A DNA stretch of 64,000 nucleotides from Planctomycetaceae bacterium (GTDB lineage: Bacteria > Planctomycetota > Planctomycetia > Planctomycetales > Planctomycetaceae). The notes beneath the pieces were generated by a model that was not told where the DNA came from, did not search any database, and saw only the letters and a list, made by a program, of their open reading frames with translations. The stretch spans positions 7,423-71,422 of the forward strand of contig JAWXBB010000103.1 of assembly GCA_034439795.1 (NCBI GenBank). Direction: 5' to 3'. Both the position numbers and the translations under genes were made by a program. Positions 1 to 64,000 of the stretch are shown piece after piece. How positions within the stretch are numbered: the first letter of the stretch is position 1; the number at the start of each line of letters is the position of its first letter.

Positions 1-28
1 GAGGGTCGGGGTGAGGGGGCGAGCGCTC
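1..28 (-). repeat. REP hairpin family, partial copy at window edge
   Basis: GAGGGTCGGGGTGAGGGGGCGAGCGCT is the reverse complement of the conserved 5' part of the REP unit. Forms an inverted pair with the copy at 95..155. Confidence 0.7.
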
Positions 29-94
29 CCTGCCGTGACCATGTCAAACGAGCGCTCGTCCTCGCTGACGCTTCGGGTTAGTATTCCGAGCGTT

Positions 95-155
95 GCGAAG
101 CGCTCGGCCCCCTCACCCTAGCCCTCTCCCCCGAAGACGGGGGAGAGGGGACCGG
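95..155 (+). repeat. REP hairpin unit
   Basis: GCGAAGCGCTCGGCCCCCTCACCCTAGCCCTCTCCCCCGAAGACGGGGGAGAGGGGACCGG. Perfect 12-bp stem CCCTCTCCCCCG/CGGGGGAGAGGG with loop AAGA (122..149). Confidence 0.9.
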
Positions 156-170
156 ATATTCAGAAGCATC

Positions 171-1439
171 ATGCCGCACGTGGTCATCGTTGGAGCCGGG
201 TTTGCCGGGTTGAATGCCGCCAAGGGGTTGGGGGGCGTTCGCGGCGTGGACGTGACGCTGATCGACCGGACCAACCATCACCTGTTCCAGCCGCTCTTGT
301 ATCAAGTGGCGATGGCGGGGCTGAGTCCGGCGGACATCGCCGCGCCCATCCGCAGTCTGTTGTCGCAGCATCGGAACATCCGCGTGTTGCAGGGGGAGGT
401 GCAGCGCGTCGATCTGGCCCGCAACGCCGTCGTCGCGGACTTCGGCGAGGTGACGTTCGACTACCTCATTCTCGCCTGCGGTGCGCGGCACAGTTATTTC
501 GACCACGAGGAGTGGGAAGAGTTCGCGCCGGGCCTGAAGAACCTCGAACAGGCGACGGAAATCCGCCGCCGGGTGTTGTCGGCATACGAAGCGGCCGAAC
601 GCAGCGCATCCGCTGACGAGCGGAAGCGGCTGTTGACGTTCATCATCGTCGGCGGCGGACCGACCGGCGTTGAGCTGGCCGGCGCGATCGGCGAGATGAG
701 CCGGTTCACGCTCGCCAAAGATTTCCGCAACATCGACGCGACCTCCGCACGGGTGATCCTGCTGGAAGCCGGGCCGCGGATTCTCCCCATGTTCGGCGAG
801 ACATTGACGGCCCGCGCGACCCGCGATCTGGAGCATCTGGGGGTGCAGGTCTGGACCAACAGCGCGGTGACGAAGATCGACGCCGACGGAGTGGAGATCG
901 GTTCGGAGCGCCTCCGGGCTGCGACCGTGTTGTGGGCCGCGGGGGTCAAGGCGTCGTCGTTGGGCCAGACGCTGGGGAGCGAGGTGGACCAGCAGGGGCG
1001 CGTGAAAGTCGAGACCGACTTGAGCCTCGCCGGTCATCCGAACGTGTTCGTTGCCGGCGATCAGGCGTGCTTCCTGCATCAGACCGACAAGCCACTGCCG
1101 GGGACCGCTCCGGTGGCCATGCAGCAGGGACGGTATCTCGCCCAACTCATCCGCCGCGACCTGAAGGGGCAGCCGCGGCAGCCGTTTCACTTCGTCGACA
1201 AAGGCCAGATGGCGACCATCGGCCGCAGCCGGGCCATCGTGGAGGTCGGCCGGATGCAAGTGTCCGGCTTCCTCGCGTGGCTGATGTGGCTGGTGGTCCA
1301 CATCTACTACTTGACCGGCTTCAAGAACCGGCTGCTGGTCGTCCTGCAATGGGCGTGGTCGTACGTGTCGTTCCGCCGCGGCGCGCGGTTGATTGTCACG
1401 AAGGACTGGCGGTTCCATCCGCCGTCGAAGGATGCCTAG
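171..1439 (+). CDS. ndh: Type II NADH dehydrogenase (NDH-2), FAD-dependent pyridine nucleotide-disulfide oxidoreductase
   Basis: ORF 93..1439. The first 26 codons read through a REP hairpin (PPHPSPLPRRRGRGD), so the start was moved to ATG 171. MPHVVIVGAGFAGLNAA is a GxGxxG Rossmann motif. A second dinucleotide fold is IIVGGGPTGVELAG. Length and layout are typical of NDH-2. Confidence 0.85.
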   Translation: MPHVVIVGAGFAGLNAAKGLGGVRGVDVTLIDRTNHHLFQPLLYQVAMAGLSPADIAAPIRSLLSQHRNIRVLQGEVQRVDLARNAVVADFGEVTFDYLILACGARHSYFDHEEWEEFAPGLKNLEQATEIRRRVLSAYEAAERSASADERKRLLTFIIVGGGPTGVELAGAIGEMSRFTLAKDFRNIDATSARVILLEAGPRILPMFGETLTARATRDLEHLGVQVWTNSAVTKIDADGVEIGSERLRAATVLWAAGVKASSLGQTLGSEVDQQGRVKVETDLSLAGHPNVFVAGDQACFLHQTDKPLPGTAPVAMQQGRYLAQLIRRDLKGQPRQPFHFVDKGQMATIGRSRAIVEVGRMQVSGFLAWLMWLVVHIYYLTGFKNRLLVVLQWAWSYVSFRRGARLIVTKDWRFHPPSKDA

Positions 1440-1464
1440 CGGCGTTTTCAGAGCCGCATCGTCT

Positions 1465-1687
1465 TTACGCCGAAGGCGTTGTCTCTCAAAGCCCAGGGTC
1501 GCGAGTCTGCGAGCGCACCCTGGGTGGCGATCGCTGGCGAACCCAATACCCTGAAAGGGTTTCATCAGGGTTAGACGCCGCCGGTGATGCGACGCTTTCA
1601 GGGTCGATACGTCTCAGACGCCATGTCCCCAGGGTGCGCTCGCGGACTCGCGACCCTGGGCTGTGTGATCGAACGCCTTCGGCGTAA
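1465..1687 (+). repeat. Palindromic MITE-like element, family A, copy 1 (223 bp)
   Basis: Begins TTACGCCGAAGGCGTT and ends GAACGCCTTCGGCGTAA. Internal paired arms: CCCAGGGTCGCGAGTCTGCGAGCGCACCCTGGG / CCAGGGTGCGCTCGCGGACTCGCGACCCTGGG, and CCCTGAAAGGGTTTCAT / GCGACGCTTTCAGGGTCG. Near-identical copies occur at three other sites. Confidence 0.9.
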
Positions 1688-1749
1688 TTGGCCTCCGATC
1701 AATGTCCCGTCGCCAACGGCAACAACCAAGATTGGTTTTGAAACCACTT

Positions 1750-2478
1750 CTAATCCGGCGGCTCGACGTCGCCCCGCCGTTGCAGCCAATGCGCGACCAG
1801 CCAGCACGCGAGCGCCCACGTCAGGCCGGCCATCCAGCCGGCGAGGACGTCGGTCGGGTAATGGACGCCGAGGTACACGCGGCTCACGCCGACCAGCAGC
1901 GTGAGCAGCAACGACAGAGTCAACACGTAAACCTTCAGCCTCATGCGGGCCATCACGCTGGCGACCACCGCGCCCAGCGTGAGATAGACCGTCGCCGACA
2001 GCATCGAATGCGCACTGGGGAAACTGCTCGACGTCACATACGAAAGGTGCGGCACCAGCGACGGCCGCGGGCGGTCGAACAGCGACTTCAACCAGAACGC
2101 CAGCGCGGTGCCGCTGCCCGCGGCGATGAGCAGGAACGCGGCCATGTGCCGCTTGCCGTCGAGCCACAAATATCCCGCGACGGCGAGCGTGAACGAGACC
2201 AGCCAGCCGACGCCCCCCAGCGCCGTGGCGTCGCGGCCCATCTCGGCGAGCCAGCGGGGACCAATCGGCCGCGCGAGCTCATCGGGCCGCCGCAGCGCCC
2301 GCACCGCCCAATCGTCGAACGACTGCGTGTCCCCCTCAGCGACGTTGTCGGCGATCGCGATGAACGCCCACGTCCCGGCGATCACCAGCAGCGTGCCGAG
2401 CAGCACGACCGGCTCGCGATCTCCCAGCCAGGCCCAGATCGCGTGAGGTTTCCGATCTGACGGAGCGGACGATTTCAT
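1750..2478 (-). CDS. PAP2-family phosphatase (phosphatidic acid / undecaprenyl-diphosphate phosphatase-like membrane protein)
   Basis: ORF 1750..2709 trimmed to ATG 2478, because the upstream part translates REP repeats (LTLTLSPEDGGEGTG). PAP2 motifs SFPSAHS and SRVYLGVHYPTDV are present, with several hydrophobic helices. Confidence 0.8.
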   Translation of the reverse strand: MKSSAPSDRKPHAIWAWLGDREPVVLLGTLLVIAGTWAFIAIADNVAEGDTQSFDDWAVRALRRPDELARPIGPRWLAEMGRDATALGGVGWLVSFTLAVAGYLWLDGKRHMAAFLLIAAGSGTALAFWLKSLFDRPRPSLVPHLSYVTSSSFPSAHSMLSATVYLTLGAVVASVMARMRLKVYVLTLSLLLTLLVGVSRVYLGVHYPTDVLAGWMAGLTWALACWLVAHWLQRRGDVEPPD

Positions 2479-2632
2479 GCACGGACTTTCACGGCCACAA
2501 CGCGGTTCCGGTCGATGTCTCGATTCGGCCCTTCGAGTCACCACGATAACCGCCCGGTCGGCCCGGCCACCAGCGGCGTCTGCATCCGGTGGGAGCGCGG
2601 GTGTGCAACCGCTTCGGGATGGATTCTTTTCT

Positions 2633-2690
2633 CCGGTCCCCTCGCCCCCGTCTTCGGGGGAGAGGGTTAGGGTGAGGGGGCCGGACGCTC
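2633..2690 (-). repeat. REP hairpin unit (inverted)
   Basis: Reverse complement of the REP unit. Left member of an inverted pair. Confidence 0.9.
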
Positions 2691-2760
2691 GTGCCGTGTC
2701 CAACACCAACCCGAAGCGTCAGCGAGGACGAGCGCTCGTTCGACTTTGTGCGCGGCAAAA

Positions 2761-2816
2761 AGCGCTCGCCCCCTCACCCCGACCCTCTCCCCCGAAGACG
2801 GGGGCGAGGGGGCCGG
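2761..2816 (+). repeat. REP hairpin unit
   Basis: Right member of the inverted pair. The spacer contains GTGTCCAACACCAACCCGAAGCGTCAGCGAGG, which is also seen at 31596.. Confidence 0.9.
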
Positions 2817-2847
2817 AAAAGGCCAACGGCCAACTGCCCGACATTGC

Positions 2848-4077
2848 TCACCGCGCAGCGCTCGGCCCCGCGTGCTCCCCGCGCGCGAACTGACGCAGAT
2901 CCTGTCCCTTGATGACGGCGGCGATCAAGTCCGGCAGGCGGTTTGGCGTGCAGCCGAAGCACGGCATCCCCAACCCGGCCAGCTTCTCCGCCAGGCGCTC
3001 GTTGTGCGACGGCTGCCCCTGGTCCGAAATCGCCAGCAGACCGACCGCCTTCAGCCCCCCTTCGAGCAGCGATTCCATTTTCTTGACGAACCGGCTTTCG
3101 TTGGGGCTCGTGTCGTGCAGATCGGCCAGCAGGACGTACAGCGTTTTCGCCGGCGTGTGCATGAACCGCTCGCAATAGCAGGTCGCCTTCCAGTAGTCCT
3201 CGGCCCCGCCCAGTTGGATGCCGAACAGCAGGTCGACCGGATCGGAGCAGTGTTCGGTCAGGTCGACCACGTCCTCGTGATTGAACGCGACGACGTGGGT
3301 TTCCACGGAGGGGAGGCTGGCGAGAATCGCCCCCATGATGCCGCCGTAAATCAGCGACGTCGCCATCGACCCCGACTGGTCCATGGCGATGATGATGTTC
3401 CACTGGTTCTGGCGCTGTTGCCGGCCGAAGAACGAGATGCGTTCGGGGACGATCGTCCGCACTTCGAGATTGTAGTTTTTCAGATTGCGGCGGATCGTCG
3501 TGGGCCAGTCGAGATTCGGCAGGCTGCGAAACGGGCTGTGACGATTGCGATTGAGGGCCCCCCGAATCGCCTGCGCGAACTGCGACTCCAGCCGCTTGCG
3601 GACCTCCTCGACGGCCCGGCGGACGACGTCGCGCGCCGCGTCCTTGGCCTTTTCGGGCACCAGATTCTTCAGCGTCAGCACCATGCTCGCCAGATCGACG
3701 GACGGCTCGAGCTGCGCCAACAGCTCCGGCTCGAACAGCAGTTGCTTGATCCCCTTGCGTTCGATCGCGTCCTTCTGCAGCAAAACCACGATGTCCTTCG
3801 GGAAGAACTCGCGGATCTGGCCGAGCCACCGCGCGACGCGCGGAAACGTCCGCCCCTTCACCGCCCCGTGCGGACCGGTCTTGGGCGACTCCCATTCCTC
3901 GCGCGTGATTTCATCGTCGCTCGCGTTGTAAATCGCCTCCAACGCCTCGTCCATTTGCAGGTCGTCGCCGGTCAGCGCGCAGCCCCCGGAGTGATACGCC
4001 GACAGGCTCTCCTCGGATTCCTTGCCCAGAATCAGCCGCCACCGCCGCAGGGATTCGGGATCGACGGATGTGCTCAT
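2848..4077 (-). CDS. vWA domain protein, CoxE-like (YehP-like)
   Basis: 409-aa ORF. MIDAS motif IIIAMDQSGSM (DxSxS). N-terminal RRWRLILGKE helix region as seen in CoxE-type vWA proteins. Lies 21 nt downstream of the DUF5682-like gene in the same operon. Confidence 0.8.
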   Translation of the reverse strand: MSTSVDPESLRRWRLILGKESEESLSAYHSGGCALTGDDLQMDEALEAIYNASDDEITREEWESPKTGPHGAVKGRTFPRVARWLGQIREFFPKDIVVLLQKDAIERKGIKQLLFEPELLAQLEPSVDLASMVLTLKNLVPEKAKDAARDVVRRAVEEVRKRLESQFAQAIRGALNRNRHSPFRSLPNLDWPTTIRRNLKNYNLEVRTIVPERISFFGRQQRQNQWNIIIAMDQSGSMATSLIYGGIMGAILASLPSVETHVVAFNHEDVVDLTEHCSDPVDLLFGIQLGGAEDYWKATCYCERFMHTPAKTLYVLLADLHDTSPNESRFVKKMESLLEGGLKAVGLLAISDQGQPSHNERLAEKLAGLGMPCFGCTPNRLPDLIAAVIKGQDLRQFARGEHAGPSAAR

Positions 4078-4098
4078 GTTGTGAATTCCACAAGGATG

Positions 4099-6420
4099 CT
4101 ACAGGTCGCCAAAATCGAACTCGTTCAAGTCGGCAAGCGTCTGTTCTTCCTGCTCGGTCAGCGGTTGCTCGATCAATTCGCTGGCTGCGTCGGCGTGGAC
4201 GCCCCAGTGCTCGCCGAGATTCTCGGCGATGTGCCGCTTCTCGCGCGGACTGAAGCTGCCGAACGCGCGCCGCAGAAACACCAGCGCCCGGCGGAACTGG
4301 TCGTCGTCGAGCGCGGCGACGTAGTCGGCCAACTGCACCCACAGCGTTTGCCGGGTGAGCAATGCGTAGCGGTTGCGCCGCGATAATCCCTCGAACCAGC
4401 CGGCGCCGAGGTCGGCGGGAATGCCCGGCGACAACCGGCGGGACACCTCGCGGGCCAGCGCATCGTTGGCCATCAGGCCGCGCTCCAGCAGGATCGCGCA
4501 GGCGTAGCCGGACAGCAGCGGGTTGCGGTCATCGGCGTCGGCGAGCCGTTGCAGCCGGTCGATCCACAGCGATTCCTCGACGCGGTCCGCATACTCCAGC
4601 GCGACCTGATTGAGCTCGTCCATCGCCGCCAGGATCGCCCTGGCGGCCTCGTTGTCGCAGGTTGCCGCCCCGTGCAGCGCCAGCGAACCCTGCACGAACA
4701 GTTCCTCAACGAGCGGCAGCAGCGGGGATGGATCGAACTTGCGGACATCGCCGTAACGGATGATCTGCCCCAGCGCGCGAGCCGCATGCGCGATGGCGGT
4801 GAACTCCGACGTGCCTGCCGACAGTTCCTGCAACCGCTGTCGGGCCGCTTCCATCGACTTCATCAGGCCGCACTGGCAGGCGTCGCGGATCACGTCGGCC
4901 GCCTGCGCGATCGTCGGGCAGGCCTCGAGCGTTGTCTGGAATTGAAAGCCGACGGCCAGCTCGACGGTCTCGCCGAGCAGCACCGCCTCGATCAGTTGGA
5001 TCTCGCTCTCCGGGGACCATTGCAGATGCCACTTCTCCGCCCAGTTGGTCGATTGCTGCGCGGTCCGCTGCGCCGTCGCGAAGCCGACGCCGAGCACGCG
5101 CAGCCGATGAAAGAACGACGACCGGCTCAAATCCAAAAACGCCGCCTCCGTCGATTTCGCCTGACGGTTCTCGCGCAGGTCCAGCGTCAGTTCCTGCTTG
5201 ACGGTGGTCTTGTATTTCTCCAGCTTCAGCCGCGCGAGTTCGCGCTCGAAGTCGACCTGGATCGAAGTCCGGCTGACCCCTTTGGGCAACTCGCCGATCG
5301 CCGTGCCGACGTCGACCCGGGCCAGGGCATCCCGAACGGTCGACAATTCGCCGTGACCGACGAGCGTCACCGCGGCGTCGCGCAGATCCTTCAGCGTCGG
5401 GGCCAATCCGTCCTTGAGAGCCGACAGCGTGTTCGCGAGCCGCACCCCTTCGATCACCTCGGCCGTCGAGCGGTGGGTGCCGGATTCCCGCAGGTGCCGG
5501 ACCACGAGCGACAGGTACCGCGACGGCAACTCGGCGAGGTCGTTCCGTTCGAGCGACTCCCACAGCAACTCAAAGTACGCCGGCGCGTGATTGCCCGCCC
5601 CGTAGCCCGATTGCGAAGAGAGTTTGAAGTACGAATACGGCATCAGTGTCAACTGGCTGGCCCGCCGACGCAGCGATGCGAGTTCGTCGTCGGTCATCGG
5701 CAGGTGGTCGCCGTTCAACACCGACGCATGAAACGCGCCGACCACTGCGACGATCTTTTCGGGCTTGTATCCCGCGGCGACGGCCTCGGCGATCCGCCGC
5801 CGCATGTAGGCCTCGCGGACCAGACTCTCCGCCCGCCGGCGGACGGAGTCCCGTTCCAGATCGCGCAACGACTGTCCGAACTCGAACGCGGCGAGGCGAT
5901 AGCTGTCGTCGCTCAGGTTGTGCTCGAAGTGCCGCTCCCAGTACGTCTCGTAATCCGCTTCGCCCGCCTGTTGCGCGTACTGATCGTGAATCGACGGCCC
6001 GCGTTCGGGGGGTGTAAGATTCTCCGGCGATTCGGTCGGAGGATCGAGTTGGTTGCCGGCCTGTTCGAGCAGTTCCGCCTCGATGTCCTGCAACGCGAGG
6101 AAGATGTCGGACGGCAGGTCGATGAACATCACCCGGACGTCGTGTTCGGCCGCCCATTTGAGCGCCTGATACTCCGGGCTGTAACGCGCCAGCGGATAGA
6201 CCAGCGTCCGGACCGGCAGCGAATCGGTGTAGGCCAGAATCGCGATCGGCGGCTTCGTCCCCGGCCGCGTGATGTCCGGGATCAACGCATCCGCATCGGC
6301 GAGCCCCTCAATCAACACCAACTCCGGCCGCACGCGGTCGAGATAACGCCGCAGATGCCACGCCCCCGTCGGCGACAGATGCCGCACCCCGAAGACGTTG
6401 ATTGGTCCGGAGCCATTCAT
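4099..6420 (-). CDS. Large alpha-helical protein, DUF5682-like (YehM-like)
   Basis: ORF 4099..6504 trimmed to ATG 6420 (MNGSGPINVFGVRHLSPTGAWHL). This start forms an ATGA overlap with the stop of the upstream AAA+ gene. The approx 770-aa size and N-terminal FGVRHLSP motif recall DUF5682/YehM. Family assignment is from memory, not from a search. Confidence 0.65.
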   Translation of the reverse strand: MNGSGPINVFGVRHLSPTGAWHLRRYLDRVRPELVLIEGLADADALIPDITRPGTKPPIAILAYTDSLPVRTLVYPLARYSPEYQALKWAAEHDVRVMFIDLPSDIFLALQDIEAELLEQAGNQLDPPTESPENLTPPERGPSIHDQYAQQAGEADYETYWERHFEHNLSDDSYRLAAFEFGQSLRDLERDSVRRRAESLVREAYMRRRIAEAVAAGYKPEKIVAVVGAFHASVLNGDHLPMTDDELASLRRRASQLTLMPYSYFKLSSQSGYGAGNHAPAYFELLWESLERNDLAELPSRYLSLVVRHLRESGTHRSTAEVIEGVRLANTLSALKDGLAPTLKDLRDAAVTLVGHGELSTVRDALARVDVGTAIGELPKGVSRTSIQVDFERELARLKLEKYKTTVKQELTLDLRENRQAKSTEAAFLDLSRSSFFHRLRVLGVGFATAQRTAQQSTNWAEKWHLQWSPESEIQLIEAVLLGETVELAVGFQFQTTLEACPTIAQAADVIRDACQCGLMKSMEAARQRLQELSAGTSEFTAIAHAARALGQIIRYGDVRKFDPSPLLPLVEELFVQGSLALHGAATCDNEAARAILAAMDELNQVALEYADRVEESLWIDRLQRLADADDRNPLLSGYACAILLERGLMANDALAREVSRRLSPGIPADLGAGWFEGLSRRNRYALLTRQTLWVQLADYVAALDDDQFRRALVFLRRAFGSFSPREKRHIAENLGEHWGVHADAASELIEQPLTEQEEQTLADLNEFDFGDL

Positions 6421-7553
6421 TCGTTGTGCTCGGAACACGCCGTGAACAGCGGCCGCCATTCCGCGCCGCGCTTCTTGAGGACGTTTGACAGATACTCCTG
6501 CCACGCGACGCGGTCCTTTTCCTCGTCCTTCACGACCGACCCCTGCAGGCCGGCGGCCAGATCGTGCGGTGTCACGTCGCCGGTGCCGAAGCTCCCGGCG
6601 AGCGCCATGCTGTTGGCGAGGACGGAGATCGCCTCCGCGGTCGACAGCACGCCGCTGGGGGATTTCAGCTTGGCTTTGCCGTCGAGCGTCTGGCCGGTCC
6701 GCAGTTCGCGGAAGATCGTGACGACTTTCTCGATCGCCTCATCGGCGGGGACTTTCGCCTTCAGCTCCAGATGCAGGGCGAGTTCGCGGACCCGGCGGCG
6801 GACGATGTCGATCTCGCTTTCGATGGTCGCCGGCGTCGGCAGCACGACCACGTTGAACCGCCGCTTGAGCGCCGCCGACATGTCGTTCACCCCGCGGTCT
6901 CTGGTGTTCGCCGTGGCGATGATCGAGAACCCCTTCTGGGCGGGCACCTCCGTCAACAGCTCGGGAACGGAGAGCCGCTTCTCCGAGAGGAGTGAAATCA
7001 TCGCGTCCTGCACTTCCGACGCACACCGCGTGATTTCCTCGAACCGGGCCAGCGATCCGCTCTCCATCGCCCGGAAGATCGGACTGCGGATCAGCGCCTC
7101 GGGGCTGGGGCCGTGGGCGATCAGCATCGCGTAATTCCACGTGTAGCGAACCTGCTCTTCCGTCGTGCCGGCGGTTCCCTGCACGACTTTCGTGGAATCG
7201 CCGTTGATCGCGGCCGCGAGGTGCTCGGACAGCCACGATTTCGCGGTGCCCGGCTCGCCGATGAGCAACAGGGCACGGTCGGTGACCAGCGTCGAAACGG
7301 CGATCTCCACCAGCCGCTGATGCCCGATGTATTTGGGTGTGATGGCCGTGCCGCCGACCGAACCGCCGCAGATGTAGGTCAGCACGGCCCGGGGCGACAT
7401 CCGCCAGCCGGGGGGCTTGTCGTGTTTGTCGGCCTGAATGAGCGCTTCCAGCTCCTTCGCATAGAACACTTCCGCCGGCACGCGCAGCATCCCGCCGACA
7501 TCGTTGGTCTCGGAGGGGGCGGCATCGGCCATCGAGTCTTTCTTCTTGCTCAT
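6417..7553 (-). CDS. MoxR/AAA_5-type AAA+ ATPase (YehL-like)
   Basis: 378-aa ORF. Walker A LLLIGEPGTAKS. Walker B region SLARFEEITR. Sensor-1 IIATANTRD. Arginine region ALKRRFNVV. Confidence 0.85.
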   Translation of the reverse strand: MSKKKDSMADAAPSETNDVGGMLRVPAEVFYAKELEALIQADKHDKPPGWRMSPRAVLTYICGGSVGGTAITPKYIGHQRLVEIAVSTLVTDRALLLIGEPGTAKSWLSEHLAAAINGDSTKVVQGTAGTTEEQVRYTWNYAMLIAHGPSPEALIRSPIFRAMESGSLARFEEITRCASEVQDAMISLLSEKRLSVPELLTEVPAQKGFSIIATANTRDRGVNDMSAALKRRFNVVVLPTPATIESEIDIVRRRVRELALHLELKAKVPADEAIEKVVTIFRELRTGQTLDGKAKLKSPSGVLSTAEAISVLANSMALAGSFGTGDVTPHDLAAGLQGSVVKDEEKDRVAWQEYLSNVLKKRGAEWRPLFTACSEHNE

Positions 7554-7658
7554 GCGGTTGCATTCTGCTGAGGGAATCGGGCATTAAACGGAATGCTTAC
7601 AGCGTGCATCGCGATTCAGGATTGAGGGTGCGGAGGCATCGCCATTATTCCCGGATTG

Positions 7659-7857
7659 CAGCCGCGGAGCGGCGACAGATCGTAGCCCCAGGCGTGAGCC
7701 TGGGGAAACATCGTCGTGGTGTTGTTCAGCCCCGAAGGGGCGACAGAAGCTCGATTGCGCGACGCATCTCTGTCGCCCCTCCGGGGCTGGCGTGTTCCCC
7801 GGCGACTGGTCCCCAGGCTCACGCCTGGGGCTACGATCTGACGCCCCGCTGGGGCTG
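7659..7857. repeat. Nested-palindrome element, family C, copy 1 (inside the SWIM-HEAT-MoxR-vWA operon)
   Basis: Outer arms GCGACAGATCGTAGCCCCAGGCGTGAGCCTGGGG / CCCCAGGCTCACGCCTGGGGCTACGATCTGACGCC. Inner arms AGCCCCGAAGGGGCGACAGAA / CTGTCGCCCCTCCGGGGCT. Confidence 0.85.
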
Positions 7858-7930
7858 AAGACCAATACCGACTGAAGCTTCATGGTGGATCCCACACAGA
7901 ATCGTGACGCACACGCATACCGCTACCCCG

Positions 7931-9748
7931 TCAGACATCCGGCTTGTTCTTCAGCGCGAGCAGGGATTCCATCAGCGAATCCACCATCTTCTCGGGCAGA
8001 CTCGGCAACAACGCTTCGAGCTGCGTCGCGGAGGACTTCGGCAGGTCCGGAATCATCCGACCGATCCAGTAGCCGACCGAACCGTGATATGGCGAGGCGG
8101 CGAACTGCTTGAGCAACTCCAGCACCCCCTTCGTCGCCTCCGGGTGGCCGATGCGGACCATCGTGTCCAGCACCCGCTGCGAATTGTAATCCGCGGACTT
8201 CTTGAGACTCGCGGCGAACTGCTCCGGCAGAAACCGGTTGGTCGCCGGATGGTTCGGCCGCGCCAACTGCTGCACGAGGTCCAAATCGCCAGTCGCGACG
8301 GCGGCGTCCAGCCAGCGCGGATCGAGTTCCGGCAGGTCGCCCTGTTCGCGACCAAAATACGCGACGCGGCTGGTCCGCCAGGCGAGACTCGGATCGGCGA
8401 CCTGGTCCGCCAGTCCGTGACGGATCGCCTCCAGCCGGCCGAATGCGGTCGCGGTCTTCTTCGATTTCTTGTCGGGCTGGTCGAGCAGGCTCGGCGAAAA
8501 CAGGTCGTACAGCCGGCCCGGCGACACCGTGCGGCGGGCCGCGGCAAACGCGCACGACAGCATCGGGCCGGTGAGCGACTCGTGCGCCGCGATCAGCTTC
8601 TCGCGCGTCTTGGGCGAACCGTTCGCCATCAGATAGGCGACCAGCTCGTTCACGTCGGCGCCGCTCGGTTCGGACTTGATCGCCGCCAGATCGCTCGCGC
8701 GATCGAAGCCCTTCAGCAGCCAGGCTTCGGTCCCCGCATCGTCGCGGCCGACGAGGCCCCCCAGCCAGTGTTGCAGCCGCGTAACCGCGGTGCCTTGCTC
8801 CGTCTTGTCCTTCAGCTTGAGCAGTTTGGCGAGTTGCCGGTCGGCTTCAGTCAACAGGAATTTCAGCAGGGCCGGATTGCGGCTCGTCCGCAGCCGGTCC
8901 ACGATCAAGGCCAGATCCGCACCGCCCGCCGCCTTCTGCACGGCTTCCACGGCGACGGCGGCGTCGAGCTTGGTCAGCGCTCCCAATGCGGCGGCGCGGA
9001 CGTCCTTGGCTTTCGCTTTCGATTGCTCCAAGAGATAGGCGAGATCTTCGTCCGAGTCTCCCAGACACTCGATGGCGACGACCTTGAGTTCCTTCGATCC
9101 GTCGTCGAGCGTCTGCGCAATCAGCGCGCGCGTCCCCTGCGGATCGAGCTGATGCATGAGCCGCAAACGCAGCAGATGACCGGCCTTCCCGTTCTGATCA
9201 AAACTGCGGCGCAGCTCGGGCAGGATCGCTTTGCCGTACAACGGCAGCACTCGCTCCACGACGAAGTCGCCGATTTCCGGATACGGATCGTCGAGCGCCT
9301 CGAGCGCGGGCTTGACCAGCCGCAGGTCGGCGAACGCGCCGCGCTCAAAGGCGTCGCGAATCAACTCTAGTCGTCCGGAACCAGTCGTCGACAGCGCTTC
9401 GAGCAGCGGTTTCAGCAATCGGGCGCTGGCCTGCGTCTGCCGGGCGCCCAGGTCGGTCGTTTCGATCGTCAGCAATTCGCCCGCGAGGCCGGTCTCCCCC
9501 TGCGTATAGAGGATGGCGTTGACCAGCCCCGCCAGTTCCAGCAGCGCGACCGGGGCCGTCTTCTCATTGCTGTCCACAACGGCCTGCGCGGACTGCGCCA
9601 CTTTTGCGAATACTGGAGCCTTCTCGCCGGCCTTTTCCAACGGCGCGATCAGTTTCTTCAGACGAAAATCGCCCCCCGACACCCCGCTGCCGGCAATCGC
9701 CAGTCGCCGCAGTTCGTCGGACACCTGAGTGAGGATCGCGATGCTCAT
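7931..9748 (-). CDS. HEAT/ARM-like repeat protein (possible counterpart of the DUF4132/YehI-type partner)
   Basis: ORF 7931..9907 trimmed to ATG 9748 (MSIAILTQVSDELRRL), 12 nt after the stop of the upstream gene. All-helical repeats such as VVAIECLGDSDEDLAYLLE and DVRAAALGALTKLD resemble HEAT units. The DUF4132 link is unverified. Confidence 0.65.
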   Translation of the reverse strand: MSIAILTQVSDELRRLAIAGSGVSGGDFRLKKLIAPLEKAGEKAPVFAKVAQSAQAVVDSNEKTAPVALLELAGLVNAILYTQGETGLAGELLTIETTDLGARQTQASARLLKPLLEALSTTGSGRLELIRDAFERGAFADLRLVKPALEALDDPYPEIGDFVVERVLPLYGKAILPELRRSFDQNGKAGHLLRLRLMHQLDPQGTRALIAQTLDDGSKELKVVAIECLGDSDEDLAYLLEQSKAKAKDVRAAALGALTKLDAAVAVEAVQKAAGGADLALIVDRLRTSRNPALLKFLLTEADRQLAKLLKLKDKTEQGTAVTRLQHWLGGLVGRDDAGTEAWLLKGFDRASDLAAIKSEPSGADVNELVAYLMANGSPKTREKLIAAHESLTGPMLSCAFAAARRTVSPGRLYDLFSPSLLDQPDKKSKKTATAFGRLEAIRHGLADQVADPSLAWRTSRVAYFGREQGDLPELDPRWLDAAVATGDLDLVQQLARPNHPATNRFLPEQFAASLKKSADYNSQRVLDTMVRIGHPEATKGVLELLKQFAASPYHGSVGYWIGRMIPDLPKSSATQLEALLPSLPEKMVDSLMESLLALKNKPDV

Positions 9749-9759
9749 GGGGAGATTTC

Positions 9760-10815
9760 CTACATCGTCAGCCGCACCACCGCCGACTCTGTCACGAGGC
9801 TCAGCGGCTTGATCTGCAACTTGCGCGTGTCCAGATCGTGGCGAAACCGCGCGACCAGCGTCTGGTTCTCGAACAGGCCGGGAGACAACAGCGGCAACAG
9901 ATGACAACTGGCCGGCTCATCGGTCATGCCGCGGTCGGTCATTGTCAGCCGGTTTCCCGTCGCGTCCTCGACGACGAACGTGCCGTCGATCTGGCCGATG
10001 CGTCGAAAGCTCAGCGCATAGATCGGTTGCTTGTCCGACAACGGTCCCTTGAGGTTGGTTTTGACCTCTTTTACCACCGCGGCGAAATCGCTGTGAGCGT
10101 GCGTGCGGGCGCGCTGCAGATCGGATGGCTCCAGCGGACGCGGCGTCATCGCCTCCCACCGGACCCTGGGGTTGACGTCGCCGGGATAGACGCACAGTTC
10201 CGCCACCGTCGCGACCTGGAAGAAGCTGTCGTCGCTTTTGATGTACTTCGCCGCCTTGTACGGCCGGAAGTTCTGCGAAAGCTGGATGCGGCCCGTGTTC
10301 AGATTCAGCCAGACGCCGGTGTCGACGTATTCCTGCCGGGCGATGTCGTTGTGCGAATTGAACGCGAGCTGGATCAGTTCGACGTCGGTCTGCACGAGAC
10401 CCACCGCTTTCAACTCGGAGAGTTGCCACGCATGACCGAGCCACGCGGCGATGGCGGTGTCGGTTTCCGGTTTGAGTTCGGGGTCGTCGCCGCGCCGTTG
10501 CAGATAGGCCCGGCCCTGTTTCACGAGCGAATGCAGCCGGCCGAGCTGATCGAGCGCCTCACTGTAGACCGCCTCGCGCTGGCTCGCCGGCACGGAGGAG
10601 TCGTAGGCGCTGTCCTCATTGGCGAACAACTTCGTGAACCGATGCAACGTCGCCTGCGCGCCAGGCAGGTAGGCGTTGCCGAGTTGCTTGGCCTTCTCCT
10701 CGATTTCCTTCGCGGTTTTGGCGTTCATGTTCCCGATGCCGATGCGCACCAGGTCGAGCGTCAACTTCTCCAGGAGGTCGATCCCTTTCCAGCTGCGCCC
10801 GAATTTTTTTGGCAA
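9760..10815 (-). CDS. C-terminal two-thirds of a SWIM zinc-finger protein (YehQ-like); frame-shifted relative to the N-terminal part
   Basis: 351-aa ORF that begins only at a TTG inside an A7 run. The protein-like sequence begins right at KKFGRSWKGIDLLEKLTLDLV. Deleting one A from the run joins it in frame to ORF 10616..11218. Confidence 0.6.
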   Translation of the reverse strand: MPKKFGRSWKGIDLLEKLTLDLVRIGIGNMNAKTAKEIEEKAKQLGNAYLPGAQATLHRFTKLFANEDSAYDSSVPASQREAVYSEALDQLGRLHSLVKQGRAYLQRRGDDPELKPETDTAIAAWLGHAWQLSELKAVGLVQTDVELIQLAFNSHNDIARQEYVDTGVWLNLNTGRIQLSQNFRPYKAAKYIKSDDSFFQVATVAELCVYPGDVNPRVRWEAMTPRPLEPSDLQRARTHAHSDFAAVVKEVKTNLKGPLSDKQPIYALSFRRIGQIDGTFVVEDATGNRLTMTDRGMTDEPASCHLLPLLSPGLFENQTLVARFRHDLDTRKLQIKPLSLVTESAVVRLTM

Positions 10816-11218
10816 GCGCCGCTTTATCGACGGTCTTCGGCTTGGCCGCGTCCTCCTTTTTCTTCTCCGTTCGTTCGGACAGCTTCTCGCGTTTCTCCGC
10901 CAAATCCGCAGGGACGTCGGCCACCTGGAACGACGGCCGCTTCTGCACGAAGGCGTACATCAGCCCCAGGCAGTGCTTGCACGGAAACTGCCGGCTCGGA
11001 CAGGTGCAGCGATGCGTCGGCTGATCCGCGCGGGCGAAATCGCACGAGCAGCGATACGGCTCCTGGCCCGACCCCTGACATTCGCCGAACAGCAATGCTT
11101 CGCCGTCGTCGGTGTGCAGCTTGAGGAACTTCCCCTTCACGACCAGGCCGCGACCATTCTTGATCGCGTCGGCGTTCGGCGCGGAGGCGTCCACGTACGC
11201 TTCGTCGATGGAGATCAT
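10616..11218 (-). CDS. N-terminal SWIM zinc-finger part of the same gene (true coding portion approx 10805..11218)
   Basis: SWIM CxCxnCxH signature: CSCDF...HRCTCPSRQFPCKHCLGLMYAF. After ...KAALAKK the translation turns into Arg/His/Gly-rich junk (IRAQLERDRPPGEVDARPGAHRHREHERQNREG). This indicates the reading frame is lost at the A7 run (plus-strand T7 at 10804..10810). Confidence 0.6.
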   Translation of the reverse strand: MISIDEAYVDASAPNADAIKNGRGLVVKGKFLKLHTDDGEALLFGECQGSGQEPYRCSCDFARADQPTHRCTCPSRQFPCKHCLGLMYAFVQKRPSFQVADVPADLAEKREKLSERTEKKKEDAAKPKTVDKAALAKKIRAQLERDRPPGEVDARPGAHRHREHERQNREGNRGEGQATRQRLPAWRAGDVASVHEVVRQ

Positions 11219-11378
11219 GACAGCCCAGGATTCAAGACCGGTGCGACGCGCCTGCGAGGAAGCCGAAAGGACACGTGATTGTTGGTCAATCGGACACAGA
11301 TTGCAAGAACCTGCGTTGATGCCGCAGCCCGGTCGGAGAGTCTCGCGTTTACGTTTCGACGGTGGCTGGCTTCAATGT

Positions 11379-11415
11379 CCGGTCCCCTCGCCCCCGTCTT
11401 CGGGGGAGAGGGGGC
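11379..11415 (-). repeat. REP hairpin unit (hairpin core only)
   Basis: CCGGTCCCCTCGCCCCCGTCTTCGGGGGAGAGGGGGCC in the divergent intergenic region between the SWIM gene and the kinase. Confidence 0.8.
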
Positions 11416-11577
11416 CAGAGGGGAATCCACCCCGAATCGAGACGCACACTCGCGAGCCACCTGCAAACCCCAAACGACCTCGCGACAGGCGTCCGCGGCG
11501 GTTAGACTTTCGACCATCCAGCAGTCGTTCCGCCGTGTGCGGCGGCTGTATCCCCCGTTGACGTTTCGAAGCTCGCC

Positions 11578-14319
11578 ATGCCGCTGACGCTCGAACAGTT
11601 CGCGAGGCAACTGACCGACAGCGGCCTGTTCGCGGCCGACGAGGTCGGCGCGCTCCGGGCGGCGTCCCGTGCCGCCGATGCCGAGCACTTCGCCCGCGAG
11701 CTCGTGAAACAGAAGCGGCTGACGGCGTTCCAGGCCCAGCAGGTCTACGCGGGCAAGGCGAAGTCGCTGGTGCTGGGCAACTACGTCATCCTCGACAAGC
11801 TCGGCCAGGGGGGCATGGGGATGGTGCTCAAGGCCGAGCACCGGCGGATGAAGCGGATCGTCGCCCTGAAGGTGCTGTCCCCCAACGTCACCAAGACGAA
11901 GGACGTCGTCGCCCGGTTTCATCGCGAAGTCCAGGCCGCGGCCAAACTCGAACACCCGAACATCGTGTCGGCCTACGACGCCGACGAAGCCAACGGCACG
12001 CACTTCTTCGTGATGCAGTACGTCGCGGGGGAGGATCTCTCCTCGCTGGTCAAAACGAAGGGGCCGCTGCCGGTCGAGTCGGCGGTGAGCTGCGTCCTGC
12101 AGGCCGCACGCGGGCTGGAGTTCGCCCACAGGCAGGGGGTGATTCATCGCGACATCAAGCCGGCGAACCTGTTGCTGGACGGCAAGGGGGTGGTGAAGAT
12201 CCTCGACATGGGCCTGGCGCGCATCGAGGGGGACACCGGCGCGCTGGCCGAGTTGACCAACACCGGCGCGGTGATGGGAACCGTCGACTACATGGCCCCC
12301 GAACAGGCCCGCAACACCAAGACGGCCGACGCCCGCAGCGACATCTATTCCCTCGGCATCTCGCTGTGGTATCTGCTCGTCGCCAGGCCGGCGTACAACG
12401 GCCAGACGCTGACCGAACGGTTGCTGGCCCATCAGAGCGATCCGATTCCGTCGCTGTGCGCCGCGCGAAGCGACGTGCCCGCCGCGTTGGACGCCGTCTT
12501 TCAGAAACTCGTCGCAAAGCGGCCGGCGGACCGGTATCAGACGATGACGGCGGTCATCGACGCACTGGACGGCGCCTTGCACGGGGACGTCGTAGCCGCT
12601 GTGCCGAGTCTGGCCGTACAGCCCTCGGACGACAGCAAGTTCAACGAATTCCTGGCGGGGCTGGCAAACACCGACGCCGGTTCGCGCGGGACCGCCCCGC
12701 ACAAGACCGCGGTGGCGACGGGCATTGTCACCGACGTCACCGAAGAGTTTCAGCACACGCAGTCGTCCACGGCCCCCGAAGCCGCGACCGATCCCCTGGG
12801 ACTGACGCCGATCGCGCGCCGGCGCACTGCCGCCCGCCGGCCTGGGCCGCGGCACGAATGGTGGGCCGACCGGCGCGTGCAAATCGGCGGCGCTGCGGTC
12901 GTGCTTGTGGCCTCTTTGGCGCTGATGATTGCCTCGGGCAAGCGGGAGGCCGCCGCACCCCGAACGGCGGCGTTGCCGGCCGGATCGCAATACGCCCTCG
13001 AGTTCGATGGAACCGCGGCGCACGTCCAGATCCCCACATTGAAGCTCGCCGGCGGGCCGTTCACGTCGGAAGCCTGGATCGAGCCGGGACCGCTCAGCAT
13101 GGGGTGTTATCTCGGCGCTTACGACCAGGGCCATAGCGCATCGCTGTGGGGCAGTTCCGGCATCAATGGCTTCACGGCCACCACACCCGCCGGCACGCGC
13201 GTCGGCAAGCAGTCCGACCGTCTGGACCTGGGACGCTGGATGCATGTCGCCGGCGTGTTCGATGGACGAGCGGCGGCGTACTTTGTGGATGGCAAGCTCA
13301 TCCACCAATCGACCGGTTTCTCGGAGCATGAGCCGGCCAATCTCCAGGGGGCGTGGTTGGGAGGCCTTCCTGATATCGGAATGTGGCGCGGCCGTCTGCG
13401 GGCCGTGCGCGTCTCGCAATCGGTGCGCTATTCGGCCGATTTTACGCCCCCCCAGCAGTTCACGGACGACGATCAGACCTTGGCGCTCTATCTCATGGAT
13501 GAAGGTCAAGGCACAACGCTCAATGATCGATCCGGAAACGAGCATCACGGCACGATCGTCCAGGCCGAATGGGTGATTGACCGGTCCGGCGGGCCGGTCA
13601 CAACGCCCGCGTCCGACCCCGAATCCTCCGATCGTCCGAGTCCGCAGGAATCGTCGCCAGCGCTGCCACCGGCCGACGATTATGCCCTGCAGTTCGACGG
13701 CGACGACATCGTGGTTTCCCCCTTTGAGTTCGACTTCGCGCAGCCGTTCACCTTCGAAGCGACCGCCCGGCTCGACGCACTCCCCGTCAAGAATCAGATG
13801 AGTTGCCTGGCTGTGCAGGGGGGTGGAGGCCAGGTCATCCTGCGCGCCTTGCCGTCCGGCGAGTGGAACATCGTCGGGACCGGCGGGATCTGGTATGGCA
13901 ATGGTCCGATCCGCGTCGGCGAACAGACACATCTCGCCGTCGTTTATACGGGAGAGAAGTTCCTGCTGTTCCTCGACGGCCAGTTGATCTCCCCTCGAAA
14001 GTCGGAACCCTCGCGGGAAAGCCGCGTCAACACCCCGCGAATCATGACGCTGGCTCTCGGTGGGGGGGGATTCGCCGGCCTGATCGATGAAGTCCGCATC
14101 TCGCGCGTCGCGCGCTACGACCGCGATTTCACACCGGCAAAGCGCTTCAATCCCGATCCGCAAACGTTCCTCTTGTATCATTTGGACGAAGGCCAGGGAG
14201 ACATCGTCAAGGACTCTTCGGGCAACGATCATCACGGCAAAATCGTCGGCGCGACGTGGGTGTCCCCGGACGACACAGCGCCCGCAACACGATCTACATC
14301 GGGCCAGCCACTTCCCTGA
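11578..14319 (+). CDS. Hanks-type Ser/Thr protein kinase with C-terminal tandem LamG/concanavalin-A-like domains
   Basis: Kinase motifs: GQGGMGMV, VALKVL, HRDIKPANLL, DMGLA, APE. One hydrophobic segment (VQIGGAAVVLVASLALMIA) is followed by two jelly-roll-like repeats (WMHVAGVFDGRAAAYFVDGKLI; THLAVVYTGEKFLLFLDGQLI; VRISRVARY). Confidence 0.85.
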   Translation: MPLTLEQFARQLTDSGLFAADEVGALRAASRAADAEHFARELVKQKRLTAFQAQQVYAGKAKSLVLGNYVILDKLGQGGMGMVLKAEHRRMKRIVALKVLSPNVTKTKDVVARFHREVQAAAKLEHPNIVSAYDADEANGTHFFVMQYVAGEDLSSLVKTKGPLPVESAVSCVLQAARGLEFAHRQGVIHRDIKPANLLLDGKGVVKILDMGLARIEGDTGALAELTNTGAVMGTVDYMAPEQARNTKTADARSDIYSLGISLWYLLVARPAYNGQTLTERLLAHQSDPIPSLCAARSDVPAALDAVFQKLVAKRPADRYQTMTAVIDALDGALHGDVVAAVPSLAVQPSDDSKFNEFLAGLANTDAGSRGTAPHKTAVATGIVTDVTEEFQHTQSSTAPEAATDPLGLTPIARRRTAARRPGPRHEWWADRRVQIGGAAVVLVASLALMIASGKREAAAPRTAALPAGSQYALEFDGTAAHVQIPTLKLAGGPFTSEAWIEPGPLSMGCYLGAYDQGHSASLWGSSGINGFTATTPAGTRVGKQSDRLDLGRWMHVAGVFDGRAAAYFVDGKLIHQSTGFSEHEPANLQGAWLGGLPDIGMWRGRLRAVRVSQSVRYSADFTPPQQFTDDDQTLALYLMDEGQGTTLNDRSGNEHHGTIVQAEWVIDRSGGPVTTPASDPESSDRPSPQESSPALPPADDYALQFDGDDIVVSPFEFDFAQPFTFEATARLDALPVKNQMSCLAVQGGGGQVILRALPSGEWNIVGTGGIWYGNGPIRVGEQTHLAVVYTGEKFLLFLDGQLISPRKSEPSRESRVNTPRIMTLALGGGGFAGLIDEVRISRVARYDRDFTPAKRFNPDPQTFLLYHLDEGQGDIVKDSSGNDHHGKIVGATWVSPDDTAPATRSTSGQPLP

Positions 14320-15763
14320 TCGCGTCGAGCAACCCGCGCAGATCGTCAATCGTCGTCAGCGGGTTGATGATCGTCACCCGCAGCGCACCGATGGCGTCGA
14401 ACTTGGTCGCAGTGATGTAGTACGTTCCCGATTCGATCAGCGCGCGGCGCAGCTGCAACTGACGCAATCCGACCTCTTCCTCGGACAACGCGGCCCACTC
14501 CGGCGGGCGGTAACGGAACACGACGATATTGCACTGCGGCTCGTGCAGCGCGATAAAGTCGGGCTGTTGCCGCAGCTCTGCGTGGAACTGTTGCGACAAT
14601 GCGAACGTGTCCTCCACCAGCCGGCGGAACAGGTCGGGGCCGAACAGGCTCCACACGCCCCACAGGCCGAAGCCGGCGGCCCGCTTGGTGCATTCGACCG
14701 TTTGCAGGCCGACGTCGTAGTCCGCCATGCCGGGGGCGGTCGGGTCGAAGAGATACGGCGCATCCTGTCGAAACGCCTCGAACCGATGGGCGGGATTCTT
14801 GTAGAACACGAAGGCGCACAGCGCGGGAACGAACAGCATCTTGTGGGCGTCCCACACCACGCTGTCGGCCCGGGCGATGCCGTCCACGAGCGATCGCAGT
14901 TGCGGACTGAAGCACGCCGCGCCGCCGTGGGCCGCGTCGACGTGCAGCCAGACGCCGAACTCGGCGCACAAATCGGCGATCGCGGGCAACGGATCGAACG
15001 CCCCGATCGGCGTCGTGCAGCAGCTCGCGCACACGGCGATGATCGTTCGTCCCTCGGCGCGCGCCCGTTCCAACTCGGTCCGCAGCGCCGCGGGGGACAT
15101 CCGCCGGCGATCGTCGAGGCCGACCTTCACCACCTGCCGCGTCCCCAGTCCCAACATCCCCGCCGCCCGGGCGATGGAGTAATGCGCGTCGGCCTGCGTG
15201 AGGATCACCGGCCGCGCGGTTGGTTCGTCGACGCCGTGTTCCCAGGCGTCTTCCAATGCGACATTGCGGGCCGTCAGCAGGGCGGTGAAATTCGCCAGCG
15301 AGCCGCCGTGCGTGATGAAGCCCGCGAACGTCCCGGCGGGAAATCCGAGCTGCTCCCCCAACGCCTCGACCAGCGCCCGTTCCACCGCGGTCGCCCACGG
15401 CCCCATCTCGAACACGGCCATCGGCTGATTGGTGACGCTCCCCACGGCGTCAAACAGCCCCGCGAGGGGCACGGGCGCGGGCACCTGATGCCCGATGTAC
15501 CGCGGATGATGCAGATTCTGCGCATGGGCCAGCATGGTCGCGATCATCGCCGACCAGCGCTGCGGCAACGTCTCGACGGATTCCGGTGCTGCGGTCTGCA
15601 TCCAGCCTCGCGCCGCCGCGATCAAGCGCTCCGGATCACCCACGGGGGAGACCCGCCCCTCGCGCGCATGCTGCTGGGTGAGATACGCGCCGAGCTGCGC
15701 ACAGACTTCCTGTCCGCACGCGGCGAACAACTCCGGGGAATACGCCGCCGTCTTGAGGTCCAT
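14294..15763 (-). CDS. PLP-dependent group II amino-acid decarboxylase
   Basis: 489-aa ORF. Motif SVVWDAHKMLFVP contains the PLP lysine in the S-x-H-K context. Also GGSLANFTALLTAR. The 3' end overlaps the convergent kinase gene by 26 nt. Confidence 0.8.
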   Translation of the reverse strand: MDLKTAAYSPELFAACGQEVCAQLGAYLTQQHAREGRVSPVGDPERLIAAARGWMQTAAPESVETLPQRWSAMIATMLAHAQNLHHPRYIGHQVPAPVPLAGLFDAVGSVTNQPMAVFEMGPWATAVERALVEALGEQLGFPAGTFAGFITHGGSLANFTALLTARNVALEDAWEHGVDEPTARPVILTQADAHYSIARAAGMLGLGTRQVVKVGLDDRRRMSPAALRTELERARAEGRTIIAVCASCCTTPIGAFDPLPAIADLCAEFGVWLHVDAAHGGAACFSPQLRSLVDGIARADSVVWDAHKMLFVPALCAFVFYKNPAHRFEAFRQDAPYLFDPTAPGMADYDVGLQTVECTKRAAGFGLWGVWSLFGPDLFRRLVEDTFALSQQFHAELRQQPDFIALHEPQCNIVVFRYRPPEWAALSEEEVGLRQLQLRRALIESGTYYITATKFDAIGALRVTIINPLTTIDDLRGLLDAIREVAGPM

Positions 15764-15829
15764 CGTTGCGTTCGATCTTGCCTGCGTGTCGGAACTGATA
15801 CGAGAAACGGTTTCAAGACCGCATTGTTT

Positions 15830-16050
15830 TTACGCCGAAGGCGTTGCCTATCAAAGCCCAGGGTCGCGAGTCTGCGAGCGCACCCTGGGTGGCAATCGAT
15901 GATGAACCCATACCCTGAAAGGGTTTCATCAAGGTTTGACACCGCCGATGATGCGACCCCTTCAGGGTCGATTCGACGCGGACGCCACTTTCCCAGGGTG
16001 CGCTCACAGACTCGCGACCCTGGGCTGTGTGATCGAACGCCTTCGGCGTA
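15830..16050 (+). repeat. Family A MITE-like element, copy 2
   Basis: Same termini and internal arms as copy 1, same orientation. Lies between the decarboxylase and DUF1501 genes. Confidence 0.9.
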
Positions 16051-16096
16051 CTGGACCACCGATCAATGATCCGCAGGGTGCAGAACCGCCATCCCG

Positions 16097-17506
16097 TCAC
16101 GCAAACAGCCCCACCAGCGGCTCGCCGTCGCACACGCGGTGCGGGCGGTGGAGCTGGTCGTGGAATTCGGCGTCGAGCGGAATCCCCAGCGCGTGGTGGA
16201 TCGTGGCGATGAAATCCTCCGGGCTGACCGGGTTCTGCGTCGGGTAGGCGGCCTGACGGTCGCTCGCGCCGTAGACCTGTCCGCCTTGAATGCCGCCGCC
16301 CGCGAGGACGACCGATTGGCACGGTCCCCAGTGGTCGCGGCCCGCCTGCGGGTTGATCTTCGGGGTCCGGCCGAACTCGCCCATCATCGCGACCAGCGTG
16401 TCGTCGAGCAGGCCCCGTTGCGACAGGTCTTCGATGAGCGCCGAATAGCCCCGGTCGAGCGACGGCAGGCAATACGGCTCCTGCAACATCTGCCGCCCGG
16501 TGATGCTGTTGAGAGAGGCGGTGCCGCCGTGGTTGTCCCAGACATTGAGGACGTTGCCGTCCTTGGGGGCGACGTAATACCACACCAGCGTGACCAGCCG
16601 GACGCCGTGTTCGACCAGCCGCCGGGCCAGCATGAACGCTTCGCCGTATTCGTTGCGGCCGTAGCGGTCGCGGGTCTGGTCGGATTCGCGGACGACGTCG
16701 AACGCCGTCTTCGCCTCGGGGGCGAGCAGCATCCGGTAAGCCTGCTCGCGCGCCGATTCCATCCCGGCGACGGCCCCGCGATCCCCCAACGATTGCAGCC
16801 GGCGGTCGGTCTCTTCGAGGATGCTCAGCAGCCCGACGCGCGATTGCATGCGAATGGCGTCGAGTCCGGTCGGCAGATCGAGCGAGTGCGGCGGCGGCCC
16901 ATTCACCTCCGCGGGCGCCTGCAGTTCGAGCGGGTCGAACCTTGGTCCCAGAAACCCGGCGTGCGTGCCGGTGTAGATCACGCCATCGTGCCCGATCGGC
17001 CGCGGAATGGTGACCGCCGCGGGGAGCGCCTGCGGGGGACTGAAGTACGACACAACCGAGCCGACGTTGGGAAAGTCGGTCCGATTCCGCAGGTTGCGGG
17101 GGACGACGAGGCCGTCCTTGAACCGGCCGGTCATCGTGTAATTGACGCCGACTTCGTGCAGGTTGCTCGGATGGTTGTACGACCGGATGATCGCCAGCTT
17201 GTCGGTCTGCCGGGCGATCAGCGGCAACTGATCACAAATCTGGATGCCGGGGACGACGGTCTCGGTGGCCCCGAACTGACTGCGAATGCCCTCGGGGGCG
17301 TCCAGCTTCGGGTCAAACGTCTCCTGCTGCGGTGGCCCGCCCCACAGATAGACCAGAATGCACGACTTCGCGCTAGCAGTCGGCGACAGTCGCCCGTCCG
17401 CCGTCACCCGTGGTCGATGCTGCTCCGCCTGCACGAGCCTGGGCAGCGTCAGTCCGCCGAGACCCACGGTCCCCAATCGCAACAGGGCATCGCGGCGATG
17501 CAGCAT
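16097..17506 (-). CDS. DUF1501 domain protein (sulfatase-fold, TAT-signal)
   Basis: ORF 16097..17893 trimmed to ATG 17506 (MLHRRDALLRLGTVGLGGLTLPRL, a twin-arginine-like signal). GEFGRTPKINPQAGRDHWGPCQSVVLAGGGI is characteristic of DUF1501. The upstream part of the ORF translates a palindromic repeat. Confidence 0.85.
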   Translation of the reverse strand: MLHRRDALLRLGTVGLGGLTLPRLVQAEQHRPRVTADGRLSPTASAKSCILVYLWGGPPQQETFDPKLDAPEGIRSQFGATETVVPGIQICDQLPLIARQTDKLAIIRSYNHPSNLHEVGVNYTMTGRFKDGLVVPRNLRNRTDFPNVGSVVSYFSPPQALPAAVTIPRPIGHDGVIYTGTHAGFLGPRFDPLELQAPAEVNGPPPHSLDLPTGLDAIRMQSRVGLLSILEETDRRLQSLGDRGAVAGMESAREQAYRMLLAPEAKTAFDVVRESDQTRDRYGRNEYGEAFMLARRLVEHGVRLVTLVWYYVAPKDGNVLNVWDNHGGTASLNSITGRQMLQEPYCLPSLDRGYSALIEDLSQRGLLDDTLVAMMGEFGRTPKINPQAGRDHWGPCQSVVLAGGGIQGGQVYGASDRQAAYPTQNPVSPEDFIATIHHALGIPLDAEFHDQLHRPHRVCDGEPLVGLFA

Positions 17507-17688
17507 GACGGTTGATCCCAGCCTGAAGGAACGCCGACCCGGCAGGTCCAGCGCCAACCCGTCGCAACGCACGCATCGTAGCGAGTTGATGCGATGGCGG
17601 TCAATTGGCGATGAATGTTGGGCATCAATCGGTGGGGCAAGTTTGTTGGCAATGCACCCATTCTTGGCCCATGCCGGGGCCGCGGACT

Positions 17689-17928
17689 GTAGCCACGGGT
17701 GAAGCGCAGCCCGCGGCGGGCGGAGCGCAACCCGTGGACATTGTGCCCTGAAATCTTCCGTCCCGAAGGGCCGGCAGAAGTTCGCGGCTGACGCACTGAC
17801 GCACGCTCCCTTTGCCCCTGCCGGGGCAAGTCCCACTTCCTCAATCCAACCACGGGTTCCGCGTCGGGCGGCAAGACCGCCGCGCCGCTCCACCCGTGGC
17901 TACAACCCGGTCGCCCCTACCGGGGCTG
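17689..17928. repeat. Nested-palindrome element with family-C-like architecture but different arm sequence
   Basis: Arms GTAGCCACGGGTGAAGCGCAGCCCGCGGCGGGCGG / CCGCCGCGCCGCTCCACCCGTGGCTAC. Inner CCGTCCCGAAGGGCCGGCAGAA and TTGCCCCTGCCGGGGCAAG hairpins. Upstream of the DUF1501 gene. Confidence 0.7.
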
Positions 17929-17979
17929 AGAAGACTGTTGACCGCGACATCCGGTGCCCCCCAACGAACGACAACCCCA

Positions 17980-19377
17980 TCACTCGCGCAACCGCTTCAC
18001 AACTCGCTGCACGCTCGCGGCGATGCGGTCTTCGATGCCGCCGTCCCAACGAAACGCGGGGCGGCCGTATTCGTAGAGGTTCGAGCCTCCCTCGTAGCCC
18101 CCCTCGTCCCACACGCGGCGCGAGGGGATGTAGGCGATCATGTCGTCGGCGTAACCGCAGACCCAGGTGCCGGGGCCGAACTCGTGCTTGAAGCGGAGCG
18201 CGTAGTCCACCACCGTCTCTGCTCCCATGCCGATGATGAGCATCTCATTGCCGAGTCGCCACGCATGCACCGGATACGGATACGCCGCCTCGAATTTGTC
18301 CCCGGCGTCCAATTTCTTCAGCAGTCGCGCCGCCCACCGCGCTTTGATGGCGTTCGTGTCCTTGAGCAACCCCTGCAACTCTTCGCGCGAGACGACGTTC
18401 AAATACGGCAGCTCGACGATCTCGAACGCCGTCCGCAGACCGGACGACACCGGCTTGAGCGGTTGTTTCAGCACATCCTCGACCGCGACCGCCAATTGAT
18501 GGCCGTACTTCTGACAGAGTTCGACGCTGCGGCGCGGCAGCGGGTTCTGATCGCCGCCGCAGGTGTTGACGAACATGGCGGTGACGCCGGGGTGGCTGGT
18601 CTCCAGTTCGAGCTGCGCGAAGCCGGGATAGTCGCCGCACCACGTGAGAAAGCTGAGCGTCGTCGGATGGCAGGCGTAGCCGAACAGCACGGCGTCGAGG
18701 CGGCCGTCGGGGCGGGTCACCGTCAGCACCGGGACGGAATGATCGACCGGCCCGACCAGCGGCGTCCCCGCGGCGAGCAGCGCCGGGACGTCGGGCTCGC
18801 GATTGTTGCGACGGTTCACGGCAAACGTGGCGACGCCGTCGCCGGTCTGCAACCGCGCGGGGGCGAGCTTCGACAAGGCGTCGCCGACCAGCGTCACGCA
18901 ATTCGCGACCATGCGGTCGGTGTACTCGTTGACCAAGGCGACCTGCTCGTCCTCCACGGGATAGTAATCGACGAGGTCGTCCCCCAGCCGCGGGCCGCAG
19001 TGGTTGTGCGAGAACGTCAGCATCACCTGTTCGCGTTCGAGCTGGAACTGCGACCGCAGCCGGGCGAACACCCGGTCGCTCATCGACTTCGGCACCCCCT
19101 GGAAATCGCTGGTGATCAGCACCGCACGGCGGCCGGCGTGGTCTTCCAGCGCGAGCGCCTTCATCCACAACTCGTGCAGCTTCCCATCCGGCGGCCGCTT
19201 CGATCCGTATCCGGCGAGCCACACGGATTTCTCGGGTGTGATGACCGCCTTCGCAATCCCCGCCTTCCAGCCTGAGCTTGAAGTCGCGTCCTGCGCGGCG
19301 ACATTGGCCGCGCTCAATGCTGCAATGAAGAATGAGAGTCCGAGAATTGCGATGCTTCGCCGTTCCGTGTTCGCCAT
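17980..19377 (-). CDS. Secreted hydrolase, neutral/alkaline ceramidase-like (tentative)
   Basis: 465-aa ORF with signal peptide (SIAILGLSFFIAALSAANVAAQD). The N-terminal region KSVWLAGYGSKRPPDGKLHELWMKALALED resembles ceramidase_alk-type proteins common in planctomycetes. Family call is from memory only. Confidence 0.5.
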   Translation of the reverse strand: MANTERRSIAILGLSFFIAALSAANVAAQDATSSSGWKAGIAKAVITPEKSVWLAGYGSKRPPDGKLHELWMKALALEDHAGRRAVLITSDFQGVPKSMSDRVFARLRSQFQLEREQVMLTFSHNHCGPRLGDDLVDYYPVEDEQVALVNEYTDRMVANCVTLVGDALSKLAPARLQTGDGVATFAVNRRNNREPDVPALLAAGTPLVGPVDHSVPVLTVTRPDGRLDAVLFGYACHPTTLSFLTWCGDYPGFAQLELETSHPGVTAMFVNTCGGDQNPLPRRSVELCQKYGHQLAVAVEDVLKQPLKPVSSGLRTAFEIVELPYLNVVSREELQGLLKDTNAIKARWAARLLKKLDAGDKFEAAYPYPVHAWRLGNEMLIIGMGAETVVDYALRFKHEFGPGTWVCGYADDMIAYIPSRRVWDEGGYEGGSNLYEYGRPAFRWDGGIEDRIAASVQRVVKRLRE

Positions 19378-19438
19378 GAAACGCCTCCGGCAGTCTGTCG
19401 CCAGTCAAGCGGCTACATTGAGGCCATGCCATCGACCG

Positions 19439-20005
19439 CTATTGGCCATCATTGGATTTGCTGATTTTCACCTCACCGAACGTCATGAAGACGTACGACG
19501 GGCCGGCCGGTCCCCGATAAGCGCCTTGCGCGCCGCACAGCTTGACCGCAAGCGCGGCCATGTCCCACGCATCCTCTTCGGTGCCCGTCCATTTGCGCGT
19601 CGTCAATTTCTCGATGCCGTGTCGTTCGCCGTACTCTTTGAGCTTCCGCGAATCGCGTTTCAGGCCATCGAGAATCGACGGATTGTCCCAGGCCCAGAGC
19701 CACGAGTTGTCGTTGGTGCTGAACGAGCCGATGATCTGCGCGGGGGCGACCGCGGTGGTGCCGTCGTCGTTCGAGAACACGAGGTCGCCGACTTCCTGGT
19801 CGATGTCCCAGCGGTCGAACGTGCCGAGCCCCCACGCCTTGTGAGCCTCGGTCTTGAGCTTCAGCTCCTGCATGCTCACGTCGAGGAGCTGTTGGAATTC
19901 GTCCGGCTTGGGGGTGGGGGCGAGCGCAACCATCGGTTTGTCACATCCGAACGGCGACAGAATGAGCAACAGGCCACACACGACGAAGCCCGTACGTTGG
20001 TGCAT
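19439..20005 (-). CDS. Hypothetical lipoprotein
   Basis: 188-aa ORF with lipobox-like N-terminus (GLLLILSPFGCDK), protein-like composition and no recognisable catalytic motif. Confidence 0.6.
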   Translation of the reverse strand: MHQRTGFVVCGLLLILSPFGCDKPMVALAPTPKPDEFQQLLDVSMQELKLKTEAHKAWGLGTFDRWDIDQEVGDLVFSNDDGTTAVAPAQIIGSFSTNDNSWLWAWDNPSILDGLKRDSRKLKEYGERHGIEKLTTRKWTGTEEDAWDMAALAVKLCGAQGAYRGPAGPSYVFMTFGEVKISKSNDGQ

Positions 20006-20039
20006 GACGACCGATCCTCAGAGTCGATTCCGATCAAAG

Positions 20040-20852
20040 TCACCCGGATTTCGCATGCGCGATCACAAAGTCCACCAGTTCCTGACACTGAAAGAAACCG
20101 GACCACATGTTGTGACCCTGTCCGGCCCGGATGAGGAGTTGCATCTCGCCGCCGAGGGCCTGGTAGCGCGTCCGCACTTCTCCGGAGTTGGCCTCCAGCG
20201 GGACGACTTTGTCTATGTCGCCGTGGATCGCGAACAGCGGCACTTTCGCCTTCGCGAGCGCGGCGAGCTTGTCGATGGGGTTGTGCTCGGAAAGTTTCGC
20301 CGCCAGTTCGTCCGGCGTCATCTGGTACGCGCCGCTGGCCTTCGCCAGACCGGGATAACTGGCGATGTTGCAGACCGGGTAAATGCCCGCGAACCCGCCG
20401 ACCTTGTCCGCGTTCTCGACGGCCCAGCCGAGCGTCATCAGCCCGCCGCGGCTGCGGCCCAGCAGCACCGGCTTGCGCGAATAGCCCCGCTGCTCCGTCA
20501 ACTCCCGATACAAAGTCGAGAATTGCTTGCGACCCTCGGGGCTGCCGTAGGATTCGCCGACGTCGATCCCCGCGATGGCGATGCCGGCCTTCGTGAAGCG
20601 CTCAAACATCCAGCGCTCTTCCGTGCCGGGCAGGTTGGGAAACGTCGGCGCGTACCACACCCACGGCGTCGCACCGTCGGACGATTTCGTTTCGGCGAGG
20701 ATCAGAAACGCCGGCCGGTCGGCGACTCGGAAGACCTCGCCGGGCAGCGGCAACCGCTTTGCGGTCGGGGCGGTTTCCGGTGCTTGTGCGTCGGTAGTGC
20801 GGGCCAGACAGAGAACCAGCAGACCGCAGAAAAGTCGCTTGGTGTTCAGCAT
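20040..20852 (-). CDS. Secreted alpha/beta hydrolase (esterase/peptidase S9-like)
   Basis: Signal peptide MLNTKRLFCGLLVLCLARTTDAQA. Nucleophile elbow LLGRSRGGLM (GxSxG). HGDIDKVVP and GQGHNMW are consistent with the Asp/His of the triad. Confidence 0.75.
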   Translation of the reverse strand: MLNTKRLFCGLLVLCLARTTDAQAPETAPTAKRLPLPGEVFRVADRPAFLILAETKSSDGATPWVWYAPTFPNLPGTEERWMFERFTKAGIAIAGIDVGESYGSPEGRKQFSTLYRELTEQRGYSRKPVLLGRSRGGLMTLGWAVENADKVGGFAGIYPVCNIASYPGLAKASGAYQMTPDELAAKLSEHNPIDKLAALAKAKVPLFAIHGDIDKVVPLEANSGEVRTRYQALGGEMQLLIRAGQGHNMWSGFFQCQELVDFVIAHAKSG

Positions 20853-21045
20853 TGGTCAGACTTTCCCGAAGGTTGAAGCGGCGCGTCTCTCGGTGTTGCT
20901 GGCGAAGATTTTATCCACAGATTTCGCCGATTGCGCAGATTCAAGATATGAGGATTCGCGGGGGCGGTCCCATGGCGTTGTCCCATCGTTGGATTTCAAT
21001 CTGCGAAATCTGTGAAATCTGCGGACAACCGCTCTTGGCCTTCTC

Positions 21046-23691
21046 TTACGGCCGGTCCCACACCGCGGGGAGCGACTTCGACATCTCGCCGAAGGTTTGC
21101 GAGACCACGAACCCGCTGGCCTGCGACGTGTAGAAGATGCGGCCGTTCGAGACCACCGCACCCAGGCACTCGCGCGAGTCGATCGCCGGACCGGTGGACA
21201 CCAGCTGGCTGTCGGCGGACAGGTCGATCATGTCCATGTTCGCGCCGAGGATGTACGGCTCGGACAGCGTGAACCGGCAGCAGGCGTAATTGTGGCCGAC
21301 GCCCCCCACGACTTTGCCGGTGTCGCGGTCGAAGACGTTCCCGCGGCCGCGGAGCGCGTTCGAGAAGATGAACTGCTCGCCGACGCTGACGACGTTGAGC
21401 GCCGAGGTCACGACGTCGGACTGCCAGATCAGCGAGCCGTCTTTGGCGTCGAGACACCAGACGAAGCGGTCCTTGGTGGTCTCCACGGCGGGGTTGTAGC
21501 CGCCGATGTAGAGCCGGCCGTCGCGCGCGCTGAGCGTGCACTTGGCGGTCACGTAGAATTTCGTCGTCAGCCACTTCACGTCGCCGGTCGCGGGGTCGAG
21601 GCAGGCGGTCAGGCCGTTGTTGTCCGGTGGCAGTCCGCGGCGAGCGCGCTGGCTGGCGGCAAATCCGAAGAACGTCGAGTAGAACAATTTGCCGTCGAGG
21701 AGGCAGATGCCGCAGTCATTGCCGCCGCGGCCGTACTCGGAGAAGTCTTTCTGCCAGACGATCTTGCCGGTGTCCAAGTCCCACGCCCACAGCAACGGTC
21801 GGTTGTCCTTGGGGTAGTACGGATTGTCGTTGGAGTAGATCCAGCTCATAACTTCCGCGTTGTCCGCGGCCGTCGCGGGCGTCCCCTTGAACGTGAACGG
21901 CTTTTCGGTCCCCTGCGCTGCGTAACTCCCCGAACCGGACGCATAGATGGCGACATTCCCCTGCACGAGCGGCGGGAACTGGCGGCTCCAACTGGGCGAA
22001 CCGGTGAACGGCGCTTCCCACAGCAGCTTGCCCGTGGCCGCATCGAGACAGCGCATCAGCGAGCGCTTGATGCCCGCCTGTGGCACCAGCAGTTTGCCGT
22101 TTACGTACAACGGCGACGTGAAGGACAGATACACATCGGGCCAATGTCGTCGCCACAACAGCCGGCCGGTGTCCTGTTCGACGGCGATGATCTGGCCCTC
22201 GGCCGTGTGCGAGTACAGCCGCCCGCCGCCGCACACCGGCAGATGCTTGATGGTCCCCTCCAGCCGCCGTACCCACCGCATCCGCAGCGGCGGCTTCAGC
22301 CCCTGCGAGTTGGCGTTGGTGCCGCCGAAGTCGCCGTAGTTCGTGTACCAGTCGTACTTCGCGTCCGCCAACGGGCCGGTGAGCGGACTGCGAATTCTCC
22401 ACACTTCCAGATCTTTCTGCGGTAACGGCGCGGTTCCGTTGTGACCGAGCACATACAGATAGCCGTCCTCGCAGCCCGCATAGATTTTTCCGTCGGCGAT
22501 CGCCACCGGCGCGGTGATCGGCGCATCGAAAGCGGTCGCGAAGGAGTGCGTCTCGCCACCGGACAAGGGGACGACGTACAACTTGCCGTCGAGGCCGCCG
22601 TAGATCGCATGATCGCGCGTCAGCACGGGGGGACAGATGGACGCCGCCGGGCACAGCACTTCCGGCTCATCCTTCCCGGCGGTATGCCGGCACAGACCCA
22701 GGCCCTCTTCGGGACGGACGCGGTACACGTCGCGACCGCGAATGCTCACCTGGGCGACGCTCAGCAGACCGGGCAGTTGAATCGCCGTCTGCGTCCCCTT
22801 CACGAAATCGGTTTCGAGCTTGTCGCCATTCAGCCGCAGAATCTCGACCCGGCCGGCGTTGTCCCGGCGATGCCATTGGACATAGACGTTGCCGTCGGCG
22901 TCGGCGCTTTGTCCGAACGTCGCCGGGAATTCCGCGCCGTCGTAAGCCGGAATCTCGCCGACCACGCGCAACTGCGGCCGGTCGCCGGCGTCGTCGAGGA
23001 AGATGGTTCTCCCACCCGCCGGCACGACGACCGTCTTCCCCACGAGGCACAGATCGCGCGAGCAGACGAAGTGGTCGCGCCAAGTCACGCGATCCTTCCG
23101 TTGGGCGAGCCAGTCTTCACCGCTCCAGCGATTGCCGTCGAACTGGATGACCTCTTTGACGAAGTCCCACGTCCAGGCGACCTGGCCCGCCGGTTCCACC
23201 GCATAGACTTGAGCTCCGAGGGTGGCGAAGTACACCCGATCGGTCCCCACGGCGGGTGACGACAGAATCGGTTCGCGGCAATCGATTTCGCGGACGACCG
23301 CACCCGTCTCCCGATCGAGCACGTAGTAATACCCGGCCGCCGTGCCGACATGCACGTACTTCCCGACGATCGCCGGGGCCGCGACGTTGTTGCAGTTTCC
23401 CGCGCCGCCGCGTGTGGCGAACTTCCACACCACCTTGAGCGTTGTCGTGTCGATCGCAAACACAACGCCCGAACCATCCACGACAAACGCCCGGCCTTCG
23501 CTGACCACGGGCGCTGCAAAGATTCCATCCGTCAAAGGAATCGCGGCCAGCAACCCCACAGGCGACTGAATCGACACCCCCGGCGCGTTGCCCGACCGCT
23601 GGGCATCCCCCTGGAGTTGTCCCCACTGTTCGGCAGCGAGCGCGGTCCCCGCCGACAGCGCCAGAACCACGATCTGAGAAACCGCTCGCAT
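21046..23691 (-). CDS. PQQ-like (BamB-type) beta-propeller repeat protein, secreted
   Basis: 881-aa ORF with signal peptide (VVLALSAGTALAAEQ). Many approx 40-aa repeats of the type G.VVA.D..TG...W (DGKIYAGCEDGYLYVLG, DAATGKLLWEAPF, DPATGDVKWL, DAKDGSLIWQ). Confidence 0.8.
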   Translation of the reverse strand: MRAVSQIVVLALSAGTALAAEQWGQLQGDAQRSGNAPGVSIQSPVGLLAAIPLTDGIFAAPVVSEGRAFVVDGSGVVFAIDTTTLKVVWKFATRGGAGNCNNVAAPAIVGKYVHVGTAAGYYYVLDRETGAVVREIDCREPILSSPAVGTDRVYFATLGAQVYAVEPAGQVAWTWDFVKEVIQFDGNRWSGEDWLAQRKDRVTWRDHFVCSRDLCLVGKTVVVPAGGRTIFLDDAGDRPQLRVVGEIPAYDGAEFPATFGQSADADGNVYVQWHRRDNAGRVEILRLNGDKLETDFVKGTQTAIQLPGLLSVAQVSIRGRDVYRVRPEEGLGLCRHTAGKDEPEVLCPAASICPPVLTRDHAIYGGLDGKLYVVPLSGGETHSFATAFDAPITAPVAIADGKIYAGCEDGYLYVLGHNGTAPLPQKDLEVWRIRSPLTGPLADAKYDWYTNYGDFGGTNANSQGLKPPLRMRWVRRLEGTIKHLPVCGGGRLYSHTAEGQIIAVEQDTGRLLWRRHWPDVYLSFTSPLYVNGKLLVPQAGIKRSLMRCLDAATGKLLWEAPFTGSPSWSRQFPPLVQGNVAIYASGSGSYAAQGTEKPFTFKGTPATAADNAEVMSWIYSNDNPYYPKDNRPLLWAWDLDTGKIVWQKDFSEYGRGGNDCGICLLDGKLFYSTFFGFAASQRARRGLPPDNNGLTACLDPATGDVKWLTTKFYVTAKCTLSARDGRLYIGGYNPAVETTKDRFVWCLDAKDGSLIWQSDVVTSALNVVSVGEQFIFSNALRGRGNVFDRDTGKVVGGVGHNYACCRFTLSEPYILGANMDMIDLSADSQLVSTGPAIDSRECLGAVVSNGRIFYTSQASGFVVSQTFGEMSKSLPAVWDRP

Positions 23692-24136
23692 GGCTTGTGA
23701 CTCCGGAAGCCGGGGGGACGGAAAACCAACGATGCCAAGCTGGACGGAGTTCAGAATAACATCGGCTGGTGTTTCCTTAAACGAACTTCGGGAACGAGGG
23801 CCATCTTGACGGAAGCGGCGGTTCGCCGCGACGATTCCGCGACCCGTCGCCGAACTCGATCAAAACGAAGACGTGCAGAGGGTAGAATTGGTCCGCCGGT
23901 GAAACGATCCGAGTGATTGTTTCAACCGCAAGCCCGACGCTGAAGTTCCAAATCCCAAGCAAGCTCCAATTCCCAAATCCGAAACGGTGCACGGCGATCG
24001 CATTTGGAGCTTATTTCCGCCCTTTGGAGTTTGCCTGGAACTTGGGATTTGTCATTCGGAACCTCCCTAATCTTCGCGGCGTGTGAAGAATGAAGACCTC
24101 AGTAGCACGGCTTGCAAATCCCGTGATCGGAGCCTC

Positions 24137-25327
24137 ATGAGCATCTACGAATCGCTGGGCGTGACGCCGGTCATCAATGCGCTGGGCACGTTCACGCGGC
24201 TGGGTGGCAGCCTGATGTCCCCCGAAGTGCTGCGGAACATGCAGGAGGCGGCCGGGAGTTTTGTCTGCATGGAGGAATTGCAGCACGCCGTAGGTAAGTT
24301 CATCGCCGAATTGACCGCGGCGGAGGCGGCCTACGTGACCTCCGGCGCCCAGGCCGCATTGGTGCTCTCCGTGGCGGCCAGCATCACCGGGCTCGACGCC
24401 GCGAAGATGGACCGGCTCCCGGAGACCGCCGGGCTGCGGAACCAGGTCGTGATGGCCCGGTTTCACCGTAATCACTACGACCATGCCGTTGAAGCCGCCG
24501 GCGGGCTAATCGTGGAAGCGGGGAACGAACGCGATTGCCGGCAGGAAAACTTGTCCGCGGTCATCAACGACCAGACGGCGGCCATCCTCTATCTCCCGTG
24601 GCACGAGGATCGCCTCGCGTTGGCCGATGTGGTGGCGGTCGCGCGGCGTCATCGCATCCCCGTCATCGTCGATGCGGCCGGATGCTGCGACGAGCCGCGC
24701 AATCTGACGCGCTTCGTGGCCGCCGGCGGCGATCTCGTCTGCTTCAGCGGGGGGAAGTTCCTCCGCGGCCCGCAGGCGTCGGGCTTTGTCTGCGGGCGAC
24801 GCGACCTGATCTCGGCCATCGCCTGGCAGCATCTCGACATGGACTTTACGCCCGACGTGTGGACCGCCCCACCCGCACTGCTCTCGCCCGGCGAGCTGGC
24901 CTTCATTCCGCGACAGGGGATCGGTCGCGGATACAAAGCCGGCAAGGAGGAAATCGTCGGCCTTGTCACCGCGCTCCGGTTGTACTTCGCGCGCGACCAC
25001 GCCGCCGAGAAGGAGCAGTGTCTCCACAAGTTGCAGGCGATCGCCGACGGGCTGCGCGGCGTCCCGCACGTCACGGTGGAGATCATTCATCCCGATCCCG
25101 CACGCGGCGGCTTCGCGCGGGCTCGCATCGCGATTGATCGCACGACGCTCGGCCTGTCCGGCTACGACTTCATCCGGGCGCTCATCCAGGGACGACCGTC
25201 GATTCATCCCGGCGAACGGGAATTGGACAACGGGGCGGTCATCGTTCATCCGTTCGGTTTGCAGGACGGCGACGAACAAGCCATCGTGCGGCGCGTGCGG
25301 GAGATCGTCACATCCGCGCTTGGTTAG
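24137..25327 (+). CDS. SelA-like / DgaE-like PLP-dependent enzyme
   Basis: ORF 24083..25327 trimmed to ATG 24137 (MSIYESLGVTPVINALGTFTRLGGS). FSGGKFLRGPQASGF contains the candidate PLP lysine. Overall similarity to the L-seryl-tRNA(Sec) selenium transferase-related family. Confidence 0.7.
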   Translation: MSIYESLGVTPVINALGTFTRLGGSLMSPEVLRNMQEAAGSFVCMEELQHAVGKFIAELTAAEAAYVTSGAQAALVLSVAASITGLDAAKMDRLPETAGLRNQVVMARFHRNHYDHAVEAAGGLIVEAGNERDCRQENLSAVINDQTAAILYLPWHEDRLALADVVAVARRHRIPVIVDAAGCCDEPRNLTRFVAAGGDLVCFSGGKFLRGPQASGFVCGRRDLISAIAWQHLDMDFTPDVWTAPPALLSPGELAFIPRQGIGRGYKAGKEEIVGLVTALRLYFARDHAAEKEQCLHKLQAIADGLRGVPHVTVEIIHPDPARGGFARARIAIDRTTLGLSGYDFIRALIQGRPSIHPGERELDNGAVIVHPFGLQDGDEQAIVRRVREIVTSALG

Positions 25328-25434
25328 CCGCGACCCGGAGGCTCTGCGCAGGGCAGCGCTGGGGTGAAGCGCACAACACGTGACGCGCGCTCCACGCAGC
25401 GCTCCCCTGCGCAGAGCCTCCGGGTCGCGGCTAA
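25324..25434. repeat. 111-bp near-perfect palindrome between convergent genes (bidirectional terminator candidate)
   Basis: Perfect 30-nt arms TTAGCCGCGACCCGGAGGCTCTGCGCAGGG (25324..25353) / CCCTGCGCAGAGCCTCCGGGTCGCGGCTAA (25405..25434). The left arm begins at the TAG stop of the SelA-like gene. Confidence 0.85.
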
Positions 25435-25447
25435 CAACCGATGAATG

Positions 25448-27049
25448 TCACTCCAGAAACCGCCGGACCGCGTTCTCGGTGATCTGGGCGACGCGGTCGT
25501 CGACCGGCAGGCTGCTGCACCAGGAGATGGAGCCGACGGAGAACACGCCGCCGTTGTGCGGTGTGTCGAAATGAATGAGATGGGCGCCGCCGTCGTCGGG
25601 GTTCAGGCCCTTCGCCAGCAACCGGGCATTCTTCGGCGAACTCGGGGAGAGCTTGTCGGTCTCGTGACCGGACGCCCCGCCGGGACAGCGCCTGTGCAGC
25701 GATTTCTCGCCGAACAGATCGCCGTTCTTGAGGCCCGTCCGGTCGAACGCCCAGTGGCTGGCGTCCACCACGCGATAGGGCGCGCCGGTCATCGCGCCGG
25801 GTGGCGTGAAGACCACGCCCAACAGGTTGGCCTCCGATTCGTGCCGCAACGCCATGCGGCTTTCCGCCCCGACTCCTGCGACGTCCAAGCCCGTGATCCG
25901 GCCGTTGTGGACCCACATCGACGAGCCGCGGATTTCCACCTCGCAGTTCAGTCCGTTGCCGCCGAGATACAAGAGCCGCCCGCCGTCCTGGAAGACCCAC
26001 TGTTTGACTCGGTCGTACATCCGCCGGGTCCAGTATTCGGGATGCACGGCGGTGACGAGCGCCCGGTACGCCGACAGATCGAGCGTGCCGTCGTCGAGTT
26101 GCGTTTCGGCATAAAAGTCGTACGGCAGCCCGCGATGTTCGAGCCACCCCAGCAAGCGCCATTCGGCGGGCGCGAGGTGGCAGGCTTGCCGGCCTTGAAT
26201 CGGGTCGGTGATTTTCTCGTCGAAGTCAATGTGGTTGAACGGCTCCGGCCGATCGAAGGAGAGCGGTGCGTACGTCGGGCAGTTCCACGTCAGAAATTCC
26301 TGCTGGTGATAGCGCTTGAGGTCGTACCGCGAATTCACCGTCGGCGTGGGGGGCAGGTCGTCGGCGTGAATGTAGTTGCTCCGTCCGCCGAAATTGTTGT
26401 AGGCGTTCCAGTTGATGTTGCTGCCGAGCACGGCGAGCGGCGCGGTCGGTTGCGCGGGCGCAACGATCCACGGGAAGGCGAACCGCAAGCCCGACGGCGT
26501 CTCCGCGCGGAAGTAATACAGTCCGGATTGTTCGGGAGCCGTCACGAATTGCTTGTGAGTTGGGCTGCTGTAACCGACGCGGTTCCACTCGACGCCGGTT
26601 TGCGTGTAGTCGCCGTCGGGCGTGATCTGCATGGTGGCCCGCGGGCCGTGCTCGTCGTGCCAGCCGAGGCTGCGGACGAGTTCCGGCTGCCAGCCGTAGC
26701 GCCACAGCTCCAGGTGATACTGCTCGACTGCGTGAACCCGGAACTCGCCCAGCTCGCCGCTGCGGACCCACTTCGGCCAGACGTAGCCGCTGAGTCCGTC
26801 GCTGAGGAGCCGGAACTGGTGCGGCTGTACCGTCGGCAACGTCACCTGGCTGCGCTTCGCCCCGTAACCCGGCCGCTGCAACGTGACGACGTAATCGCCG
26901 GCCGGTGCATCGAGATGCACGGCCCCGGTCGCCCTCGATCGGGCCTCCCACGACTCGCCGCGCGCGTTGACGAACTCCAGCGCGACATCGACCAACGCCA
27001 CGTAACGCTCGTCGCTGACATAACCAACCAGCATGGGGAGGAATTCCAA
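25448..27049 (-). CDS. N,N-dimethylformamidase large-subunit-like protein (tentative)
   Basis: 533-aa ORF (TTG at 27049; alternative ATG at 27034). The N-terminal LVGYVSDERYVALVDVALEF beta-sandwich-like region and long C-terminal domain resemble DMFase beta-subunit-family proteins. Family call is from memory only. Confidence 0.5.
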   Translation of the reverse strand: MEFLPMLVGYVSDERYVALVDVALEFVNARGESWEARSRATGAVHLDAPAGDYVVTLQRPGYGAKRSQVTLPTVQPHQFRLLSDGLSGYVWPKWVRSGELGEFRVHAVEQYHLELWRYGWQPELVRSLGWHDEHGPRATMQITPDGDYTQTGVEWNRVGYSSPTHKQFVTAPEQSGLYYFRAETPSGLRFAFPWIVAPAQPTAPLAVLGSNINWNAYNNFGGRSNYIHADDLPPTPTVNSRYDLKRYHQQEFLTWNCPTYAPLSFDRPEPFNHIDFDEKITDPIQGRQACHLAPAEWRLLGWLEHRGLPYDFYAETQLDDGTLDLSAYRALVTAVHPEYWTRRMYDRVKQWVFQDGGRLLYLGGNGLNCEVEIRGSSMWVHNGRITGLDVAGVGAESRMALRHESEANLLGVVFTPPGAMTGAPYRVVDASHWAFDRTGLKNGDLFGEKSLHRRCPGGASGHETDKLSPSSPKNARLLAKGLNPDDGGAHLIHFDTPHNGGVFSVGSISWCSSLPVDDRVAQITENAVRRFLE

Positions 27050-27068
27050 CGGCGGCCTTCTTTACTTC

Positions 27069-27221
27069 GTAGGGTGCAGTCGAGGCTTTGCGAGGCTCAC
27101 CCTCTTGGTAATTCTCAATGTTCAATTTTCAATGACCAAGCAAGAACTCCCTTGGTCATTGAAAATTGGACATTGGTCATCGCAACGGGGTGAGCCTCGC
27201 AAAGCCTCGACTGCACCCTAC
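27069..27221. repeat. 153-bp nested palindrome in a divergent promoter region
   Basis: Perfect 34-nt arms GTAGGGTGCAGTCGAGGCTTTGCGAGGCTCACCC (27069..27102) / its reverse complement (27188..27221). AT-richer inner palindrome CAATTTTCAATGACCAAG ... CTTGGTCATTGAAAATTG. Confidence 0.85.
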
Positions 27222-27343
27222 ATAAGACGGCGAATCGCGGCGTCTTCCTTGATGCCCTTCGCGGGTAGCGTAACAATCACCGTCGCCGCTTAGAAGGTTG
27301 CGAATCGGCGACACAACGAAGTGGGAGCATCGGCCACGTTTTC

Positions 27344-27529
27344 TGTCCCGGAGGGACAGCAGCCATTAGCCGGGGGTTGAGCGACAGCGACACCCCCGGT
27401 TGACGATGGGGCATGGAGCCGACCCCGGAGGGGTCGCAGCGCCGGGAGATGCGGCGACCCCTCCGGGGTCGGCTCGTCTTTCGTCCCAAACCGGGGGTGT
27501 CGCTGGCGCTCAACCCCCGGCTAATGGCT
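27344..27529. repeat. Nested-palindrome element with family-C-like architecture but different arm sequence
   Basis: Arms AGCCATTAGCCGGGGGTTGAGCGACAGCGACACCCCCGGTT / AACCGGGGGTGTCGCTGGCGCTCAACCCCCGGCTAATGGCT. Inner GCCGACCCCGGAGGGGTCGC / GCGACCCCTCCGGGGTCGGC. Confidence 0.8.
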
Positions 27530-27621
27530 ATGAACCCTCTGGGTTCGCAGAGACTGACGAATGACGACTGCATCAGAAGGTTGGCCGCAACCCCGCTTGG
27601 CCCCTCGTGAAGGAACAGATC

Positions 27622-28962
27622 ATGTCCGACGCCGTCCCGGAGCCAGCGGACTTCGACACGGCTCCGCCGACGAACACGCGGTTCGTCGTGCTGGCGGTGT
27701 TGTGCCTCTTGTCGGGCGTGCTGTATCTGGACCGGATCTGCATCTCGCAGGCGCTGCCGGCGATCAAGACGGACCTGGGGCTGTCGAACACCGAGACCAG
27801 TTACGTCCTGATGGCGTTCACGCTGGCTTACGGACTGTTCGAGATTCCGACCGGCCGCTGGGGGGACCGCATCGGCGGCAGAAGGGTGCTCACGCGGATC
27901 TCGTTGTGGTGGTCGGCCTTCACGGCTTTGACCGGAGCCTGCAACGGCCTCGCCAGCCTGATCGCCGTGCGGTTCCTGTTTGGTGCGGGAGAAGCGGGCG
28001 CGTTTCCCAACGTGGCGCGGGTGCTGTCGCGGTGGTTTCCCGACGCCGAACGCGGGCGCGTGCAGGGCGTGTTGCTGGCGGCCTCGCAGGCGGGGGGCGC
28101 GCTCGCGCCGTTTCTGGCGGCGCTGTTGATTCGGACAATCGGCTGGCGGTGGACATTTGCGGCGTTCGGCGGAGTCGGCGCGGTGTGGGCCGCCGGCTTC
28201 TGGTGGTGGTTTCGCGATGACCCGGCGACACACCCGGCGGTCAACGCGGCGGAGGCGAAGCACATCGGCCGGCGCGCGACAGCCGGCAATGTCCATGCGG
28301 CCATTCCCTGGGCCGCCGTCGCTCGCAATCCCAGCGTGTGGTTCCTGAGCGTCATCATGGCGTTCGCCTCGTTCAACAGTTACATCTACTTCTCGTGGTT
28401 TCCCACGTATCTCATGAAGGGCCGCGGCGTCGAACAGACCGAAGCAGGGTTGATGGCGTCGATGGTGCTGGCGTTCTCGGCGCTCGGCACATTCGCCGGC
28501 GGCATGGTCCTCGATCTGATTGTTGCAGGGGGAGGCATCGCACGGCGGCGGCTGATGGGCGGCTGCGCCTTCTTCACCGCCGCCGGGTTGTTGAGCTGTG
28601 CCTTACTCGCCCGCGATCCCTGGCTCGCGGCATTGCTCACCGCGTTGTCGTGCTTCATGACGCAGTCGACGCAGCCCTTGTGGTGGACCTGCACGATCGG
28701 CATCAGTGGCAAGCACGTCGGGGCGCTGTTCGGGCTGATGAACTCCGTCGGCGTGTTCGGCGCGATGAGTTCGCAGTACCTCGTGGGCGCGATTGCCGAC
28801 CGGCTGGGCGAACTCGGTCATTCGGGCCGCACGCAATGGGACCCGATCTTCTACATCAACGTCGGCGTGTTAATCACCGCCGGAATGCTGTGGTCGCTGT
28901 TCCGGTTCGTGCCCGTCGAGCCGCTGGAAGACGCACCGGGAGAGACCGATGCCGATCGTTGA
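27622..28962 (+). CDS. MFS transporter (anion:cation symporter-like)
   Basis: ORF 27607..28962. ATG 27622 is preceded by AAGGA. About 12 hydrophobic helices. MFS motif A is GRWGDRIGGRRVL. Confidence 0.85.
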   Translation: MSDAVPEPADFDTAPPTNTRFVVLAVLCLLSGVLYLDRICISQALPAIKTDLGLSNTETSYVLMAFTLAYGLFEIPTGRWGDRIGGRRVLTRISLWWSAFTALTGACNGLASLIAVRFLFGAGEAGAFPNVARVLSRWFPDAERGRVQGVLLAASQAGGALAPFLAALLIRTIGWRWTFAAFGGVGAVWAAGFWWWFRDDPATHPAVNAAEAKHIGRRATAGNVHAAIPWAAVARNPSVWFLSVIMAFASFNSYIYFSWFPTYLMKGRGVEQTEAGLMASMVLAFSALGTFAGGMVLDLIVAGGGIARRRLMGGCAFFTAAGLLSCALLARDPWLAALLTALSCFMTQSTQPLWWTCTIGISGKHVGALFGLMNSVGVFGAMSSQYLVGAIADRLGELGHSGRTQWDPIFYINVGVLITAGMLWSLFRFVPVEPLEDAPGETDADR

Positions 28963-29797
28963 CGTTCACAGCCATTACTGGCGGTATCCCGAGCACTTTC
29001 AGGACGACTTCCGCCAGCAGGCCCGGCGGGCCAAAGCGGGCGAGGAGCTCGACCTGACCGTGCGCTTCGAGGACTACCAGCGGCAATCGGTCCCGGACGT
29101 GACGACCATCGTCTTCGGCGGCAAAGCCCGGCTGTCGGGGCTGTGGGTCGACGACCGCGACGTGCAGGCCTACGTCGCCGAACATCCCGACACGTTGATC
29201 GGGTTTCTCTCGCTCGATCCCACGCAACCGGATTGGGAGCGGGAACTGGCGGTCGGGCATCAGGAGCTTGGCCTGCGCGGCGTCAAGCTGATGCCGATGT
29301 ACGCCGGCTTCCGTCCCGACGACGAACGGTTGACGCCGCTGTGGCAGTACGCCGAGCGTCATCGGCTCCCGGTGCTGCTCCACACGGGGACGACGTTCAT
29401 TTCGCAGGCCCCGCTGGAGTGCACGCTGCCGCGGCATCTTGACGTGGTCGCCGCGCGCCATCCCGAAGTGCGGATGATTCTCGCGCATCTCGGCCATCCC
29501 TACGAAGGGGAGTGCGTCGCGGTGATCCGCAAACATCCGCACGTCTATGCCGACCTGTCGGCGCTGCACTATCGTCCGTTCCAGTTGTATCACAGCCTGA
29601 TGCTGGTGCAGGAATACGGCGTGTGGGACAAGGTGCTGTTCGGGACCGACTACCCGTTCACCACCGTGCAGGCGACGCTCGACGGTCTCCGCGGCCTCAA
29701 CCGCATGGTCGCCGGCACGGCGTTGCCGATGCTGAACGCCGCCGCCATCGAACGGCTGATCGCCCGCGACAGCCTGCCGCTGCTGGGGTTGGGATAG
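28949..29797 (+). CDS. Amidohydrolase-2 (metal-dependent hydrolase/decarboxylase) family protein
   Basis: MPIVDVHSHYW (HxH metal ligands). Further ligand-like residues at VLLHTGT and ILAHLGHP, plus a late FGTDYPF Asp. Overlaps the MFS gene by 14 nt. GGGAGAG lies upstream of the ATG. Confidence 0.8.
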   Translation: MPIVDVHSHYWRYPEHFQDDFRQQARRAKAGEELDLTVRFEDYQRQSVPDVTTIVFGGKARLSGLWVDDRDVQAYVAEHPDTLIGFLSLDPTQPDWERELAVGHQELGLRGVKLMPMYAGFRPDDERLTPLWQYAERHRLPVLLHTGTTFISQAPLECTLPRHLDVVAARHPEVRMILAHLGHPYEGECVAVIRKHPHVYADLSALHYRPFQLYHSLMLVQEYGVWDKVLFGTDYPFTTVQATLDGLRGLNRMVAGTALPMLNAAAIERLIARDSLPLLGLG

Positions 29798-29806
29798 CGC
29801 AAGAGA

Positions 29807-29828
29807 CCGCGGGATGGCTATCCCGCGG
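29807..29828. repeat. GGGAT-NNCT-ATCCC hairpin family member
   Basis: CCGCGGGAT GGCT ATCCCGCGG, a 9-bp stem, 10 nt after the amidohydrolase stop. Confidence 0.7.
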
Positions 29829-29870
29829 CTTCCTCTCCGGCCGAAAAACACGCTTGTAGGACGATGGTTC

Positions 29871-30058
29871 TTACGCCGAAGGCGTTGTCTCTCAAAGCCC
29901 AGGGTCGCGAGTCTGCGAGCGCACCCTGGGTGGCAATGGATGATGCCCTCCATACCCTGCAAGGGTTTCATCACGGTTTGAGGCCGCCGGTGATGCGACC
30001 CTTTCAGGGTCGATGCGCCTCGCACGACATGTCCTGTGTGATCGAACGCCTTCGGCGT
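29871..30058 (+). repeat. Family A MITE-like element, copy 3 (shorter; right inner arm deleted)
   Basis: Same termini. The right CCAGGGTGCGCTC...GACCCTGGG arm is missing. Lies between the amidohydrolase and enolase-family genes. Confidence 0.85.
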
Positions 30059-30148
30059 ACATGACGTCCGACCAACGTCAGCCAGCAACCGCAACGACCA
30101 TGATAGGGTTTTGAAGCCACTTCTAGTGTTGTTTGCGGTCATCGCCCT

Positions 30149-30207
30149 GCGAAGCGATCGGCCCCCTCACCCTCACCCTCTCCCCCGAAGACGGGGGCGA
30201 GGGGACC
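30149..30207 (+). repeat. REP hairpin unit
   Basis: GCGAAGCGATCGGCCCCCTCACCCTCACCCTCTCCCCCGAAGACGGGGGCGAGGGGACC. Confidence 0.9.
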
Positions 30208-30222
30208 AAGCAGAAAACCAAA

Positions 30223-30246
30223 GCCGCGGGATGACTATCCGGCGGC
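30223..30246. repeat. GGGAT-NNCT-ATCCC hairpin family member
   Basis: GCCGCGGGAT GACT ATCCGGCGGC (one mismatch), just downstream of the enolase-family gene stop on the other strand. Confidence 0.6.
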
Positions 30247-30279
30247 TTCTTCTCCGGCTCTTAGCCCTTAGCCTCTCCC

Positions 30280-31395
30280 TCAATCCACCCGCCAGCGTTT
30301 GAGTTGCTGCTCGTCCAGCGTCACGCCGAGGCCCGGGCCCATCGGGCAGACCGCGGCCGGCGGGCCGAGCTGCAACGGCTCCGTCAGCAGGTCGGCGTCG
30401 TGATACAGCGGGCCGACGAGGTCCGCGGGATAGGTCTCGCTGTCAATCGTCGGCAGCGCGGCGGCGACGTGCAGCATGGCGGCGGTCCCGATGCCCAGTT
30501 CCAGATTGCTGCCGATCGCGCACGACAGCCCCGCGGCCTTGGCGACGTTGGCGATCTCCACCGTCCCCGCGATCCCGCCGTTTTTGCCGGGATAGACGCT
30601 GAGAATGTCCGCCGCTCCCGCCGCACAAACGGCCCACGCATCGGTCAGCGTGAAGACGCTTTCGTCGGCCATGATCGGCATCGGCACCGTGGCCCGCAGT
30701 GCGGCCATCGCCGCGGGATCGTTCGGCGGGATCGGCTGCTCGGCGAGCAGAATGTTCTGATCGGCCAGCCGCTGCAACGTGTGCCTGGCCGTCGTGATGT
30801 TCCAGCCGCAATTGGAATCGATGGTGATCGGCATGTCGGGACCGGCGACGTCGCGGACCGCGCGAACCCGGGCGATGTCTTCCTCCGGGTTGATGCCGGT
30901 CTTCACCTTGAGACACGTGACCCCCATCGCCAGGAATCGTTCGGCCAGTTCGATCGCCGCCGGGATGTCGAACCCGCCGATCACCAGCTTGATCCGCATC
31001 GTGTCGCGCACCGGCCCGCCGAGCAGCCGGCAGACGGGCAGGTTCGCGGCCTTGCCGGCGATGTCCCAGAGGGCCATCTCCAGCGCGGCCTTGGTGAACG
31101 GGTTCTGCTTGATGACCCGGTCCATCCGCGCCCGCAGCCGGGTGATGTCGAGCGGGTTCTTGCCGATCAGCTCGGGGGCCAGGAATTCGCGGATCACGCT
31201 CAGGCACGTCGCGCTCGACTCGCCGCTCCATCGCGGCCCGGAGGTCGCCTCCCCCAGTCCCACCAGCCCTTCGTCGGTGTAGACCCGCACGATGACGTAG
31301 TCCGACGTGGCATGCACGCCGTGCGCCGTCTTCATCGTCCATCCGGCCTTGAGCGGAATGCGAACGGGAATCGCCTCAACGCGTTCAATCTTCAT
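30280..31395 (-). CDS. Enolase-superfamily enzyme (mandelate racemase / muconate lactonizing enzyme family)
   Basis: ORF 30280..31677 trimmed to ATG 31395 (MKIERVEAIPVRIPLK). YTDEGLVGLGEA, CLKVKTG, ITIDSNCGW, LLAEQPI and IMADESV match the K and D/E/D metal-ligand layout. Confidence 0.85.
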   Translation of the reverse strand: MKIERVEAIPVRIPLKAGWTMKTAHGVHATSDYVIVRVYTDEGLVGLGEATSGPRWSGESSATCLSVIREFLAPELIGKNPLDITRLRARMDRVIKQNPFTKAALEMALWDIAGKAANLPVCRLLGGPVRDTMRIKLVIGGFDIPAAIELAERFLAMGVTCLKVKTGINPEEDIARVRAVRDVAGPDMPITIDSNCGWNITTARHTLQRLADQNILLAEQPIPPNDPAAMAALRATVPMPIMADESVFTLTDAWAVCAAGAADILSVYPGKNGGIAGTVEIANVAKAAGLSCAIGSNLELGIGTAAMLHVAAALPTIDSETYPADLVGPLYHDADLLTEPLQLGPPAAVCPMGPGLGVTLDEQQLKRWRVD

Positions 31396-31536
31396 GGGGC
31401 GCGGTTCCGTAAAGGGGCACAGCACGGTCAGGTCCACGTTGCGGCCACTATACTTCACGGGACGGAGAACTTCGATCAGCGAGATGTTCGCACCACAGGG
31501 TCGCGCGTGCGTCTCGGTGCCGGCTGCATTCTTCCT

Positions 31537-31590
31537 CCGGCCCCCTCGCCCCCGCTTCGGGGGAGAGGGCCGGGGTGAGGGGGGAGCGCT
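31537..31590 (-). repeat. REP hairpin unit (inverted)
   Basis: Left member of the inverted pair upstream of the sulfatase gene. Confidence 0.9.
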
Positions 31591-31728
31591 CCCTGCCGTG
31601 TCCAACACCAACCCGAAGCGTGAGCGATGGCGTTCCGGCCCAGTGACCCGGACGCTTGGAGCGTCCGGGTCACTCATCGGAGCGCACGTCCTCGCTCAGG
31701 CCTCGGGTTGGTGTGGAGTCACTGTCCT

Positions 31729-31788
31729 GCGAAGCGCTCGGCCCCCTCACCCTAACCCTCTCCCCCGAAGCGGGGGCGAGGGGACCGG
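31729..31788 (+). repeat. REP hairpin unit
   Basis: Right member of the inverted pair. GCGAAGCGCTCGGCCCCCTCACCCTAACCCTCTCCCCCGAAGCGGGGGCGAGGGGACCGG. Confidence 0.9.
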
Positions 31789-31908
31789 ACAGGACTGCAC
31801 CCGCCATTGCGAGGGTGATTCACAAAGTACGCCGCCGCCACGCCATCCGGTAGGATGTCCCCGCCGTCGATGATGTCCCCACGTTGCCGAAGAAATGAGG
31901 AGCCTGCC

Positions 31909-33360
31909 GTGATCTCGATGCGCTCGCGAACGATGCTGTGTGTCCTCAGTCTGACAATCGCCGTCGTCGCAACCGCCGCCGACGCCAGCCCCCCCAACAT
32001 TCTGTTACTGCTGTCCGACGATCACAGCTATCCGTACCTCGGCTGTTACGGCCACCCCGACGTTCAGACGCCGAACCTCGACCGGCTTGCCGCCGAGGGG
32101 CTGCGTTGCGACCGGATGTTCGTGTGTTGTCCGCAGTGCGTGCCGTCGCGGGCGGGGCTGATGACGGGGCGGTCGCCGGTCGCGGTGCGGATGGTGCGGT
32201 TCACGTCGCCGCTGCCGAGTGATGTCGTCGCGCTCCCCGATCTGTTGCGCGACAAGGGCGGTTACTTCACCGGCGTGGCGGGCCGCAGCTATCACCTCGA
32301 CGGCCCCGCCAGCGGCGGTCAGCGGGCCGCTCCGGAACTCGGCCGCGTGATGGACGAACACAACTTGCGGACGTTCAAGCAGCGCGTGGACTACGTCGAA
32401 CCGGGCAACCGCGGCATGAAGGACTTCGGCGACAAGCTCGCCGCGTTTCTCGACCAGGCACCGCAGGGCAAGCCGTGGTTCTTCTGGCTCGGCTTCTCCG
32501 ATCCGCATCACGTGTGGGAGACCAAAGGCTCGCGCGGCGTGCCCGATCCGGCGAAACTCACGCTCCCCGCGCATCTGCCCGACCTGCCCGGAGTCCGTGG
32601 CGATCTCGCCCGCTATATCGCCGAGGTCGAGCACCTCGACGGCGACGTGCAGTCCGTCCTCGACAGGCTCAGGCAGCGCGGCCTTGCCGACAACACGCTG
32701 GTCGTGTTCATGGGAGACAACGGCATGGCGATGCCGCACGGCAAGGGGTCGCTGCACGATCCCGGCATCAACGTGCCGCTGCTCGTCCGCTGGCCGGGCG
32801 TCGTGCAGCCCGGCCGCACGACGCGCACGCTGATCTCCGGCGAAGACTTCACCCCGACGATGCTGGAAGCGGCCGGCGTCGCGCCCCCGCAATCCATGAG
32901 CGGCGTCAGTTATCTGAAACTGCTCCAGGGGGACGCGGACTTCACCGGCCGGAAATACATCTTCGCCGAGCGCGGCCCGCACGGCGGCGACGGCGGCATG
33001 AAGCCCGACGTGCTGGCGTCCACGTTCGATCTCGCCCGCTGCGTGCGGTCCGACCGCTACAAGCTCATCTACAACTGCACGCCGCACGGCGCGGTCGCCC
33101 CGGTCGACAGCCAGCGCGATCCCGGCTGGCAGGCGATGTTGGCCGCGAACGCCGCCGGCCAGCTCGCCGCCCCGTTCGTCAAAGCCTACTTCACGACGCC
33201 GCGGTCCACCTACGAGTTGTACGATCTGGACGCCGACCCCAGCGAGTTGAACAACCTGTCCGGCGATCCCAAGCACGCCGAACCGCTGCTGGAACTGAAG
33301 CGCGCATTGACCGAGAAGATGGTCCTCGACTGGGATTTTCTGCCGGCGCCGCTGCGGTGA
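31909..33360 (+). CDS. Sulfatase (formylglycine-dependent)
   Basis: ORF 31855..33360. GTG 31909 is preceded by AGGAG (alternative ATG at 31918). Signal peptide. NILLLLSDDHSYPYLGCYG and the C-x-P-x-R FGly motif CVPSRAGLMTGR. Confidence 0.85.
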   Translation: MISMRSRTMLCVLSLTIAVVATAADASPPNILLLLSDDHSYPYLGCYGHPDVQTPNLDRLAAEGLRCDRMFVCCPQCVPSRAGLMTGRSPVAVRMVRFTSPLPSDVVALPDLLRDKGGYFTGVAGRSYHLDGPASGGQRAAPELGRVMDEHNLRTFKQRVDYVEPGNRGMKDFGDKLAAFLDQAPQGKPWFFWLGFSDPHHVWETKGSRGVPDPAKLTLPAHLPDLPGVRGDLARYIAEVEHLDGDVQSVLDRLRQRGLADNTLVVFMGDNGMAMPHGKGSLHDPGINVPLLVRWPGVVQPGRTTRTLISGEDFTPTMLEAAGVAPPQSMSGVSYLKLLQGDADFTGRKYIFAERGPHGGDGGMKPDVLASTFDLARCVRSDRYKLIYNCTPHGAVAPVDSQRDPGWQAMLAANAAGQLAAPFVKAYFTTPRSTYELYDLDADPSELNNLSGDPKHAEPLLELKRALTEKMVLDWDFLPAPLR

Positions 33361-33436
33361 CCGGCTTGCTTAGAAGCAGTTTCAAAACTCAATCTTGGTC
33401 ATTGCGGTTGGTGGCTGAACATTGGTCGGAGATCAA

Positions 33437-33659
33437 TTACGCCGAAGGCGTTCAATCACAAAGCCCAGGGTCGCGAGTCTGCGAAGCGCACCCTGGGGAA
33501 ATGCGTCCGAAGCGCAGCGACCCTGAAAGGGTCGCATCACCGGCGATGCCAAACCCTTATGAAACCCTTTCAGGGTATGGTATTTGACATCGATCACCAC
33601 CCAGGGAGCGCTCGCAGACTCGCGACCCTGGGCTGTGAGGTACAACGCCTTCGGCGTAA
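33437..33659 (-). repeat. Family A MITE-like element, copy 4 (inverted orientation)
   Basis: Same termini, with the central part reverse-complemented relative to copies 1-3. Additional flanking arms CTTAGAAGCAGTTTCAAAAC (33369..) and GTTTTGGAACAGCTTCTTAG (..33688) form an outer inverted repeat. Confidence 0.9.
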
Positions 33660-33693
33660 TGACCATGTGGTTTTGGAACAGCTTCTTAGCGGC

Positions 33694-34647
33694 TCACCGC
33701 TGCACGGTCCCCCGGTCGAGCGTCACCACCCGTTGGATCTGGTCGACCTTCAGCACGTGCTGGATGCGCGTGAACTGCGGCGGATTGGCCTTGAACTTCT
33801 TCCGCGACGCCTCGGAGTGGAACAGGTACAGCTCGCCGTCGAAGTACGCCCCGAACGCAGTGTCGCCGGGGACGGCCCGGTCCGTTTCCCACAACGCGAC
33901 CGGGTCGCAACCCAACAGCCGCGGGGCGTAGCGCTCGGGGTGTTTGCGGAACAGGTTCAGTTCCACTTCGTCGGCGAGGTAGTACGTCAGCCCCTTGAAC
34001 TCCCACGCGTGCTCCGGCTTGCCGAGCGTCCATTCGCGATGCAGGTTCAGCGACACCGGCGAGAAGCCGTCGAGGCCGAGGAGCGGCTTCGGGTCGCCGA
34101 GGACGACCTCCCGTGGCGATTCGGGATTGGCCTCGGCGAACGGGTCGGAGTCTTTTGGCTTCGACTGTTCGACGATCACGGTCTGATTCAACTGATCGAA
34201 CCGCGACCGCGACCGGACCGCCGCCGTCTGGTAGCGGGACAAGTCCTGAAAGCCCTCGGTCTGGCTGAGAACCTTGCCGCTGATCGGATCGAGGATCACA
34301 TCGCACGGCAGGCCATGCACGCCGAACCGAGGGACGAGTCGGGCGGCATCGGCGTTGCCCGCGCTGCCGGCGTCGATCTTCACCGCGACGTAGCGGTCCT
34401 TGAGCAACGCGAGCACCTCCGGCTGGTGAAGCACGTCGCGCTCCATCATCCGGCAGGGGGGGCAATGCTGCCCGTAGAAGTGAATCAGGAGCGGTCGTTT
34501 GGCGGCGATCGCTTCGTTGAGGGCGGCGTCGTAACTCGTCCGCCAGACGTTGTCGGCTGCGCGGAGCGTGCCGGGCGCAATCAGCAGCCAGGCGACGATG
34601 GCCGCCCCGAGGGCACGACGAATACGTTGGATGCCCGGTCGAGCCAT
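33694..34647 (-). CDS. Secreted thioredoxin-fold protein with C-terminal extra domain
   Basis: Signal peptide (LGAAIVAWLLIAPGTLRAA). Thioredoxin-like motif FYGQHCPPCRMME (CxxC). Confidence 0.7.
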   Translation of the reverse strand: MARPGIQRIRRALGAAIVAWLLIAPGTLRAADNVWRTSYDAALNEAIAAKRPLLIHFYGQHCPPCRMMERDVLHQPEVLALLKDRYVAVKIDAGSAGNADAARLVPRFGVHGLPCDVILDPISGKVLSQTEGFQDLSRYQTAAVRSRSRFDQLNQTVIVEQSKPKDSDPFAEANPESPREVVLGDPKPLLGLDGFSPVSLNLHREWTLGKPEHAWEFKGLTYYLADEVELNLFRKHPERYAPRLLGCDPVALWETDRAVPGDTAFGAYFDGELYLFHSEASRKKFKANPPQFTRIQHVLKVDQIQRVVTLDRGTVQR

Positions 34648-34826
34648 GCTGGACGTTCCCCGCGGACTGAGCGGCGCGAGGAGGATTCGTCCGAGGCTGA
34701 TGAAGACGCACCGCCACGTCGCGTCTCGTCAGAGATCGGCCGGCGACCGGCAAGGACTGCGGGATTATCGCCGCCCGCGCTGCAAGCGGGCGAACCGTCA
34801 CAGATGGACGGGGGACCGAAGAGGAT

Positions 34827-34989
34827 CAGAAAACCGCGAAGACGCAAAGGTCGCGAAGGAAGAGTCAGGCAGGAGAAAGACCATGTCCATCAAAGCGAGG
34901 CCGCTGAACATTAGCACCATTCGCCTCATGGCTTCTCAAACCATTCCTTGCCTTTCCTTCGCGTTCTTTGCGCCTTCGTGGTTTTCTTG
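34827..34989. repeat. Palindromic element family D, copy 1
   Basis: Left arm CAGAAAACCGCGAAGACGCAAAGGTCGCGAAGGAAG. Right arm CCTTTCCTTCGCGTTCTTTGCGCCTTCGTGGTTTTCTTG. Confidence 0.75.
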
Positions 34990-35001
34990 ACTTCTTCCCG
35001 C

Positions 35002-36483
35002 TCAACGGTTGCGCTGCTGGTCGCGGAGTTGCTTCTTCAGGTCGCGGCGCTGGCGCTTGCTGAGGCCCTTGAACATTTCGGCGTTTTCGTGGGGGCCATC
35101 GATGCGGTGGTCGTCATCTTCGGATTCATCGTCATCCTCGGAGGCGGACGCAGCGGCCCGTGAGTTGGCGGACGTCGCGACGGGAGCCGCTTTCGCAGAC
35201 GTTGCGGGCGGGACCGGTTTCGATTCTTCCTCGTCCTGCCATTCCGCGTCGTCGCCGGTCTGCGCATCAGCGGATTCGTCCCACGAGTCTTCTTCGCTCT
35301 CCCACGCATCCTCGGCGGCCGATTCGTCGTCCGCCTCCTCGACGCCGGGCTTCACGCGCGTGCGGGGCTTGGTCGTCCGCTTCGCTTTCGCGGCCGGTTT
35401 GCGGCGGCGCTTGGGAGCCGCTTCGCTGTCTTCGTCATCAGTCTTCTTGCGACGCCGGGTTGGTTTGGTTTCTTCTTCATTGGCGGCGCGACGACCGAAT
35501 GGCCAGAGCCTGCGCAGCAATCCGCCAATCCGGGCGAACCACGTCGTCCGGGCTGCTTCCGGCGGGTCGGCACAGACGTATGCCACAAAACACGCCTGCA
35601 ACCAGAGTCCGAGAACTAGCGTGCCGAGTCCGATCACCGGGGCGAGCGCCATCGCGACGGGATACCACGCCTCGCGTGCCAACTCCGCGGCGAACAGATG
35701 GCCGCAGCCCGCGGCGATCATTGTCACCCCGGCAATCCGGGTCAGCCACAACCCGGCGAGACACCGCCGCACATCGCGATCCATCCGCCACCACAAGAGC
35801 GTGCCAACGAGCGCCAACGGTGCGAACCACGACATGGTCTCCGGTTGCCACATCGGCCATCGCCAATACGGCAAGGCCGCCTGCGCGATCGGGACATGGA
35901 CGCCAGTCCCCGCGAGAAAACTGGCCCCCGCGAATCCCGCTGCCAAAAGTGCCCACACGCGGTATCGGCCGCCGAAATCGTTCTCGCTGTGCGAACGATA
36001 CCAGCCAATCAGCGCGGCAAACTGCCCCGCGGCAAACCACAACGCCGTGGTGGCGTACACCGCCAGGACCGGCCGCGATCCCGCGAGAAGATGTTCGGCG
36101 ACGGGCGCGACCGCCGCCGCCCAGGCCAATGGTTGCACGAGCAGAAAGCCGACGACGGCCAGCATCACGCCGTACACGCCGCCGATGACGATCCGCTTCC
36201 AGAGTTGCCGCGGCAACCACGGCGACGCCGCGGGGAGTTCCCCCAGGCGATCGCGCAGACGCGCGACGCCGCCCGGGCCGTCGGTGCTGTCCGACGCCGT
36301 CGATTCTCCGGCCGCCGCCAAACGGCGACGCCTGCGATCACCAGTGGTACGAGGTTCGGCGTACGACACAGACCAACCGTCCGTGATTGAAAAGGCAGAG
36401 GCTGCCCGCATCCTTGCGGCAGCGACCTGCGGCGACCGAACGGGAATCCGGGCGCAAGAGGTCCGCCCCTGAAGATCGTCCAA
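35002..36483 (-). CDS. Polytopic membrane protein with long highly charged C-terminal tail
   Basis: 493-aa ORF, start uncertain. About 8 hydrophobic segments are followed by approx 150 aa of alternating basic (KPTRRRKKT, KRRRKPAAKAKRTTKPRTR) and acidic (EEADDESAAEDAWESEEDSWDE) low-complexity sequence. Confidence 0.55.
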   Translation of the reverse strand: MDDLQGRTSCARIPVRSPQVAAARMRAASAFSITDGWSVSYAEPRTTGDRRRRRLAAAGESTASDSTDGPGGVARLRDRLGELPAASPWLPRQLWKRIVIGGVYGVMLAVVGFLLVQPLAWAAAVAPVAEHLLAGSRPVLAVYATTALWFAAGQFAALIGWYRSHSENDFGGRYRVWALLAAGFAGASFLAGTGVHVPIAQAALPYWRWPMWQPETMSWFAPLALVGTLLWWRMDRDVRRCLAGLWLTRIAGVTMIAAGCGHLFAAELAREAWYPVAMALAPVIGLGTLVLGLWLQACFVAYVCADPPEAARTTWFARIGGLLRRLWPFGRRAANEEETKPTRRRKKTDDEDSEAAPKRRRKPAAKAKRTTKPRTRVKPGVEEADDESAAEDAWESEEDSWDESADAQTGDDAEWQDEEESKPVPPATSAKAAPVATSANSRAAASASEDDDESEDDDHRIDGPHENAEMFKGLSKRQRRDLKKQLRDQQRNR

Positions 36484-36808
36484 CTGCGGGGAGCCGAATC
36501 AATGTCCTCAGCCCAAGTCGAGCCGGGTCCGCAGCCTACCCGCTTTGACGGTCACCGCAGCACAGTCGTTGATCGATGCGAGGATTCAGAAGCGGGCACT
36601 TGATTCAACATCACAAGATTCCGTGAGCTAGCATTCAACACCGGCAGAAACTGCGCGAGCTGGCATTGATCGAGTCAGCATCCCTCCGCGGTTTACAATC
36701 ACGGACTGTTCTTTTGCGCAGTACGCGATGGCGATTCAAGTTGCAACGACTCGCACTGATCAGTAAAGTCAGATTGGTGGAGAAAGTTAGTCGCTCGAAA
36801 GGGGTGGA

Positions 36809-37324
36809 ATGGAATTGCGCTCGACCCTGGGTTTTCGTTGCTCGATTGCCTTATTGAATCAACCCGCGGCTCCGAACGACACAGCCGCAACACCGGCGCG
36901 AATCAGCCACACGTATGCAGTCGTGACTCTCAGCCTGCACAACGAAGCGTTGGCTGAAGCGCTCAAATACAAATGGATCGAGAGTCAGAAGCAGGGCCGC
37001 GACCTGGGCGAGGCCGCACTGAAGGCCTGGTTCCGTAAGCACTGGCTGCCGTTCTGTCGCGAATGCCGGCTGGAGCACATCGAAGGGATGTGCCGCTGGG
37101 TCGAGTTCGCGGAGCACGAGTTTGGGCAGGTCTACCAGTTGCTGCTCAACGGCGATCTGCTGCTCGACCGGATTCTGGACCGGATGGAGTTCTTCGGGTT
37201 CGACAACCTGGAGGTCATCAACTGGGGCCTGGACTGGGGGCTGCCGATGCCCCGGGTGCTGCAACTGCTGGAGCTGATCGACATCAACCGCGCGCGGTTG
37301 GAGCCGATCGCGCCTTCGCATTAA
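36809..37324 (+). CDS. Conserved hypothetical protein
   Basis: 171-aa ORF. The core NEALAEALKYKWIESQKQGRDLGEAALKAWFRKHW looks like a conserved helical motif I cannot assign. The true start is probably downstream (in-frame GTG before TLSLHNE). Confidence 0.5.
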   Translation: MELRSTLGFRCSIALLNQPAAPNDTAATPARISHTYAVVTLSLHNEALAEALKYKWIESQKQGRDLGEAALKAWFRKHWLPFCRECRLEHIEGMCRWVEFAEHEFGQVYQLLLNGDLLLDRILDRMEFFGFDNLEVINWGLDWGLPMPRVLQLLELIDINRARLEPIAPSH

Positions 37325-37398
37325 AGTCGGAAGGCGGAAGTCTGAAGTAGGGCTCCCGAGTCTTTGCCTTCACTTCATCCTTCCGACTTCCGTCTTTC

Positions 37399-39021
37399 AT
37401 GCCTTCTTCTCTGGCCCGCGTGTCTCGCAATCTTCGGCTGGTGAGCCTGTACACCATTGCGAGCCGGGTGCTGGGTCTCGTGCGCGACGCCGCGATGGCG
37501 GCGCGGTTCGGCAATGGGCCTTTGCTCGACGCGTTCACCGTGGCGTTCCGCATCCCGAATCTCGCCCGCGCGTTGCTCGGCGAGGGAGCGCTCGCCACGG
37601 CATTTCTGCCGGCGTTTCTCGCGCTCCGCAATGAGCACGGCCGCGACGCGGCAAACCGGTTCGCGGTCGCGGTGCTGATCGTGCTCGCCGGACTGTTGAC
37701 CGCGCTCGTCGCCGTCGCGGAACTGGTGTTGTGCGGCCTCGGTTGGGGAGCGACGTTGTCGTCCGATGCCGATCTGCTGCGGCGACTGCTGCTGATCCTC
37801 ACGCCGTACGTGGGGTTGATCTGCGTGACGAGCCAGCTGTCGGCGCTGCTGCACGCGGACAGTCGGTTCGCGATTCCCGCCGTGCTGCTGGCGGTGTTGA
37901 ATCTCGTGTGGCTGCTCGGGCTGTGGGCCATCGTTCCCCATTGGTCGGAGCCGACGACGCAACTCTTCGCAATGGCGTGGTGCGTGGTCGCGGCCGGCGT
38001 GGCGCAACTGCTGCTGCCGCTGTCGGCGGTGTGGGCGTTGGGATACCGCTACGTGGCCGATTGGCGTCGCGCGTGGTCCGGGGTGAAGACGCTCTTCGCA
38101 CAAATGGCGCCCGTGGTCGGCGGGCTGATGATCACGCAGGTCAACGTGCTGCTCGACAGCCTGATCGCGTGGGGCTTCGCGCGGCCCGAGCACGGCCCGG
38201 CGGTGATGTCGCTGCCGGGGGAGCCGCTCTATCCGCTGGCGGCGGGGACGGCGTCGGCGCTGTATTTCGGGCAGCGGCTGTATCAGTTTCCGTTGGGCGT
38301 GTTCGGCGTCGCGCTCGGCACGGTCCTCTTTCCACTGCTCGCCGAACACGCGCAGCGCGGCGACCGAGAGCGGCTGCGCGAAGACTTCTCGCTCGGCTTG
38401 CGGCTCGTGGCGGCGATCGGCATTCCGGCCAGCGCGGGACTGATGCTGCTCGCCGGACCGCTCGCGGCGCTCTGCTTTCAGTACGGGGCCTTCGATGCCG
38501 ACGACGCCGCACAAACCGCGAGCATGATCGCCGCCTACGGCAGCGGTGTGTGGGCCTACTGTGGGTTGCTGATCATTCACCGTGGATTCTACGCCATCGG
38601 CGACCGGATGACCCCGATGCGCGTCGGACTCGGCTCGCTGGGACTGAACCTGATCGGCAATCTGACGCTGATCTGGATCTTGGGCGGCACCGGACTCGCC
38701 GTCTCCACGGCCGTGGTTTCGATGCTGCAATGCGTCACGGTCGGCTGGCTGTTCCGTCAACGGATCGGCGGCTGGAACGGCCGCGCGGTCGCGGTCGCCG
38801 TGTTGAAGTCCTCGTTCGCCACGCTCGTGATGTCGTTCGCCGTGCTGGCCACACTGCGAATGCTCGACCATTGGCCCGGCTGGTCGGGACGCGGCCTGCG
38901 GGTGCTGATCCCGGTGGCCGTCGCGGTGGTGACGTACTACGCGACCGCATGGTTCGTGCGGTTTCACGAGCCGTGGGAGATGTTGAAAGTCGGAAGTGAG
39001 AAGTCACAGGTTGAGAGTTGA
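37399..39021 (+). CDS. murJ: Lipid II flippase MurJ (MviN)
   Basis: 540-aa ORF with approx 14 TM helices. N-terminal SRVLGLVRDAAMAARFGNGPLLDAFTVAFRIPNLAR is typical of MurJ. Confidence 0.9.
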   Translation: MPSSLARVSRNLRLVSLYTIASRVLGLVRDAAMAARFGNGPLLDAFTVAFRIPNLARALLGEGALATAFLPAFLALRNEHGRDAANRFAVAVLIVLAGLLTALVAVAELVLCGLGWGATLSSDADLLRRLLLILTPYVGLICVTSQLSALLHADSRFAIPAVLLAVLNLVWLLGLWAIVPHWSEPTTQLFAMAWCVVAAGVAQLLLPLSAVWALGYRYVADWRRAWSGVKTLFAQMAPVVGGLMITQVNVLLDSLIAWGFARPEHGPAVMSLPGEPLYPLAAGTASALYFGQRLYQFPLGVFGVALGTVLFPLLAEHAQRGDRERLREDFSLGLRLVAAIGIPASAGLMLLAGPLAALCFQYGAFDADDAAQTASMIAAYGSGVWAYCGLLIIHRGFYAIGDRMTPMRVGLGSLGLNLIGNLTLIWILGGTGLAVSTAVVSMLQCVTVGWLFRQRIGGWNGRAVAVAVLKSSFATLVMSFAVLATLRMLDHWPGWSGRGLRVLIPVAVAVVTYYATAWFVRFHEPWEMLKVGSEKSQVES

Positions 39022-39070
39022 GGGTTGATCGTTGAGAGTGAAAACCAAGCGAGTTTCGTTGCCGCTCTTT

Positions 39071-39266
39071 AGCCCCAGCGGGGCGGCAGATCGTAGCCCC
39101 AGGCGTGAGCCTGGGGAACAGCGGCCCGCGTTCGTGGAAGCCCCGGAGGGGCGACAGAAATCGAACGGCCTCCGACATTCTGTCGCCCCTTCGGGGCTTA
39201 ATGTCGCGCAGAATCCTTCACCCCAGGCTGACGCCTGGGGCTACGATCTGCCGCCCCTTCGGGGCT
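39071..39266. repeat. Nested-palindrome element, family C, copy 2
   Basis: Same outer and inner arms as 7659..7857 (GGCAGATCGTAGCCCCAGGCGTGAGCCTGGGG ... CCCCAGGCTGACGCCTGGGGCTACGATCTGCC). Lies between murJ and the kinase gene. Confidence 0.85.
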
Positions 39267-39365
39267 GAAACCGGTCTGTCCGAATCATCGCATCCCGCAA
39301 CCACCAATGAACGGCCGCACTCGTTTCTGGCCCTCAGCTCTCAGCCCTTAACCCTTAGCTTCTTC

Positions 39366-40880
<1,515 letters not shown>

Positions 40881-41039
40881 TTACCTGTCCACGGGGCGGG
40901 AATCCATTGGGTTCGATCATAAGCCCCCGTCACGGGACTTGGCAAACCCGACTCGTCGAGAGTCGCGAGACCGCAAGCGACGAACGCCGCGGGGGGAAGC
41001 GCACGCTTGCAGTTTCGCGATTCGGGTGGTGGTACACTT

Positions 41040-41237
41040 TCAGATTCCCAGCAGTAACTGACGGATGGTCTGACTGATAACCGGGTCGGTCACTGCCAGT
41101 TTGACAATCTGAACCGTCGCCCACAGCGCCCCGATCATCGCAATCACGAAATACATCTTGAGGGACCAGTGCCACGTCCACGGTGCGAACAACCGGATAT
41201 GCGGCGGCAACGGATCATGGTCGGGCGTCTCAGGCAT
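41040..41237 (-). CDS. Small membrane protein (hypothetical)
   Basis: 65-aa ORF with one clear TM helix (MYFVIAMIGALWATVQIV). Sits in a locally lower-GC stretch. No homology evidence. Confidence 0.35.
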   Translation of the reverse strand: MPETPDHDPLPPHIRLFAPWTWHWSLKMYFVIAMIGALWATVQIVKLAVTDPVISQTIRQLLLGI

Positions 41238-41272
41238 CCCGCCATCTTACCAAACGAGAACGCCCCGCGACT

Positions 41273-41542
41273 TCATGCCGTCGGATGGTCGCCGGGCTTG
41301 CGAAGGAATGCCCAGATACCCCACCCGATCCACGCCAGTACGAGCACTGGCAGATTGAAGAGGGCCACGAAGTAGACCAGCCCCATGCCGATGTCGGGGT
41401 CTCCGGGGAATGACGGCGGCTCGGTCAGCCAGAATGCGAAGTAGCTTCCCGTCGCTAACCAGAGCGGCATGCCCGTTACCAGCGTAAGCCAGAACAACAC
41501 ATGCCCAGGCTGGCGAGTCTTGATGGCGTTCGATTCCAACAT
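41273..41542 (-). CDS. Small membrane protein (hypothetical)
   Basis: 89-aa ORF with 3 predicted TM helices (VLFWLTLVTGMPLWL, LVYFVALFNLPVLVLAWIGWGIWAF). Confidence 0.45.
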   Translation of the reverse strand: MLESNAIKTRQPGHVLFWLTLVTGMPLWLATGSYFAFWLTEPPSFPGDPDIGMGLVYFVALFNLPVLVLAWIGWGIWAFLRKPGDHPTA

Positions 41543-41989
41543 GTTGGCTCTCCGGTGAATTGCCCCTCACCGTCGATTATGGAGACGTGCAGACGACCAA
41601 TGCGATAGCAATGCGTGAAACGAAAACGCCCCGGTGTCTGCCGGGGCGTTCGGTACTGGGTGGTCGGCGTGGGTCATTTTTTTCAGTGGTCAGCGGGCGG
41701 GTTGGTGGAGTCTGTCGGACGGCGCTTCGGGATGTTCGTTCCCCACCGCAATAACCACCACAACGCGGCGACGACCAGGGCGAACTGGAATGCGTCTATC
41801 GCAGACATCATTTCGTTGCTCATGTCTTGCGTCCGCCTCCCATCCCCGCACGGTACGCGGCTGGTGCGGGGACAGTCAACTGCTGTACCACGACCCGCGA
41901 TTCTTTCACATCCAATCCGCCAGTGTTCGCGACCGCTCCCCGCGCTATAATGCCGCTGTCCGATTGCTTCGTCTCTCGCAAGGATCGAC

Positions 41990-43417
41990 ATGTCCTCCCG
42001 TCCGCGTACGCTTGGTGAACTTCGCGAATCCGGTTACCGGCCGGTCGGCGTGAAGCAGGAACTCCGCCGCAATCTGCTGGCCCGTCTCCGCCGCAACGAG
42101 CCGTTGTTTCCGGGCATTCGCGGCTACGACGAAACGGTCATCCCGCAGGTGCAGAATGCGATCCTGTCGCAGCACGACCTGTTGTTTCTGGGGCTGCGCG
42201 GCCAGGGGAAGACCCGCATGTTGCGGCTGCTGGTCGAATTGCTGGACGAGGCGATTCCCGTCGTCGCCGGGTCGGAGATCAACGACGATCCGCTGCATCC
42301 CCTGTCGAAATACGCCCGCGACCGGGTCCGCGACCTGGGGGACGACTGCCCGGTGGAATGGATCGGCCGCGACCGGCGGTATCACGAGAAGCTGGCGACG
42401 CCGGACGTCACCATCGCCGACCTCATCGGCGAAGTCGATCTGGTGAAGCACGCCGAAGGCCGGCACCTCGCCAGCGAGGACGTGATGCACTTCGGCCTCA
42501 TTCCCCGCAGTCACCGCGGGCTGTTCTGCATGAACGAGCTGCCGGATCTGAGCCCCAAGATTCAGGTCGGCCTGTTCAACGTGCTGGAGGAGCGCGACGT
42601 GCAGATCCGCGGGTTCACCATCCGGCTGCCGGTCGACGTGTGCATGGTGTTCAGCGCGAACCCCGAGGACTACACGAATCGCGGGCGGATCGTGACGCCG
42701 CTGAAGGACCGCATCGGCTCGGTGATCCGCACGCACTATCCGCTGACCCGCGAGCTGGGGATGCAGATTGTCGCCGAGCAGTCGTGGACCGATCGGGCCG
42801 ACGCGCCGGCGGTCGTCATCCCGAACTTCCTCAAGGAGGTCGTCGAAGAGACGTCGCGGCTCGCGCGGAGCAGTCCGCACGTCAACCAGGCGTCGGGCGT
42901 GAGCGTGCGGATGTCGATCGCGAATTACGAGAACCTGATTTCGAGCGCCGAACGCCGGGCGGTGATCGCCGGGGAAGACCCGGCCGTGGCGCGCTGCGCG
43001 GACCTCGCGGCCCTGGTCTCCAGCTCGCGCGGCAAGATGGAGCTGACGATGACCGAGGAACCCGGTCAGGAGGACAAGCTGGTTGGGCGATTGATCGACG
43101 AGGCGGTGAAGACTGTGTTCGATCAGTCGGCGAACCCGAAGCAGTTCCGCAGCGTGGTCGAGCATTTCGAGCAGGGCAAGGGCGTCGAGCTGAGCGACCG
43201 GCTGCCGGCGAAAGAGGTGCTGGCCCGCGTCGGCGAGATCCGCGGCTTCCGCGCGCAGGTCGAGCAATTCGCGAAGCAGCTGGAACCGGCACTCGCGACC
43301 GGCGCGTCAACGGACGGCTTTTTGGCGAGCGTCGCCGAGTTCATCCTGCACGCCCTGCACTGCCACAACCGGCTGAACCGCACCGCGAAGGGAACATCGC
43401 TGCAGTTCGGACAGTGA
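41990..43417 (+). CDS. ChlI/Mg-chelatase-like AAA+ ATPase
   Basis: 475-aa ORF. Walker A LFLGLRGQGKTRM. Walker B GLFCMNELPD. The N-terminal TLGELRESGY region is as in ChlI-like ATPases. No adjacent vWA partner. Confidence 0.75.
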   Translation: MSSRPRTLGELRESGYRPVGVKQELRRNLLARLRRNEPLFPGIRGYDETVIPQVQNAILSQHDLLFLGLRGQGKTRMLRLLVELLDEAIPVVAGSEINDDPLHPLSKYARDRVRDLGDDCPVEWIGRDRRYHEKLATPDVTIADLIGEVDLVKHAEGRHLASEDVMHFGLIPRSHRGLFCMNELPDLSPKIQVGLFNVLEERDVQIRGFTIRLPVDVCMVFSANPEDYTNRGRIVTPLKDRIGSVIRTHYPLTRELGMQIVAEQSWTDRADAPAVVIPNFLKEVVEETSRLARSSPHVNQASGVSVRMSIANYENLISSAERRAVIAGEDPAVARCADLAALVSSSRGKMELTMTEEPGQEDKLVGRLIDEAVKTVFDQSANPKQFRSVVEHFEQGKGVELSDRLPAKEVLARVGEIRGFRAQVEQFAKQLEPALATGASTDGFLASVAEFILHALHCHNRLNRTAKGTSLQFGQ

Positions 43418-43429
43418 TGGTTCGCGGAG

Positions 43430-43630
43430 TTATTTGCTATGTGATGGCCGCAGCACGAATCGGATTGACTGTGATGCACATGCTCCAACTGTCGCGCTCA
43501 CGTACCAAGGAAGCTGACTACCAGAGACACAGATAACGGGAAGTGAAAAGAGTGCGAGAATCGTGACGACGCAAACAAAGGTAGGCACCCAATCTGCCAC
43601 TGACACCTGCTTGTTGGCACGCTTAGGCAT
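43430..43630 (-). CDS. Small single-pass membrane protein (hypothetical), second gene of the low-GC islet
   Basis: 66-aa ORF. The ATG is preceded by GGGAGGTG with approx 6-nt spacing, embedded in the last codons of the upstream gene (8-nt overlap). TM helix WVPTFVCVVTILALFSLPVICV. Confidence 0.45.
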   Translation of the reverse strand: MPKRANKQVSVADWVPTFVCVVTILALFSLPVICVSGSQLPWYVSATVGACASQSIRFVLRPSHSK

Positions 43631-44087
43631 TTTTCACACCTCCCTTCGGCTTCGCCGATGTCACCACAGGTGGAATAGCCTTGTCGAGCACAGCGAGCGC
43701 GGATGCCGCACGCGAAATCCTTGCCTCAGTTTCTTCAGCAATCTTTTGGACCAGCGTTGGAAGAAACTCAATCGTCTTGAGCTTTTCATCGCGCGAGCAT
43801 TCTGTCCATGGCTTGGATTCGTCGGCTTCCGGATACCGGAAATGATTCCAGCTTAAAAACACACGAAACTTGTCGGCCCAGCGTCCATAGGCAAGTTTCA
43901 GAGCGAAAGGATTGTCATCATCATCCGAGTGCTCGACGACGATCTCGCAAGTGATGCCGACACGACATTCATCGCTCAAGTAGGCTTCAATAGCCCGAAC
44001 ATTTGCTGCAGCTTGATCGCACAGTGTATTGAGGCGATCTGCAGAGGTCTTGAGGCGCGCCAGCGCTTTTGCCAATTCTGGCTCCAT
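43623..44087 (-). CDS. Hypothetical cytoplasmic protein, first gene of the low-GC islet
   Basis: 154-aa ORF. Strong SD AAGGAGAG about 6 nt before the ATG. Clearly lower GC than the surroundings. Helical N- and C-termini around a beta-rich core. No recognised motif. Confidence 0.65.
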   Translation of the reverse strand: MEPELAKALARLKTSADRLNTLCDQAAANVRAIEAYLSDECRVGITCEIVVEHSDDDDNPFALKLAYGRWADKFRVFLSWNHFRYPEADESKPWTECSRDEKLKTIEFLPTLVQKIAEETEARISRAASALAVLDKAIPPVVTSAKPKGGVKNA

Positions 44088-44150
44088 GGGATCTCTCCTT
44101 GCCGTCTAGGCACACAGTTTCACGCTAAGGACCAGCTACGGTCCAACGCT

Positions 44151-44167
44151 GTGTGGTACTACCACAC
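44151..44167. promoter_or_regulatory. 17-bp perfect palindrome upstream of the low-GC two-gene islet (candidate operator)
   Basis: GTGTGGTA C TACCACAC lies about 65-80 nt upstream of the ATG at 44087. A neighbouring small hairpin is GGACCAGCTACGGTCC (44129..44144). Confidence 0.3.
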
Positions 44168-44245
44168 TTAGACCATGATACGTGGCACCTGCAGCTTGTC
44201 AACTGCATTGGCAAGCCCACCCAGAGCAATTTGGAGGGCTTCCGG

Positions 44246-45736
44246 CTACACGCGTTGAATCGCCGCCCAAAGGATGTTGGGCACGAAGAACAACCCTAGC
44301 GTCGCGACGGTGCAGACGCCCACGGCGACCAGCGCCGGAGTGGCGGGTTGATCCTCGATGGGCGTGACCGGCTCGCTCAGATACATCTCGCGGATGACGC
44401 GCAGGTAATACCACGCGCCGATCGCTGCGTTGACCGCCAGCCAGATCGCCAGCCAGCAGCCGGATTCGGTTCCCGTGCCCCAGGCGGCGAGGAACAGATT
44501 CAACTTGCCCAGGAAACCGGCCGTCGGCGGCAGCCCCGTCAGGCTGAGCAGGAACACCGTCAGCACCAAAGCCAGTCCCGGCCGGACGCGGCTCAGGCCC
44601 TGCAAATCTTCCAGCGTCGCAATCCGCCGTTCCGGGCGATTGAGCGCCGCCAACGCCGCGAACACGCCGAGCGTCATCGCCCCGTACACGGCGAGATAGA
44701 ACAGCACGGCCTCGAATCCGTTCACCGTCGCCGACGTTTTCCCGCCGACCACGAAGCCGACCAGCATGTAGCCGGCGTGCGACACGCTCGAAAACGCCAG
44801 CAGCCGGCGGATGTCGGTCTGCAACAGCGCGAGCAGGTTGCCGACGAACATCGTCAGCACGGCGATCCACCACAACAGCGGCTCGGCGAACTCGCCCAGC
44901 GACCACTCGCCCCCCGACAACGGCCAAGCCAGCACGCGGTAGAGCGCCACGAATCCCGCCACCTTCGGCATCACCGACAGCATCGCCGCCGCCGAGTTGG
45001 GCGCTCCCTGAAACACGTCGGGCGCGTAGAAGTGGAACGGCACGGCCGTCAACCGGAAGGCCAGCCCCGCGACCATCATCACAACGGAGATTCCCAGGAT
45101 CATGGGCATGTCCGGCGAGGTGCTCCGCGCCAGTGCCGCGTGAATCGCCTGTAGGTTCGTCGTGCCCGTCGCGCCGTACAGATAGCTGAGTCCGAATAAA
45201 AGGAACGCCGACGACAGCACGCTCAGCAGGAAATACTTGATCGTCGCCTCCTGAGCCGGGGCGTCGCGGCGCGGCATCAGCAGGAACAGGTACGTCGGCA
45301 CGCTGATGAGCTCCAGCGCGACGAACAACCCGACCAGATCGTTCGACGCCGCGACGAGATTGACGCCGGCGATGATCGCCAGCAGACAGGCCTGCGTTTC
45401 TGCCGACCGCGCGTCGTCGGCCTGATTCCACGTCACCAGCACCAACACCGCGCCGATGCCGAGGCTCAATCCCCGGACGTACCACGCCAGATCATCCAGC
45501 CGGAACGGCCCGGTCGTCACCGGTTGCGGCGAGCTGTTCCACCACAGGTAGCCCGCCACGCCGAGGCCCAGCAGCGACAGCCAGCCCCAGCGGTCGCGCA
45601 GACCCGCGGGCGCTTCGCCCCGCTCGCTCACCAGAAACGGCGCGGCGAAAAACATCAGGCACATCGTCGCCAGCAGGATCACGTCCGGCAGGATCAGCGA
45701 CAATGCAGAGTTCAACTGGTCGATGGCAACAGTCAC
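44246..45736 (-). CDS. nuoN: NADH-quinone oxidoreductase subunit N
   Basis: 496-aa polytopic antiporter-like protein. Last gene of the nuo operon. ATGA overlap with the nuoM stop. Confidence 0.9.
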   Translation of the reverse strand: MTVAIDQLNSALSLILPDVILLATMCLMFFAAPFLVSERGEAPAGLRDRWGWLSLLGLGVAGYLWWNSSPQPVTTGPFRLDDLAWYVRGLSLGIGAVLVLVTWNQADDARSAETQACLLAIIAGVNLVAASNDLVGLFVALELISVPTYLFLLMPRRDAPAQEATIKYFLLSVLSSAFLLFGLSYLYGATGTTNLQAIHAALARSTSPDMPMILGISVVMMVAGLAFRLTAVPFHFYAPDVFQGAPNSAAAMLSVMPKVAGFVALYRVLAWPLSGGEWSLGEFAEPLLWWIAVLTMFVGNLLALLQTDIRRLLAFSSVSHAGYMLVGFVVGGKTSATVNGFEAVLFYLAVYGAMTLGVFAALAALNRPERRIATLEDLQGLSRVRPGLALVLTVFLLSLTGLPPTAGFLGKLNLFLAAWGTGTESGCWLAIWLAVNAAIGAWYYLRVIREMYLSEPVTPIEDQPATPALVAVGVCTVATLGLFFVPNILWAAIQRV

Positions 45737-47376
45737 GGCAACATCTCATCCTGCGACGCGATCACCTCGGAAGCCGCCGGCCGCTGATACAGCCGGGCCA
45801 CTCCTTCCACGTCCGGGCCGATCAAGTCGATCAAAGTTTGCGGAAACAGGCCGAGGTACAGGCACATCGCCGCGAGCGGCGCGAGCGTCAGGACCTCGCG
45901 CGGGTTGAGGTCCGGAATGTCCTCGGCGTGATGTCCGTCGTGGTGCGGCTCCTTCAGCGGCCCGAAGAACGCCTGTTGCAGCATCCCCAGCAGATACCAC
46001 GCCCCCAGCACCACGCCGGCGGCTCCGATCGCCGAATAGACGATGCCGTTCATCTGCGGCGTCTGCACCTTGAACATGCCCGCGAGCGCCAGCACTTCGC
46101 CGACGAACCCGTTGAGGCCCGGCAGGCCGATGCTGGCGAACGAGATGAACACCATCAAGACGCCCAGCCGGGGGAGCTTCGACGCCAGCCCGCCGAGGTC
46201 GCTCAGCATGCGAGTGTGATACCGTTCGTAGAACATCCCCACGAGACAGAACAAGGCTCCCGTCGAGAGGCCGTGATTGATCATCTGCAGCACGCCGCCG
46301 GTGATCCCCTCGGTGTTGAGCGCGAACAGCCCCAGCATGCAGAAACCGAGGTGCGCGACCGAACTGTAGGCGACCATTTTCTTGATGTCGTTCTGCGCGA
46401 GCGCGCAGAACGAGCCGTAGACGATGCCGATCACGGACAGCGCCGCGATGAGCGGCATGCCCGTCTGCTCGCAGCCGGCGGGCAACATCGGCAGACAGAG
46501 CCGCAGGAAGCCGTACGAGCCGAGCTTCAGCAGCACGCCCGCCAGCAGCACCGAGCCGGCCGTCGGGGCCTCCACGTGCGCCAGCGGCAACCACGTGTGG
46601 AACGGAAACAACGGCACCTTGACCATGAACCCGGCCGCGATCGCCAGGAACAGCGTGGACTGCATCTCGGGCAGCAGCGGGTTCGCCTCGAGCGCGATCG
46701 CCAGATCGGGAATCGAGAACGGCGTCGCCAACCCGGTCCGGTTGTAGACCGTGATCACCAGCGACACCAGCCCCAGCAGCGTGATCAGGCTGCCGGCCAG
46801 CGTATAGATGAAGAACTTGCCCGCCGCATACTTTCGCAGCGGTCCGCCCCACAGGCCGACCAGAAAGTACAGCGGAATCAGCGTGAACTCGAAGAACACG
46901 TAGAACAGCATCAGGTCGAACGCGCAGAACACGCCGATCAGGCCGGTCTCCAGAATGAGCAATGCGGCGTAGAACTCGGCGGCCCGGTCGGTGATCGCCG
47001 TCCACGACACCAGCACCGACGAGACGCACAGCAGCGTGGTCAGCAGAATCAGCGACAGGCTGATGCCGTCGATGCCGAGATAGAACTCCAGTCGCACCGG
47101 TTCGCCCGCGGCGTTGGTCCCCAGCGTCAGCCACGGCTGCCGCAGCTCCATGCGCGGCTCGATGGGATTGCGAGCTTCGGGCGAAATCTCCGGGAGCGCG
47201 ACGAACTGCGAGGCTAGCCCCCACGAGACCCCCAGCGTGGCCAGCGTCGCCAGCAAAGCGACCGACCGCGCCCGCTCGGCCGGCGCCTTGGGGTCGAGCA
47301 GGAGCAGCAGCACCGCCGCCGCGAGCGGCAACAGAATCGTGATGATGAGCAAACTGGACATGTCTGAATGGATCAC
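45733..47376 (-). CDS. nuoM: NADH-quinone oxidoreductase subunit M
   Basis: 547-aa antiporter-like subunit (GTG 47376; alternative ATG 47361). Conserved FMVKVPLFPFHTWLP motif. Confidence 0.9.
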   Translation of the reverse strand: MIHSDMSSLLIITILLPLAAAVLLLLLDPKAPAERARSVALLATLATLGVSWGLASQFVALPEISPEARNPIEPRMELRQPWLTLGTNAAGEPVRLEFYLGIDGISLSLILLTTLLCVSSVLVSWTAITDRAAEFYAALLILETGLIGVFCAFDLMLFYVFFEFTLIPLYFLVGLWGGPLRKYAAGKFFIYTLAGSLITLLGLVSLVITVYNRTGLATPFSIPDLAIALEANPLLPEMQSTLFLAIAAGFMVKVPLFPFHTWLPLAHVEAPTAGSVLLAGVLLKLGSYGFLRLCLPMLPAGCEQTGMPLIAALSVIGIVYGSFCALAQNDIKKMVAYSSVAHLGFCMLGLFALNTEGITGGVLQMINHGLSTGALFCLVGMFYERYHTRMLSDLGGLASKLPRLGVLMVFISFASIGLPGLNGFVGEVLALAGMFKVQTPQMNGIVYSAIGAAGVVLGAWYLLGMLQQAFFGPLKEPHHDGHHAEDIPDLNPREVLTLAPLAAMCLYLGLFPQTLIDLIGPDVEGVARLYQRPAASEVIASQDEMLP

Positions 47377-47389
47377 CCGTTAACGGATG

Positions 47390-47411
47390 CCCAGGGATTG
47401 CTATCCCTTGG
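47390..47411. repeat. GGGAT-NNCT-ATCCC hairpin, nuoL-nuoM junction
   Basis: CCCAGGGAT TGCT ATCCCTTGG (one mismatch). Confidence 0.7.
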
Positions 47412-47416
47412 CTTCT

Positions 47417-49501
47417 TTACCCAGCGAACGTCCGCAGCATCCACAACAGGCTCGCGGCGACGCCGAGCAGCATGATGAACGCATAATTCTGCACCAGCCC
47501 GTTCTGGAACGGCCGCAATGTCGAGCTGACCAGATTGGGCACCAACGCGATCGCATCGACCAGCCGGTCGATCACGCCGCGATCGAAGTCTTCGCAAAGT
47601 TTCGACAGCATCTGCAACGGCCGCACGACGACGGCCAGATACAACTGATCGAGGTACAGCCCATTGTACGACAATGCCTGCAGCGGATTGAGCGGGGCGT
47701 CCGGCAACGGGGCCGTCGCACCGCGGCCGTAGACCATCCACGCGGCGGCGATGCCCCCCAGCGCGAGCAGGATGCTGACCCCCATCATCAGCCAGTCGAT
47801 CCCGTGAGCCGGCGCGCCGGGCAGCCCCGGCGTGTGATGCAGGTAGCCGGCGTAAAGGTGCGTCGGGCCGGTGACCAGGCCGATGAACACCGCGCAGAAC
47901 GCCAGGACGCACAGCGGCCCGGCCATCGCCGGCGGGGCGTCGTGCGGATGATGGCCCGCCTCTTCCGGAAACCGCTCCGGACCGTGGAACGTCAGGAAGT
48001 ACGCGCGGAACGTGTAGAACGCCGTCATCAACGAGGTCAGCAACGCGACCGCCAGAATGATCGTGAAGAAGCCGCCGTGCTCGTGCGACCGGCTCGCTGC
48101 GTGCAGCACGCTGATGATCTCGTCCTTGCTCCAGAACCCGGCCATCAGCGGAAAGCCCGCCAATGCCAGCGACCCGGCGAGGAACGTGCGGTGCGTGATC
48201 GGCAAAGCGTCCTTCAGCCCGCTGAACCGCCGCATGTCGATCACGTCCCCCATCGCGTGCATCACGCTCCCCGCCGACAGGAACAGCACCGCCTTGAAGA
48301 AGGCGTGCGTGAACATGTGGAACATCGCGAACGTGACCGCCGGCTGCATCAGATGGCCGGGATCGGCCGCCCCCGCGCCGAGCGACATGAACATGTAGCC
48401 GAGCTGGCTGACCGTCGAGTACGCCAGCACCCGCTTCAGGTCGTACTGCGTGAGGGCCGTGATCGCGGCGATGAGCGCGGTCGCCGCCCCGACCCCCGAC
48501 ACCACCAGTTGCGCCGTCGGAGCGTGGACGAAGAACGGCGTGCAGCGGGCCACGAGGTACACGCCCGCGGTCACCATCGTGGCCGCATGGATCAGCGCAC
48601 TGACCGGCGTCGGGCCTTCCATCGCGTCCGGCAACCAGACGTGCAGCGGGAACTGCGCCGACTTGCCGACCGCGCCCACGAACAGCAGCAGGCAGATCGT
48701 AGTCATCAAGTCGGGCTGCTCGTGCACGATGTGAGCGAGCATCCCGCTGGACTCGAATAGGAGATCGAAATCGAGCGTGCCGAACGTGGTCCACGTCAGG
48801 AAGATGCCCATCATCAGCCCGAAGTCGCCGATGCGGTTGACGACGAAGGCCTTCTTCGCCGCCGCGGCCGCGCTCGGCTTGCGGAACCAGAACCCGATCA
48901 GCAGGTAGCTGCACAGGCCGACCGCCTCCCAGAACACGAACAGCAGCAGGAAGTTCCCCGCCAGCACCAGCATGCACATCGAGAACACGAACAAGGCAAT
49001 CTCGGCGAAGAACCGCGGATAACCCGGATCGCCGTGCATGTATCCCGACGCGAAGATCGCGACCAGGAGGCTGACCGTGGTGACCATCACCAGCATCAGC
49101 GCCGCCATCGCGTCGGCCCGCAACTGGACCGGGATGTTCAACATCCCGACGCGGAACCACTCGTAGACCACAAACTTGACCGCGCCGCCCGGCGGCCCGG
49201 CAACCGCGGCGTGCTCGTCGTGCGTCTCGGCGGCTTCCGCGGCGGGGGACAGCGCGGGATCGAACGTCTTCGGCACGACGGCGAACAGCAGGTAATACGC
49301 CGCGAGGCACGACACGACAAGCGACAGCACCACCGGCCGATGCGCTTTTTCGCGGCGGAAAAACTGCCCGGCGACGACAATCCACAGACACGCCAACAGC
49401 GGCGCGGCCGGAATGATCCAGAGGACGTTGTCGTTCAGAAAGTCGAACAAGGGGAGAGTCCGGATGCAGTTTGTGATTAGAGGGAATTCGTCATTCGTCA
49501 T
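47417..49501 (-). CDS. nuoL: NADH-quinone oxidoreductase subunit L
   Basis: 694-aa antiporter-like subunit with C-terminal lateral-helix extension. GKSAQFPLHVWLPDAMEGPTPVSALIHAATMV. Confidence 0.9.
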   Translation of the reverse strand: MTNDEFPLITNCIRTLPLFDFLNDNVLWIIPAAPLLACLWIVVAGQFFRREKAHRPVVLSLVVSCLAAYYLLFAVVPKTFDPALSPAAEAAETHDEHAAVAGPPGGAVKFVVYEWFRVGMLNIPVQLRADAMAALMLVMVTTVSLLVAIFASGYMHGDPGYPRFFAEIALFVFSMCMLVLAGNFLLLFVFWEAVGLCSYLLIGFWFRKPSAAAAAKKAFVVNRIGDFGLMMGIFLTWTTFGTLDFDLLFESSGMLAHIVHEQPDLMTTICLLLFVGAVGKSAQFPLHVWLPDAMEGPTPVSALIHAATMVTAGVYLVARCTPFFVHAPTAQLVVSGVGAATALIAAITALTQYDLKRVLAYSTVSQLGYMFMSLGAGAADPGHLMQPAVTFAMFHMFTHAFFKAVLFLSAGSVMHAMGDVIDMRRFSGLKDALPITHRTFLAGSLALAGFPLMAGFWSKDEIISVLHAASRSHEHGGFFTIILAVALLTSLMTAFYTFRAYFLTFHGPERFPEEAGHHPHDAPPAMAGPLCVLAFCAVFIGLVTGPTHLYAGYLHHTPGLPGAPAHGIDWLMMGVSILLALGGIAAAWMVYGRGATAPLPDAPLNPLQALSYNGLYLDQLYLAVVVRPLQMLSKLCEDFDRGVIDRLVDAIALVPNLVSSTLRPFQNGLVQNYAFIMLLGVAASLLWMLRTFAG

Positions 49502-49563
49502 CGGGTCATTACAGAGCGGTCCGAGAAGTTTTCAGATTCCAACTTGTTGACAGTTGGGATTTA

Positions 49564-49645
49564 GGGTGCCACGGGCACGGCTTTGCGTGCCCGTGTCTTC
49601 GTCGCCATCACAGCACGGGCACGCAAAGCCGTGCCCGTGGCACCC
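49564..49645. repeat. 82-bp palindrome between nuoL and nuoK
   Basis: Perfect 32-nt arms GGGTGCCACGGGCACGGCTTTGCGTGCCCGTG / CACGGGCACGCAAAGCCGTGCCCGTGGCACCC. Each arm is itself a hairpin (CACGGGCACG ... CGTGCCCGTG). Confidence 0.85.
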
Positions 49646-49730
49646 CTGAAATCTGGGAATTGTCATCGAATAGTCTCTCAGTCGCGATTAGTGACCTCGT
49701 CTGTTGTCGACCACCAACGACAACTCCCCC

Positions 49731-50156
49731 TCACGCTTTCGTCAGATGTTTCGGGCCGGCGGGCATGGCGCCCGCGGGGGTCAGATGCGGCAGGTCGGCG
49801 GGCGGCAGCGGGTGCGACGGCGGCGCGGATTCATCGACGAGCCGCGGCAGGTCGGGTTCGCCGAGGTTGCTCCACAGTTGCACGTCCAGCGATTTCCGCC
49901 GCTGATACAGCGTGAGAATCAGCGCCAGCGACAGCCCGGCTTCGCACGCGGCGATCGTCAGCACGAAGATCGTGAAGACCTGCCCCGACGAGTTGTGGTG
50001 GTACGCGCCGAACGCCGTGAGATTGATCGACACGCCGTGGAGCATCATCTCCGCGGACAGCATCATCAGAATCAGGTTGCGGCGGGTGAGGAAGCCGATG
50101 GCGCCGAGCGCGAACAGAATCGCCCCGACGGCCAACTGGCCCTGCAGCTCGATCAT
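49731..50156 (-). CDS. nuoK: NADH-quinone oxidoreductase subunit K with approx 40-aa Pro-rich C-terminal extension
   Basis: ORF 49731..50993 trimmed to ATG 50156 (MIELQGQLAVGAILFALGAIGFLTRRNLILMMLSAEMMLHGV). ATGA overlap with the nuoJ stop. Confidence 0.85.
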   Translation of the reverse strand: MIELQGQLAVGAILFALGAIGFLTRRNLILMMLSAEMMLHGVSINLTAFGAYHHNSSGQVFTIFVLTIAACEAGLSLALILTLYQRRKSLDVQLWSNLGEPDLPRLVDESAPPSHPLPPADLPHLTPAGAMPAGPKHLTKA

Positions 50157-50905
50157 AAATGTCCCTGCGACCTCCGGGGAGCGATGGCGATCGCTCCGAT
50201 GGTGGCGATGAGCAGCACCGCGCCGGCCAGCTCGACCGCGAACAAATAATCTCCGAACAGCGACCGGCCGACGCCGTTCAGCGAACCCATGTCCCCCAGT
50301 CGCGGTCTGCTCAGCGGATTGGATTCGACCTCGTGCGGAGGCAAGGCGAAGGCCGCCGGGCGCGCCGCGTAAGCCTCCGGCTTCTGATCGATGCCGCCCC
50401 ATTGCTGCAATGTGTACAGCAACGCGCCCATCAGCAGGAACCCGCTGATCGTCCCCAGCACCGGCTGGTAGGCGACGCTGTCGCACCCCCCGGTTCCCCC
50501 CTGGTGGGCCAGCATGATGACGAACAGGAAGGTGACCACGATCGCCCCGGCATAGACGATGACTGTCGCCACCGACAGAAACGGGGCCGAGTTCAACAGG
50601 AACAGCCCGCACGTGCTGAGCGTGACCAGCGCGAACCACAGCGCGGCATACACCGGGTTGCGGTCGGTGATCATCATCGCCCCGCAGACGATGGCCCCCC
50701 CCCCGAACAGATAGAACAGCCCGTCGCGCAGCCATTCGCCGGTGGGGGGCGCGAGCCGGCCGAGAATCGCCAGCACGGCCGCCAGCCCGCACATTCCGCC
50801 GAGCACCCACGCGCGGTTTCCCTGACGCGGCAGCAGCGTCCAGATGGCGACCGCGCCGAGCGCGACCGGGGCCAGGACGCCTGCATGTTGGGTCAGGGAA
50901 TTCAT
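50153..50905 (-). CDS. nuoJ: NADH-quinone oxidoreductase subunit J
   Basis: 250-aa membrane protein in the canonical position between nuoI and nuoK. NPVYAALWFALVTLSTCGLFLLLNSAPFLSVATVIVYAGAI-type core. Confidence 0.85.
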   Translation of the reverse strand: MNSLTQHAGVLAPVALGAVAIWTLLPRQGNRAWVLGGMCGLAAVLAILGRLAPPTGEWLRDGLFYLFGGGAIVCGAMMITDRNPVYAALWFALVTLSTCGLFLLNSAPFLSVATVIVYAGAIVVTFLFVIMLAHQGGTGGCDSVAYQPVLGTISGFLLMGALLYTLQQWGGIDQKPEAYAARPAAFALPPHEVESNPLSRPRLGDMGSLNGVGRSLFGDYLFAVELAGAVLLIATIGAIAIAPRRSQGHL

Positions 50906-51034
50906 CGGTCGGCCGGACTTTCCTGGTGGGTCGACGGAGGAAAGCCCGTCGATTTTCGCTCAGTTTGTACCGTGGTTTCCGGGTCGGCGTCAAAGCCGCG
51001 GACTAGCGGAGGTCCGCCGGTTTTGACTTCAGGA

Positions 51035-51682
51035 TCAGCGGGAAATCACCCCCGAGCTGACGCCCTTGGCGGCCCGGTCGTCGGGATTCACCGCGGTCGC
51101 CGGTCCCAACGGGGGCAACGAGGTGAACTCCGACGTGCCGCTCAAGCGGCCGCGATGCGTCCGCACGGGGTCGAGTCCGCTGTCCTTGGTCTGGTCGTAA
51201 ACGGCGAGCAGTTTCTGTTTGTCGAACAGCATCTCTTCGCGGGTGAAGCCGGTCAGGTCGTAGATGTGCGTCAGCTCGATGGCGTCGCAGGGGCAGGCTT
51301 CTTCGCACATCCCGCAGTAGATGCACTTCAGCTCGTCGATCACGAAACTCGCCGGGTACTTGTCGCGGCCGTCCCACAACGGATCAGTCTTCGGGGCCTC
51401 GGCGGCGTCGATGGTGATGCACCGCGCCGGACACGCCGTCGCGCACATCATGCAGGCCACGCACTTCACCCGGCCGGCCTCGTCCCGGTTGAGCCGATGC
51501 ACGCCGCGGTAATTGAGCGGCAGCGTCGGCTTCTCCTCGGGATACTGCTCCGTCACCGTATGGCCGTCGATGTGGCTGGCGGTGACCGACAACCCCTGGA
51601 AGATCGCCGGGAGGAACGTCGCCTCCCAGAAATTCATCGGGGGCTGTTCCACCCACGTCACGTCGCTGGACGAGATCGTCAT
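51035..51682 (-). CDS. nuoI: NADH-quinone oxidoreductase subunit I (2x[4Fe-4S])
   Basis: Two ferredoxin motifs: CVACMMCATACP and CIYCGMCEEACP. Confidence 0.9.
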   Translation of the reverse strand: MTISSSDVTWVEQPPMNFWEATFLPAIFQGLSVTASHIDGHTVTEQYPEEKPTLPLNYRGVHRLNRDEAGRVKCVACMMCATACPARCITIDAAEAPKTDPLWDGRDKYPASFVIDELKCIYCGMCEEACPCDAIELTHIYDLTGFTREEMLFDKQKLLAVYDQTKDSGLDPVRTHRGRLSGTSEFTSLPPLGPATAVNPDDRAAKGVSSGVISR

Positions 51683-51704
51683 GATTCACACTCACTTCAG
51701 GAAG

Positions 51705-51726
51705 CCCAGGGATTGCTATCCCTGGG
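51705..51726. repeat. GGGAT-NNCT-ATCCC hairpin, nuoH-nuoI junction
   Basis: CCCAGGGAT TGCT ATCCCTGGG, a perfect 9-bp stem. The flanks GGAAG / CGTCTTC are shared with the copy at 52932. Confidence 0.8.
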
Positions 51727-51755
51727 CGTCTTCATTAACACTATTAATTCGCGAT

Positions 51756-52907
51756 TTAGTGATGCGCCGCGTGCGCCACCGCCACCGCCGCGACCTTTCG
51801 CCGACCGCTGCCTGGTTGCGTGCCCAGCACGCCCGCCGCGGCGAACAGGCCGAGCGACAGCGGGAACAGCCACAGTCGCGACACGCCGAACTCCAGCACG
51901 CACATCACCAGCACCACGTTGACGGTCGCGAGCGGAATGAGCACCTTCCACGCGAGGCCCATCAACTGATCGAACCGGAACCGCGGAATCGTCCACCGCA
52001 GCATCTGCACGAGCACCACGACGCAAAGCGCCTTCGTCACCAGCACGCCGAACTTCATAAACCACGGGCTGCCGACCTCGGCGATCACCGGGAAGTGCCA
52101 GCCGCCGAAGAACAGCACGCTGGTCAGGAAGCTGATCGTGATGACGTGCGTGTATTCGCCGAGGAAGAACATCGCGAACTTCATCGCCGAGTATTCCGTG
52201 TGGAACCCGCCCACCAGTTCCTGTTCGCACTCGGTGAGGTCGAACGGCAACCGATTCGATTCCGCCAAGGCGGCCGTGAAGAAAATCAGGCACGCCACCG
52301 GCTGATACCACACGTTCCAGCCGACGATCCCCTGCTCGGCCTGATACAGCAGGATCTTTTCGAGGCTCATGGTGTGATTGAGCAGCGCGATGCCGACGAT
52401 CGACATCCCCAGCGGGATTTCATAACTCACGATCTGCGCGCTGGCCCGCAGCGAGCCGAGGGCGCTGTATTTGCTGTTCGACGCCCAGCCGCCGAGGATG
52501 ATCGCGTACACCGTCAGGCTGCCGATGGCGAAAATGAACACGATCCCCAGATCGACGCCGGGGGCGATGATGAACGGGAACGCTCCCGGTTCGTGCGACA
52601 CCGGGCCGAAGGGCACCACGGCGAACGCCATCATCGTCGTGAACACCGAGATGCACGGCGCGAGCAGGTACAAAAACTTGTTGACGTGGTCCGGGATGAT
52701 GTCCTCTTTGAGCAGGAACTTGGCCCCGTCAGCGATCGGCTGCAAGAGTCCCATCGGCCCGACGCGGTTCGGACCCAGCCGGTCCTGCATCCACGCCGAC
52801 AGCTTCCGCTCCAGCAGAATGAGATACGAACACGCGCCGAGAATGCCTCCCAGCACGAGGACGATCGTCACGCCCGCCATCACCAGCGGGTTTTCTAACA
52901 ACTCCAT
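51756..52907 (-). CDS. nuoH: NADH-quinone oxidoreductase subunit H
   Basis: ORF 51756..52967 trimmed to ATG 52907 (MELLENPLVMAGV). LERKLSAWMQDRLGPNRVGPMGLLQP and ESNRLPFDLTECEQELVGGFHTEYS are hallmark NuoH/ND1 motifs. Confidence 0.9.
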   Translation of the reverse strand: MELLENPLVMAGVTIVLVLGGILGACSYLILLERKLSAWMQDRLGPNRVGPMGLLQPIADGAKFLLKEDIIPDHVNKFLYLLAPCISVFTTMMAFAVVPFGPVSHEPGAFPFIIAPGVDLGIVFIFAIGSLTVYAIILGGWASNSKYSALGSLRASAQIVSYEIPLGMSIVGIALLNHTMSLEKILLYQAEQGIVGWNVWYQPVACLIFFTAALAESNRLPFDLTECEQELVGGFHTEYSAMKFAMFFLGEYTHVITISFLTSVLFFGGWHFPVIAEVGSPWFMKFGVLVTKALCVVVLVQMLRWTIPRFRFDQLMGLAWKVLIPLATVNVVLVMCVLEFGVSRLWLFPLSLGLFAAAGVLGTQPGSGRRKVAAVAVAHAAHH

Positions 52908-52931
52908 CACGGATGTTGTCCCCTCAGGAAG

Positions 52932-52953
52932 CCCAGGGATTGCTATCCCTGGG
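52932..52953. repeat. GGGAT-NNCT-ATCCC hairpin, nuoG-nuoH junction
   Basis: Identical to the core at 51705..51726, including the flanks (AGGAAGCCCAGGGATTGCTATCCCTGGGCGTCTT). Confidence 0.8.
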
Positions 52954-52968
52954 CGTCTTTGTCTCACA

Positions 52969-54666
52969 TCACACCGGTTGCAATGTCTTCTCGGGCGCTG
53001 TTGCCGTCGCGTTCGCGCTCGTCAGCATCACGCCGTGATCTCCGAGGTCGCCGAGGATCAAGGGCGCGAACGCGACGATCTCGTTCGCGATCTCCTGCCG
53101 CACCGTCGAGGCTCGGAACAACCCGCCGCGGCCGGCGAGCTCCCACAAGATACGGCCGTCGGGCCTCGCGTCGCCCGGTCCCCGCAAGCCGCGGAAGATC
53201 GGTTGCGCGAGTCCCGCGTGATTCACGAACGTGCCGTCCTTCTCCGCCCAGGCCGCCCCGGCGAGCACGAAGTGGGCCGCATCGCTCAGCGGCGACTGCA
53301 ACAGATCCTGCACGATCAACAGCTTCATCTTCGCCGCGGCCTGCACGAACTCCGCCGGGAAGGCCGCTTCCGGATCGGCATTCAGCACGTACAGTCCGTC
53401 CAGTTGCCCCTGCGACAACCGCTGGGCGATCACCTCGAACGAGATCACCTCCCCCTGGAAATGCTGCAGCACCAGCTCCACGCCGCGGCGGTTGGGGGCT
53501 TTCTCGGCCCGAATCGTGAACTTGACGCCCTTGGCGTCCTTCGGAGGCGCGCCGGTGACCGACTTCGGATACTGATCGTCCCCGCCCACCGTCCGCACGG
53601 GACCAAGCGCGAGCGTGACCTCCGGCGACAACGCCTTCAACTGCTTCGCCAGCAGATACGCCTCTTCGACGGTACTCCACGGGGAGATCACGGCAGCGAA
53701 CTTCGCCGCCGCGGCCTTCACCACCGTAGCCAGTTCATCCAGCAATGCGGGCTGGATCGGCTCCCACAGCGTGCTGACGACCTGGCCGTCGCGGCGCTGC
53801 ACCGGCGTCGAGAGCCGCCGTTCCGATGCAACGTACTTCCAGCCGAAGCGGCCCTCATCGCACATGAAGTGCCCCTGCGCCTGCGGGTTGAACCGCGGCT
53901 TCAGGCGGTACAGCGTGTCGTTGTTCTGATCGACCGTGATGCTGCACCCCGTGCTGCAACCGGGGCAGACGCTGTTTTTCGACTTGAGCCACCAGACGCG
54001 CTGCTCGTACAGGAAGTCCTTGCTACACAGCGCGCCGACGGGACACAGATCGACGACGTTGCCGGCCAGTTTGTTGTTGCACGGCTCGCCGGGGAAGATG
54101 TCGATCTCCTCGTGCGACCCGCGGTTGATGACCAGCAATTCGGCGGTGCCCGAGATTTCGCGCGTGAACCGCACGCACCTTGTACACATGATGCAGCGGT
54201 CGGTGAACAGCGTGATCTGATCGCCGATGTAGTCCTTGTCCGGCTTGAGGTTCTTCGGCTCGTTGAGCCGGCTGTAACCGCGGCCGTAGCGGTAGCTGAA
54301 GTCCTGCAAGCCGCACTCGCCCGCCTGGTCGCAGACCGGGCAGTCGAGCGGATGATTGAGCAGCAGATACTCCAGCGTCGCCTTCTGGGCGTCCCTGACC
54401 TTCTGGCTGTTGGTGATGACGACCGAGCCGTCCTTCACCGGCGTCTGGCAGCCGGGAAACAGCTTCGGCTGCATCGCCGTGCTGCCGTCCGGCTTCTTGT
54501 CGCCGACCTCCACCAGGCACATCCGGCAACTGGCGACGACCGAGAGCGCCGGGTGATAGCAGTACGAGGGCACCTCGATCCCCGCGCGGGCCGCCGCCTC
54601 AATGCAGTTCAGCTTCTCGCCGGCGGCGATCTCGACGGGCTTGTCATTCACATAAACGGTGGGCAT
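52969..54666 (-). CDS. nuoG: NADH-quinone oxidoreductase subunit G (short form)
   Basis: ORF 52969..54723 trimmed to ATG 54666 (MPTVYVNDKPVEIAAGEKLN). 2Fe-2S and 4Fe-4S cysteine clusters: SYCYHPALSVVASCRMCLVEV, HPLDCPVCDQAGEC, CIMCTRCVRF. Confidence 0.85.
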   Translation of the reverse strand: MPTVYVNDKPVEIAAGEKLNCIEAAARAGIEVPSYCYHPALSVVASCRMCLVEVGDKKPDGSTAMQPKLFPGCQTPVKDGSVVITNSQKVRDAQKATLEYLLLNHPLDCPVCDQAGECGLQDFSYRYGRGYSRLNEPKNLKPDKDYIGDQITLFTDRCIMCTRCVRFTREISGTAELLVINRGSHEEIDIFPGEPCNNKLAGNVVDLCPVGALCSKDFLYEQRVWWLKSKNSVCPGCSTGCSITVDQNNDTLYRLKPRFNPQAQGHFMCDEGRFGWKYVASERRLSTPVQRRDGQVVSTLWEPIQPALLDELATVVKAAAAKFAAVISPWSTVEEAYLLAKQLKALSPEVTLALGPVRTVGGDDQYPKSVTGAPPKDAKGVKFTIRAEKAPNRRGVELVLQHFQGEVISFEVIAQRLSQGQLDGLYVLNADPEAAFPAEFVQAAAKMKLLIVQDLLQSPLSDAAHFVLAGAAWAEKDGTFVNHAGLAQPIFRGLRGPGDARPDGRILWELAGRGGLFRASTVRQEIANEIVAFAPLILGDLGDHGVMLTSANATATAPEKTLQPV

Positions 54667-54680
54667 GTATTCAATCCGGG

Positions 54681-54773
54681 GAAGAAAACCGCAAAGACGC
54701 GAAGGTCTCGAAGGAAAATCCAAGACATCTTTTTGACTTAAGCCTTCTTCGCGCCCTTTGAGTCTTTGTGGTT
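54681..54773. repeat. Palindromic element family D, copy 2 (nuoG-nuoF intercistronic)
   Basis: GAAGAAAACCGCAAAGACGCGAAGGTCTCGAAGGAAAA ... CCTTCTTCGCGCCCTTTGAGTCTTTGTGGTT. Arms related to the copy at 34827..34989. Confidence 0.7.
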
Positions 54774-54795
54774 AAACTGCTTTCAGCTCAAATAT

Positions 54796-56130
54796 TTAAT
54801 GCGCCCCGATCAATTCCGCCGGCTTGATCGTGGATTTCTTACTCTGGATGTACTCTTCGAACTCCGGGCGGAACTTTTTGATCGCGTTCTTGACCGGCCA
54901 CGCCGCGCCGTCGGACAGGCCGCAGATGGTGGTGCCGGGGATGATGCCGATCGAACTCGACACTTCCATCAGCAGGTCCAGGTCGCGGAGTTCCCCCTGT
55001 CCCGAACGGATGCGGTACATGATTTTCTCCATCCACGCCGTGCCTTCCCGGCACGGCGTGCATTGGCCGCAGGACTCGTGCGAGAAGAACCGACAGCAGT
55101 TATACAGCACGTCGACCATGCTGGTGGCGTCGTCGATGACCACGACGGCCGCCGTCCCCAAACCCAGGCAGCCGACTTTGCCGGGGCCGCTGAAGTCCAG
55201 CGGCGTATCGAGTTCGCTCGCCGACAGGAAGCCCATGCTGATGCCGCCGGGCACCACGGCTTTCACCTGCCGGCCGTTGGGCACGCCGCCGCCGTATTCT
55301 TCGATGAGTTGCCGGGCGGTGATGCCGAGCGGCATTTCGTAGCAGCCGGGTTTGTTGACGTGACCGCTGAGACAATACAGCTTCGGCCCGTAGCTGCCGG
55401 CGTCGCGGGGGTTGTTCGGGTCGGCGGGCACGCCCATCGACTTGAACCACGCCGAGCCGCGGTCGAGGATGTGCTTCACGCAGGCCATCGTTTCGATGTT
55501 GTTGACAATCGTCGGCTTGCGGAACAGCCCCTCAATGGCCGGAAACGGCGGCTTGATCCGCGGCCAGGCCCGCTTGCCCTCGAGGCTTTCAATGAGGCCG
55601 GTCTCTTCGCCGCAGATGTACGCCGCCGCCCCGCGGTGCAGGACGATGTCGCACTTGAACCCGGACCCCAGCACGTTGTCGCCAAGAATACCCGCGGCGT
55701 AGCACTCCTTCACCGCATTGTCGAGCGCGCGGTAGCTCTTGCCGTATTCGTAGCGCAGGTAGAGGTAAGACGTGTTCGACTTGATGGCGAAACACGAGAT
55801 GATGATGCCTTCGATGATCTGATGCGGGTCTTCCTCCATCAGAATCCGGTTGTTGAACGTGCCCGGCTCGGACTCGTCGGCATTGATGGCGAGATAAATC
55901 GGCCCCGGATGCCCCTTCGGCAGGAACGTCCATTTGACGCCGGTCGGAAACCCCGCCCCGCCGCGGCCGCGCAGGCCCGAGTCTTTGACGACGTTGATGA
56001 CGTCTTCCGGCGGCATCGCGAGCGCCTTGCGCAGCGCGTCGTAGCCGCCGTCGCGACGGTAGGTCTCAAGCGTCGCGCTGTCCGGCTTGCCGATGCGAGC
56101 GAGCAGCACGGGTTCAAATTTGGGCATCAA
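54796..56130 (-). CDS. nuoF: NADH-quinone oxidoreductase subunit F
   Basis: GLRGRGGAGFPTGVKW (FMN/NADH site). ESCGQCTPCREG (4Fe-4S). Confidence 0.9.
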   Translation of the reverse strand: MMPKFEPVLLARIGKPDSATLETYRRDGGYDALRKALAMPPEDVINVVKDSGLRGRGGAGFPTGVKWTFLPKGHPGPIYLAINADESEPGTFNNRILMEEDPHQIIEGIIISCFAIKSNTSYLYLRYEYGKSYRALDNAVKECYAAGILGDNVLGSGFKCDIVLHRGAAAYICGEETGLIESLEGKRAWPRIKPPFPAIEGLFRKPTIVNNIETMACVKHILDRGSAWFKSMGVPADPNNPRDAGSYGPKLYCLSGHVNKPGCYEMPLGITARQLIEEYGGGVPNGRQVKAVVPGGISMGFLSASELDTPLDFSGPGKVGCLGLGTAAVVVIDDATSMVDVLYNCCRFFSHESCGQCTPCREGTAWMEKIMYRIRSGQGELRDLDLLMEVSSSIGIIPGTTICGLSDGAAWPVKNAIKKFRPEFEEYIQSKKSTIKPAELIGAH

Positions 56131-56166
56131 TGATCACCTAACGAGGCCGAGGATTGGCCTTCAGTT

Positions 56167-56412
56167 TCAATTGGCTGTTGGTGCTTTGCCGCCGCGGAAT
56201 GAAAAATCTTTCGGTTCGATCAGATGCACACCGCCATCGCGCCAAACCGCCATTTTCTGATGACGAAATTCATACCAAGCGCGAGCGGCTTCAATCGACT
56301 CGGCTACCAACTCCGACACCCGGCAGGGATCGGCAGCCAGTTCGACCATCCGCCGCGCGATGTCGTCCGGAGGCGACTCATCGCCGAATTTGTTCCCAAC
56401 GGGACTGATCAT
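56167..56412 (-). CDS. Small hypothetical protein downstream of the zeta-like kinase (candidate partner/antitoxin)
   Basis: 81-aa ORF in a lower-GC insert between nuoE and nuoF. Overlaps the 3' end of the upstream gene by 35 nt (alternative in-frame ATG at 56349). No recognised motif. Confidence 0.35.
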   Translation of the reverse strand: MISPVGNKFGDESPPDDIARRMVELAADPCRVSELVAESIEAARAWYEFRHQKMAVWRDGGVHLIEPKDFSFRGGKAPTAN

Positions 56413-56956
56413 GGATGACGATCTCCTTCAACTTGTTCCCGCTGGCCACGACCTGAAAATCTTCCCCCGAATTGTCGAAAATCTCCCAATGATCGGCCAA
56501 GGGAAGATACAACTCCCACAGATTCTTCACACTGCGCTCGTATCTCCGCCGAATGTCGTCAATCGGAATGTCGTGACCTCCCGAAGCCACTCGCGCCGCC
56601 ACTCGCTGGACTGCCAGATCGGCATTCTGTAACCACACGTAGAAGAGGCAAATCGCATATCCGTCTTCTCGAAGCTCCTTGAACCAGGGGGCAAGCGTTC
56701 GGGCTGCCAATGTCGTTTCAAAAGCGAAGCTCTCTCGTTTGGCGGCCAGCTTCCGCATTTGCTGGAGCATCACCTGACTCGCCTGCCATGCCACACCCTC
56801 TGGACGAAATGCACTGAGGCCACGGGCAATCACATCGGCGTTCAAAAAAGTTTCGATGCCCAATCCATGCCTCAGAAGTCCTTCGCTGAGGGTGGATTTC
56901 CCGGCCCCATTCGGCCCCGCCATAACACCCACACAAGGCTTGCTGGACTTTTCCAT
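56378..56956 (-). CDS. Zeta-toxin-like P-loop kinase / COG4185-type ATPase
   Basis: ORF 56378..56971 (GTG). ATG 56956 is preferred (MEKSSKPCVGVMAGPNGAGKSTLSEGLL, Walker A GPNGAGKST). At approx 190 aa with a downstream acidic FETTL segment, it matches small zeta/AAA_33-like kinases. Lower GC than the flanking nuo genes. Confidence 0.7.
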   Translation of the reverse strand: MEKSSKPCVGVMAGPNGAGKSTLSEGLLRHGLGIETFLNADVIARGLSAFRPEGVAWQASQVMLQQMRKLAAKRESFAFETTLAARTLAPWFKELREDGYAICLFYVWLQNADLAVQRVAARVASGGHDIPIDDIRRRYERSVKNLWELYLPLADHWEIFDNSGEDFQVVASGNKLKEIVIHDQSRWEQIRR

Positions 56957-56977
56957 CCCTGCCGACTCCACCCGATA

Positions 56978-57451
56978 TCACATCTTTCCAATCAATTCTT
57001 CCGCCTTCTCCGGCGAAATGTTCATCTCACAGTTATCATCAATCAACATGCACGGTGCCCCCTCGCACGCCCCCAGGCACTCGGCGAACTCCAGCGTCAC
57101 TTTGCCGTCCTCAGTCGTTTCGCCCGGTTTCAGGTGGTACTTCTCGCAGAGGTGTGCCAGCAGTTCTTCGCCGCCGCGGAGGGCGCAGCTGATGCTGCGG
57201 CAGACCCAGACGCGGTGCTTGCCGAGCGGGTGCTGCTCGTCGCGGAAGAAGCCGTAGAACGACATCGTGTCGTGGACTTCCGCCGGGTGCAGTTCCAGCA
57301 TGGAGGCGATCTCCTTGATCGCCTCCAGCGAGACGTAACGGAACTCGTCCTGCACCATGTGCAAAGCGGGCAACGTCACCGCCTGCTTGGTCGGATACTT
57401 GGTACACAAGTGCCGAATCTGCTCGCGCATCGGCTCGGTCAACGCGGACAT
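56978..57451 (-). CDS. nuoE: NADH-quinone oxidoreductase subunit E (2Fe-2S)
   Basis: CRSISCALRG ... CLGACEGAPCMLI cysteine pattern. 157 aa. Confidence 0.9.
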   Translation of the reverse strand: MSALTEPMREQIRHLCTKYPTKQAVTLPALHMVQDEFRYVSLEAIKEIASMLELHPAEVHDTMSFYGFFRDEQHPLGKHRVWVCRSISCALRGGEELLAHLCEKYHLKPGETTEDGKVTLEFAECLGACEGAPCMLIDDNCEMNISPEKAEELIGKM

Positions 57452-57472
57452 CGGGAAACCTTTGAAGCGGTC

Positions 57473-58705
57473 CTAGCGATCCAATTCGGCGGCGATGATG
57501 TTCAGGCTGCCCAGCACGGCCACGATATCGCTCAGTTGGTGGTCTTTGATCAGTTGCGGGAAAATCGCAAAGTGGATGTACGACGGCGGGCGGCAGCGGG
57601 CGCGGTAGGCGCGAGTGGTGCCGTCGCCGACGATGTAAAACCCGAGTTCGCCGTTGGGCGATTCCGTCGCCGCATAGATTTCTTCGTGAGGGGTGTCGTA
57701 GCCCCGGTTGGGCATGATGACTTCGAAGTGCTGAATCAGCCCTTCGATGCTGCGGTACACGGCCGGCTTGGCGGGAATGACGACTCCGCTGGCGGAATCG
57801 ACGTTCGCCGGGCCGGACGGAATGTTTTCGATCGCCTGCTCGATGAGTTTCAGGCTCTCGAGCAGCTCTTCCATGCGGACGAGGTAGCGGGCGTAGCAGT
57901 CGCCTCCCTTGGAAGCGACGACCTTGAAGTCCAGTTCCGGATACGCGAGGTACGGTTCGTCTTTCCGCAGATCGCGCAGCACGCCGCTCGCGCGGGCCAA
58001 TGGGCCGGTGACGCCCATGTTGGTGGCGTCTTCGGCGCTCAGGTAGCCCACGCCCTGCACGCGCTCGATGAAGATGCGGTTGCGCGTCAGCAGCTTGTGG
58101 ACTTCGTCATGGACCTGCCGGAAGCCCTTGCAGTAATCGCGGACCTTGTCGACCCAAGCGTTGTTGATGTCGAACAGCACACCGCCGACGCGCGTGTAAC
58201 TGGTGTGAAACCGCTGCCCGGATAAGAGCTCGACGATGTCGTAGATCTTCTCGCGCTGATAGAAACAGTACAGAAACGCCGTGAAGCCACCGAGGTCGAG
58301 TGCGCACGTCCCCACATTGAGCAGGTGGTCGTGCATCCGCATCAGTTCTGCGCAGATCGTGCGGATGTACTTGCCGCGGGGGGTGAGTTCGATGCCGAGC
58401 AGCTTCTCGACGGCGTGATGCCAGGCGATTTCATTCGCGAGCGGCGAGAGATAGTTCATCCGGTCGGCGATGGTGACGTACTGGTTAAAGTCCAGGTGTT
58501 CGCCGAGCTTCTCGAAGCCGCTGTGCAGGTACCCGATGTGCGGAACGGCGTTGACGACCCGCTCGCCGTCGAGCGTCAAAATCAGCCGCAGCGTGGTGTG
58601 CGTCGCGGGGTGCTGCGGGCCGAAGTTGAGCGTCCAGAGATACTCCTTCTCCGGGGCATCGAGTTCGGCGTGATCGGAGACTTGAAACGGCATGGCGAAT
58701 GACAA
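57473..58705 (-). CDS. nuoD: NADH-quinone oxidoreductase subunit D
   Basis: 410-aa ORF. NFGPQHPATHTTLRL near the N-terminus and a C-terminal ...LGSLNIIAAELDR typical of the 49-kDa subunit. Confidence 0.9.
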   Translation of the reverse strand: MSFAMPFQVSDHAELDAPEKEYLWTLNFGPQHPATHTTLRLILTLDGERVVNAVPHIGYLHSGFEKLGEHLDFNQYVTIADRMNYLSPLANEIAWHHAVEKLLGIELTPRGKYIRTICAELMRMHDHLLNVGTCALDLGGFTAFLYCFYQREKIYDIVELLSGQRFHTSYTRVGGVLFDINNAWVDKVRDYCKGFRQVHDEVHKLLTRNRIFIERVQGVGYLSAEDATNMGVTGPLARASGVLRDLRKDEPYLAYPELDFKVVASKGGDCYARYLVRMEELLESLKLIEQAIENIPSGPANVDSASGVVIPAKPAVYRSIEGLIQHFEVIMPNRGYDTPHEEIYAATESPNGELGFYIVGDGTTRAYRARCRPPSYIHFAIFPQLIKDHQLSDIVAVLGSLNIIAAELDR

Positions 58706-58745
58706 TCTTGACGTAAGACCGCGATGTTAAAGTCCGGAGCGGAAT

Positions 58746-59321
58746 TCAGAGCGCCGCATCCTTTTGCGGAAAGAACTCCGCGACGCGCATCTGGAATCCG
58801 GGAAGCACGTCTTCGCCCGACAACTGTGATTCCTCTCCGAAATGATCTTCGCTGCCGTCGAGTCGATGGACCGTCACCGAACGACTCCTGGGGCTGGCCA
58901 CCCAGATCAACCGCACGCCCGCCGAACGATACTCCTGAACCTTCGCTTCCACATCGTAGAACAAGTCGTTGGGCGAAATCACTTCGACGACCAGGTCGGG
59001 AGAAATGAGGCAATGCCCCTCGGCAAACTGCTCCCGCGACAGGCGTCCCCTGGCGATAAAGCTCACATCCGGCCGACGCACTTTATCCGGCGCGTCCGGA
59101 TAGCAGCGATAGGTGGCCTCGCTCGTGAAAACGTGTCCCAAGCCATGTTGATTGACATACGCAATCAAGTAGTGAATGAATTGACCGGCGACGCAGCAGG
59201 CTTCCAGGCTCATGTTGGTCTCCACCAATTGTCCATCCACGAGTTCGTAGAAACGACGATCGGGGAGTTTTAGAAACTCCTCGGGAGTCATCAGGCTGGG
59301 TACATCAATGACGGTGGCCAT
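58746..59321 (-). CDS. Uma2-family (DUF820) PD-(D/E)xK nuclease-like protein inserted in the nuo operon
   Basis: 191-aa ORF. N-terminal MTPEEFLKLPDRRFYELVDGQLVE and the core RRPDVSFI ... SPDLVVEVISPND match the Uma2 pattern. The ATG lies 3 nt after the nuoC stop. Confidence 0.8.
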   Translation of the reverse strand: MATVIDVPSLMTPEEFLKLPDRRFYELVDGQLVETNMSLEACCVAGQFIHYLIAYVNQHGLGHVFTSEATYRCYPDAPDKVRRPDVSFIARGRLSREQFAEGHCLISPDLVVEVISPNDLFYDVEAKVQEYRSAGVRLIWVASPRSRSVTVHRLDGSEDHFGEESQLSGEDVLPGFQMRVAEFFPQKDAAL

Positions 59322-59324
59322 GCC

Positions 59325-59819
59325 TCAGCTTTCCGCGCGGGTGATGACGGGGAAGTTGTGCCGTTCGCCGCGGCCTTTCAGCGGGTAGTCCTTCCGCAAG
59401 GGGAAGGCGGTGAACTCGTCCGGCATGAGAATCCGCCGCAGGTCGGGATGTCCGGTGAAGCTGATGCCGAACATGTCGTAGACTTCGCGTTCCAGCCAGT
59501 CGGCGGCTTTCCACAGCGGAACCATCGACGGCAAAGCAGGGTCGGGGTCGTCCACGAACGTCTTCACGATCACCCGTTCGCCGGTCGAGTTATTCACCAG
59601 GATGTAGATGACGCCAAAGCGCTGTTTGGCCCCCTCATATTCGAGGTAATCGACCGCGGTGATCTCGGCGAGCAGGTCGAAGCCCCCCTCCGCCTTCAGG
59701 CAGGAGAGCACGCCGACCAGATGATCGTTGGGGACGACCACGCGGTGATTGTCGCGGAACTGGCTGAACACCAGTTCGACGCTGGGGAAGCGGCTGTTGA
59801 GCAGTTCCTGATGAATCAT
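59325..59819 (-). CDS. nuoC: NADH-quinone oxidoreductase subunit C
   Basis: 164-aa 30-kDa subunit. LAEITAVDYLEY ... WLEREVYDMFGISFTGHPDLRRIL. Confidence 0.9.
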   Translation of the reverse strand: MIHQELLNSRFPSVELVFSQFRDNHRVVVPNDHLVGVLSCLKAEGGFDLLAEITAVDYLEYEGAKQRFGVIYILVNNSTGERVIVKTFVDDPDPALPSMVPLWKAADWLEREVYDMFGISFTGHPDLRRILMPDEFTAFPLRKDYPLKGRGERHNFPVITRAES

Positions 59820-59885
59820 GACCCCGTTTCACCGATTATTGAGTCACTGATAAACTTCACTCGCGGACTCATTCCGTTCTCACAC

Positions 59886-60482
59886 TCAATTCAGCACGGA
59901 AAACTGCTCGTTGCCTTCGCGGATGCGGACCAGCTCGTCGCGCTCGAACGGCGTCGGCCCCATAGCTGCCGTCCGCTTCGCGAACTCGGTGCCGTACAGC
60001 GTGCCCGTCTTCTGCACCAGCTTCTGCAGTTCGATGATGCCCGCCAGCAACTGCTCCGGCCGCGGCGGACAGCCGGGCACGTACAAATCCACGGGAATGA
60101 AGCGGTCGACCCCCTGCACCACGGCGTAGGTGTCGAACACGCCCCCCGTACAAGCGCAGGCGCCCATCGAGATGCACCACTTCGGCTCGGGCATCTGCAG
60201 CCAGATCCGCTGCAACACCGGCAGCATCTTCATCGCCACACGGCCGGCGACGATCAGCAGGTCGCACTGCCGCGGGCTGAACCGCATGACTTCGGCCCCG
60301 AACCGGGCGAGATCGAACCGGGACGACGCCGTTGCCATCAGCTCGATGCCGCAGCACGCCGTCGCGAACGGCATCGGCCACAGGCTGTTAGACCGGGCCC
60401 AACTGGCGGCGGCGTCCAGCGTGGTCATGAAGACGTTGTCGGGCATGTCTTTCACCGCCATCGGAAGACCCCTTTCCGCCAT
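59886..60482 (-). CDS. nuoB: NADH-quinone oxidoreductase subunit B
   Basis: ORF 59886..60893 trimmed. In-frame ATGs at 60482 and 60461 both overlap the nuoA 3' end. SLWPMPFATACCGIELMA, SMGACACTGG and PGCPPRPE are the N2-cluster cysteines. Confidence 0.85.
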   Translation of the reverse strand: MAERGLPMAVKDMPDNVFMTTLDAAASWARSNSLWPMPFATACCGIELMATASSRFDLARFGAEVMRFSPRQCDLLIVAGRVAMKMLPVLQRIWLQMPEPKWCISMGACACTGGVFDTYAVVQGVDRFIPVDLYVPGCPPRPEQLLAGIIELQKLVQKTGTLYGTEFAKRTAAMGPTPFERDELVRIREGNEQFSVLN

Positions 60483-60829
60483 GCATAGACGTAGGCGATG
60501 GCGAGCGTTGTCATGAAGGCCAGCATCACTCCGAAAACCGTCGGCCGGAGTTCGATCGGAACCCCGCCTTCTCCGACATAAGCAGTGACTGCCCAAGGAT
60601 ATAGGAACAAGAGTTCCACATCGAACACGAGGAACAGGATCGCTACCAGATAAAATTTCACGTCGAACGGCTGACGGGCGTCGCCGATGGGGTCCATGCC
60701 CGATTCGTAGGGCATCTGCTTGACGGGCGTCTTGTTGTTCGGCCCGATGATGTGCGTGAGGATGAGGTTGGTGGCCGCAAAGCCCACCAGCACCACCGCA
60801 TACAGCAGGATTGCGTGATACGCGTCCAT
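60452..60829 (-). CDS. nuoA: NADH-quinone oxidoreductase subunit A
   Basis: ORF 60452..60964 trimmed to ATG 60829 (MDAYHAILLYAVVLVGFAA). YESGMDPIGDARQPFDVKFYLVAILFLVFDVELLFLYPWAV is the NuoA/ND3 signature. Confidence 0.85.
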   Translation of the reverse strand: MDAYHAILLYAVVLVGFAATNLILTHIIGPNNKTPVKQMPYESGMDPIGDARQPFDVKFYLVAILFLVFDVELLFLYPWAVTAYVGEGGVPIELRPTVFGVMLAFMTTLAIAYVYAWRKGVFRWR

Positions 60830-61267
60830 CGTCCTCGATTCCGGAGCTACGGCCGACCTTCCAGCCGACCACGCCACTGGTCGCAAACAACAAGAGGATA
60901 ACGGCTTACGAGGGGGATGTCGAGGCGGGGCCAACCCACTGGGGAGGTCTGCGAACGGCGACAAACCGTGCGGTCTGCGGGGAGGATTCTAGACCGGCCG
61001 AGAACGGAGTTCAACGCACGCCGCAGGAACTGGCTGGGTTTCTCGTGAGGTTCGACGAAGAACGGTCGCGGACGACGCGGATGTGGCGCCACCGGTTCAG
61101 CCGCTACGCCGCCGCCGATTCGCGGCTCATCGTCGCATCAGCCGATTGCGGAACGGTCAGACAAGGGTCAAAATACGGGCCGGTCGCCGGAATCGCTCGA
61201 ACACCTGGCTCCAGGTTGTGGTATTTCTTTAGAGAGCGGTGAAGCAGAGCCTCCGAGGATTGCGCTC

Positions 61268-63202
61268 ATGTCGCGTTGGTGGACTGAAACGGGGCGACGA
61301 GTCGTTGTCCTGCTCGTCATGGCGGCGGTGATGGGGCTGGGCGGACTGGCCGAGGGGCAGCAGCGGAAGAAGTCCGCGGGGAAGAAGAAGCCGCCGGAAC
61401 CGCCGATCCCCGTCCCCACGCGAAAAGTCGTGATCGACAAGGTCGATCCGAACGCCAAGTCGCAGGTGCTCGCCTCGGCGAAGATGGTCGACAAGTACGT
61501 CGCGGCTAATTACGCCAAGTACAAGGTGAAGCCGAACGCCGAGACCAGCGACGAACAGTTCCTGCGCCGTGTCTATCTGGACGTGACCGGGGGCATTCCG
61601 ACGTACAAGCAGGCCCGGGCGTTCCTCAACAACCGCGATGTCGAGAAGCGGACCAAACTGATCGACACGCTGCTGAACTCCCCCGAAGCCGCCGGACACC
61701 TCTACAACTACTGGGCCGATATTCTGCGGCTCAAAGACCGCGAGGTCACCAACAACGCCCTCGGACGGCCGTACAACGAGTGGACCAAGGTCGCCCTGGA
61801 GACCAACCAGCCCTACGACCAGTGGGTCTACGAGATGATCACCGCCGAGGGCAAATACCTCGACAACCCGGCGACCGGTTACCTGCTGCGCGATTCGGGC
61901 ATGCCGCTCGACGCGATGAACAACACCGTCCGCATCTTCCTCGGCACGCAGATTGGCTGTGCCCAGTGTCACGACCATCCGTTCGACAAATGGAAACGGA
62001 AGGAGTTCTACGAAGTCGCCGCGTACACCTTCGGCACGGCCTACCGTCGCGGGGCTGGCGACAAAATGTTCGGCGGCGGCAACGTCGTCAACAAGATGCG
62101 CGAGGAACTCAAAAAGGTCGACGACAAGTTCGACGGCGGCGGCAAGTACAACCGTTTCCTGCAGGGCAATCTCATCGAGGTCTACGACAACAACGCCAAG
62201 CTGACGTTGCCGCACGATTATCAATACGACGACGCCAAGCCCAAGACGCCGGTTGCTCCCAAGACGATCTTCGATCCGCAGCCGCAACTGTCGAAGGGGG
62301 ATTCCCCGCGGATCGTGTTCGCGAAATGGCTCACGTCGCCGGAGAATCCGCGGTTCGCCAAGACGATCGCCAACCGGATGTGGAAGCACGTGTTCGGCGT
62401 CGGGCAGATCGAGCCGGTCGACGACATGCACGACGACACCGTCGCCGAGAACCCGGAGCTGATGGCTTTCCTCACGAAGGAAATGGTCCGGCTGAAGTTC
62501 GACGTGAAGGAGTACCTGCGGATTCTGCTCAACACGCAGGCCTACCAGCGGGAAGCCAGCGAGGCCCAGCTCGCCGGCGGGGCCGAGTACCACTTCCCCG
62601 GCCCAATTCTGCGGCGGATGACGGCCGAACAGGCGTGGGACTCGTTCATCACGCTGGCGGTCTTCAGCGATTACCAGGCCGAGCCGGCCCACGTGCAGGC
62701 GGAAGTGCTCAACGTCGATCTGGCGAAGGCGTCGGCCGAGCAGATCTACAAGCGCGATCAAGAACTCCGCGAACTCACCAACGGCAAACACAAGGACGCC
62801 CGCGACAAGAACTTCACCTACCAGGGGCAGCTTTTGGCCCGCGCGTCGGAGTTGCCCTGTCCGATGCCCGCGAACCACTTCCTGCGGCAGTTCGGCCAGT
62901 CGGATCGCGAGTCGATCGAGGCGTCCTCGCGCGACGGCTCGGTCCCACAGGTGCTGCAGATGTTCAACGGACCGATCACTCACATGATCCTGCACCCGAA
63001 GTCGCTGATGTTCGATACCGTGCTGGAGGACGCCAAGCCGGAAGAGCGCGTGACCACGATCTTCCTCACGATTCTGTCGCGCCGCCCGACCGCCGAGGAG
63101 CGGGCGATGGCGCTCGCCGAGATCAAGGACAACGGCCCCGCCGGCTACGGCAACGTCATCTGGGCCCTCGTCAACACCCGCGAATTCCTGTTCGTGCAAT
63201 AG
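61268..63202 (+). CDS. DUF1549/DUF1553 domain protein (planctomycete PSD1-type)
   Basis: 644-aa ORF with signal/anchor (VVVLLVMAAVMGLGGLAEG). GCAQCHDHPFDKW motif. C-terminal DUF1553-like region ending NTREFLFVQ. Confidence 0.85.
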   Translation: MSRWWTETGRRVVVLLVMAAVMGLGGLAEGQQRKKSAGKKKPPEPPIPVPTRKVVIDKVDPNAKSQVLASAKMVDKYVAANYAKYKVKPNAETSDEQFLRRVYLDVTGGIPTYKQARAFLNNRDVEKRTKLIDTLLNSPEAAGHLYNYWADILRLKDREVTNNALGRPYNEWTKVALETNQPYDQWVYEMITAEGKYLDNPATGYLLRDSGMPLDAMNNTVRIFLGTQIGCAQCHDHPFDKWKRKEFYEVAAYTFGTAYRRGAGDKMFGGGNVVNKMREELKKVDDKFDGGGKYNRFLQGNLIEVYDNNAKLTLPHDYQYDDAKPKTPVAPKTIFDPQPQLSKGDSPRIVFAKWLTSPENPRFAKTIANRMWKHVFGVGQIEPVDDMHDDTVAENPELMAFLTKEMVRLKFDVKEYLRILLNTQAYQREASEAQLAGGAEYHFPGPILRRMTAEQAWDSFITLAVFSDYQAEPAHVQAEVLNVDLAKASAEQIYKRDQELRELTNGKHKDARDKNFTYQGQLLARASELPCPMPANHFLRQFGQSDRESIEASSRDGSVPQVLQMFNGPITHMILHPKSLMFDTVLEDAKPEERVTTIFLTILSRRPTAEERAMALAEIKDNGPAGYGNVIWALVNTREFLFVQ

Positions 63203-63290
63203 CGTCGTCGAGTGGGCCGAACCCACTCGACGACAATGGATGCGCCCCAGCTGGACCGGATCGATTTTCAATCAACGCAGTCGAGGCGGC

Positions 63291-63659
63291 ATGAGTCCGA
63301 TTTCGCCAAACAATGCTGAGGGGGATCGCAGTCAACGGTACCTCAAGATTCTCGTGGGAATCGGTTTGGCGCAGCTCGCCATCTCCGTCGCTGTGATTTC
63401 CTCCGGACTGTATGCAGTGTCGCGGGTGTCGGCTGCGGTCGAACAGTTGGAGCAGCGTTTCCAGAGGAATGCGGATGCCGGCGGACCGCTGGGAAGGGCG
63501 GCCGTGGAAAAGGGACAAGGAATCATCGACAAGATGGGCACCGAGGAACTCAGCGACGCGGCGACACAAGGGGACAAAGAAAACAGCAGCGCCGTCAAGC
63601 GAAAGGTGCTGGATCTCATCAAGTCGCAGGGGAAGCAGCCGGTTGAGCCTGCACCGTAA
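63291..63659 (+). CDS. Small membrane-anchored hypothetical protein
   Basis: ORF 63240..63659. ATG 63291 is preceded by GAGG. One TM helix (ILVGIGLAQLAISVAVISSGLYAV) is followed by a helical soluble part. Confidence 0.4.
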   Translation: MSPISPNNAEGDRSQRYLKILVGIGLAQLAISVAVISSGLYAVSRVSAAVEQLEQRFQRNADAGGPLGRAAVEKGQGIIDKMGTEELSDAATQGDKENSSAVKRKVLDLIKSQGKQPVEPAP

Positions 63660-63713
63660 TCACCGTGCGACCAAGCACGACCTCCAGACATTCGCTCAAG
63701 GATCGTAGTCACC

Positions 63714-64000
63714 ATGTTCCACCTCCCGAACGCGCTCGACGACGTCTCCCGCCGTTCGTTCCTCGAATACACCGCGGCGGCGATGCTCGGCGTCACCGTG
63801 CTGCCCGGTGCGCTCGCCCTCGCCGCTGACGACAAGAAAGCCGCCAAGACCGCGGGGGGCGGCAAGCGGTCCGGTCCGGGGAAGGCCGAGCACGTCATCT
63901 ACCTGTTCATGACCGGCGCGATGAGCCACCTCGACACGTTCGATTGCCGCGGCAATCGCGAGAACGAGGCCGACACCAAGCCCATCCAAACGAAGGCCAC
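63714..64000 (+). CDS. DUF1501 domain protein, 5' partial (runs off the window)
   Basis: Read directly from the sequence; it is absent from the ORF track because there is no stop. MFHLPNALDDVSRRSFLEYTAAAMLGVTVLPGALALAADD is a TAT-like signal. HVIYLFMTGAMSHLDTFD is the typical DUF1501 N-terminus. Confidence 0.75.
   Translation, partial: MFHLPNALDDVSRRSFLEYTAAAMLGVTVLPGALALAADDKKAAKTAGGGKRSGPGKAEHVIYLFMTGAMSHLDTFDCRGNRENEADTKPIQTKA

Follow-up and report, generated by a model that had tools for sequence, protein, structure and literature searches.

A widespread five-gene operon linking a YehL-type MoxR ATPase and a vWA protein to a putative TraB/TIKI-like hydrolase of the DUF5682 family

A 64,000-nucleotide stretch of a Planctomycetaceae genome (hereinafter, the window) contains a cluster of five minus-strand genes that encode, in this order along the strand, a SWIM zinc-finger protein, a HEAT-repeat protein, a MoxR-type AAA+ ATPase, a DUF5682 protein and a CoxE-type vWA protein. 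The locus raises the question of whether these genes constitute a system that is conserved beyond this genome, whether the copy in the window is intact, and what the encoded proteins might do together.

A five-gene operon shared by distant bacteria

The original prediction for this locus correctly described the five genes as co-oriented, and its domain labels were borne out by the positions of the open reading frames and by Pfam searches, which recovered VWA_CoxE, DUF5682, AAA_5 and SWIM, with HEAT recognized at the profile level; the motifs that it listed (GEPGTAKS, DQSGSM and CTCPSRQFPCKH) are all found in the sequence. The ATGA overlap of the AAA+ and DUF5682 genes (6417-6420) and the 21 nt between the DUF5682 and vWA genes are as claimed, and the SWIM stop and HEAT start are separated by 11 nt, not 12. 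The spacing is operon-like at most junctions but not between the HEAT and AAA+ genes, which lie 377 nt apart (7554-7930).

A survey of the neighborhoods of 80 related loci shows that the locus represents one copy of an operon of five genes that is widespread and self-contained. The SWIM-HEAT-AAA+-DUF5682-vWA order and strand are identical in 60 of these loci, from at least five phyla (Planctomycetota, Verrucomicrobiota, Bacillota, Bacteroidota and Myxococcota), and the remaining 20 are mostly truncated or frameshifted copies; the vWA gene is located two genes downstream of the AAA+ gene in the window and in 70 of the 80 loci. The median intergenic gaps across the related loci are 28, 4, 2 and 1 nt. 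No sixth conserved gene was detected among the 80 loci, the most common flanking family being present in 10 of them, all from Paenibacillus. The identity between phyla is 66-85% for the AAA+ protein and 48-60% for the DUF5682 protein, values that reflect strong purifying selection on both. The AAA+-DUF5682-vWA core is also retained in variants from E. coli, Bacillus mycoides, Rhizobium and Streptomyces, among which the SWIM and helical-repeat partners differ.

The resemblance to the E. coli yehI/yehLMPQ genes, on which the original prediction relied, holds for this core. The AAA+ protein is clearly homologous to YehL (42% identity, 5e-87, over 354 of 378 residues), the DUF5682 protein to YehM (24% identity, 2e-24, full length) and the vWA protein to YehP (33% identity, 8e-66); all three are encoded in the same order and are tightly coupled in both genomes, and the protein sizes of 378, 773 and 409 aa are similar, although not an exact match, to those of the E. 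coli proteins (362, 759 and 378 aa). In both cases, a SWIM protein accompanies the core, as does a large protein of helical repeats, but the two in the window are only analogous to YehQ and YehI. The window SWIM protein, 485 aa in its intact form, has the zinc-finger motif alone in common with the 614-aa YehQ (BLASTP E-value of 0.018 at this motif; P of 0.54 in the hhalign profile comparison). The 605-aa HEAT/DUF5691-like protein takes the place of the 1210-aa DUF4132 protein YehI, to which homology is undetectable: BLASTP and hhalign comparisons with YehI were negative, and Pfam DUF4132 matched neither the window protein nor any of its 21 homologs. The E. coli order is DUF4132, AAA+, DUF5682, vWA, SWIM, with yehI/yehH upstream of yehL, so that the SWIM gene is downstream of the core in E. 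coli and upstream of it in the window. Overall, the window-type proteins of different phyla resemble one another far more than they resemble the E. coli set. Of 5426 complete genomes, 5353 carry the E. coli version as a single chromosomal copy, which places it in the core genome rather than among strain-variable genes.

The HEAT label applies to the family as a whole, judging from profile comparisons. The window protein itself (7931-9748, minus strand) falls under the Pfam cutoff (HEAT_2 E-value of 0.0018), whereas HEAT_2 is matched by 18 of its 21 homologs, and the family profile matches the alphaRep HEAT designs (3e-34). One homolog matches DUF5691 in Pfam (1.8e-5); the position of the HEAT gene is that of Pfam DUF5691 proteins in related operons, and in Rhizobium the same slot is filled by a DUF5691 gene.

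With respect to a characterized pathway that would account for this gene set, the expectation that none exists was confirmed for PADLOC, NCBIfam and the literature: PADLOC and NCBIfam searches with the five proteins returned nothing relevant to the set, "DUF5682" is mentioned nowhere in the literature searched, and solved structures likewise give no explanation of the set. Nevertheless, to call it an undescribed system is too strong, given that the families and the YehL-vWA neighborhood have already been catalogued; the gap is in function.

The state of the operon in this genome

The original prediction did not recognize that this copy is slightly damaged, and it overlooked three features: a frameshift in the SWIM gene, a repeat in the HEAT/AAA+ gap and the replacement of the MIDAS threonine in the vWA protein (see below). 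The SWIM gene (9760-11218, minus strand; 1459 nt), previously taken for a single open reading frame, is split over two frames, an N-terminal one (10616-11218, minus strand) and a C-terminal one (9760-10815, minus strand). The Pfam match to SWIM (PF04434, 2e-4) exceeds the cutoff of 19.6 with a score of 21.2 bits, and the CxCxnCxH motif CTCPSRQFPCKH (10973-11008, minus strand) comprises C71, C73, C80 and H82, all invariant across 19 SWIM homologs from several phyla. Among the 1864 homologs of this protein, the best are 70-82% identical and 485 aa long; the homologs are uninterrupted, the junction reading ...AKKIRAQLEGIDLLEKL... in them. The disruption stems from a single inserted nucleotide, one A too many in CTG GAA A GGG (10786-10788, minus strand): deletion of one A from GGAAAGGG restores the exact reading of the homologs, ALAKKIRAQLEGIDLL, as found in loci L002, L011 and L017.

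The 377-nt spacer between the HEAT and AAA+ genes (7554-7930) contains a palindromic insertion with two inverted copies of Acido-Lenti-1 (Rfam RF01687), at 7660-7705 on the minus strand and 7811-7856 on the plus strand, scoring 51.4 and 45.7 bits, respectively, against the gathering score of 37; across 71 related loci, the HEAT and AAA+ genes are a median of 4 nt apart. The hairpin core of this element recurs as a pair elsewhere in the window, at 39097-39240. In addition, a REP-like 27-mer, CTCTCCCCCGAAGACGGGGGCGAGGGG, is located upstream of the operon (11384-11410, minus strand), and two copies lie downstream (2638-2664 and 2785-2811), out of five in the window versus 0 expected.

Given the one-base frameshift and the repeat that splits the operon, this copy may be impaired. 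The stronger interpretation, that the locus is a decaying relic of a system no longer functional in this genome, is supported by a single extra nucleotide breaking a gene that is intact elsewhere, by a 377-nt repeat insertion at a junction where homologs have about 4 nt, and by the REP-like repeats that flank both ends of the cluster, but it appears doubtful. All genes except that for the SWIM protein are full length, with the family-conserved residues intact wherever checked, and transcription need not be blocked by an insertion between genes. Furthermore, because the window comes from a metagenome-assembled genome (MAG), the single-base indel may be an assembly error, and comparable splits occur in other MAG loci (L008 and L010).

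The motor, its vWA partner and the DUF5682 protein

The AAA+ protein (6417-7553, minus strand) matches AAA_5 (PF07728) over profile positions 2-139 of 139 (2.3e-37); its Walker A motif GEPGTAKS (7236-7259, minus strand) and its Walker B region, RFEEIT, are unchanged relative to YehL. Its full-length homology to YehL makes its placement in the YehL subfamily probable. The closest relatives of this protein among solved structures are the AAA modules of midasin (4e-9, PDB sequences); it also weakly matches the GvpN and MadB-type MoxR ATPases, and the match to bpMoxR is marginal (27.9 bits, 51 residues at the P-loop). Some Bacteroidota carry near-identical YehL-like ATPases alone; the motor is therefore possibly not exclusive to these partners.

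The vWA protein (2848-4077, minus strand) matches VWA_CoxE (PF05762) over profile positions 5-218 of 222 (3e-32; 112.2 bits versus the cutoff of 26.4). The DQSGS portion of the MIDAS motif (3367-3381, minus strand) and the distal D319 are invariant in the alignment. A complete MIDAS (DxSxS...T...D) is absent from the window protein, where GGGTD is replaced by GGAED, as it also is in locus L011; an acidic residue might stand in for the threonine.

Motors that work with a vWA adaptor include RavA-ViaA, CbbQ-CbbO, NorQ-NorD and CoxD-CoxE, and in CoxDEF the motor and adaptor are joined by a third, putative hydrolase-like protein. The window operon resembles RavA-ViaA, CbbQ-CbbO, NorQ-NorD and CoxD-CoxE-CoxF in that a MoxR-family AAA+ gene adjoins one for a vWA/MIDAS protein, and it shares with CoxD-CoxE a vWA protein of the CoxE Pfam family. 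It differs from the characterized pairs in the subfamily of the motor, in that no client enzyme is encoded nearby, and in the SWIM, HEAT and DUF5682 components, which those pairs lack. An AAA_5 motor is combined with a MIDAS/vWA element also in midasin (Rea1), which acts on pre-60S ribosomes, but there in one polypeptide of 4700-4900 residues (solved chains) as opposed to the separate, small motor and vWA proteins of the operon, and the similarity to the window AAA+ protein is confined to the generic AAA_5 core. In general, MoxR-vWA pairs consist of an adaptor and a motor with dedicated clients; a chaperone-like remodeling role has been proposed for the whole MoxR family, and YehL is one of its seven subfamilies, listed without a known role (PMC3893208).

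The DUF5682 protein (4099-6420, minus strand; YehM-like) belongs to a family of 4013 clusters at 50% identity and matches PF18934 over profile positions 1-696 of 727 (3e-149; 499 bits versus the cutoff of 26). In the AF2 model (pLDDT 82.8), an alpha/beta domain at the N-terminus is followed by a helical solenoid at the C-terminus. The residues that are invariant in 62 diverse members of the family (R13, H14, E38, E83, D101, E166, R202, M206, G228 and H231) are concentrated in the N-terminal domain (residues 1-262; 5635-6420, minus strand), in the model of which (pLDDT 87.7) strands alternate with helices. A likeness of this region to the TraB/TIKI fold was originally put forward as pure speculation; it is now backed by several weak but concordant signals from Pfam, Foldseek and hhalign, each of them below conventional significance.

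The top three Foldseek matches to the domain model are one and the same chain of Tetrahymena complex IV, 383-384 residues long (probability 0.82, E-value 0.035 and TM 0.35), which, from its length, we infer to be COXTT5, a 385-aa "TraB family protein"; Bcr135 is found at rank 7 (E-value 1.8). The best non-DUF5682 Pfam match is TraB_PrgY_gumN or ChaN in four of five N-terminal domains, under the cutoff, and across the 62 members these are the most common recurrent non-self families (6 members), followed by Spore_III_AB (2 members). Among the Pfam families of the clan, TraB_PrgY_gumN and Cofac_haem_bdg matched the DUF5682 N-terminal domains with E-values of just 0.005-0.18, under the cutoffs. 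In hhalign, the domain aligned with a profile of nine TraB/GumN sequences with a score of 40.7 (P of 6.6e-5), whereas none of 25 column shuffles scored above 20.7; the alignment pairs REAxMR...VVCGAxH of DUF5682 with RNxxW...VGAxH of TraB/GumN. The N-terminal half of the domain is in register with TraB/GumN, although with a score of 14 it does not exceed the shuffled controls.

The order of motifs in the domain (GxxH, E, R-E/N-x-x-M/W, G-A-x-H) is that of the TIKI, TraB, PrgY, GumN, ChaN and erythromycin esterase proteins, and in the 62 members H14 (G-x-R-H), E38, E83 and H231 (G-A-x-H) fit the 2His/2Glu sequence pattern, the site of ester or peptide hydrolysis in the TIKI superfamily (PMC6254334). 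Together with the modeled alpha/beta architecture and the apparently TraB-family identity of the best structural match, these observations suggest that the N-terminal domain of DUF5682 is a divergent TraB/TIKI-type His/Glu hydrolase. It differs from the TIKI/TraB proteins in its very divergent sequence, under all family thresholds, in about 110 helical residues (104-215) inserted between its two halves, and in its fusion to a 500-residue solenoid inside a MoxR-vWA operon, a setting that has not been described for this superfamily.

Possible functions of the operon

We consider it plausible, with a probability of about 0.45, that the operon encodes a self-contained MoxR-vWA remodeling motor that gates the DUF5682 hydrolase, with the SWIM and HEAT proteins serving as a recognition scaffold. 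Under this scenario, for which we infer physical contacts among the five proteins solely from the gene order, the AAA+ protein would assemble into an ATP-driven ring, and the vWA protein would be its adaptor, as in other MoxR-vWA pairs, linking the ring to DUF5682. The latter would be the working end of the machine, in which the helical solenoid is joined to a divergent TraB/TIKI-type hydrolase domain with a histidine in each of two GxxH motifs and with invariant glutamates, and the SWIM and HEAT proteins, always co-encoded just upstream, would choose the target. ATP-dependent remodeling could then toggle the protease- or esterase-like hydrolase or load it onto the target, which would be encoded away from the operon.

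The same components could alternatively be read as an NTP-dependent conflict or anti-phage system, in which SWIM and HEAT sense the invader, the MoxR-vWA pair transduces the signal and DUF5682 is a toxic hydrolase effector. The operon would then be analogous to the vWA-MoxR-VMAP ternary systems, in which, as here, the genes for the MoxR ATPase and the vWA protein share an operon with that for another large partner; vWA-MoxR ternary systems have been linked to conflict (PMC10910872). The module is self-contained, with variable neighborhoods and a patchy cross-phylum distribution indicative of horizontal transfer; it is present on 41 plasmid or chromid records, the Wadjet gene jetD adjoins one related locus, and the N-terminus of the SWIM protein weakly matches the PADLOC candidate PDC-S62 (4e-5). 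We nevertheless regard this interpretation as unlikely. The third partner is DUF5682, the AAA+, DUF5682, vWA and HEAT proteins match no model in PADLOC-DB v2, and DUF5682 is found on just one phage record, a dubious one. Moreover, the window-type operon is conserved far beyond what is usual for arms-race genes, with the AAA+ proteins of Planctomycetota and Paenibacillus about 70% identical, and the E. coli version belongs to the core genome.

That core status fits housekeeping, as would be expected of a machine for cofactor or metal-center maturation of the CoxD-CoxE-CoxF or chelatase type, with DUF5682 as a non-catalytic, ChaN-like carrier of a ligand, heme or metal and the AAA+/vWA pair inserting the cofactor into an enzyme client whose gene lies elsewhere. 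To our knowledge, every characterized MoxR-vWA pair matures a metalloenzyme or a large complex, and the affiliation of the vWA protein with the CoxE family, the weak GvpN and MadB matches of the motor and those of 4 of the 62 DUF5682 members to the heme-binding ChaN family (best E-value 0.0055) point the same way. This possibility seems quite improbable, however: unlike in the cox, nor, cbb, bch and cob clusters, a client enzyme is conserved beside the operon in none of the 80 loci, similarity to CobN, BchH or CoxF was not found (for DUF5682, no match to CobN or BchH, the large subunits of the class I chelatases BchI/D/H and CobS/T/N, in Pfam and PDB sequences), those systems lack counterparts of the SWIM and HEAT proteins, and the invariant His/Glu/Arg set of DUF5682 appears catalytic rather than merely ligand-binding.

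Returning to the hydrolase-gating motor, we tentatively propose, as an idea still somewhat short of even odds, that DUF5682/YehM is an unrecognized, highly divergent hydrolase of the TraB/TIKI superfamily that is permanently tied to a YehL-type motor, a CoxE-type vWA protein and a SWIM/HEAT receptor pair. If this is the case, the operon, found in at least five phyla and part of the E. coli core genome, would represent a protease- or esterase-like machine of a new, ATP-gated kind, and would offer a first route into the mechanism of a MoxR subfamily that has lacked a function ever since it was defined.

Anatomy and conservation of the operon

The locus at 2848-11218 of the window is an imperfect member of a large, catalogued and functionally unexplained family of operons of the MoxR-vWA kind. 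The five co-oriented minus-strand genes of the original prediction are present: a vWA gene (2848-4077; 409 aa; Pfam VWA_CoxE, 3e-32), a DUF5682 gene (4099-6420; 773 aa; Pfam DUF5682, 3e-149, 499 bits), an AAA+ ATPase gene (6417-7553; 378 aa; Pfam AAA_5, 2e-37), a HEAT-repeat gene (7931-9748; 605 aa) and a SWIM zinc-finger gene (9760-11218; 1459 nt in two frames; Pfam SWIM, 2e-4, barely over the cutoff). The profile searches recovered four of the anticipated families, VWA_CoxE, DUF5682, AAA_5 and SWIM, the motifs GEPGTAKS, DQSGSM and CTCPSRQFPCKH were found in the encoded proteins, and the AAA+ and DUF5682 genes do overlap by ATGA, with a 21-nt gap separating DUF5682 from the vWA gene; the spacer between the SWIM and HEAT genes measures 11 nt rather than the claimed 12 nt. 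The earlier description is partly confirmed, with five details of the locus differing.

The HEAT label holds at the family level: HEAT_2 is detectable in 18 of 21 homologs, although the window protein itself falls under the Pfam cutoff, and the family profile matches the alphaRep HEAT designs at 3e-34. There is no Pfam match to DUF4132 in this protein, and because one HEAT homolog matches DUF5691 (Pfam, 1.8e-5), the comparison suggests a partner of the DUF5691 type. The vWA protein retains DxSxS and the distal Asp, whereas the MIDAS GGGTD is changed to GGAED, as in Aquisphaera; the window and the Aquisphaera locus (L011) form a planctomycete vWA subclade with this change. Four further loci (L003, L007, L021 and L062) are probable members too, judging from vWA matches at about 1e-200 compared to about 1e-125 for other loci. 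Beside the GGAED change, DLYEGGN is replaced by DLHDTSPNE (window 3100-3200, residues ~290-320; L011, 13483-14697).

Using an AAA+ alignment as the query and one genome per species, we identified at least 593 related loci, of which the best 80 were used; these come from Planctomycetota, Verrucomicrobiota, Bacillota (Paenibacillus, Cohnella, Clostridia), Bacteroidota and Myxococcota, and their AAA+ proteins share 66-85% identity with the window's. Comparison of the five window proteins with the ORFs of a six-frame translation of each locus showed that 60 of the 80 have the complete order SWIM-HEAT-AAA+-DUF5682-vWA on a single strand; the remaining 20 are mostly cut at contig ends or split by frameshifts. 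The 10-kb flanks share no further conserved gene family (the largest is confined to 10 Paenibacillus loci out of the 80), and thus the five genes make up a module complete in itself, set in variable surroundings. Among 1.84 billion representative proteins, a DUF5682 profile picked out 4013 clusters, 1451 of these at E <= 1e-30.

Solitary YehL-like ATPases, 66-77% identical to that of the window, were also observed in some Bacteroidota and one 'delta proteobacterium' MAG (L025, L052, L059, L073; AAA+ at ~10001-11100 or equivalent), with no DUF5682, vWA, SWIM or HEAT genes within 10 kb and with unrelated neighbors (BrkB-like, GH109, phospholipase A1).

Plus-strand ORFs overlying the five genes (e.g. 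4549-7134) are high-GC antisense artefacts, given the thousands of homologs of the minus-strand proteins. A scan for sigma-70 promoters and terminators gave nothing over shuffles, with the proviso that the sigma-70 model may not apply to Planctomycetes. The divergent gene at 11578-14319 (+) encodes a 913-aa protein whose N-terminal part resembles Ser/Thr kinases and whose C-terminal part holds two repeated modules that, by eye, look like LamG or lectin domains.

Interruptions of the window copy

The SWIM gene, originally taken for a single ORF, is split over two frames. When the two parts were joined and used as a query, 1864 homologs were returned, and the best of these, at 70-82% identity, measure exactly 485 aa; across the frame junction the homologs read ...ALAKKIRAQLEGIDLLEKL..., and removal of one A from GGAAAGGG at 10786-10788 brings back their exact reading. 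Because the window DNA is MAG-derived, the indel may be either an assembly error or a true inactivation; that the window copy is a decaying relic in this genome was also considered. In two other MAG-derived copies of the operon (L008 and L010), the SWIM, DUF5682 and vWA genes are split in two frames, so that indel errors of MAG assembly are a realistic cause of such splits.

Programmed frameshifting fares poorly as an explanation. A shift at the A7 run (10804-10810) was rejected, the homologs switching frame 18 nt downstream, at GGAAAGGG, and a +1 shift at GAA-AGG-G is very unlikely because all examined homologs (10 proteins; 3 loci as DNA) are in frame. The site itself (10783-10791, CTG GAA AGG GAT) places an AGG codon directly after GAA, an arrangement reminiscent of +1 frameshift sites of the 'hungry codon' type. 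In the homologous operon of E. coli, yehP is reported to be a candidate for +1 ribosomal frameshifting (PMC2790909). We regard the likeness of the SWIM site to such frameshifting, alongside the yehP report, as a coincidence since the extra base is absent from the homologs examined at the junction.

The predicted operon-like spacing describes the family better than this copy: median intergenic distances along the operon order in related loci are 28, 4, 2 and 1 nt, against which the 377-nt gap between the HEAT and AAA+ genes of the window is atypical. This gap contains an inverted pair of Acido-Lenti-1 motifs (Rfam RF01687; 7660-7705 (-) and 7811-7856 (+); 51.4 and 45.7 bits, gathering score 37). 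A second, similar pair lies ~31 kb away at 39097-39240 (39097-39116, 39221-39240), and a third, weak match at 15831-15889. In behavior, the inverted pairs resemble a small mobile element of palindromic type, and one of them sits inside the operon. The family was described from Acidobacteria and Lentisphaerae; here it is present in a planctomycete MAG. Additionally, a GC-rich 27-mer hairpin repeat, CTCTCCCCCGAAGACGGGGGCGAGGGG (translation 'LSPEDGGEG'), occurs in 5 copies in the window compared to 0 expected (124-150, 2638-2664, 2785-2811, 11384-11410 and 30178-30204), flanking the five-gene cluster at both ends in the manner of REP elements.

A constant core triad with interchangeable partners

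The proposed correspondence to the E. coli yeh genes holds for three of the five proteins: the AAA+ protein is a homolog of YehL (42% identity, 5e-87), the DUF5682 protein of YehM (24% identity over the full length, 2e-24) and the vWA protein of YehP (33% identity, 8e-66). In contrast, the SWIM protein matches YehQ in the zinc finger alone (E 0.018) and no similarity was seen between the HEAT protein and YehI; profile comparisons recovered neither link. Annotated relatives differ in the same respect: in Rhizobium, the order is hypothetical protein, DUF5691, AAA+, DUF5682, VWA; in Bacillus mycoides, it is DUF4132, AAA+, DUF5682, VWA, SWIM, the same as in E. coli; and Streptomyces carries a longer variant of the gene set. 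The AAA+-DUF5682-vWA triad is constant, and the SWIM and helical-repeat partners are interchangeable. The yehLMPQ locus (E. coli K-12, 2204596-2210944) is found in 98.7% of complete E. coli genomes, with nucleotide identity of 90-100% (934 genomes at 90-95%).

Among the seven MoxR subfamilies listed in PMC3893208, YehL is assigned no function, and our literature search found no functional study of DUF5682, yehLMPQ, DUF4132, DUF5691 or MoxR together with SWIM. NCBIfam gave no informative match for the five proteins. PDB sequence and profile searches found no relative of the DUF5682, vWA and SWIM proteins; among solved structures, those closest to the AAA+ protein are the midasin AAA modules (4e-9).

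A putative hydrolase domain in DUF5682 and the proposed role of the operon

The AlphaFold2 model of DUF5682 (86 sequences; pLDDT 82.8) consists of an alpha/beta domain at the N-terminus (~262 residues) and a helical solenoid after it. The C-terminal tail of the protein, ...ELNDFDF, is acidic and conserved. Compared with the PDB, the full-length model gave alpha-solenoid matches only, all non-significant, after which the N-domain was re-predicted alone (pLDDT 87.7). Among 62 members that are 27-59% identical, 18 residues are invariant (R13, H14, P32, E38, P58, P76, S81, E83, D101, E166, R202, M206, G228, H231, A275, P280, G376, G678); 14 of these lie within the N-domain, where the invariant polar residues are concentrated. 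The motif order, FGxRH, LIEG, SPE, DLP, RExxM and GAxH, fits the TraB/TIKI pattern, in which two GxxH histidines are combined with glutamates; in that superfamily, a 2His/2Glu site hydrolyses ester or peptide bonds (PMC6254334).

A resemblance to the TraB/TIKI fold had been raised as a speculation from the N-terminus, and four tests give concordant signals, although each is weak. In Pfam searches, 4 of 5 N-domains gave sub-threshold matches to TraB_PrgY_gumN or ChaN (Cofac_haem_bdg), as did 6 of 62 diverse members, among which no other non-self family recurs more often (Spore_III_AB is next, with 2). In a Foldseek search of the PDB with the N-domain, the top three matches all fall on one 383-384-residue chain of Tetrahymena complex IV (E 0.035, probability 0.82, TM 0.35), which fits COXTT5, a 385-aa 'TraB family protein', as matched by length in the subunit table rather than by chain labels; Bcr135, an Ere/TIKI member, is at rank 7. 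The hhalign score against E. coli YbaP (TraB family) is 23.75, compared to a maximum of 17.8 in 30 shuffles, the global mode being uninformative. Against a 9-sequence TraB/GumN profile, the score is 40.7 (P 6.6e-5; maximum of 25 column shuffles 20.7) and covers the RExxM...GAxH half of the domain; the N-terminal half has the GxxH and Glu in register, yet does not exceed shuffles. Because these individually weak signals add up, a divergent TraB/TIKI-like hydrolase domain is the best reading of the N-domain, with a probability of roughly two in three, and DUF5682 probably carries a putative His/Glu hydrolase site.

The AAA+ ring and the vWA adaptor would then act on, or together with, DUF5682, the SWIM/HEAT pair could serve as a recognition scaffold, and ATP-driven remodelling might gate the putative hydrolase, with a target encoded elsewhere. 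The interpretation in the original prediction is partly supported. A conflict or defense system would account for the patchy distribution and the copies on plasmids, and one Pirellulaceae copy that lacks the SWIM/HEAT pair (L007) adjoins a Wadjet JetD gene directly upstream of the triad (8244-9785 (+); JetD_C, 1.5e-35), a single, anecdotal link. However, conservation is very high, the set is absent from PADLOC, which has no model for 4 of the 5 proteins, and nearly absent from phage records, and 5353 of 5426 complete E. coli genomes carry yehLMPQ as a single copy on the chromosome. A CoxDEF- or chelatase-like machine for cofactor insertion, to which the CoxE-type vWA protein and the weak ChaN matches point, has no neighboring client, and no similarity to CobN, BchH or CoxF was found.

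MoxR-vWA pairs rank among the most widespread bacterial AAA+ systems, and the client and role of the YehL subfamily are not known even though E. coli K-12 has it. New here are the cross-phylum operon statistics, which set the constant core triad apart from its variable partners, the corrected locus anatomy and the testable hydrolase hypothesis for DUF5682/YehM. With the MAG copy interrupted, an E. coli or Paenibacillus isolate is the more practical model. Together, the constant triad, the swappable partners and the probable His/Glu site turn a locus of unknown function into a testable hypothesis.

Follow-up and report, generated by a model that had tools for sequence, protein, structure and literature searches.

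A surplus base, almost certainly outside the neighbouring A7 run, interrupts the SWIM gene of a yehLMPQ-type operon in a planctomycete draft genome

Results

A broken SWIM gene heads a five-gene operon

The 64,000-nt stretch of Planctomycetaceae DNA analysed here (hereafter the window) carries on its minus strand five co-oriented genes, which encode a SWIM-domain protein, a HEAT-like repeat protein, a MoxR ATPase of the AAA_5 type, a DUF5682 protein and a CoxE-type VWA protein (Table 1). The order SWIM-HEAT-AAA-DUF5682-VWA is kept in the three relatives examined (G002, G026 and G037), which range from the same genus to the same class. The HEAT-like protein is collinear over its full length with the orthologues in these three genomes, the AAA+ ATPase gene is full length against its relatives, and the DUF5682 start overlaps the AAA+ stop (ATGA), with a 4-nt overlap in the gene call on Logan contig L095. 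That the SWIM gene comes first in the operon, as the original prediction had it, is borne out: the long minus-strand ORF upstream of it (11215..14349, 1,044 codons), which we considered as a further operon gene and rejected, has no Pfam hit and is the shadow of a plus-strand gene for a Ser/Thr protein kinase with Laminin_G_3 (concanavalin-like) domains. This kinase gene (11578..14319) is divergent from the operon, with a 360-nt intergenic region.

In BLASTP comparisons with the proteins of E. coli K-12, the AAA_5 ATPase matched YehL (42% identity, E 5e-87), the DUF5682 protein matched YehM over its full length (24% identity, E 3e-24) and the VWA protein matched YehP (33% identity, E 8e-66), while in the SWIM protein the SWIM finger alone aligned, weakly, with YehQ (E 0.074). 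The operon thus contains adjacent, co-oriented AAA_5, DUF5682 and CoxE-type VWA genes homologous to those for YehL, YehM and YehP, and belongs to the yehLMPQ type. For the SWIM protein itself there is no NCBIfam model, PADLOC gave only a weak SWIM-level hit, and literature searches on DUF5682, yehQ and the combination of MoxR, vWA and SWIM turned up nothing useful on its function. The spacer between the HEAT and AAA+ genes (7554-7930) measures 377 nt here, against only about 25-45 nt in G002 and G026; in G037 it is about 240 nt long. The difference suggests that this lineage has acquired an insertion within the operon, and the spacer holds a palindromic repeat element according to the original prediction.

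Table 1. Features of the SWIM gene and its operon in the window, and genes with a Pfam domain across a frame break on other contigs of the same draft
Feature	Coordinates	Strand	Basis
SWIM gene, native N-terminal part, codons 1-144 (MISIDEAY...ALAKKIRAQLE)	10787..11218	-	translation
A7 run (plus-strand T7): Lys137-Lys138 and first base of Ile139, in frame	10804..10810	-	alignment
Frameshift site GAAA between CTG (Leu143) and GGG (Gly145), one-base surplus	10786..10789	-	codon alignment
First ORF, out-of-frame tail (RDRPPGEVDARPGAHRH...VVRQ, 56 codons)	10616..10786	-	translation
SWIM gene, native C-terminal part, +1 frame, codons 145-485 (GIDLLEKLTLDLVRIG...VVRLTM) and stop	9760..10785	-	translation
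Second operon gene, HEAT-like repeat protein, 605 aa, intact	7931..9748	-	weak HEAT_2 hit
Third operon gene, YehL-type MoxR AAA+ ATPase (AAA_5), 378 aa, intact	6417..7553	-	PF07728, E 2e-37
Fourth operon gene, DUF5682 (YehM-like), intact	4099..6420	-	PF18934, E 4e-149
Fifth operon gene, CoxE-type VWA (YehP-like), 409 aa, intact	2848..4077	-	PF05762, E 3e-32
ParB_N-N6_N4 methylase fusion, broken	C46 ~2292		Pfam domain across break
GlgE maltosyltransferase, broken	C128 ~20213		Pfam domain across break
Sulfatase, broken	C369 ~4456		Pfam domain across break
Pnkp RNA-repair enzyme (metallophosphatase), broken	C489 ~6543		Pfam domain across break
Type I restriction HsdR (SWI2/SNF2 ATPase), broken	C591 ~26571		Pfam domain across break

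Two ORFs are the pieces of a single SWIM gene

The minus-strand ORFs 10616..11218 and 9760..10815, which lie exactly where the original prediction had placed them, are two pieces of a single SWIM-domain gene, as the ORF list, the translations and the relatives all indicate. The product of the first ORF reads MISIDEAY...CTCPSRQFPCKH...AALAKKIRAQLE and then passes into an Arg/His/Gly-rich tail, much as had been described. Its native part is collinear with the orthologues up to residue 144 and contains a SWIM zinc finger (PF04434, E 2e-4, above the Pfam cut-off), whose CxC...CxH motif occupies residues ~57-82, together with a charged helical linker. The codon-usage score of frame 0 drops out at about 10787; the out-of-frame tail that follows opens on the rare Arg codon AGG and terminates at TGA (10616-10618). 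The second ORF is protein-like from GIDLLEKLTLDLVRIG onward, and this C-terminal part is, across its own full length, 58-77% identical to the orthologues.

Instead of one uninterrupted ORF, the window holds a 200-codon and a 351-codon ORF that result from one surplus base at 10786-10789. Deleting one base within the ORF overlap gives, as had been claimed, a single ORF of 485 codons, and the read-through protein (...ALAKKIRAQLEGIDLLEK..., 485 aa, 144 + 341) has the modal length of the family. It aligns from residue 1 to residue 485 with 79 relatives at 53-80% identity, collinear with the family throughout. When the C-terminal piece was searched against 41 related genomes, five yielded an orthologue, two of them belonging to the same genus and three to the same class; all five orthologues are open frames of 495-513 codons that include the SWIM domain. 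Similarly, the 120 best of 1,833 database hits are single proteins of about 485 aa, most of them of exactly that length. The orthologues are thus one gene, rather than naturally two as the original prediction had allowed for. The 200-aa piece is present in NCBI nr as a protein in its own right; the annotation of this locus would be improved by joining both coding sequences under one SWIM gene and marking it either as a frameshifted pseudogene or as a possible error.

The surplus base almost certainly lies downstream of the A7 run

To locate the break we drew on 85 loci, comprising the 5 orthologous genomes and 80 metagenome loci, of which 79 cover the junction. All 79 read the junction in one frame, and a frame break at this position occurs in none. 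In the codon-by-codon alignment, the five orthologues have AAR AAR ATY (K K I) followed by x-A-Q-L-x-G-[IL]-D-L-L-E, and the coding strand of the window reads AAA AAA ATT CGG GCG CAG CTG GAA A GGG ATC GAC CTC CTG GAG. Where the window has GAAA (TTTC at 10786..10789 of the plus strand), the relatives have a single codon, which specifies Glu in 33 and Asp in 24 of the 79; seven of them have GAA GGG at codons 144-145. The surrounding columns are strongly conserved (K137, K138 and Q142 in 79/79, G145 in 78/79 and I139 in 75/79). On this alignment the lesion almost certainly sits at 10786-10789.

The original prediction had instead put the frame break in the A7 run, with the second ORF becoming protein-like exactly at KKFGRSWKG and with ALAKKFGR as the junction peptide. 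The alignment contradicts all three statements. Across the 79 loci AAA AAA ATT is read as K-K-I in the original frame, which continues past the run through five further matching codons (R A Q L E) and so gives KKIRAQLE; the proposed junction, ALAKKFGRSWKG, would displace the conserved I139 and Q142. The read-through junction is instead ...KKIRAQLE-GIDLLEK..., spanned by the peptide IRAQLEGIDLLEK, and the surplus base lies about 15-20 nt beyond the run. An A7 run at the K-K-I codons, with the same AAAAAAAT, is also found in 3/79 relatives whose gene is intact. Because intact relatives share it at the same codons, the run is, as judged from the alignment, a harmless synonymous variant uninvolved in the lesion. 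The locus is a cautionary case: a homopolymer beside a frame break need not be the break, and here it was the alignment of orthologues that relocated the lesion.

The break falls within a predicted helix

We used AlphaFold2 to model P0003, an intact orthologue that is 82% identical, from an alignment of 60 sequences (mean pLDDT 82.7). The predicted structure comprises the SWIM domain (residues 1-100), a helix (104-125), a low-confidence linker (121-131) and a second helix (132-159), followed by a helical middle region and a beta-rich C-terminal half. We considered whether the break falls at a domain boundary and rejected this, as position 144/145 lies within helix 132-159 of the model.

A Foldseek search with the model gave no match at E 0.001 or below, and no relative of the SWIM protein with a solved structure was found by sequence. 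Residues ~275-480 of the model (corresponding to 9760-10380 of the window) weakly matched, in Foldseek, nucleic-acid-binding proteins with tandem OB folds (RPA70, the AIM2 HIN domain, Teb1 and EF-P/eIF5A), with probabilities up to 0.96 and low TM-scores. These predicted similarities hint at a possible nucleic-acid-binding role for the SWIM subunit.

Frame breaks recur in the draft genome and in the family

The genome is a 7.43-Mb draft in 717 contigs with an N50 of 13.8 kb. A codon-usage scan for adjacent coding segments on the same strand that switch frame with a long ORF overlap gave 41 candidates among 5,942 coding segments and recovered the SWIM case. Seven of the twenty strongest candidates were scanned against Pfam after the translations of their two ORF segments had been joined, and in five of the seven a single Pfam domain spans the break (Table 1). 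Several of these five genes belong to defence or mobile elements, and both real pseudogenes and draft errors are possible explanations for them. The sequence contexts of the other frame breaks share no common motif. The genome thus carries several ordinary indel lesions, of which the SWIM break is one.

Two further sites outside the window involve repeats. On contig C84 (~5560-5600, minus strand) the frame of a gene for a DNA methylase (N6_N4_Mtase, E 5e-43) shifts exactly at a G9 homopolymer (GTCAAGGGGGGGGGCTGGAG). Such a pattern is classic for restriction-modification methylases under phase variation, but a read error in the homopolymer would look alike; the Pfam domain stops before the break, and continuity across it is unproven. 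On contig C171 (14840-14863, plus strand) a polysaccharide deacetylase gene shifts frame at a (CA)n dinucleotide repeat (CATCAACACACACACACACACAACTAC); this may be a contingency locus of the simple-sequence kind, or the repeat length may be in error. Within the SWIM family, frameshifts occur at about residue 235 in L075, twice in L082 and at residue 285 in G022 (C49; L007-L009), and L011 (Ga0163144_10067678), from the same metagenome as L010, has an in-frame stop. These breaks are sporadic, and no site is hit twice.

The surplus base is present in two assemblies, and the read-through protein is undecayed

Contig Ga0163144_10175273 (3,070 nt) of JGI metagenome 3300015360 is 100% identical to 8587..11656 of the window, GAAAGGG included, and encodes the exact 200-aa product with its nonsense tail. 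Since this contig and the window's own contig (77,569 nt) differ in length, two different assemblies agree on the surplus base, which makes an assembler-specific error unlikely; both assemblies may draw on reads of one project. Logan contigs of run SRR6448212, retrieved by exact-protein look-up of the neighbouring HEAT and AAA+ proteins, carry the same species and end at position 10258, ~530 nt short of the junction. Look-ups of the same kind with a guessed partial product and with the kinase returned no matches. Metagenome contigs were also scanned with a DNA pattern that accepted both alleles at the break and A-runs of 5-9, likewise with no match, probably because the scanned set excluded records from this genome or close to it. 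Among the database relatives, the best match is 82% identical; with same-genome records excluded and no second independent genome of the species in the set, the search yielded no intact conspecific allele.

The read-through protein retains 91 of the 92 invariant and 97 of the 101 near-invariant columns of the family, and 21 of 60 relatives deviate from these columns as often as it does. The four downstream genes of the operon align full length with their orthologues. With the family columns kept and the downstream genes intact, the lesion is either very recent or not real.

Discussion

The probable explanation, in our view, is a recent and genuine one-base insertion that has inactivated the SWIM gene. 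A single surplus nucleotide in CTG-GAAA-GGG (10786-10789) would shift the frame after codon 144, so that the first product would be a protein of 200 aa, made up of the SWIM domain and linker and then 56 nonsense residues, and the 341-codon C-terminal part would be left with no proven start of its own. The lesion would thus be an evolutionarily recent insertion in the sampled population, and the gene a fresh pseudogene or loss-of-function allele. From the sequence comparisons we infer that the surplus base is most likely real in the DNA, rather than an error of reads or consensus, and that function is most likely abolished. The main competing account, that the gene is intact (GAA GGG) in the organism and the extra A confined to the assembled consensus, is unlikely, though far from negligible. 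It accords well with a read-through protein that is wholly family-like and free of any other defect and with intact downstream genes, given that a complete absence of decay is also how an artefact would look. It accords, too, with the nature of the sequence: a fragmented, metagenome-type draft of 717 contigs belongs to a class with occasional indel errors, this one has at least five other domain-splitting indels, and other metagenome contigs of the family break sporadically elsewhere (L075, L082 and G022). However, the identical base appears in the separately assembled JGI contig of different length, its context is a 3-base run and not an indel-prone homopolymer, and a multi-read consensus should purge random indels. 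If the insertion is real, nature has supplied a mutant in the leading gene of an uncharacterised yehLMPQ-type system, although, because the organism is uncultured, such a mutant is of little practical use.

Of the explanations offered in the original prediction, a recent inactivating mutation and a sequencing or assembly error are still live, whereas those tied to the A7 run (run-length heterogeneity, phase variation, slippage and +1 frameshifting at the run) fail because the lesion lies outside the homopolymer. Slippage, phase variation, programmed frameshifting and a functional split gene, even when pooled, are improbable; homopolymer phase variation, transcriptional slippage and programmed +1 frameshifting taken as a group are unsupported and together have at most a very small chance of being correct. 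We think it highly improbable that the length of the A7 run switches the gene or that AAAAAAA causes a one-base slip of RNA polymerase or tRNA-Lys, and equally so that such a slip leakily rescues the break by yielding a full-length ...ALAKKFGRSWKGIDLLEK... product. The run, correctly reported as a plus-strand T7 at its position, does precede the lesion by 15 nt and falls within the stretch that is open in both frames, and a +1 slip or the deletion of one A there would restore the downstream frame with six residues altered. It is also uncommon in this DNA of 64% G+C, being one of two A/T runs of at least 7 nt in 64 kb, and, with AAA making up 26% of Lys codons, about 7% of K-K-I sites would be expected to read A7. 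Yet the run is in frame and encodes K137-K138-I139, hence is not the lesion, its occurrence in intact relatives marks it as a neutral synonymous state, and the rescued product would swap the near-invariant I139 and the invariant Q142 within a confidently predicted helix. The break of a phase-variable gene would be expected inside a simple-sequence tract; here it is found in GAAAGGG, whose A3/G3 composition is not slippage-prone. The run is, moreover, short: efficient transcriptional slippage requires runs of about 9 or more, the A9 of Thermus dnaX and the poly(A) rescue in endosymbionts reportedly being examples. Slimmer still is the chance of a real frameshift for which A7 acts as a leaky suppressor, allowing low-level full-length protein with IRAQLE changed to FGRSWK; were that so, the first gene of a MoxR/VWA machine would be throttled rather than dead. 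The least probable of these readings is programmed +1 frameshifting at GAA-AGG-G, in which the rare, 'hungry' Arg codon AGG would stall the ribosome and the next tRNA would read GGG. With a frequency of 2.1 per thousand (2.8% of Arg codons), AGG ranks sixth among the rarest codons of this genome, and it is the first zero-frame codon past the shift point, a superficial likeness to rare-codon-dependent sites of the Ty1/Ty3 type, but rare codons are expected at the start of any out-of-frame sequence. In addition, tRNA-Glu re-pairs poorly from GAA to AAA, there is neither a Shine-Dalgarno-like stimulator upstream of the site nor a stop codon at it, and the genome's other breaks have no motif in common with each other. 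A programmed event would call for a conserved shift site and a two-frame layout, and the absence of any frame break here from the 79 relatives, two of them of the same genus, is evidence against one. Finally, the SWIM and C-terminal domains could function as two cooperating polypeptides, the second starting at TTG 10815 or TTG 10629. Both pieces are still open and conserved, and the JGI gene caller proposes a 289-aa second product from TTG 10629, overlapping the stop of the first ORF. Nevertheless this arrangement is very doubtful: none of the 79 relatives is split here, the 289-aa product would lack residues 145-206, and the first ORF is burdened with a nonsense tail of 56 residues. Further evidence against it comes from the model, where the break lies inside helix 132-159 (pLDDT 85-91) and outside the flexible linker 121-131.

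Comparison with known systems

The SWIM frame break is an ordinary frameshift. As in frameshifted pseudogenes, a conserved gene is split by the gain or loss of one base in sequence that is not repetitive, the relatives are all intact and no recoding signal is conserved; the difference is that here the lesion is too recent to show any secondary decay, and the base is seen in assembled sequence. Rescue by slippage at poly(A) tracts, which Tamas and colleagues reportedly described in 2008 for frameshifted genes of endosymbionts, resembles the present case in that an A-run lies in the overlap of two frames and a one-base slip would restore the frame. Here, however, the run is 7 nt long, in frame, off the lesion and present in intact relatives, and the comparison with 79 relatives gave no evidence of slippage at it. 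Programmed +1 frameshifting of the prfB and Ty types shares with this locus the need for a +1 shift and a rare AGG in the zero-frame A site, but the site here is conserved in 0/79 relatives, is without a stop codon or Shine-Dalgarno stimulator and would allow only poor P-site re-pairing.

The operon itself has its counterpart in yehL-yehM-yehP-yehQ of E. coli, with which it shares an AAA_5 ATPase, a DUF5682 protein, a CoxE-type VWA protein and a SWIM-finger protein. YehL represents a subfamily of MoxR AAA+ ATPases that have a VWA partner. In contrast to YehQ (614 aa), the SWIM protein here has 485 aa and is alike at the SWIM finger only; its gene is encoded first, whereas yehQ comes last; and the additional partner is a 605-aa HEAT-like protein here and the giant DUF4132 protein YehI there. 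The same system in E. coli K-12 also offers an example of an ordinary frameshifted pseudogene, as yehH/molR, upstream of yehL and next to yehLMPQ, is an annotated pseudogene.

Follow-up and report, generated by a model that had tools for sequence, protein, structure and literature searches.

The window analysed here is a stretch of 64,000 nt of DNA from a Planctomycetaceae bacterium, on the minus strand of which the genes of respiratory complex I follow in the order nuoB, nuoC, a Uma2 nuclease-like gene, nuoD, nuoE, an insert, nuoF, nuoG and nuoH. The insert between nuoE and nuoF, also on the minus strand, is 847 nt (0.85 kb) long, comprises two open reading frames (ORFs) and is of atypical composition. 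Its upstream flank, nuoE (56978..57451, minus strand), encodes 157 aa with a Pfam 2Fe-2S_thioredx match (1.3e-44) and 76–90% identity to the NuoE proteins of relatives, and ends with a TGA stop codon at 56978-56980. A 21-nt spacer read from the sequence (56957..56977, minus strand) contains a GGAG motif and leads to the first gene of the insert; its left part is similar to the spacer of an unoccupied nuoE-nuoF junction in a genome of the same genus (G038). The first gene (56378..56956, minus strand) encodes a P-loop kinase of the zeta-toxin family of 192 aa plus stop, with an ATG start at 56956 and a stop codon at 56378-56380; its assignment draws on Pfam, fold, invariant residues and dN/dS. 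The initial annotation had placed the kinase about 20 nt past the nuoE stop, in good agreement with the 21 nt counted to this ATG, which is kept as the start in relatives and is used by a database protein (P0001). Starting at a GTG at 56971 would yield 197 aa (56378-56971), five residues more.

The second gene of the insert (56167..56412, minus strand) encodes a small protein, hereafter the partner, of 81 aa plus stop, with an ATG at 56412 and a stop codon at 56167-56169. It overlaps the 3′ end of the kinase gene by 35 nt and its start is preceded by AAGGAG, so that Shine-Dalgarno-like sequences stand ahead of both starts in the insert. An internal ATG at 56349, the choice of gene callers (P0121), would give a 60-aa product; we prefer the 81-aa reading because the family alignment and the structural model put the first helix upstream of the internal Met, and the core of the protein is identical under either start. 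A further spacer read from the sequence (56128..56166, minus strand, 39 nt) separates the partner stop from nuoF (54796..56127, minus strand), the downstream flank, which encodes 443 aa with Pfam matches to Complex1_51K (2e-43) and NADH_4Fe-4S (3e-30) and 90–98% identity to the NuoF proteins of relatives. The small ORF had been described as ending 36 nt before nuoF, a distance that is correct if counted to a TTG at 56130, but not for the ATG at 56127, which is most likely the nuoF start, as in relatives, and lies 39 nt away.

The GC content of the insert is 0.561, compared with 0.626 for nuoE and nuoF together, and the GC content at third codon positions (GC3) is 0.617 in the kinase gene and 0.585 in the small ORF against 0.84–0.87 in nuoC, nuoD, nuoE, nuoF, nuoG and nuoH. 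The insert DNA is supported as compositionally foreign, and the lower-GC insert that had been reported at this junction is confirmed. A consensus scan of the minus strand found neither a sigma-70-like promoter nor an intrinsic-terminator-like site inside the insert, which upholds the earlier view that it has no obvious promoter or terminator of its own. On the coding strand the scan found no promoter-like or terminator-like sites from nuoA to nuoF, and the sole promoter-like sites found in the operon lay upstream of nuoA. The search for terminal direct or inverted repeats and target duplications around the two genes gave only chance-level 10–17-mers, and no clear insertion scar was seen when the junction was aligned to the empty site and to relatives. 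The genome contains one copy of the kinase gene.

The kinase and the small downstream protein

The kinase has the Walker A sequence GPNGAGKST and matches the Pfam families Zeta_toxin (PF06414; 41.8 bits, E 1e-10, with a curated cut-off of 22.3 bits) and AAA_33 (6e-9); NCBIfam and PADLOC gave matches at the level of the P-loop only. The search returned over 7,600 homologues about 195 aa long; those that have a name are called either "predicted ABC-type ATPase" or a protein of the zeta toxin family. All residues that a 48-sequence family alignment, the window protein included, shows as invariant are kept in the kinase (G14, N16, G17, G19, K20, D41, E80, T82, R118, R122, G126, G127 and H128). These include the Walker A lysine (K20) and the catalytic aspartate that deprotonates the substrate (D41), the positions of which correspond to those of zeta, PezT and Rv0366c. 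An AF2 model of the kinase had a pLDDT of 93.2, and its top Foldseek matches were AvrRxo1-ORF1 (4Z8Q), zeta (3Q8X/1GVN) and PezT (2P5T) with TM scores of 0.69–0.75; polynucleotide kinase reached 0.63, and adenylate kinases, PFKFB and shikimate/gluconate kinases 0.45–0.57. The original description of a zeta-toxin/COG4185-like P-loop protein is thus borne out by the profile and structure searches that it had called for. By sequence inspection, with no superposition, the GTXR motif that binds UDP-N-acetylglucosamine (UNAG) is absent, and E80 is followed by T-T-L-A-A-R (family consensus FETTLASRS); the substrate is probably one other than UDP-GlcNAc. We assign the kinase to the short zeta/PezT-type P-loop phosphotransferases, in the COG4185 branch of about 195 aa, which, judged from published motif positions, is also the branch of Mycobacterium tuberculosis Rv0366c. 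A literature search on COG4185 returned no papers.

Searching with the 81-aa sequence alone returned nothing but the ORF itself. The partner family was delineated with a profile HMM built from 22 partners at loci of the same GTDB family, to which the partner of the genome itself matched at 5.9e-18. At each of these 22 loci an ORF of 65–85 aa lies 3′ of the kinase gene, mostly overlapping the kinase stop codon by 1–10 nt, and the encoded proteins share a helix followed by a motif resembling G-x-P-[IVM]-x-x-W-[RK]-D-G-x-V-V. The profile recovered 745 proteins from a word-indexed collection, all unnamed or labelled "hypothetical" and none with a Pfam domain, and 3,935 cluster representatives from a library of 1.84 billion proteins. 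Scans of the partner against Pfam, NCBIfam and PADLOC gave nothing credible and no family. An AF2 model of the partner consists of two helices and a beta-hairpin, with a core pLDDT above 90, and had no Foldseek match in the PDB at E below 1. No likeness of the partner to epsilon, PezA or Arc1 (AvrRxo1-ORF2) emerged from the PDB sequence-profile search or the Foldseek search. The designed beta-propellers "Cake" and "Scone", which appeared among the PDB profile matches of the partner, were dismissed because only a repeated DG-hairpin motif aligns.

Against the two closest relatives the dN/dS was 0.08–0.11 for the kinase gene, 0.14–0.30 for the partner gene (0.11–0.17 for its core) and 0.04–0.07 for the nuo flanks, and by these values both genes of the insert are protein-coding and constrained. 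Judged from its conservation, the small ORF is a genuine gene, retained under purifying selection.

The nuoE-nuoF junction in related genomes

Among ten genomes of the same genus, five have the cassette of kinase and partner genes at the nuoE-nuoF junction (G000, G061, G063, G067 and G068) and five have an empty junction (G038, G062, G064, G065 and G066) with a spacer of about 50–110 nt. In G038, for example, an uninterrupted 46 nt separates the nuoE stop from the nuoF ATG. The comparison of relatives' junctions that had been suggested earlier therefore gives a clear answer, in that not all of them carry the two genes. The junction kinases of the congeners are 45–54% identical to the kinase of the window, with 90–93% identity for NuoF. 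The closest kinases in the databases are also encoded between nuoE and nuoF (P0002 and P0018, 80–84% identity; P0003, P0005 and P0027, about 58%), and a kinase is found at the same junction in a genome of another genus (G059). In 21 other genera with nuoE-nuoF, the junction is short in most.

Several junctions contain an incomplete cassette. At three loci of a related lineage (L001-L003) a 1-nt deletion frameshifts the kinase gene and the partner gene is intact, and in two genomes of other genera (G012 and G040) an intact partner gene stands alone at the junction; elsewhere in these genomes there is no kinase in G012 and a distant one only in G040. A further junction (G047) contains a partner-like ORF with an in-frame stop. 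A kinase gene lacking its partner was seen at none of the nuoE-nuoF junctions examined. This asymmetry, by which the kinase is lost and the partner kept but never the reverse, is what a harmful kinase and a protective partner would be expected to produce.

We also compared the cassettes with the phylogeny of their hosts. The window and L136 are sisters by nuoF DNA (96% identity), yet they carry different cassette types, that of L136 being the type of G061 and G068 and that of the window the type of L001 and L004. By nuoF DNA, G068, which has the cassette, groups with G065, in which the junction is empty. Cassette types thus do not track host phylogeny. In an alignment of the window with L136, a short metagenome contig in which an assembly chimera could in principle produce such a breakpoint, identity is 35–65% across the cassette and spacer and jumps to 90–100% at the start of nuoF (about 56127). 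A breakpoint this sharp is the pattern left by replacement through recombination in conserved flanks, which is probably how it arose.

A single old insertion at the junction is plausible: in a tree built from 110 kinases with known context, holding the 11 junction copies as one clade was not rejected (AU p 0.835) and scored a better likelihood than the unconstrained quick search; the kinase trees were made by "quick" searches and their deep nodes are weakly supported. A first kinase tree that had pointed to several origins of the nuo-embedded copies included database proteins of unknown context, and was set aside in favour of the known-context tree and the constraint test.

Other genomic locations of the pair

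The pairing of kinase and partner extends well beyond the nuo operon. By the partner HMM, the partner gene lies directly downstream of the kinase gene in 85 of 112 loci, usually with an overlap of stop and start codons, and 62 of 80 diverse loci have it 3′ of the kinase gene, in Proteobacteria, Bacteroidota, Acidobacteriota, Verrucomicrobiota, Nitrospirota and others. Of the loci missed by the HMM, about ten still have an overlapping small ORF whose design is the same or related, and two others end at a contig edge. Two natural fusions of kinase and partner were found (L073, 252 aa; P0103, 302 aa). The small downstream partner proposed in the initial annotation is accordingly upheld as a conserved gene, both by this synteny and by its dN/dS. 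The 80 diverse loci showed no recurrent upstream antitoxin of the Rv0367c type, and the small ORFs upstream of the kinase gene were heterogeneous (XRE, MoaD, glyoxalase and PIN).

At the diverse loci a large gene on the same strand often ends −8 to +35 nt from the kinase start. Some of the genes right before the kinase gene are housekeeping genes (GlnS, LepA, Adk, TrmD, LigA, DapF, SucC, UbiD, ManC and methylmalonyl-CoA mutase), and at one locus (L109) the pair stands between sucC and sucD, where each of the three junctions has an overlap. A second set comprises restriction or defence genes (MmeI-type, HsdS twice, DNA methylase, NOV_C helicase, Schlafen/AlbA_2 and Fic/RhuM), and at two loci (L092 and L102) the pair lies between hsdS and hsdR. 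The cassette family often sits tightly after other cistrons or between them, so the arrangement in the window is not the unusual one it had been taken for (cf. sucCD, hsdSR, glnS, lepA and ligA). The suggestion of a regulator tied to respiratory gene expression is likewise made unlikely by the occurrence of the same cassette in unrelated operons and on plasmids, and by its absence from half of the congeners.

The kinase gene was found on 505 plasmid records, an E. coli plasmid among them, and the partner gene was present in both of the plasmids inspected. On a Legionella conjugative plasmid the pair stands just after a Tn3 transposase gene, and on Synechocystis pSYSG it stands between hsdS/MNT and DarT/DarG-like genes; RefSeq labels each partner "hypothetical protein", and the partner HMM matches both. 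A literature search combining pSYSG with zeta toxin gave no papers. Only four phage records contained a homologue, all of them weak.

Neighbourhoods of this kind raise the question of whether the pair is a phage-defence system of the abortive-infection type, in which infection would release the kinase from inhibition by the partner. The frequent occurrence of the pair in restriction-modification and defence contexts, including the hsdS-kinase-partner-hsdR arrangement, the MmeI-type, NOV_C helicase, Schlafen/AlbA_2 and Fic/RhuM neighbours and the pSYSG locus, is in keeping with such a role, and fast divergence, presence/absence polymorphism and the swapping of alleles at one site are typical of defence loci. 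Many copies, however, lie behind housekeeping genes and away from defence islands, PADLOC matched the kinase at the P-loop level only and phage homologues are as few and weak as noted above, and on balance we regard a defence system as unlikely. The defence reading overlaps with a toxin-antitoxin reading of the pair and is compatible with it.

Interpretation of the cassette

We consider it likely that the insert is a horizontally moving, promoter-less cassette of a zeta/PezT-like toxin and a new type of downstream antitoxin, which is swapped through its conserved flanks. The cassette would be transcribed by read-through of the nuo operon, which is presumed because neither a promoter nor a terminator motif is present within it, and the second gene would be translationally coupled to the first. 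The partner would bind the kinase and keep it harmless in the manner of an antitoxin; we infer this binding solely from synteny and the fusions, because the partner lacks likeness to epsilon, PezA and Arc1. Support for a toxin-antitoxin function is indirect and comes from the two fusions, the orphan partners, the frameshifted kinase and the toxicity of the related Rv0366c. Such a cassette has probably long been resident at the nuoE-nuoF junction of this planctomycete group and acts there like a conflict locus. It evolves far faster than its flanks, and its gain, loss or replacement probably came about through recombination in the conserved nuo sequences on either side. On decay the kinase would go first and the partner stay. 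The cassette could be kept by addiction, by a defence benefit or by both while it hitch-hikes on nuo transcription. A hitch-hiking addiction module had been one of the possibilities raised at the outset, and it fits the evolutionary pattern of patchy presence, allele swapping, orphan partners and frameshifted kinase.

The position of the cassette within the NADH-dehydrogenase module, between nuoE and nuoF, might instead suggest a benign two-subunit enzyme for complex I or NAD(H) metabolism, in which a small-molecule or nucleotide kinase is paired with a regulatory subunit and both are expressed along with the NADH-binding module. This reading would account for the purifying selection on both genes and for the presence of the pair at the nuoE-nuoF junction across several genera, and the best structural match of the kinase, AvrRxo1, is a NAD 3′-kinase. 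We nevertheless find it improbable. The pair is absent from half of the congeners and from most genera with nuoE-nuoF and occurs in unrelated operons and on plasmids; its GC3 is foreign, cassettes at the same site are only 45–58% identical compared with 84–98% for NuoF, and the kinase has been lost where the partner was kept. The link of the cassette to complex I is best explained as positional and not functional. That the insert is decaying junk, the dead remnant of an old insertion tolerated in the spacer, is very improbable in spite of the frameshifted kinase in one related lineage, the fragments that are all that is found in other genera and the atypical codon composition, for both ORFs of the window are intact, every family-invariant residue of the kinase is kept, the dN/dS of each gene (0.08–0.11 and 0.14–0.30) is low and Shine-Dalgarno-like sequences precede both starts.

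As a putative mobile toxin-antitoxin cassette, the insert can be compared with several known systems. One of them is PezAT(Mtb), Rv0366c-Rv0367c. Rv0366c, the one relative tested for toxicity, has the motif and residues 9-GPNGAGKS-16, Asp36, Glu75, Arg116 and His122; its overexpression is bacteriostatic, and an RHH antitoxin encoded upstream counteracts it (PMC6362051). Rv0367c is a 129-aa RHH/ParD-like antitoxin reported to be restricted to Actinobacteria (PMC10532202). Like the kinase of the window, Rv0366c is a short zeta-family kinase (about 197 aa) with GPNGAGKS and without the GTXR UDP-GlcNAc motif, and G14-S21, D41, E80, R122 and H128 of the window kinase lie at an offset of +5/+6 from the published positions, with which they were compared without a direct alignment. 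In contrast to the upstream RHH antitoxin of the mycobacterial pair, the gene upstream of the kinase in the window is nuoE and the partner is downstream and unrelated. The partner also differs from Rv0367c in having no recognised DNA-binding domain, and the cassette in having no promoter of its own.

AvrRxo1-ORF1:Arc1 (AvrRxo1-ORF2) of Xanthomonas and relatives (PDB 4Z8Q; PMC4938570) provides the best structural match to the kinase (TM 0.75) and has the same gene order, with the kinase first and then a small partner that is neutralising in AvrRxo1-Arc1 and putatively so here. AvrRxo1, a type III secreted effector, is however far larger (about 330 residues in the crystallised chain alone), whereas the kinase of the window has 192 aa and no N-terminal extension, and Arc1 has neither sequence-profile nor fold likeness to the partner. 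The zeta fold and Pfam family are shared with epsilon/zeta of pSM19035 and PezAT of Streptococcus pneumoniae (PDB 1GVN, 3Q8X and 2P5T). Like epsilon, the candidate antitoxin is small and has no recognised DNA-binding domain, and regulation comes from elsewhere, from omega in that system and, it would appear, from the host operon in the present one. In epsilon/zeta and PezAT, by contrast, the antitoxin is upstream and helical, the toxin has about 250–290 aa and a GTXR UNAG site, and the genes have an autoregulated promoter of their own and typically reside on plasmids or islands, not between cistrons. In its placement the cassette resembles the accessory toxin genes of type I restriction-modification operons, such as the anticodon nuclease PrrC between hsd genes, which are selfish or defence genes, promoter-less, wedged between host cistrons and expressed with the operon, as we infer for the cassette, and the cassette has itself been found between hsdS and hsdR. 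The proteins are unrelated, though, the host operon of the cassette can be an essential housekeeping one (nuo, sucCD), and neutralisation would be the task of a partner that moves with the putative toxin, not of the host enzyme.

A recent survey of zeta/PezT kinases listed many as "orphans" because it considered upstream genes only (PMC10532202). A conserved downstream partner, "hypothetical" in the databases, could fill this gap. As a tentative extension of the toxin-antitoxin reading, for which we claim less confidence than for the reading itself, the small protein could be the antitoxin that the "orphan" short zeta/PezT kinases have seemed to lack and could found a family thousands strong, and the pair could be a promoter-less "cistron-wedge" element that lodges in essential conserved operons and uses their flanks as homology arms for spread, replacement or loss without a recombinase of its own. 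If so, the nuoE-nuoF junction would be a long-lived, allele-swapping conflict locus within a respiratory operon. The locus would then illustrate the long-term survival, inside an essential operon, of a selfish or defence module that has neither promoter nor recombinase, and that diversifies there and leaves orphan antitoxin-like genes behind. These observations bear on the tolerance of operons for foreign cistrons, on the annotation of thousands of genomes and on the choice of new toxin-antitoxin pairs for biochemistry. As regards annotation, neither gene of the insert should be labelled a complex I subunit.

Additional genes at the nuo junctions of the window and its close relatives

The nuoC-nuoD junction of the window was found to hold a Uma2-family nuclease-like gene (58746-59321, minus strand; PF05685, 1e-31), which starts 3 nt past the nuoC stop codon and has a GC3 of 0.68 compared with about 0.84 in the neighbouring genes. 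The same gene also matches the PADLOC candidate PDC-S03 (5e-18). Because the corresponding junction in the close relative L001 consists of a 62-nt gap only, the Uma2-family gene is a second foreign insert in the nuo operon of the window, independent of the kinase-partner cassette between nuoE and nuoF. At the nuoF-nuoG junction, a HicB-like antitoxin gene was identified in three close relatives (L001, 6186-6404; L002, 4338-4556; L004, 2341-2535), with an additional 88-aa ORF at this junction in L004; the junction in the window is only 72 nt long. Small toxin-antitoxin-type genes seem to be gathered at several nuo junctions in the clade of the window.

The nuoE-nuoF junction and NuoE in other genera

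Two nuoE-nuoF gaps from other genera, L143 (genome G012) and L147 (G040), were found to contain the partner gene without the kinase (partner HMM E-values of 2e-10 and 6e-13). The gap in L148 (G047) carries a partner-like ORF broken by an in-frame TAA, and that of L146 (G051), about 237 nt long, is occupied by GC-rich palindromic REP-like repeats in place of a gene. Across the GTDB family of the window, a NuoE match (E ≤ 1e-20) was obtained in only 22 of 60 sampled genera; many relatives may be without this type of complex I, or their NuoE may be divergent.

The kinase-partner cassette in other contexts

A proteobacterial MAG (L109, 1830-4539) carries the kinase-partner cassette between sucC and sucD, with overlapping stop and start signals at all three junctions of the sucC-kinase-partner-sucD row. 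Here the cassette is lodged in a different essential operon, in parallel to its position between nuoE and nuoF. The 1425-aa protein P0243, in which 22 stretches match the partner profile, is probably no true relative but most likely a repeat protein that matches the hairpin motif in the manner of the designed propellers in the PDB. We also noted that, on plasmid pSYSG of the model cyanobacterium Synechocystis PCC 6803 (L164, 2339-5842), the 59-aa "hypothetical" protein encoded behind a zeta-family kinase belongs to the partner family. Toxin-antitoxin or defence genes are stacked in this row, which comprises hsdS, an MNT-type nucleotidyltransferase, the kinase, the 59-aa protein, a DarT-like DUF4433 gene and a DarG-like macro-domain gene.
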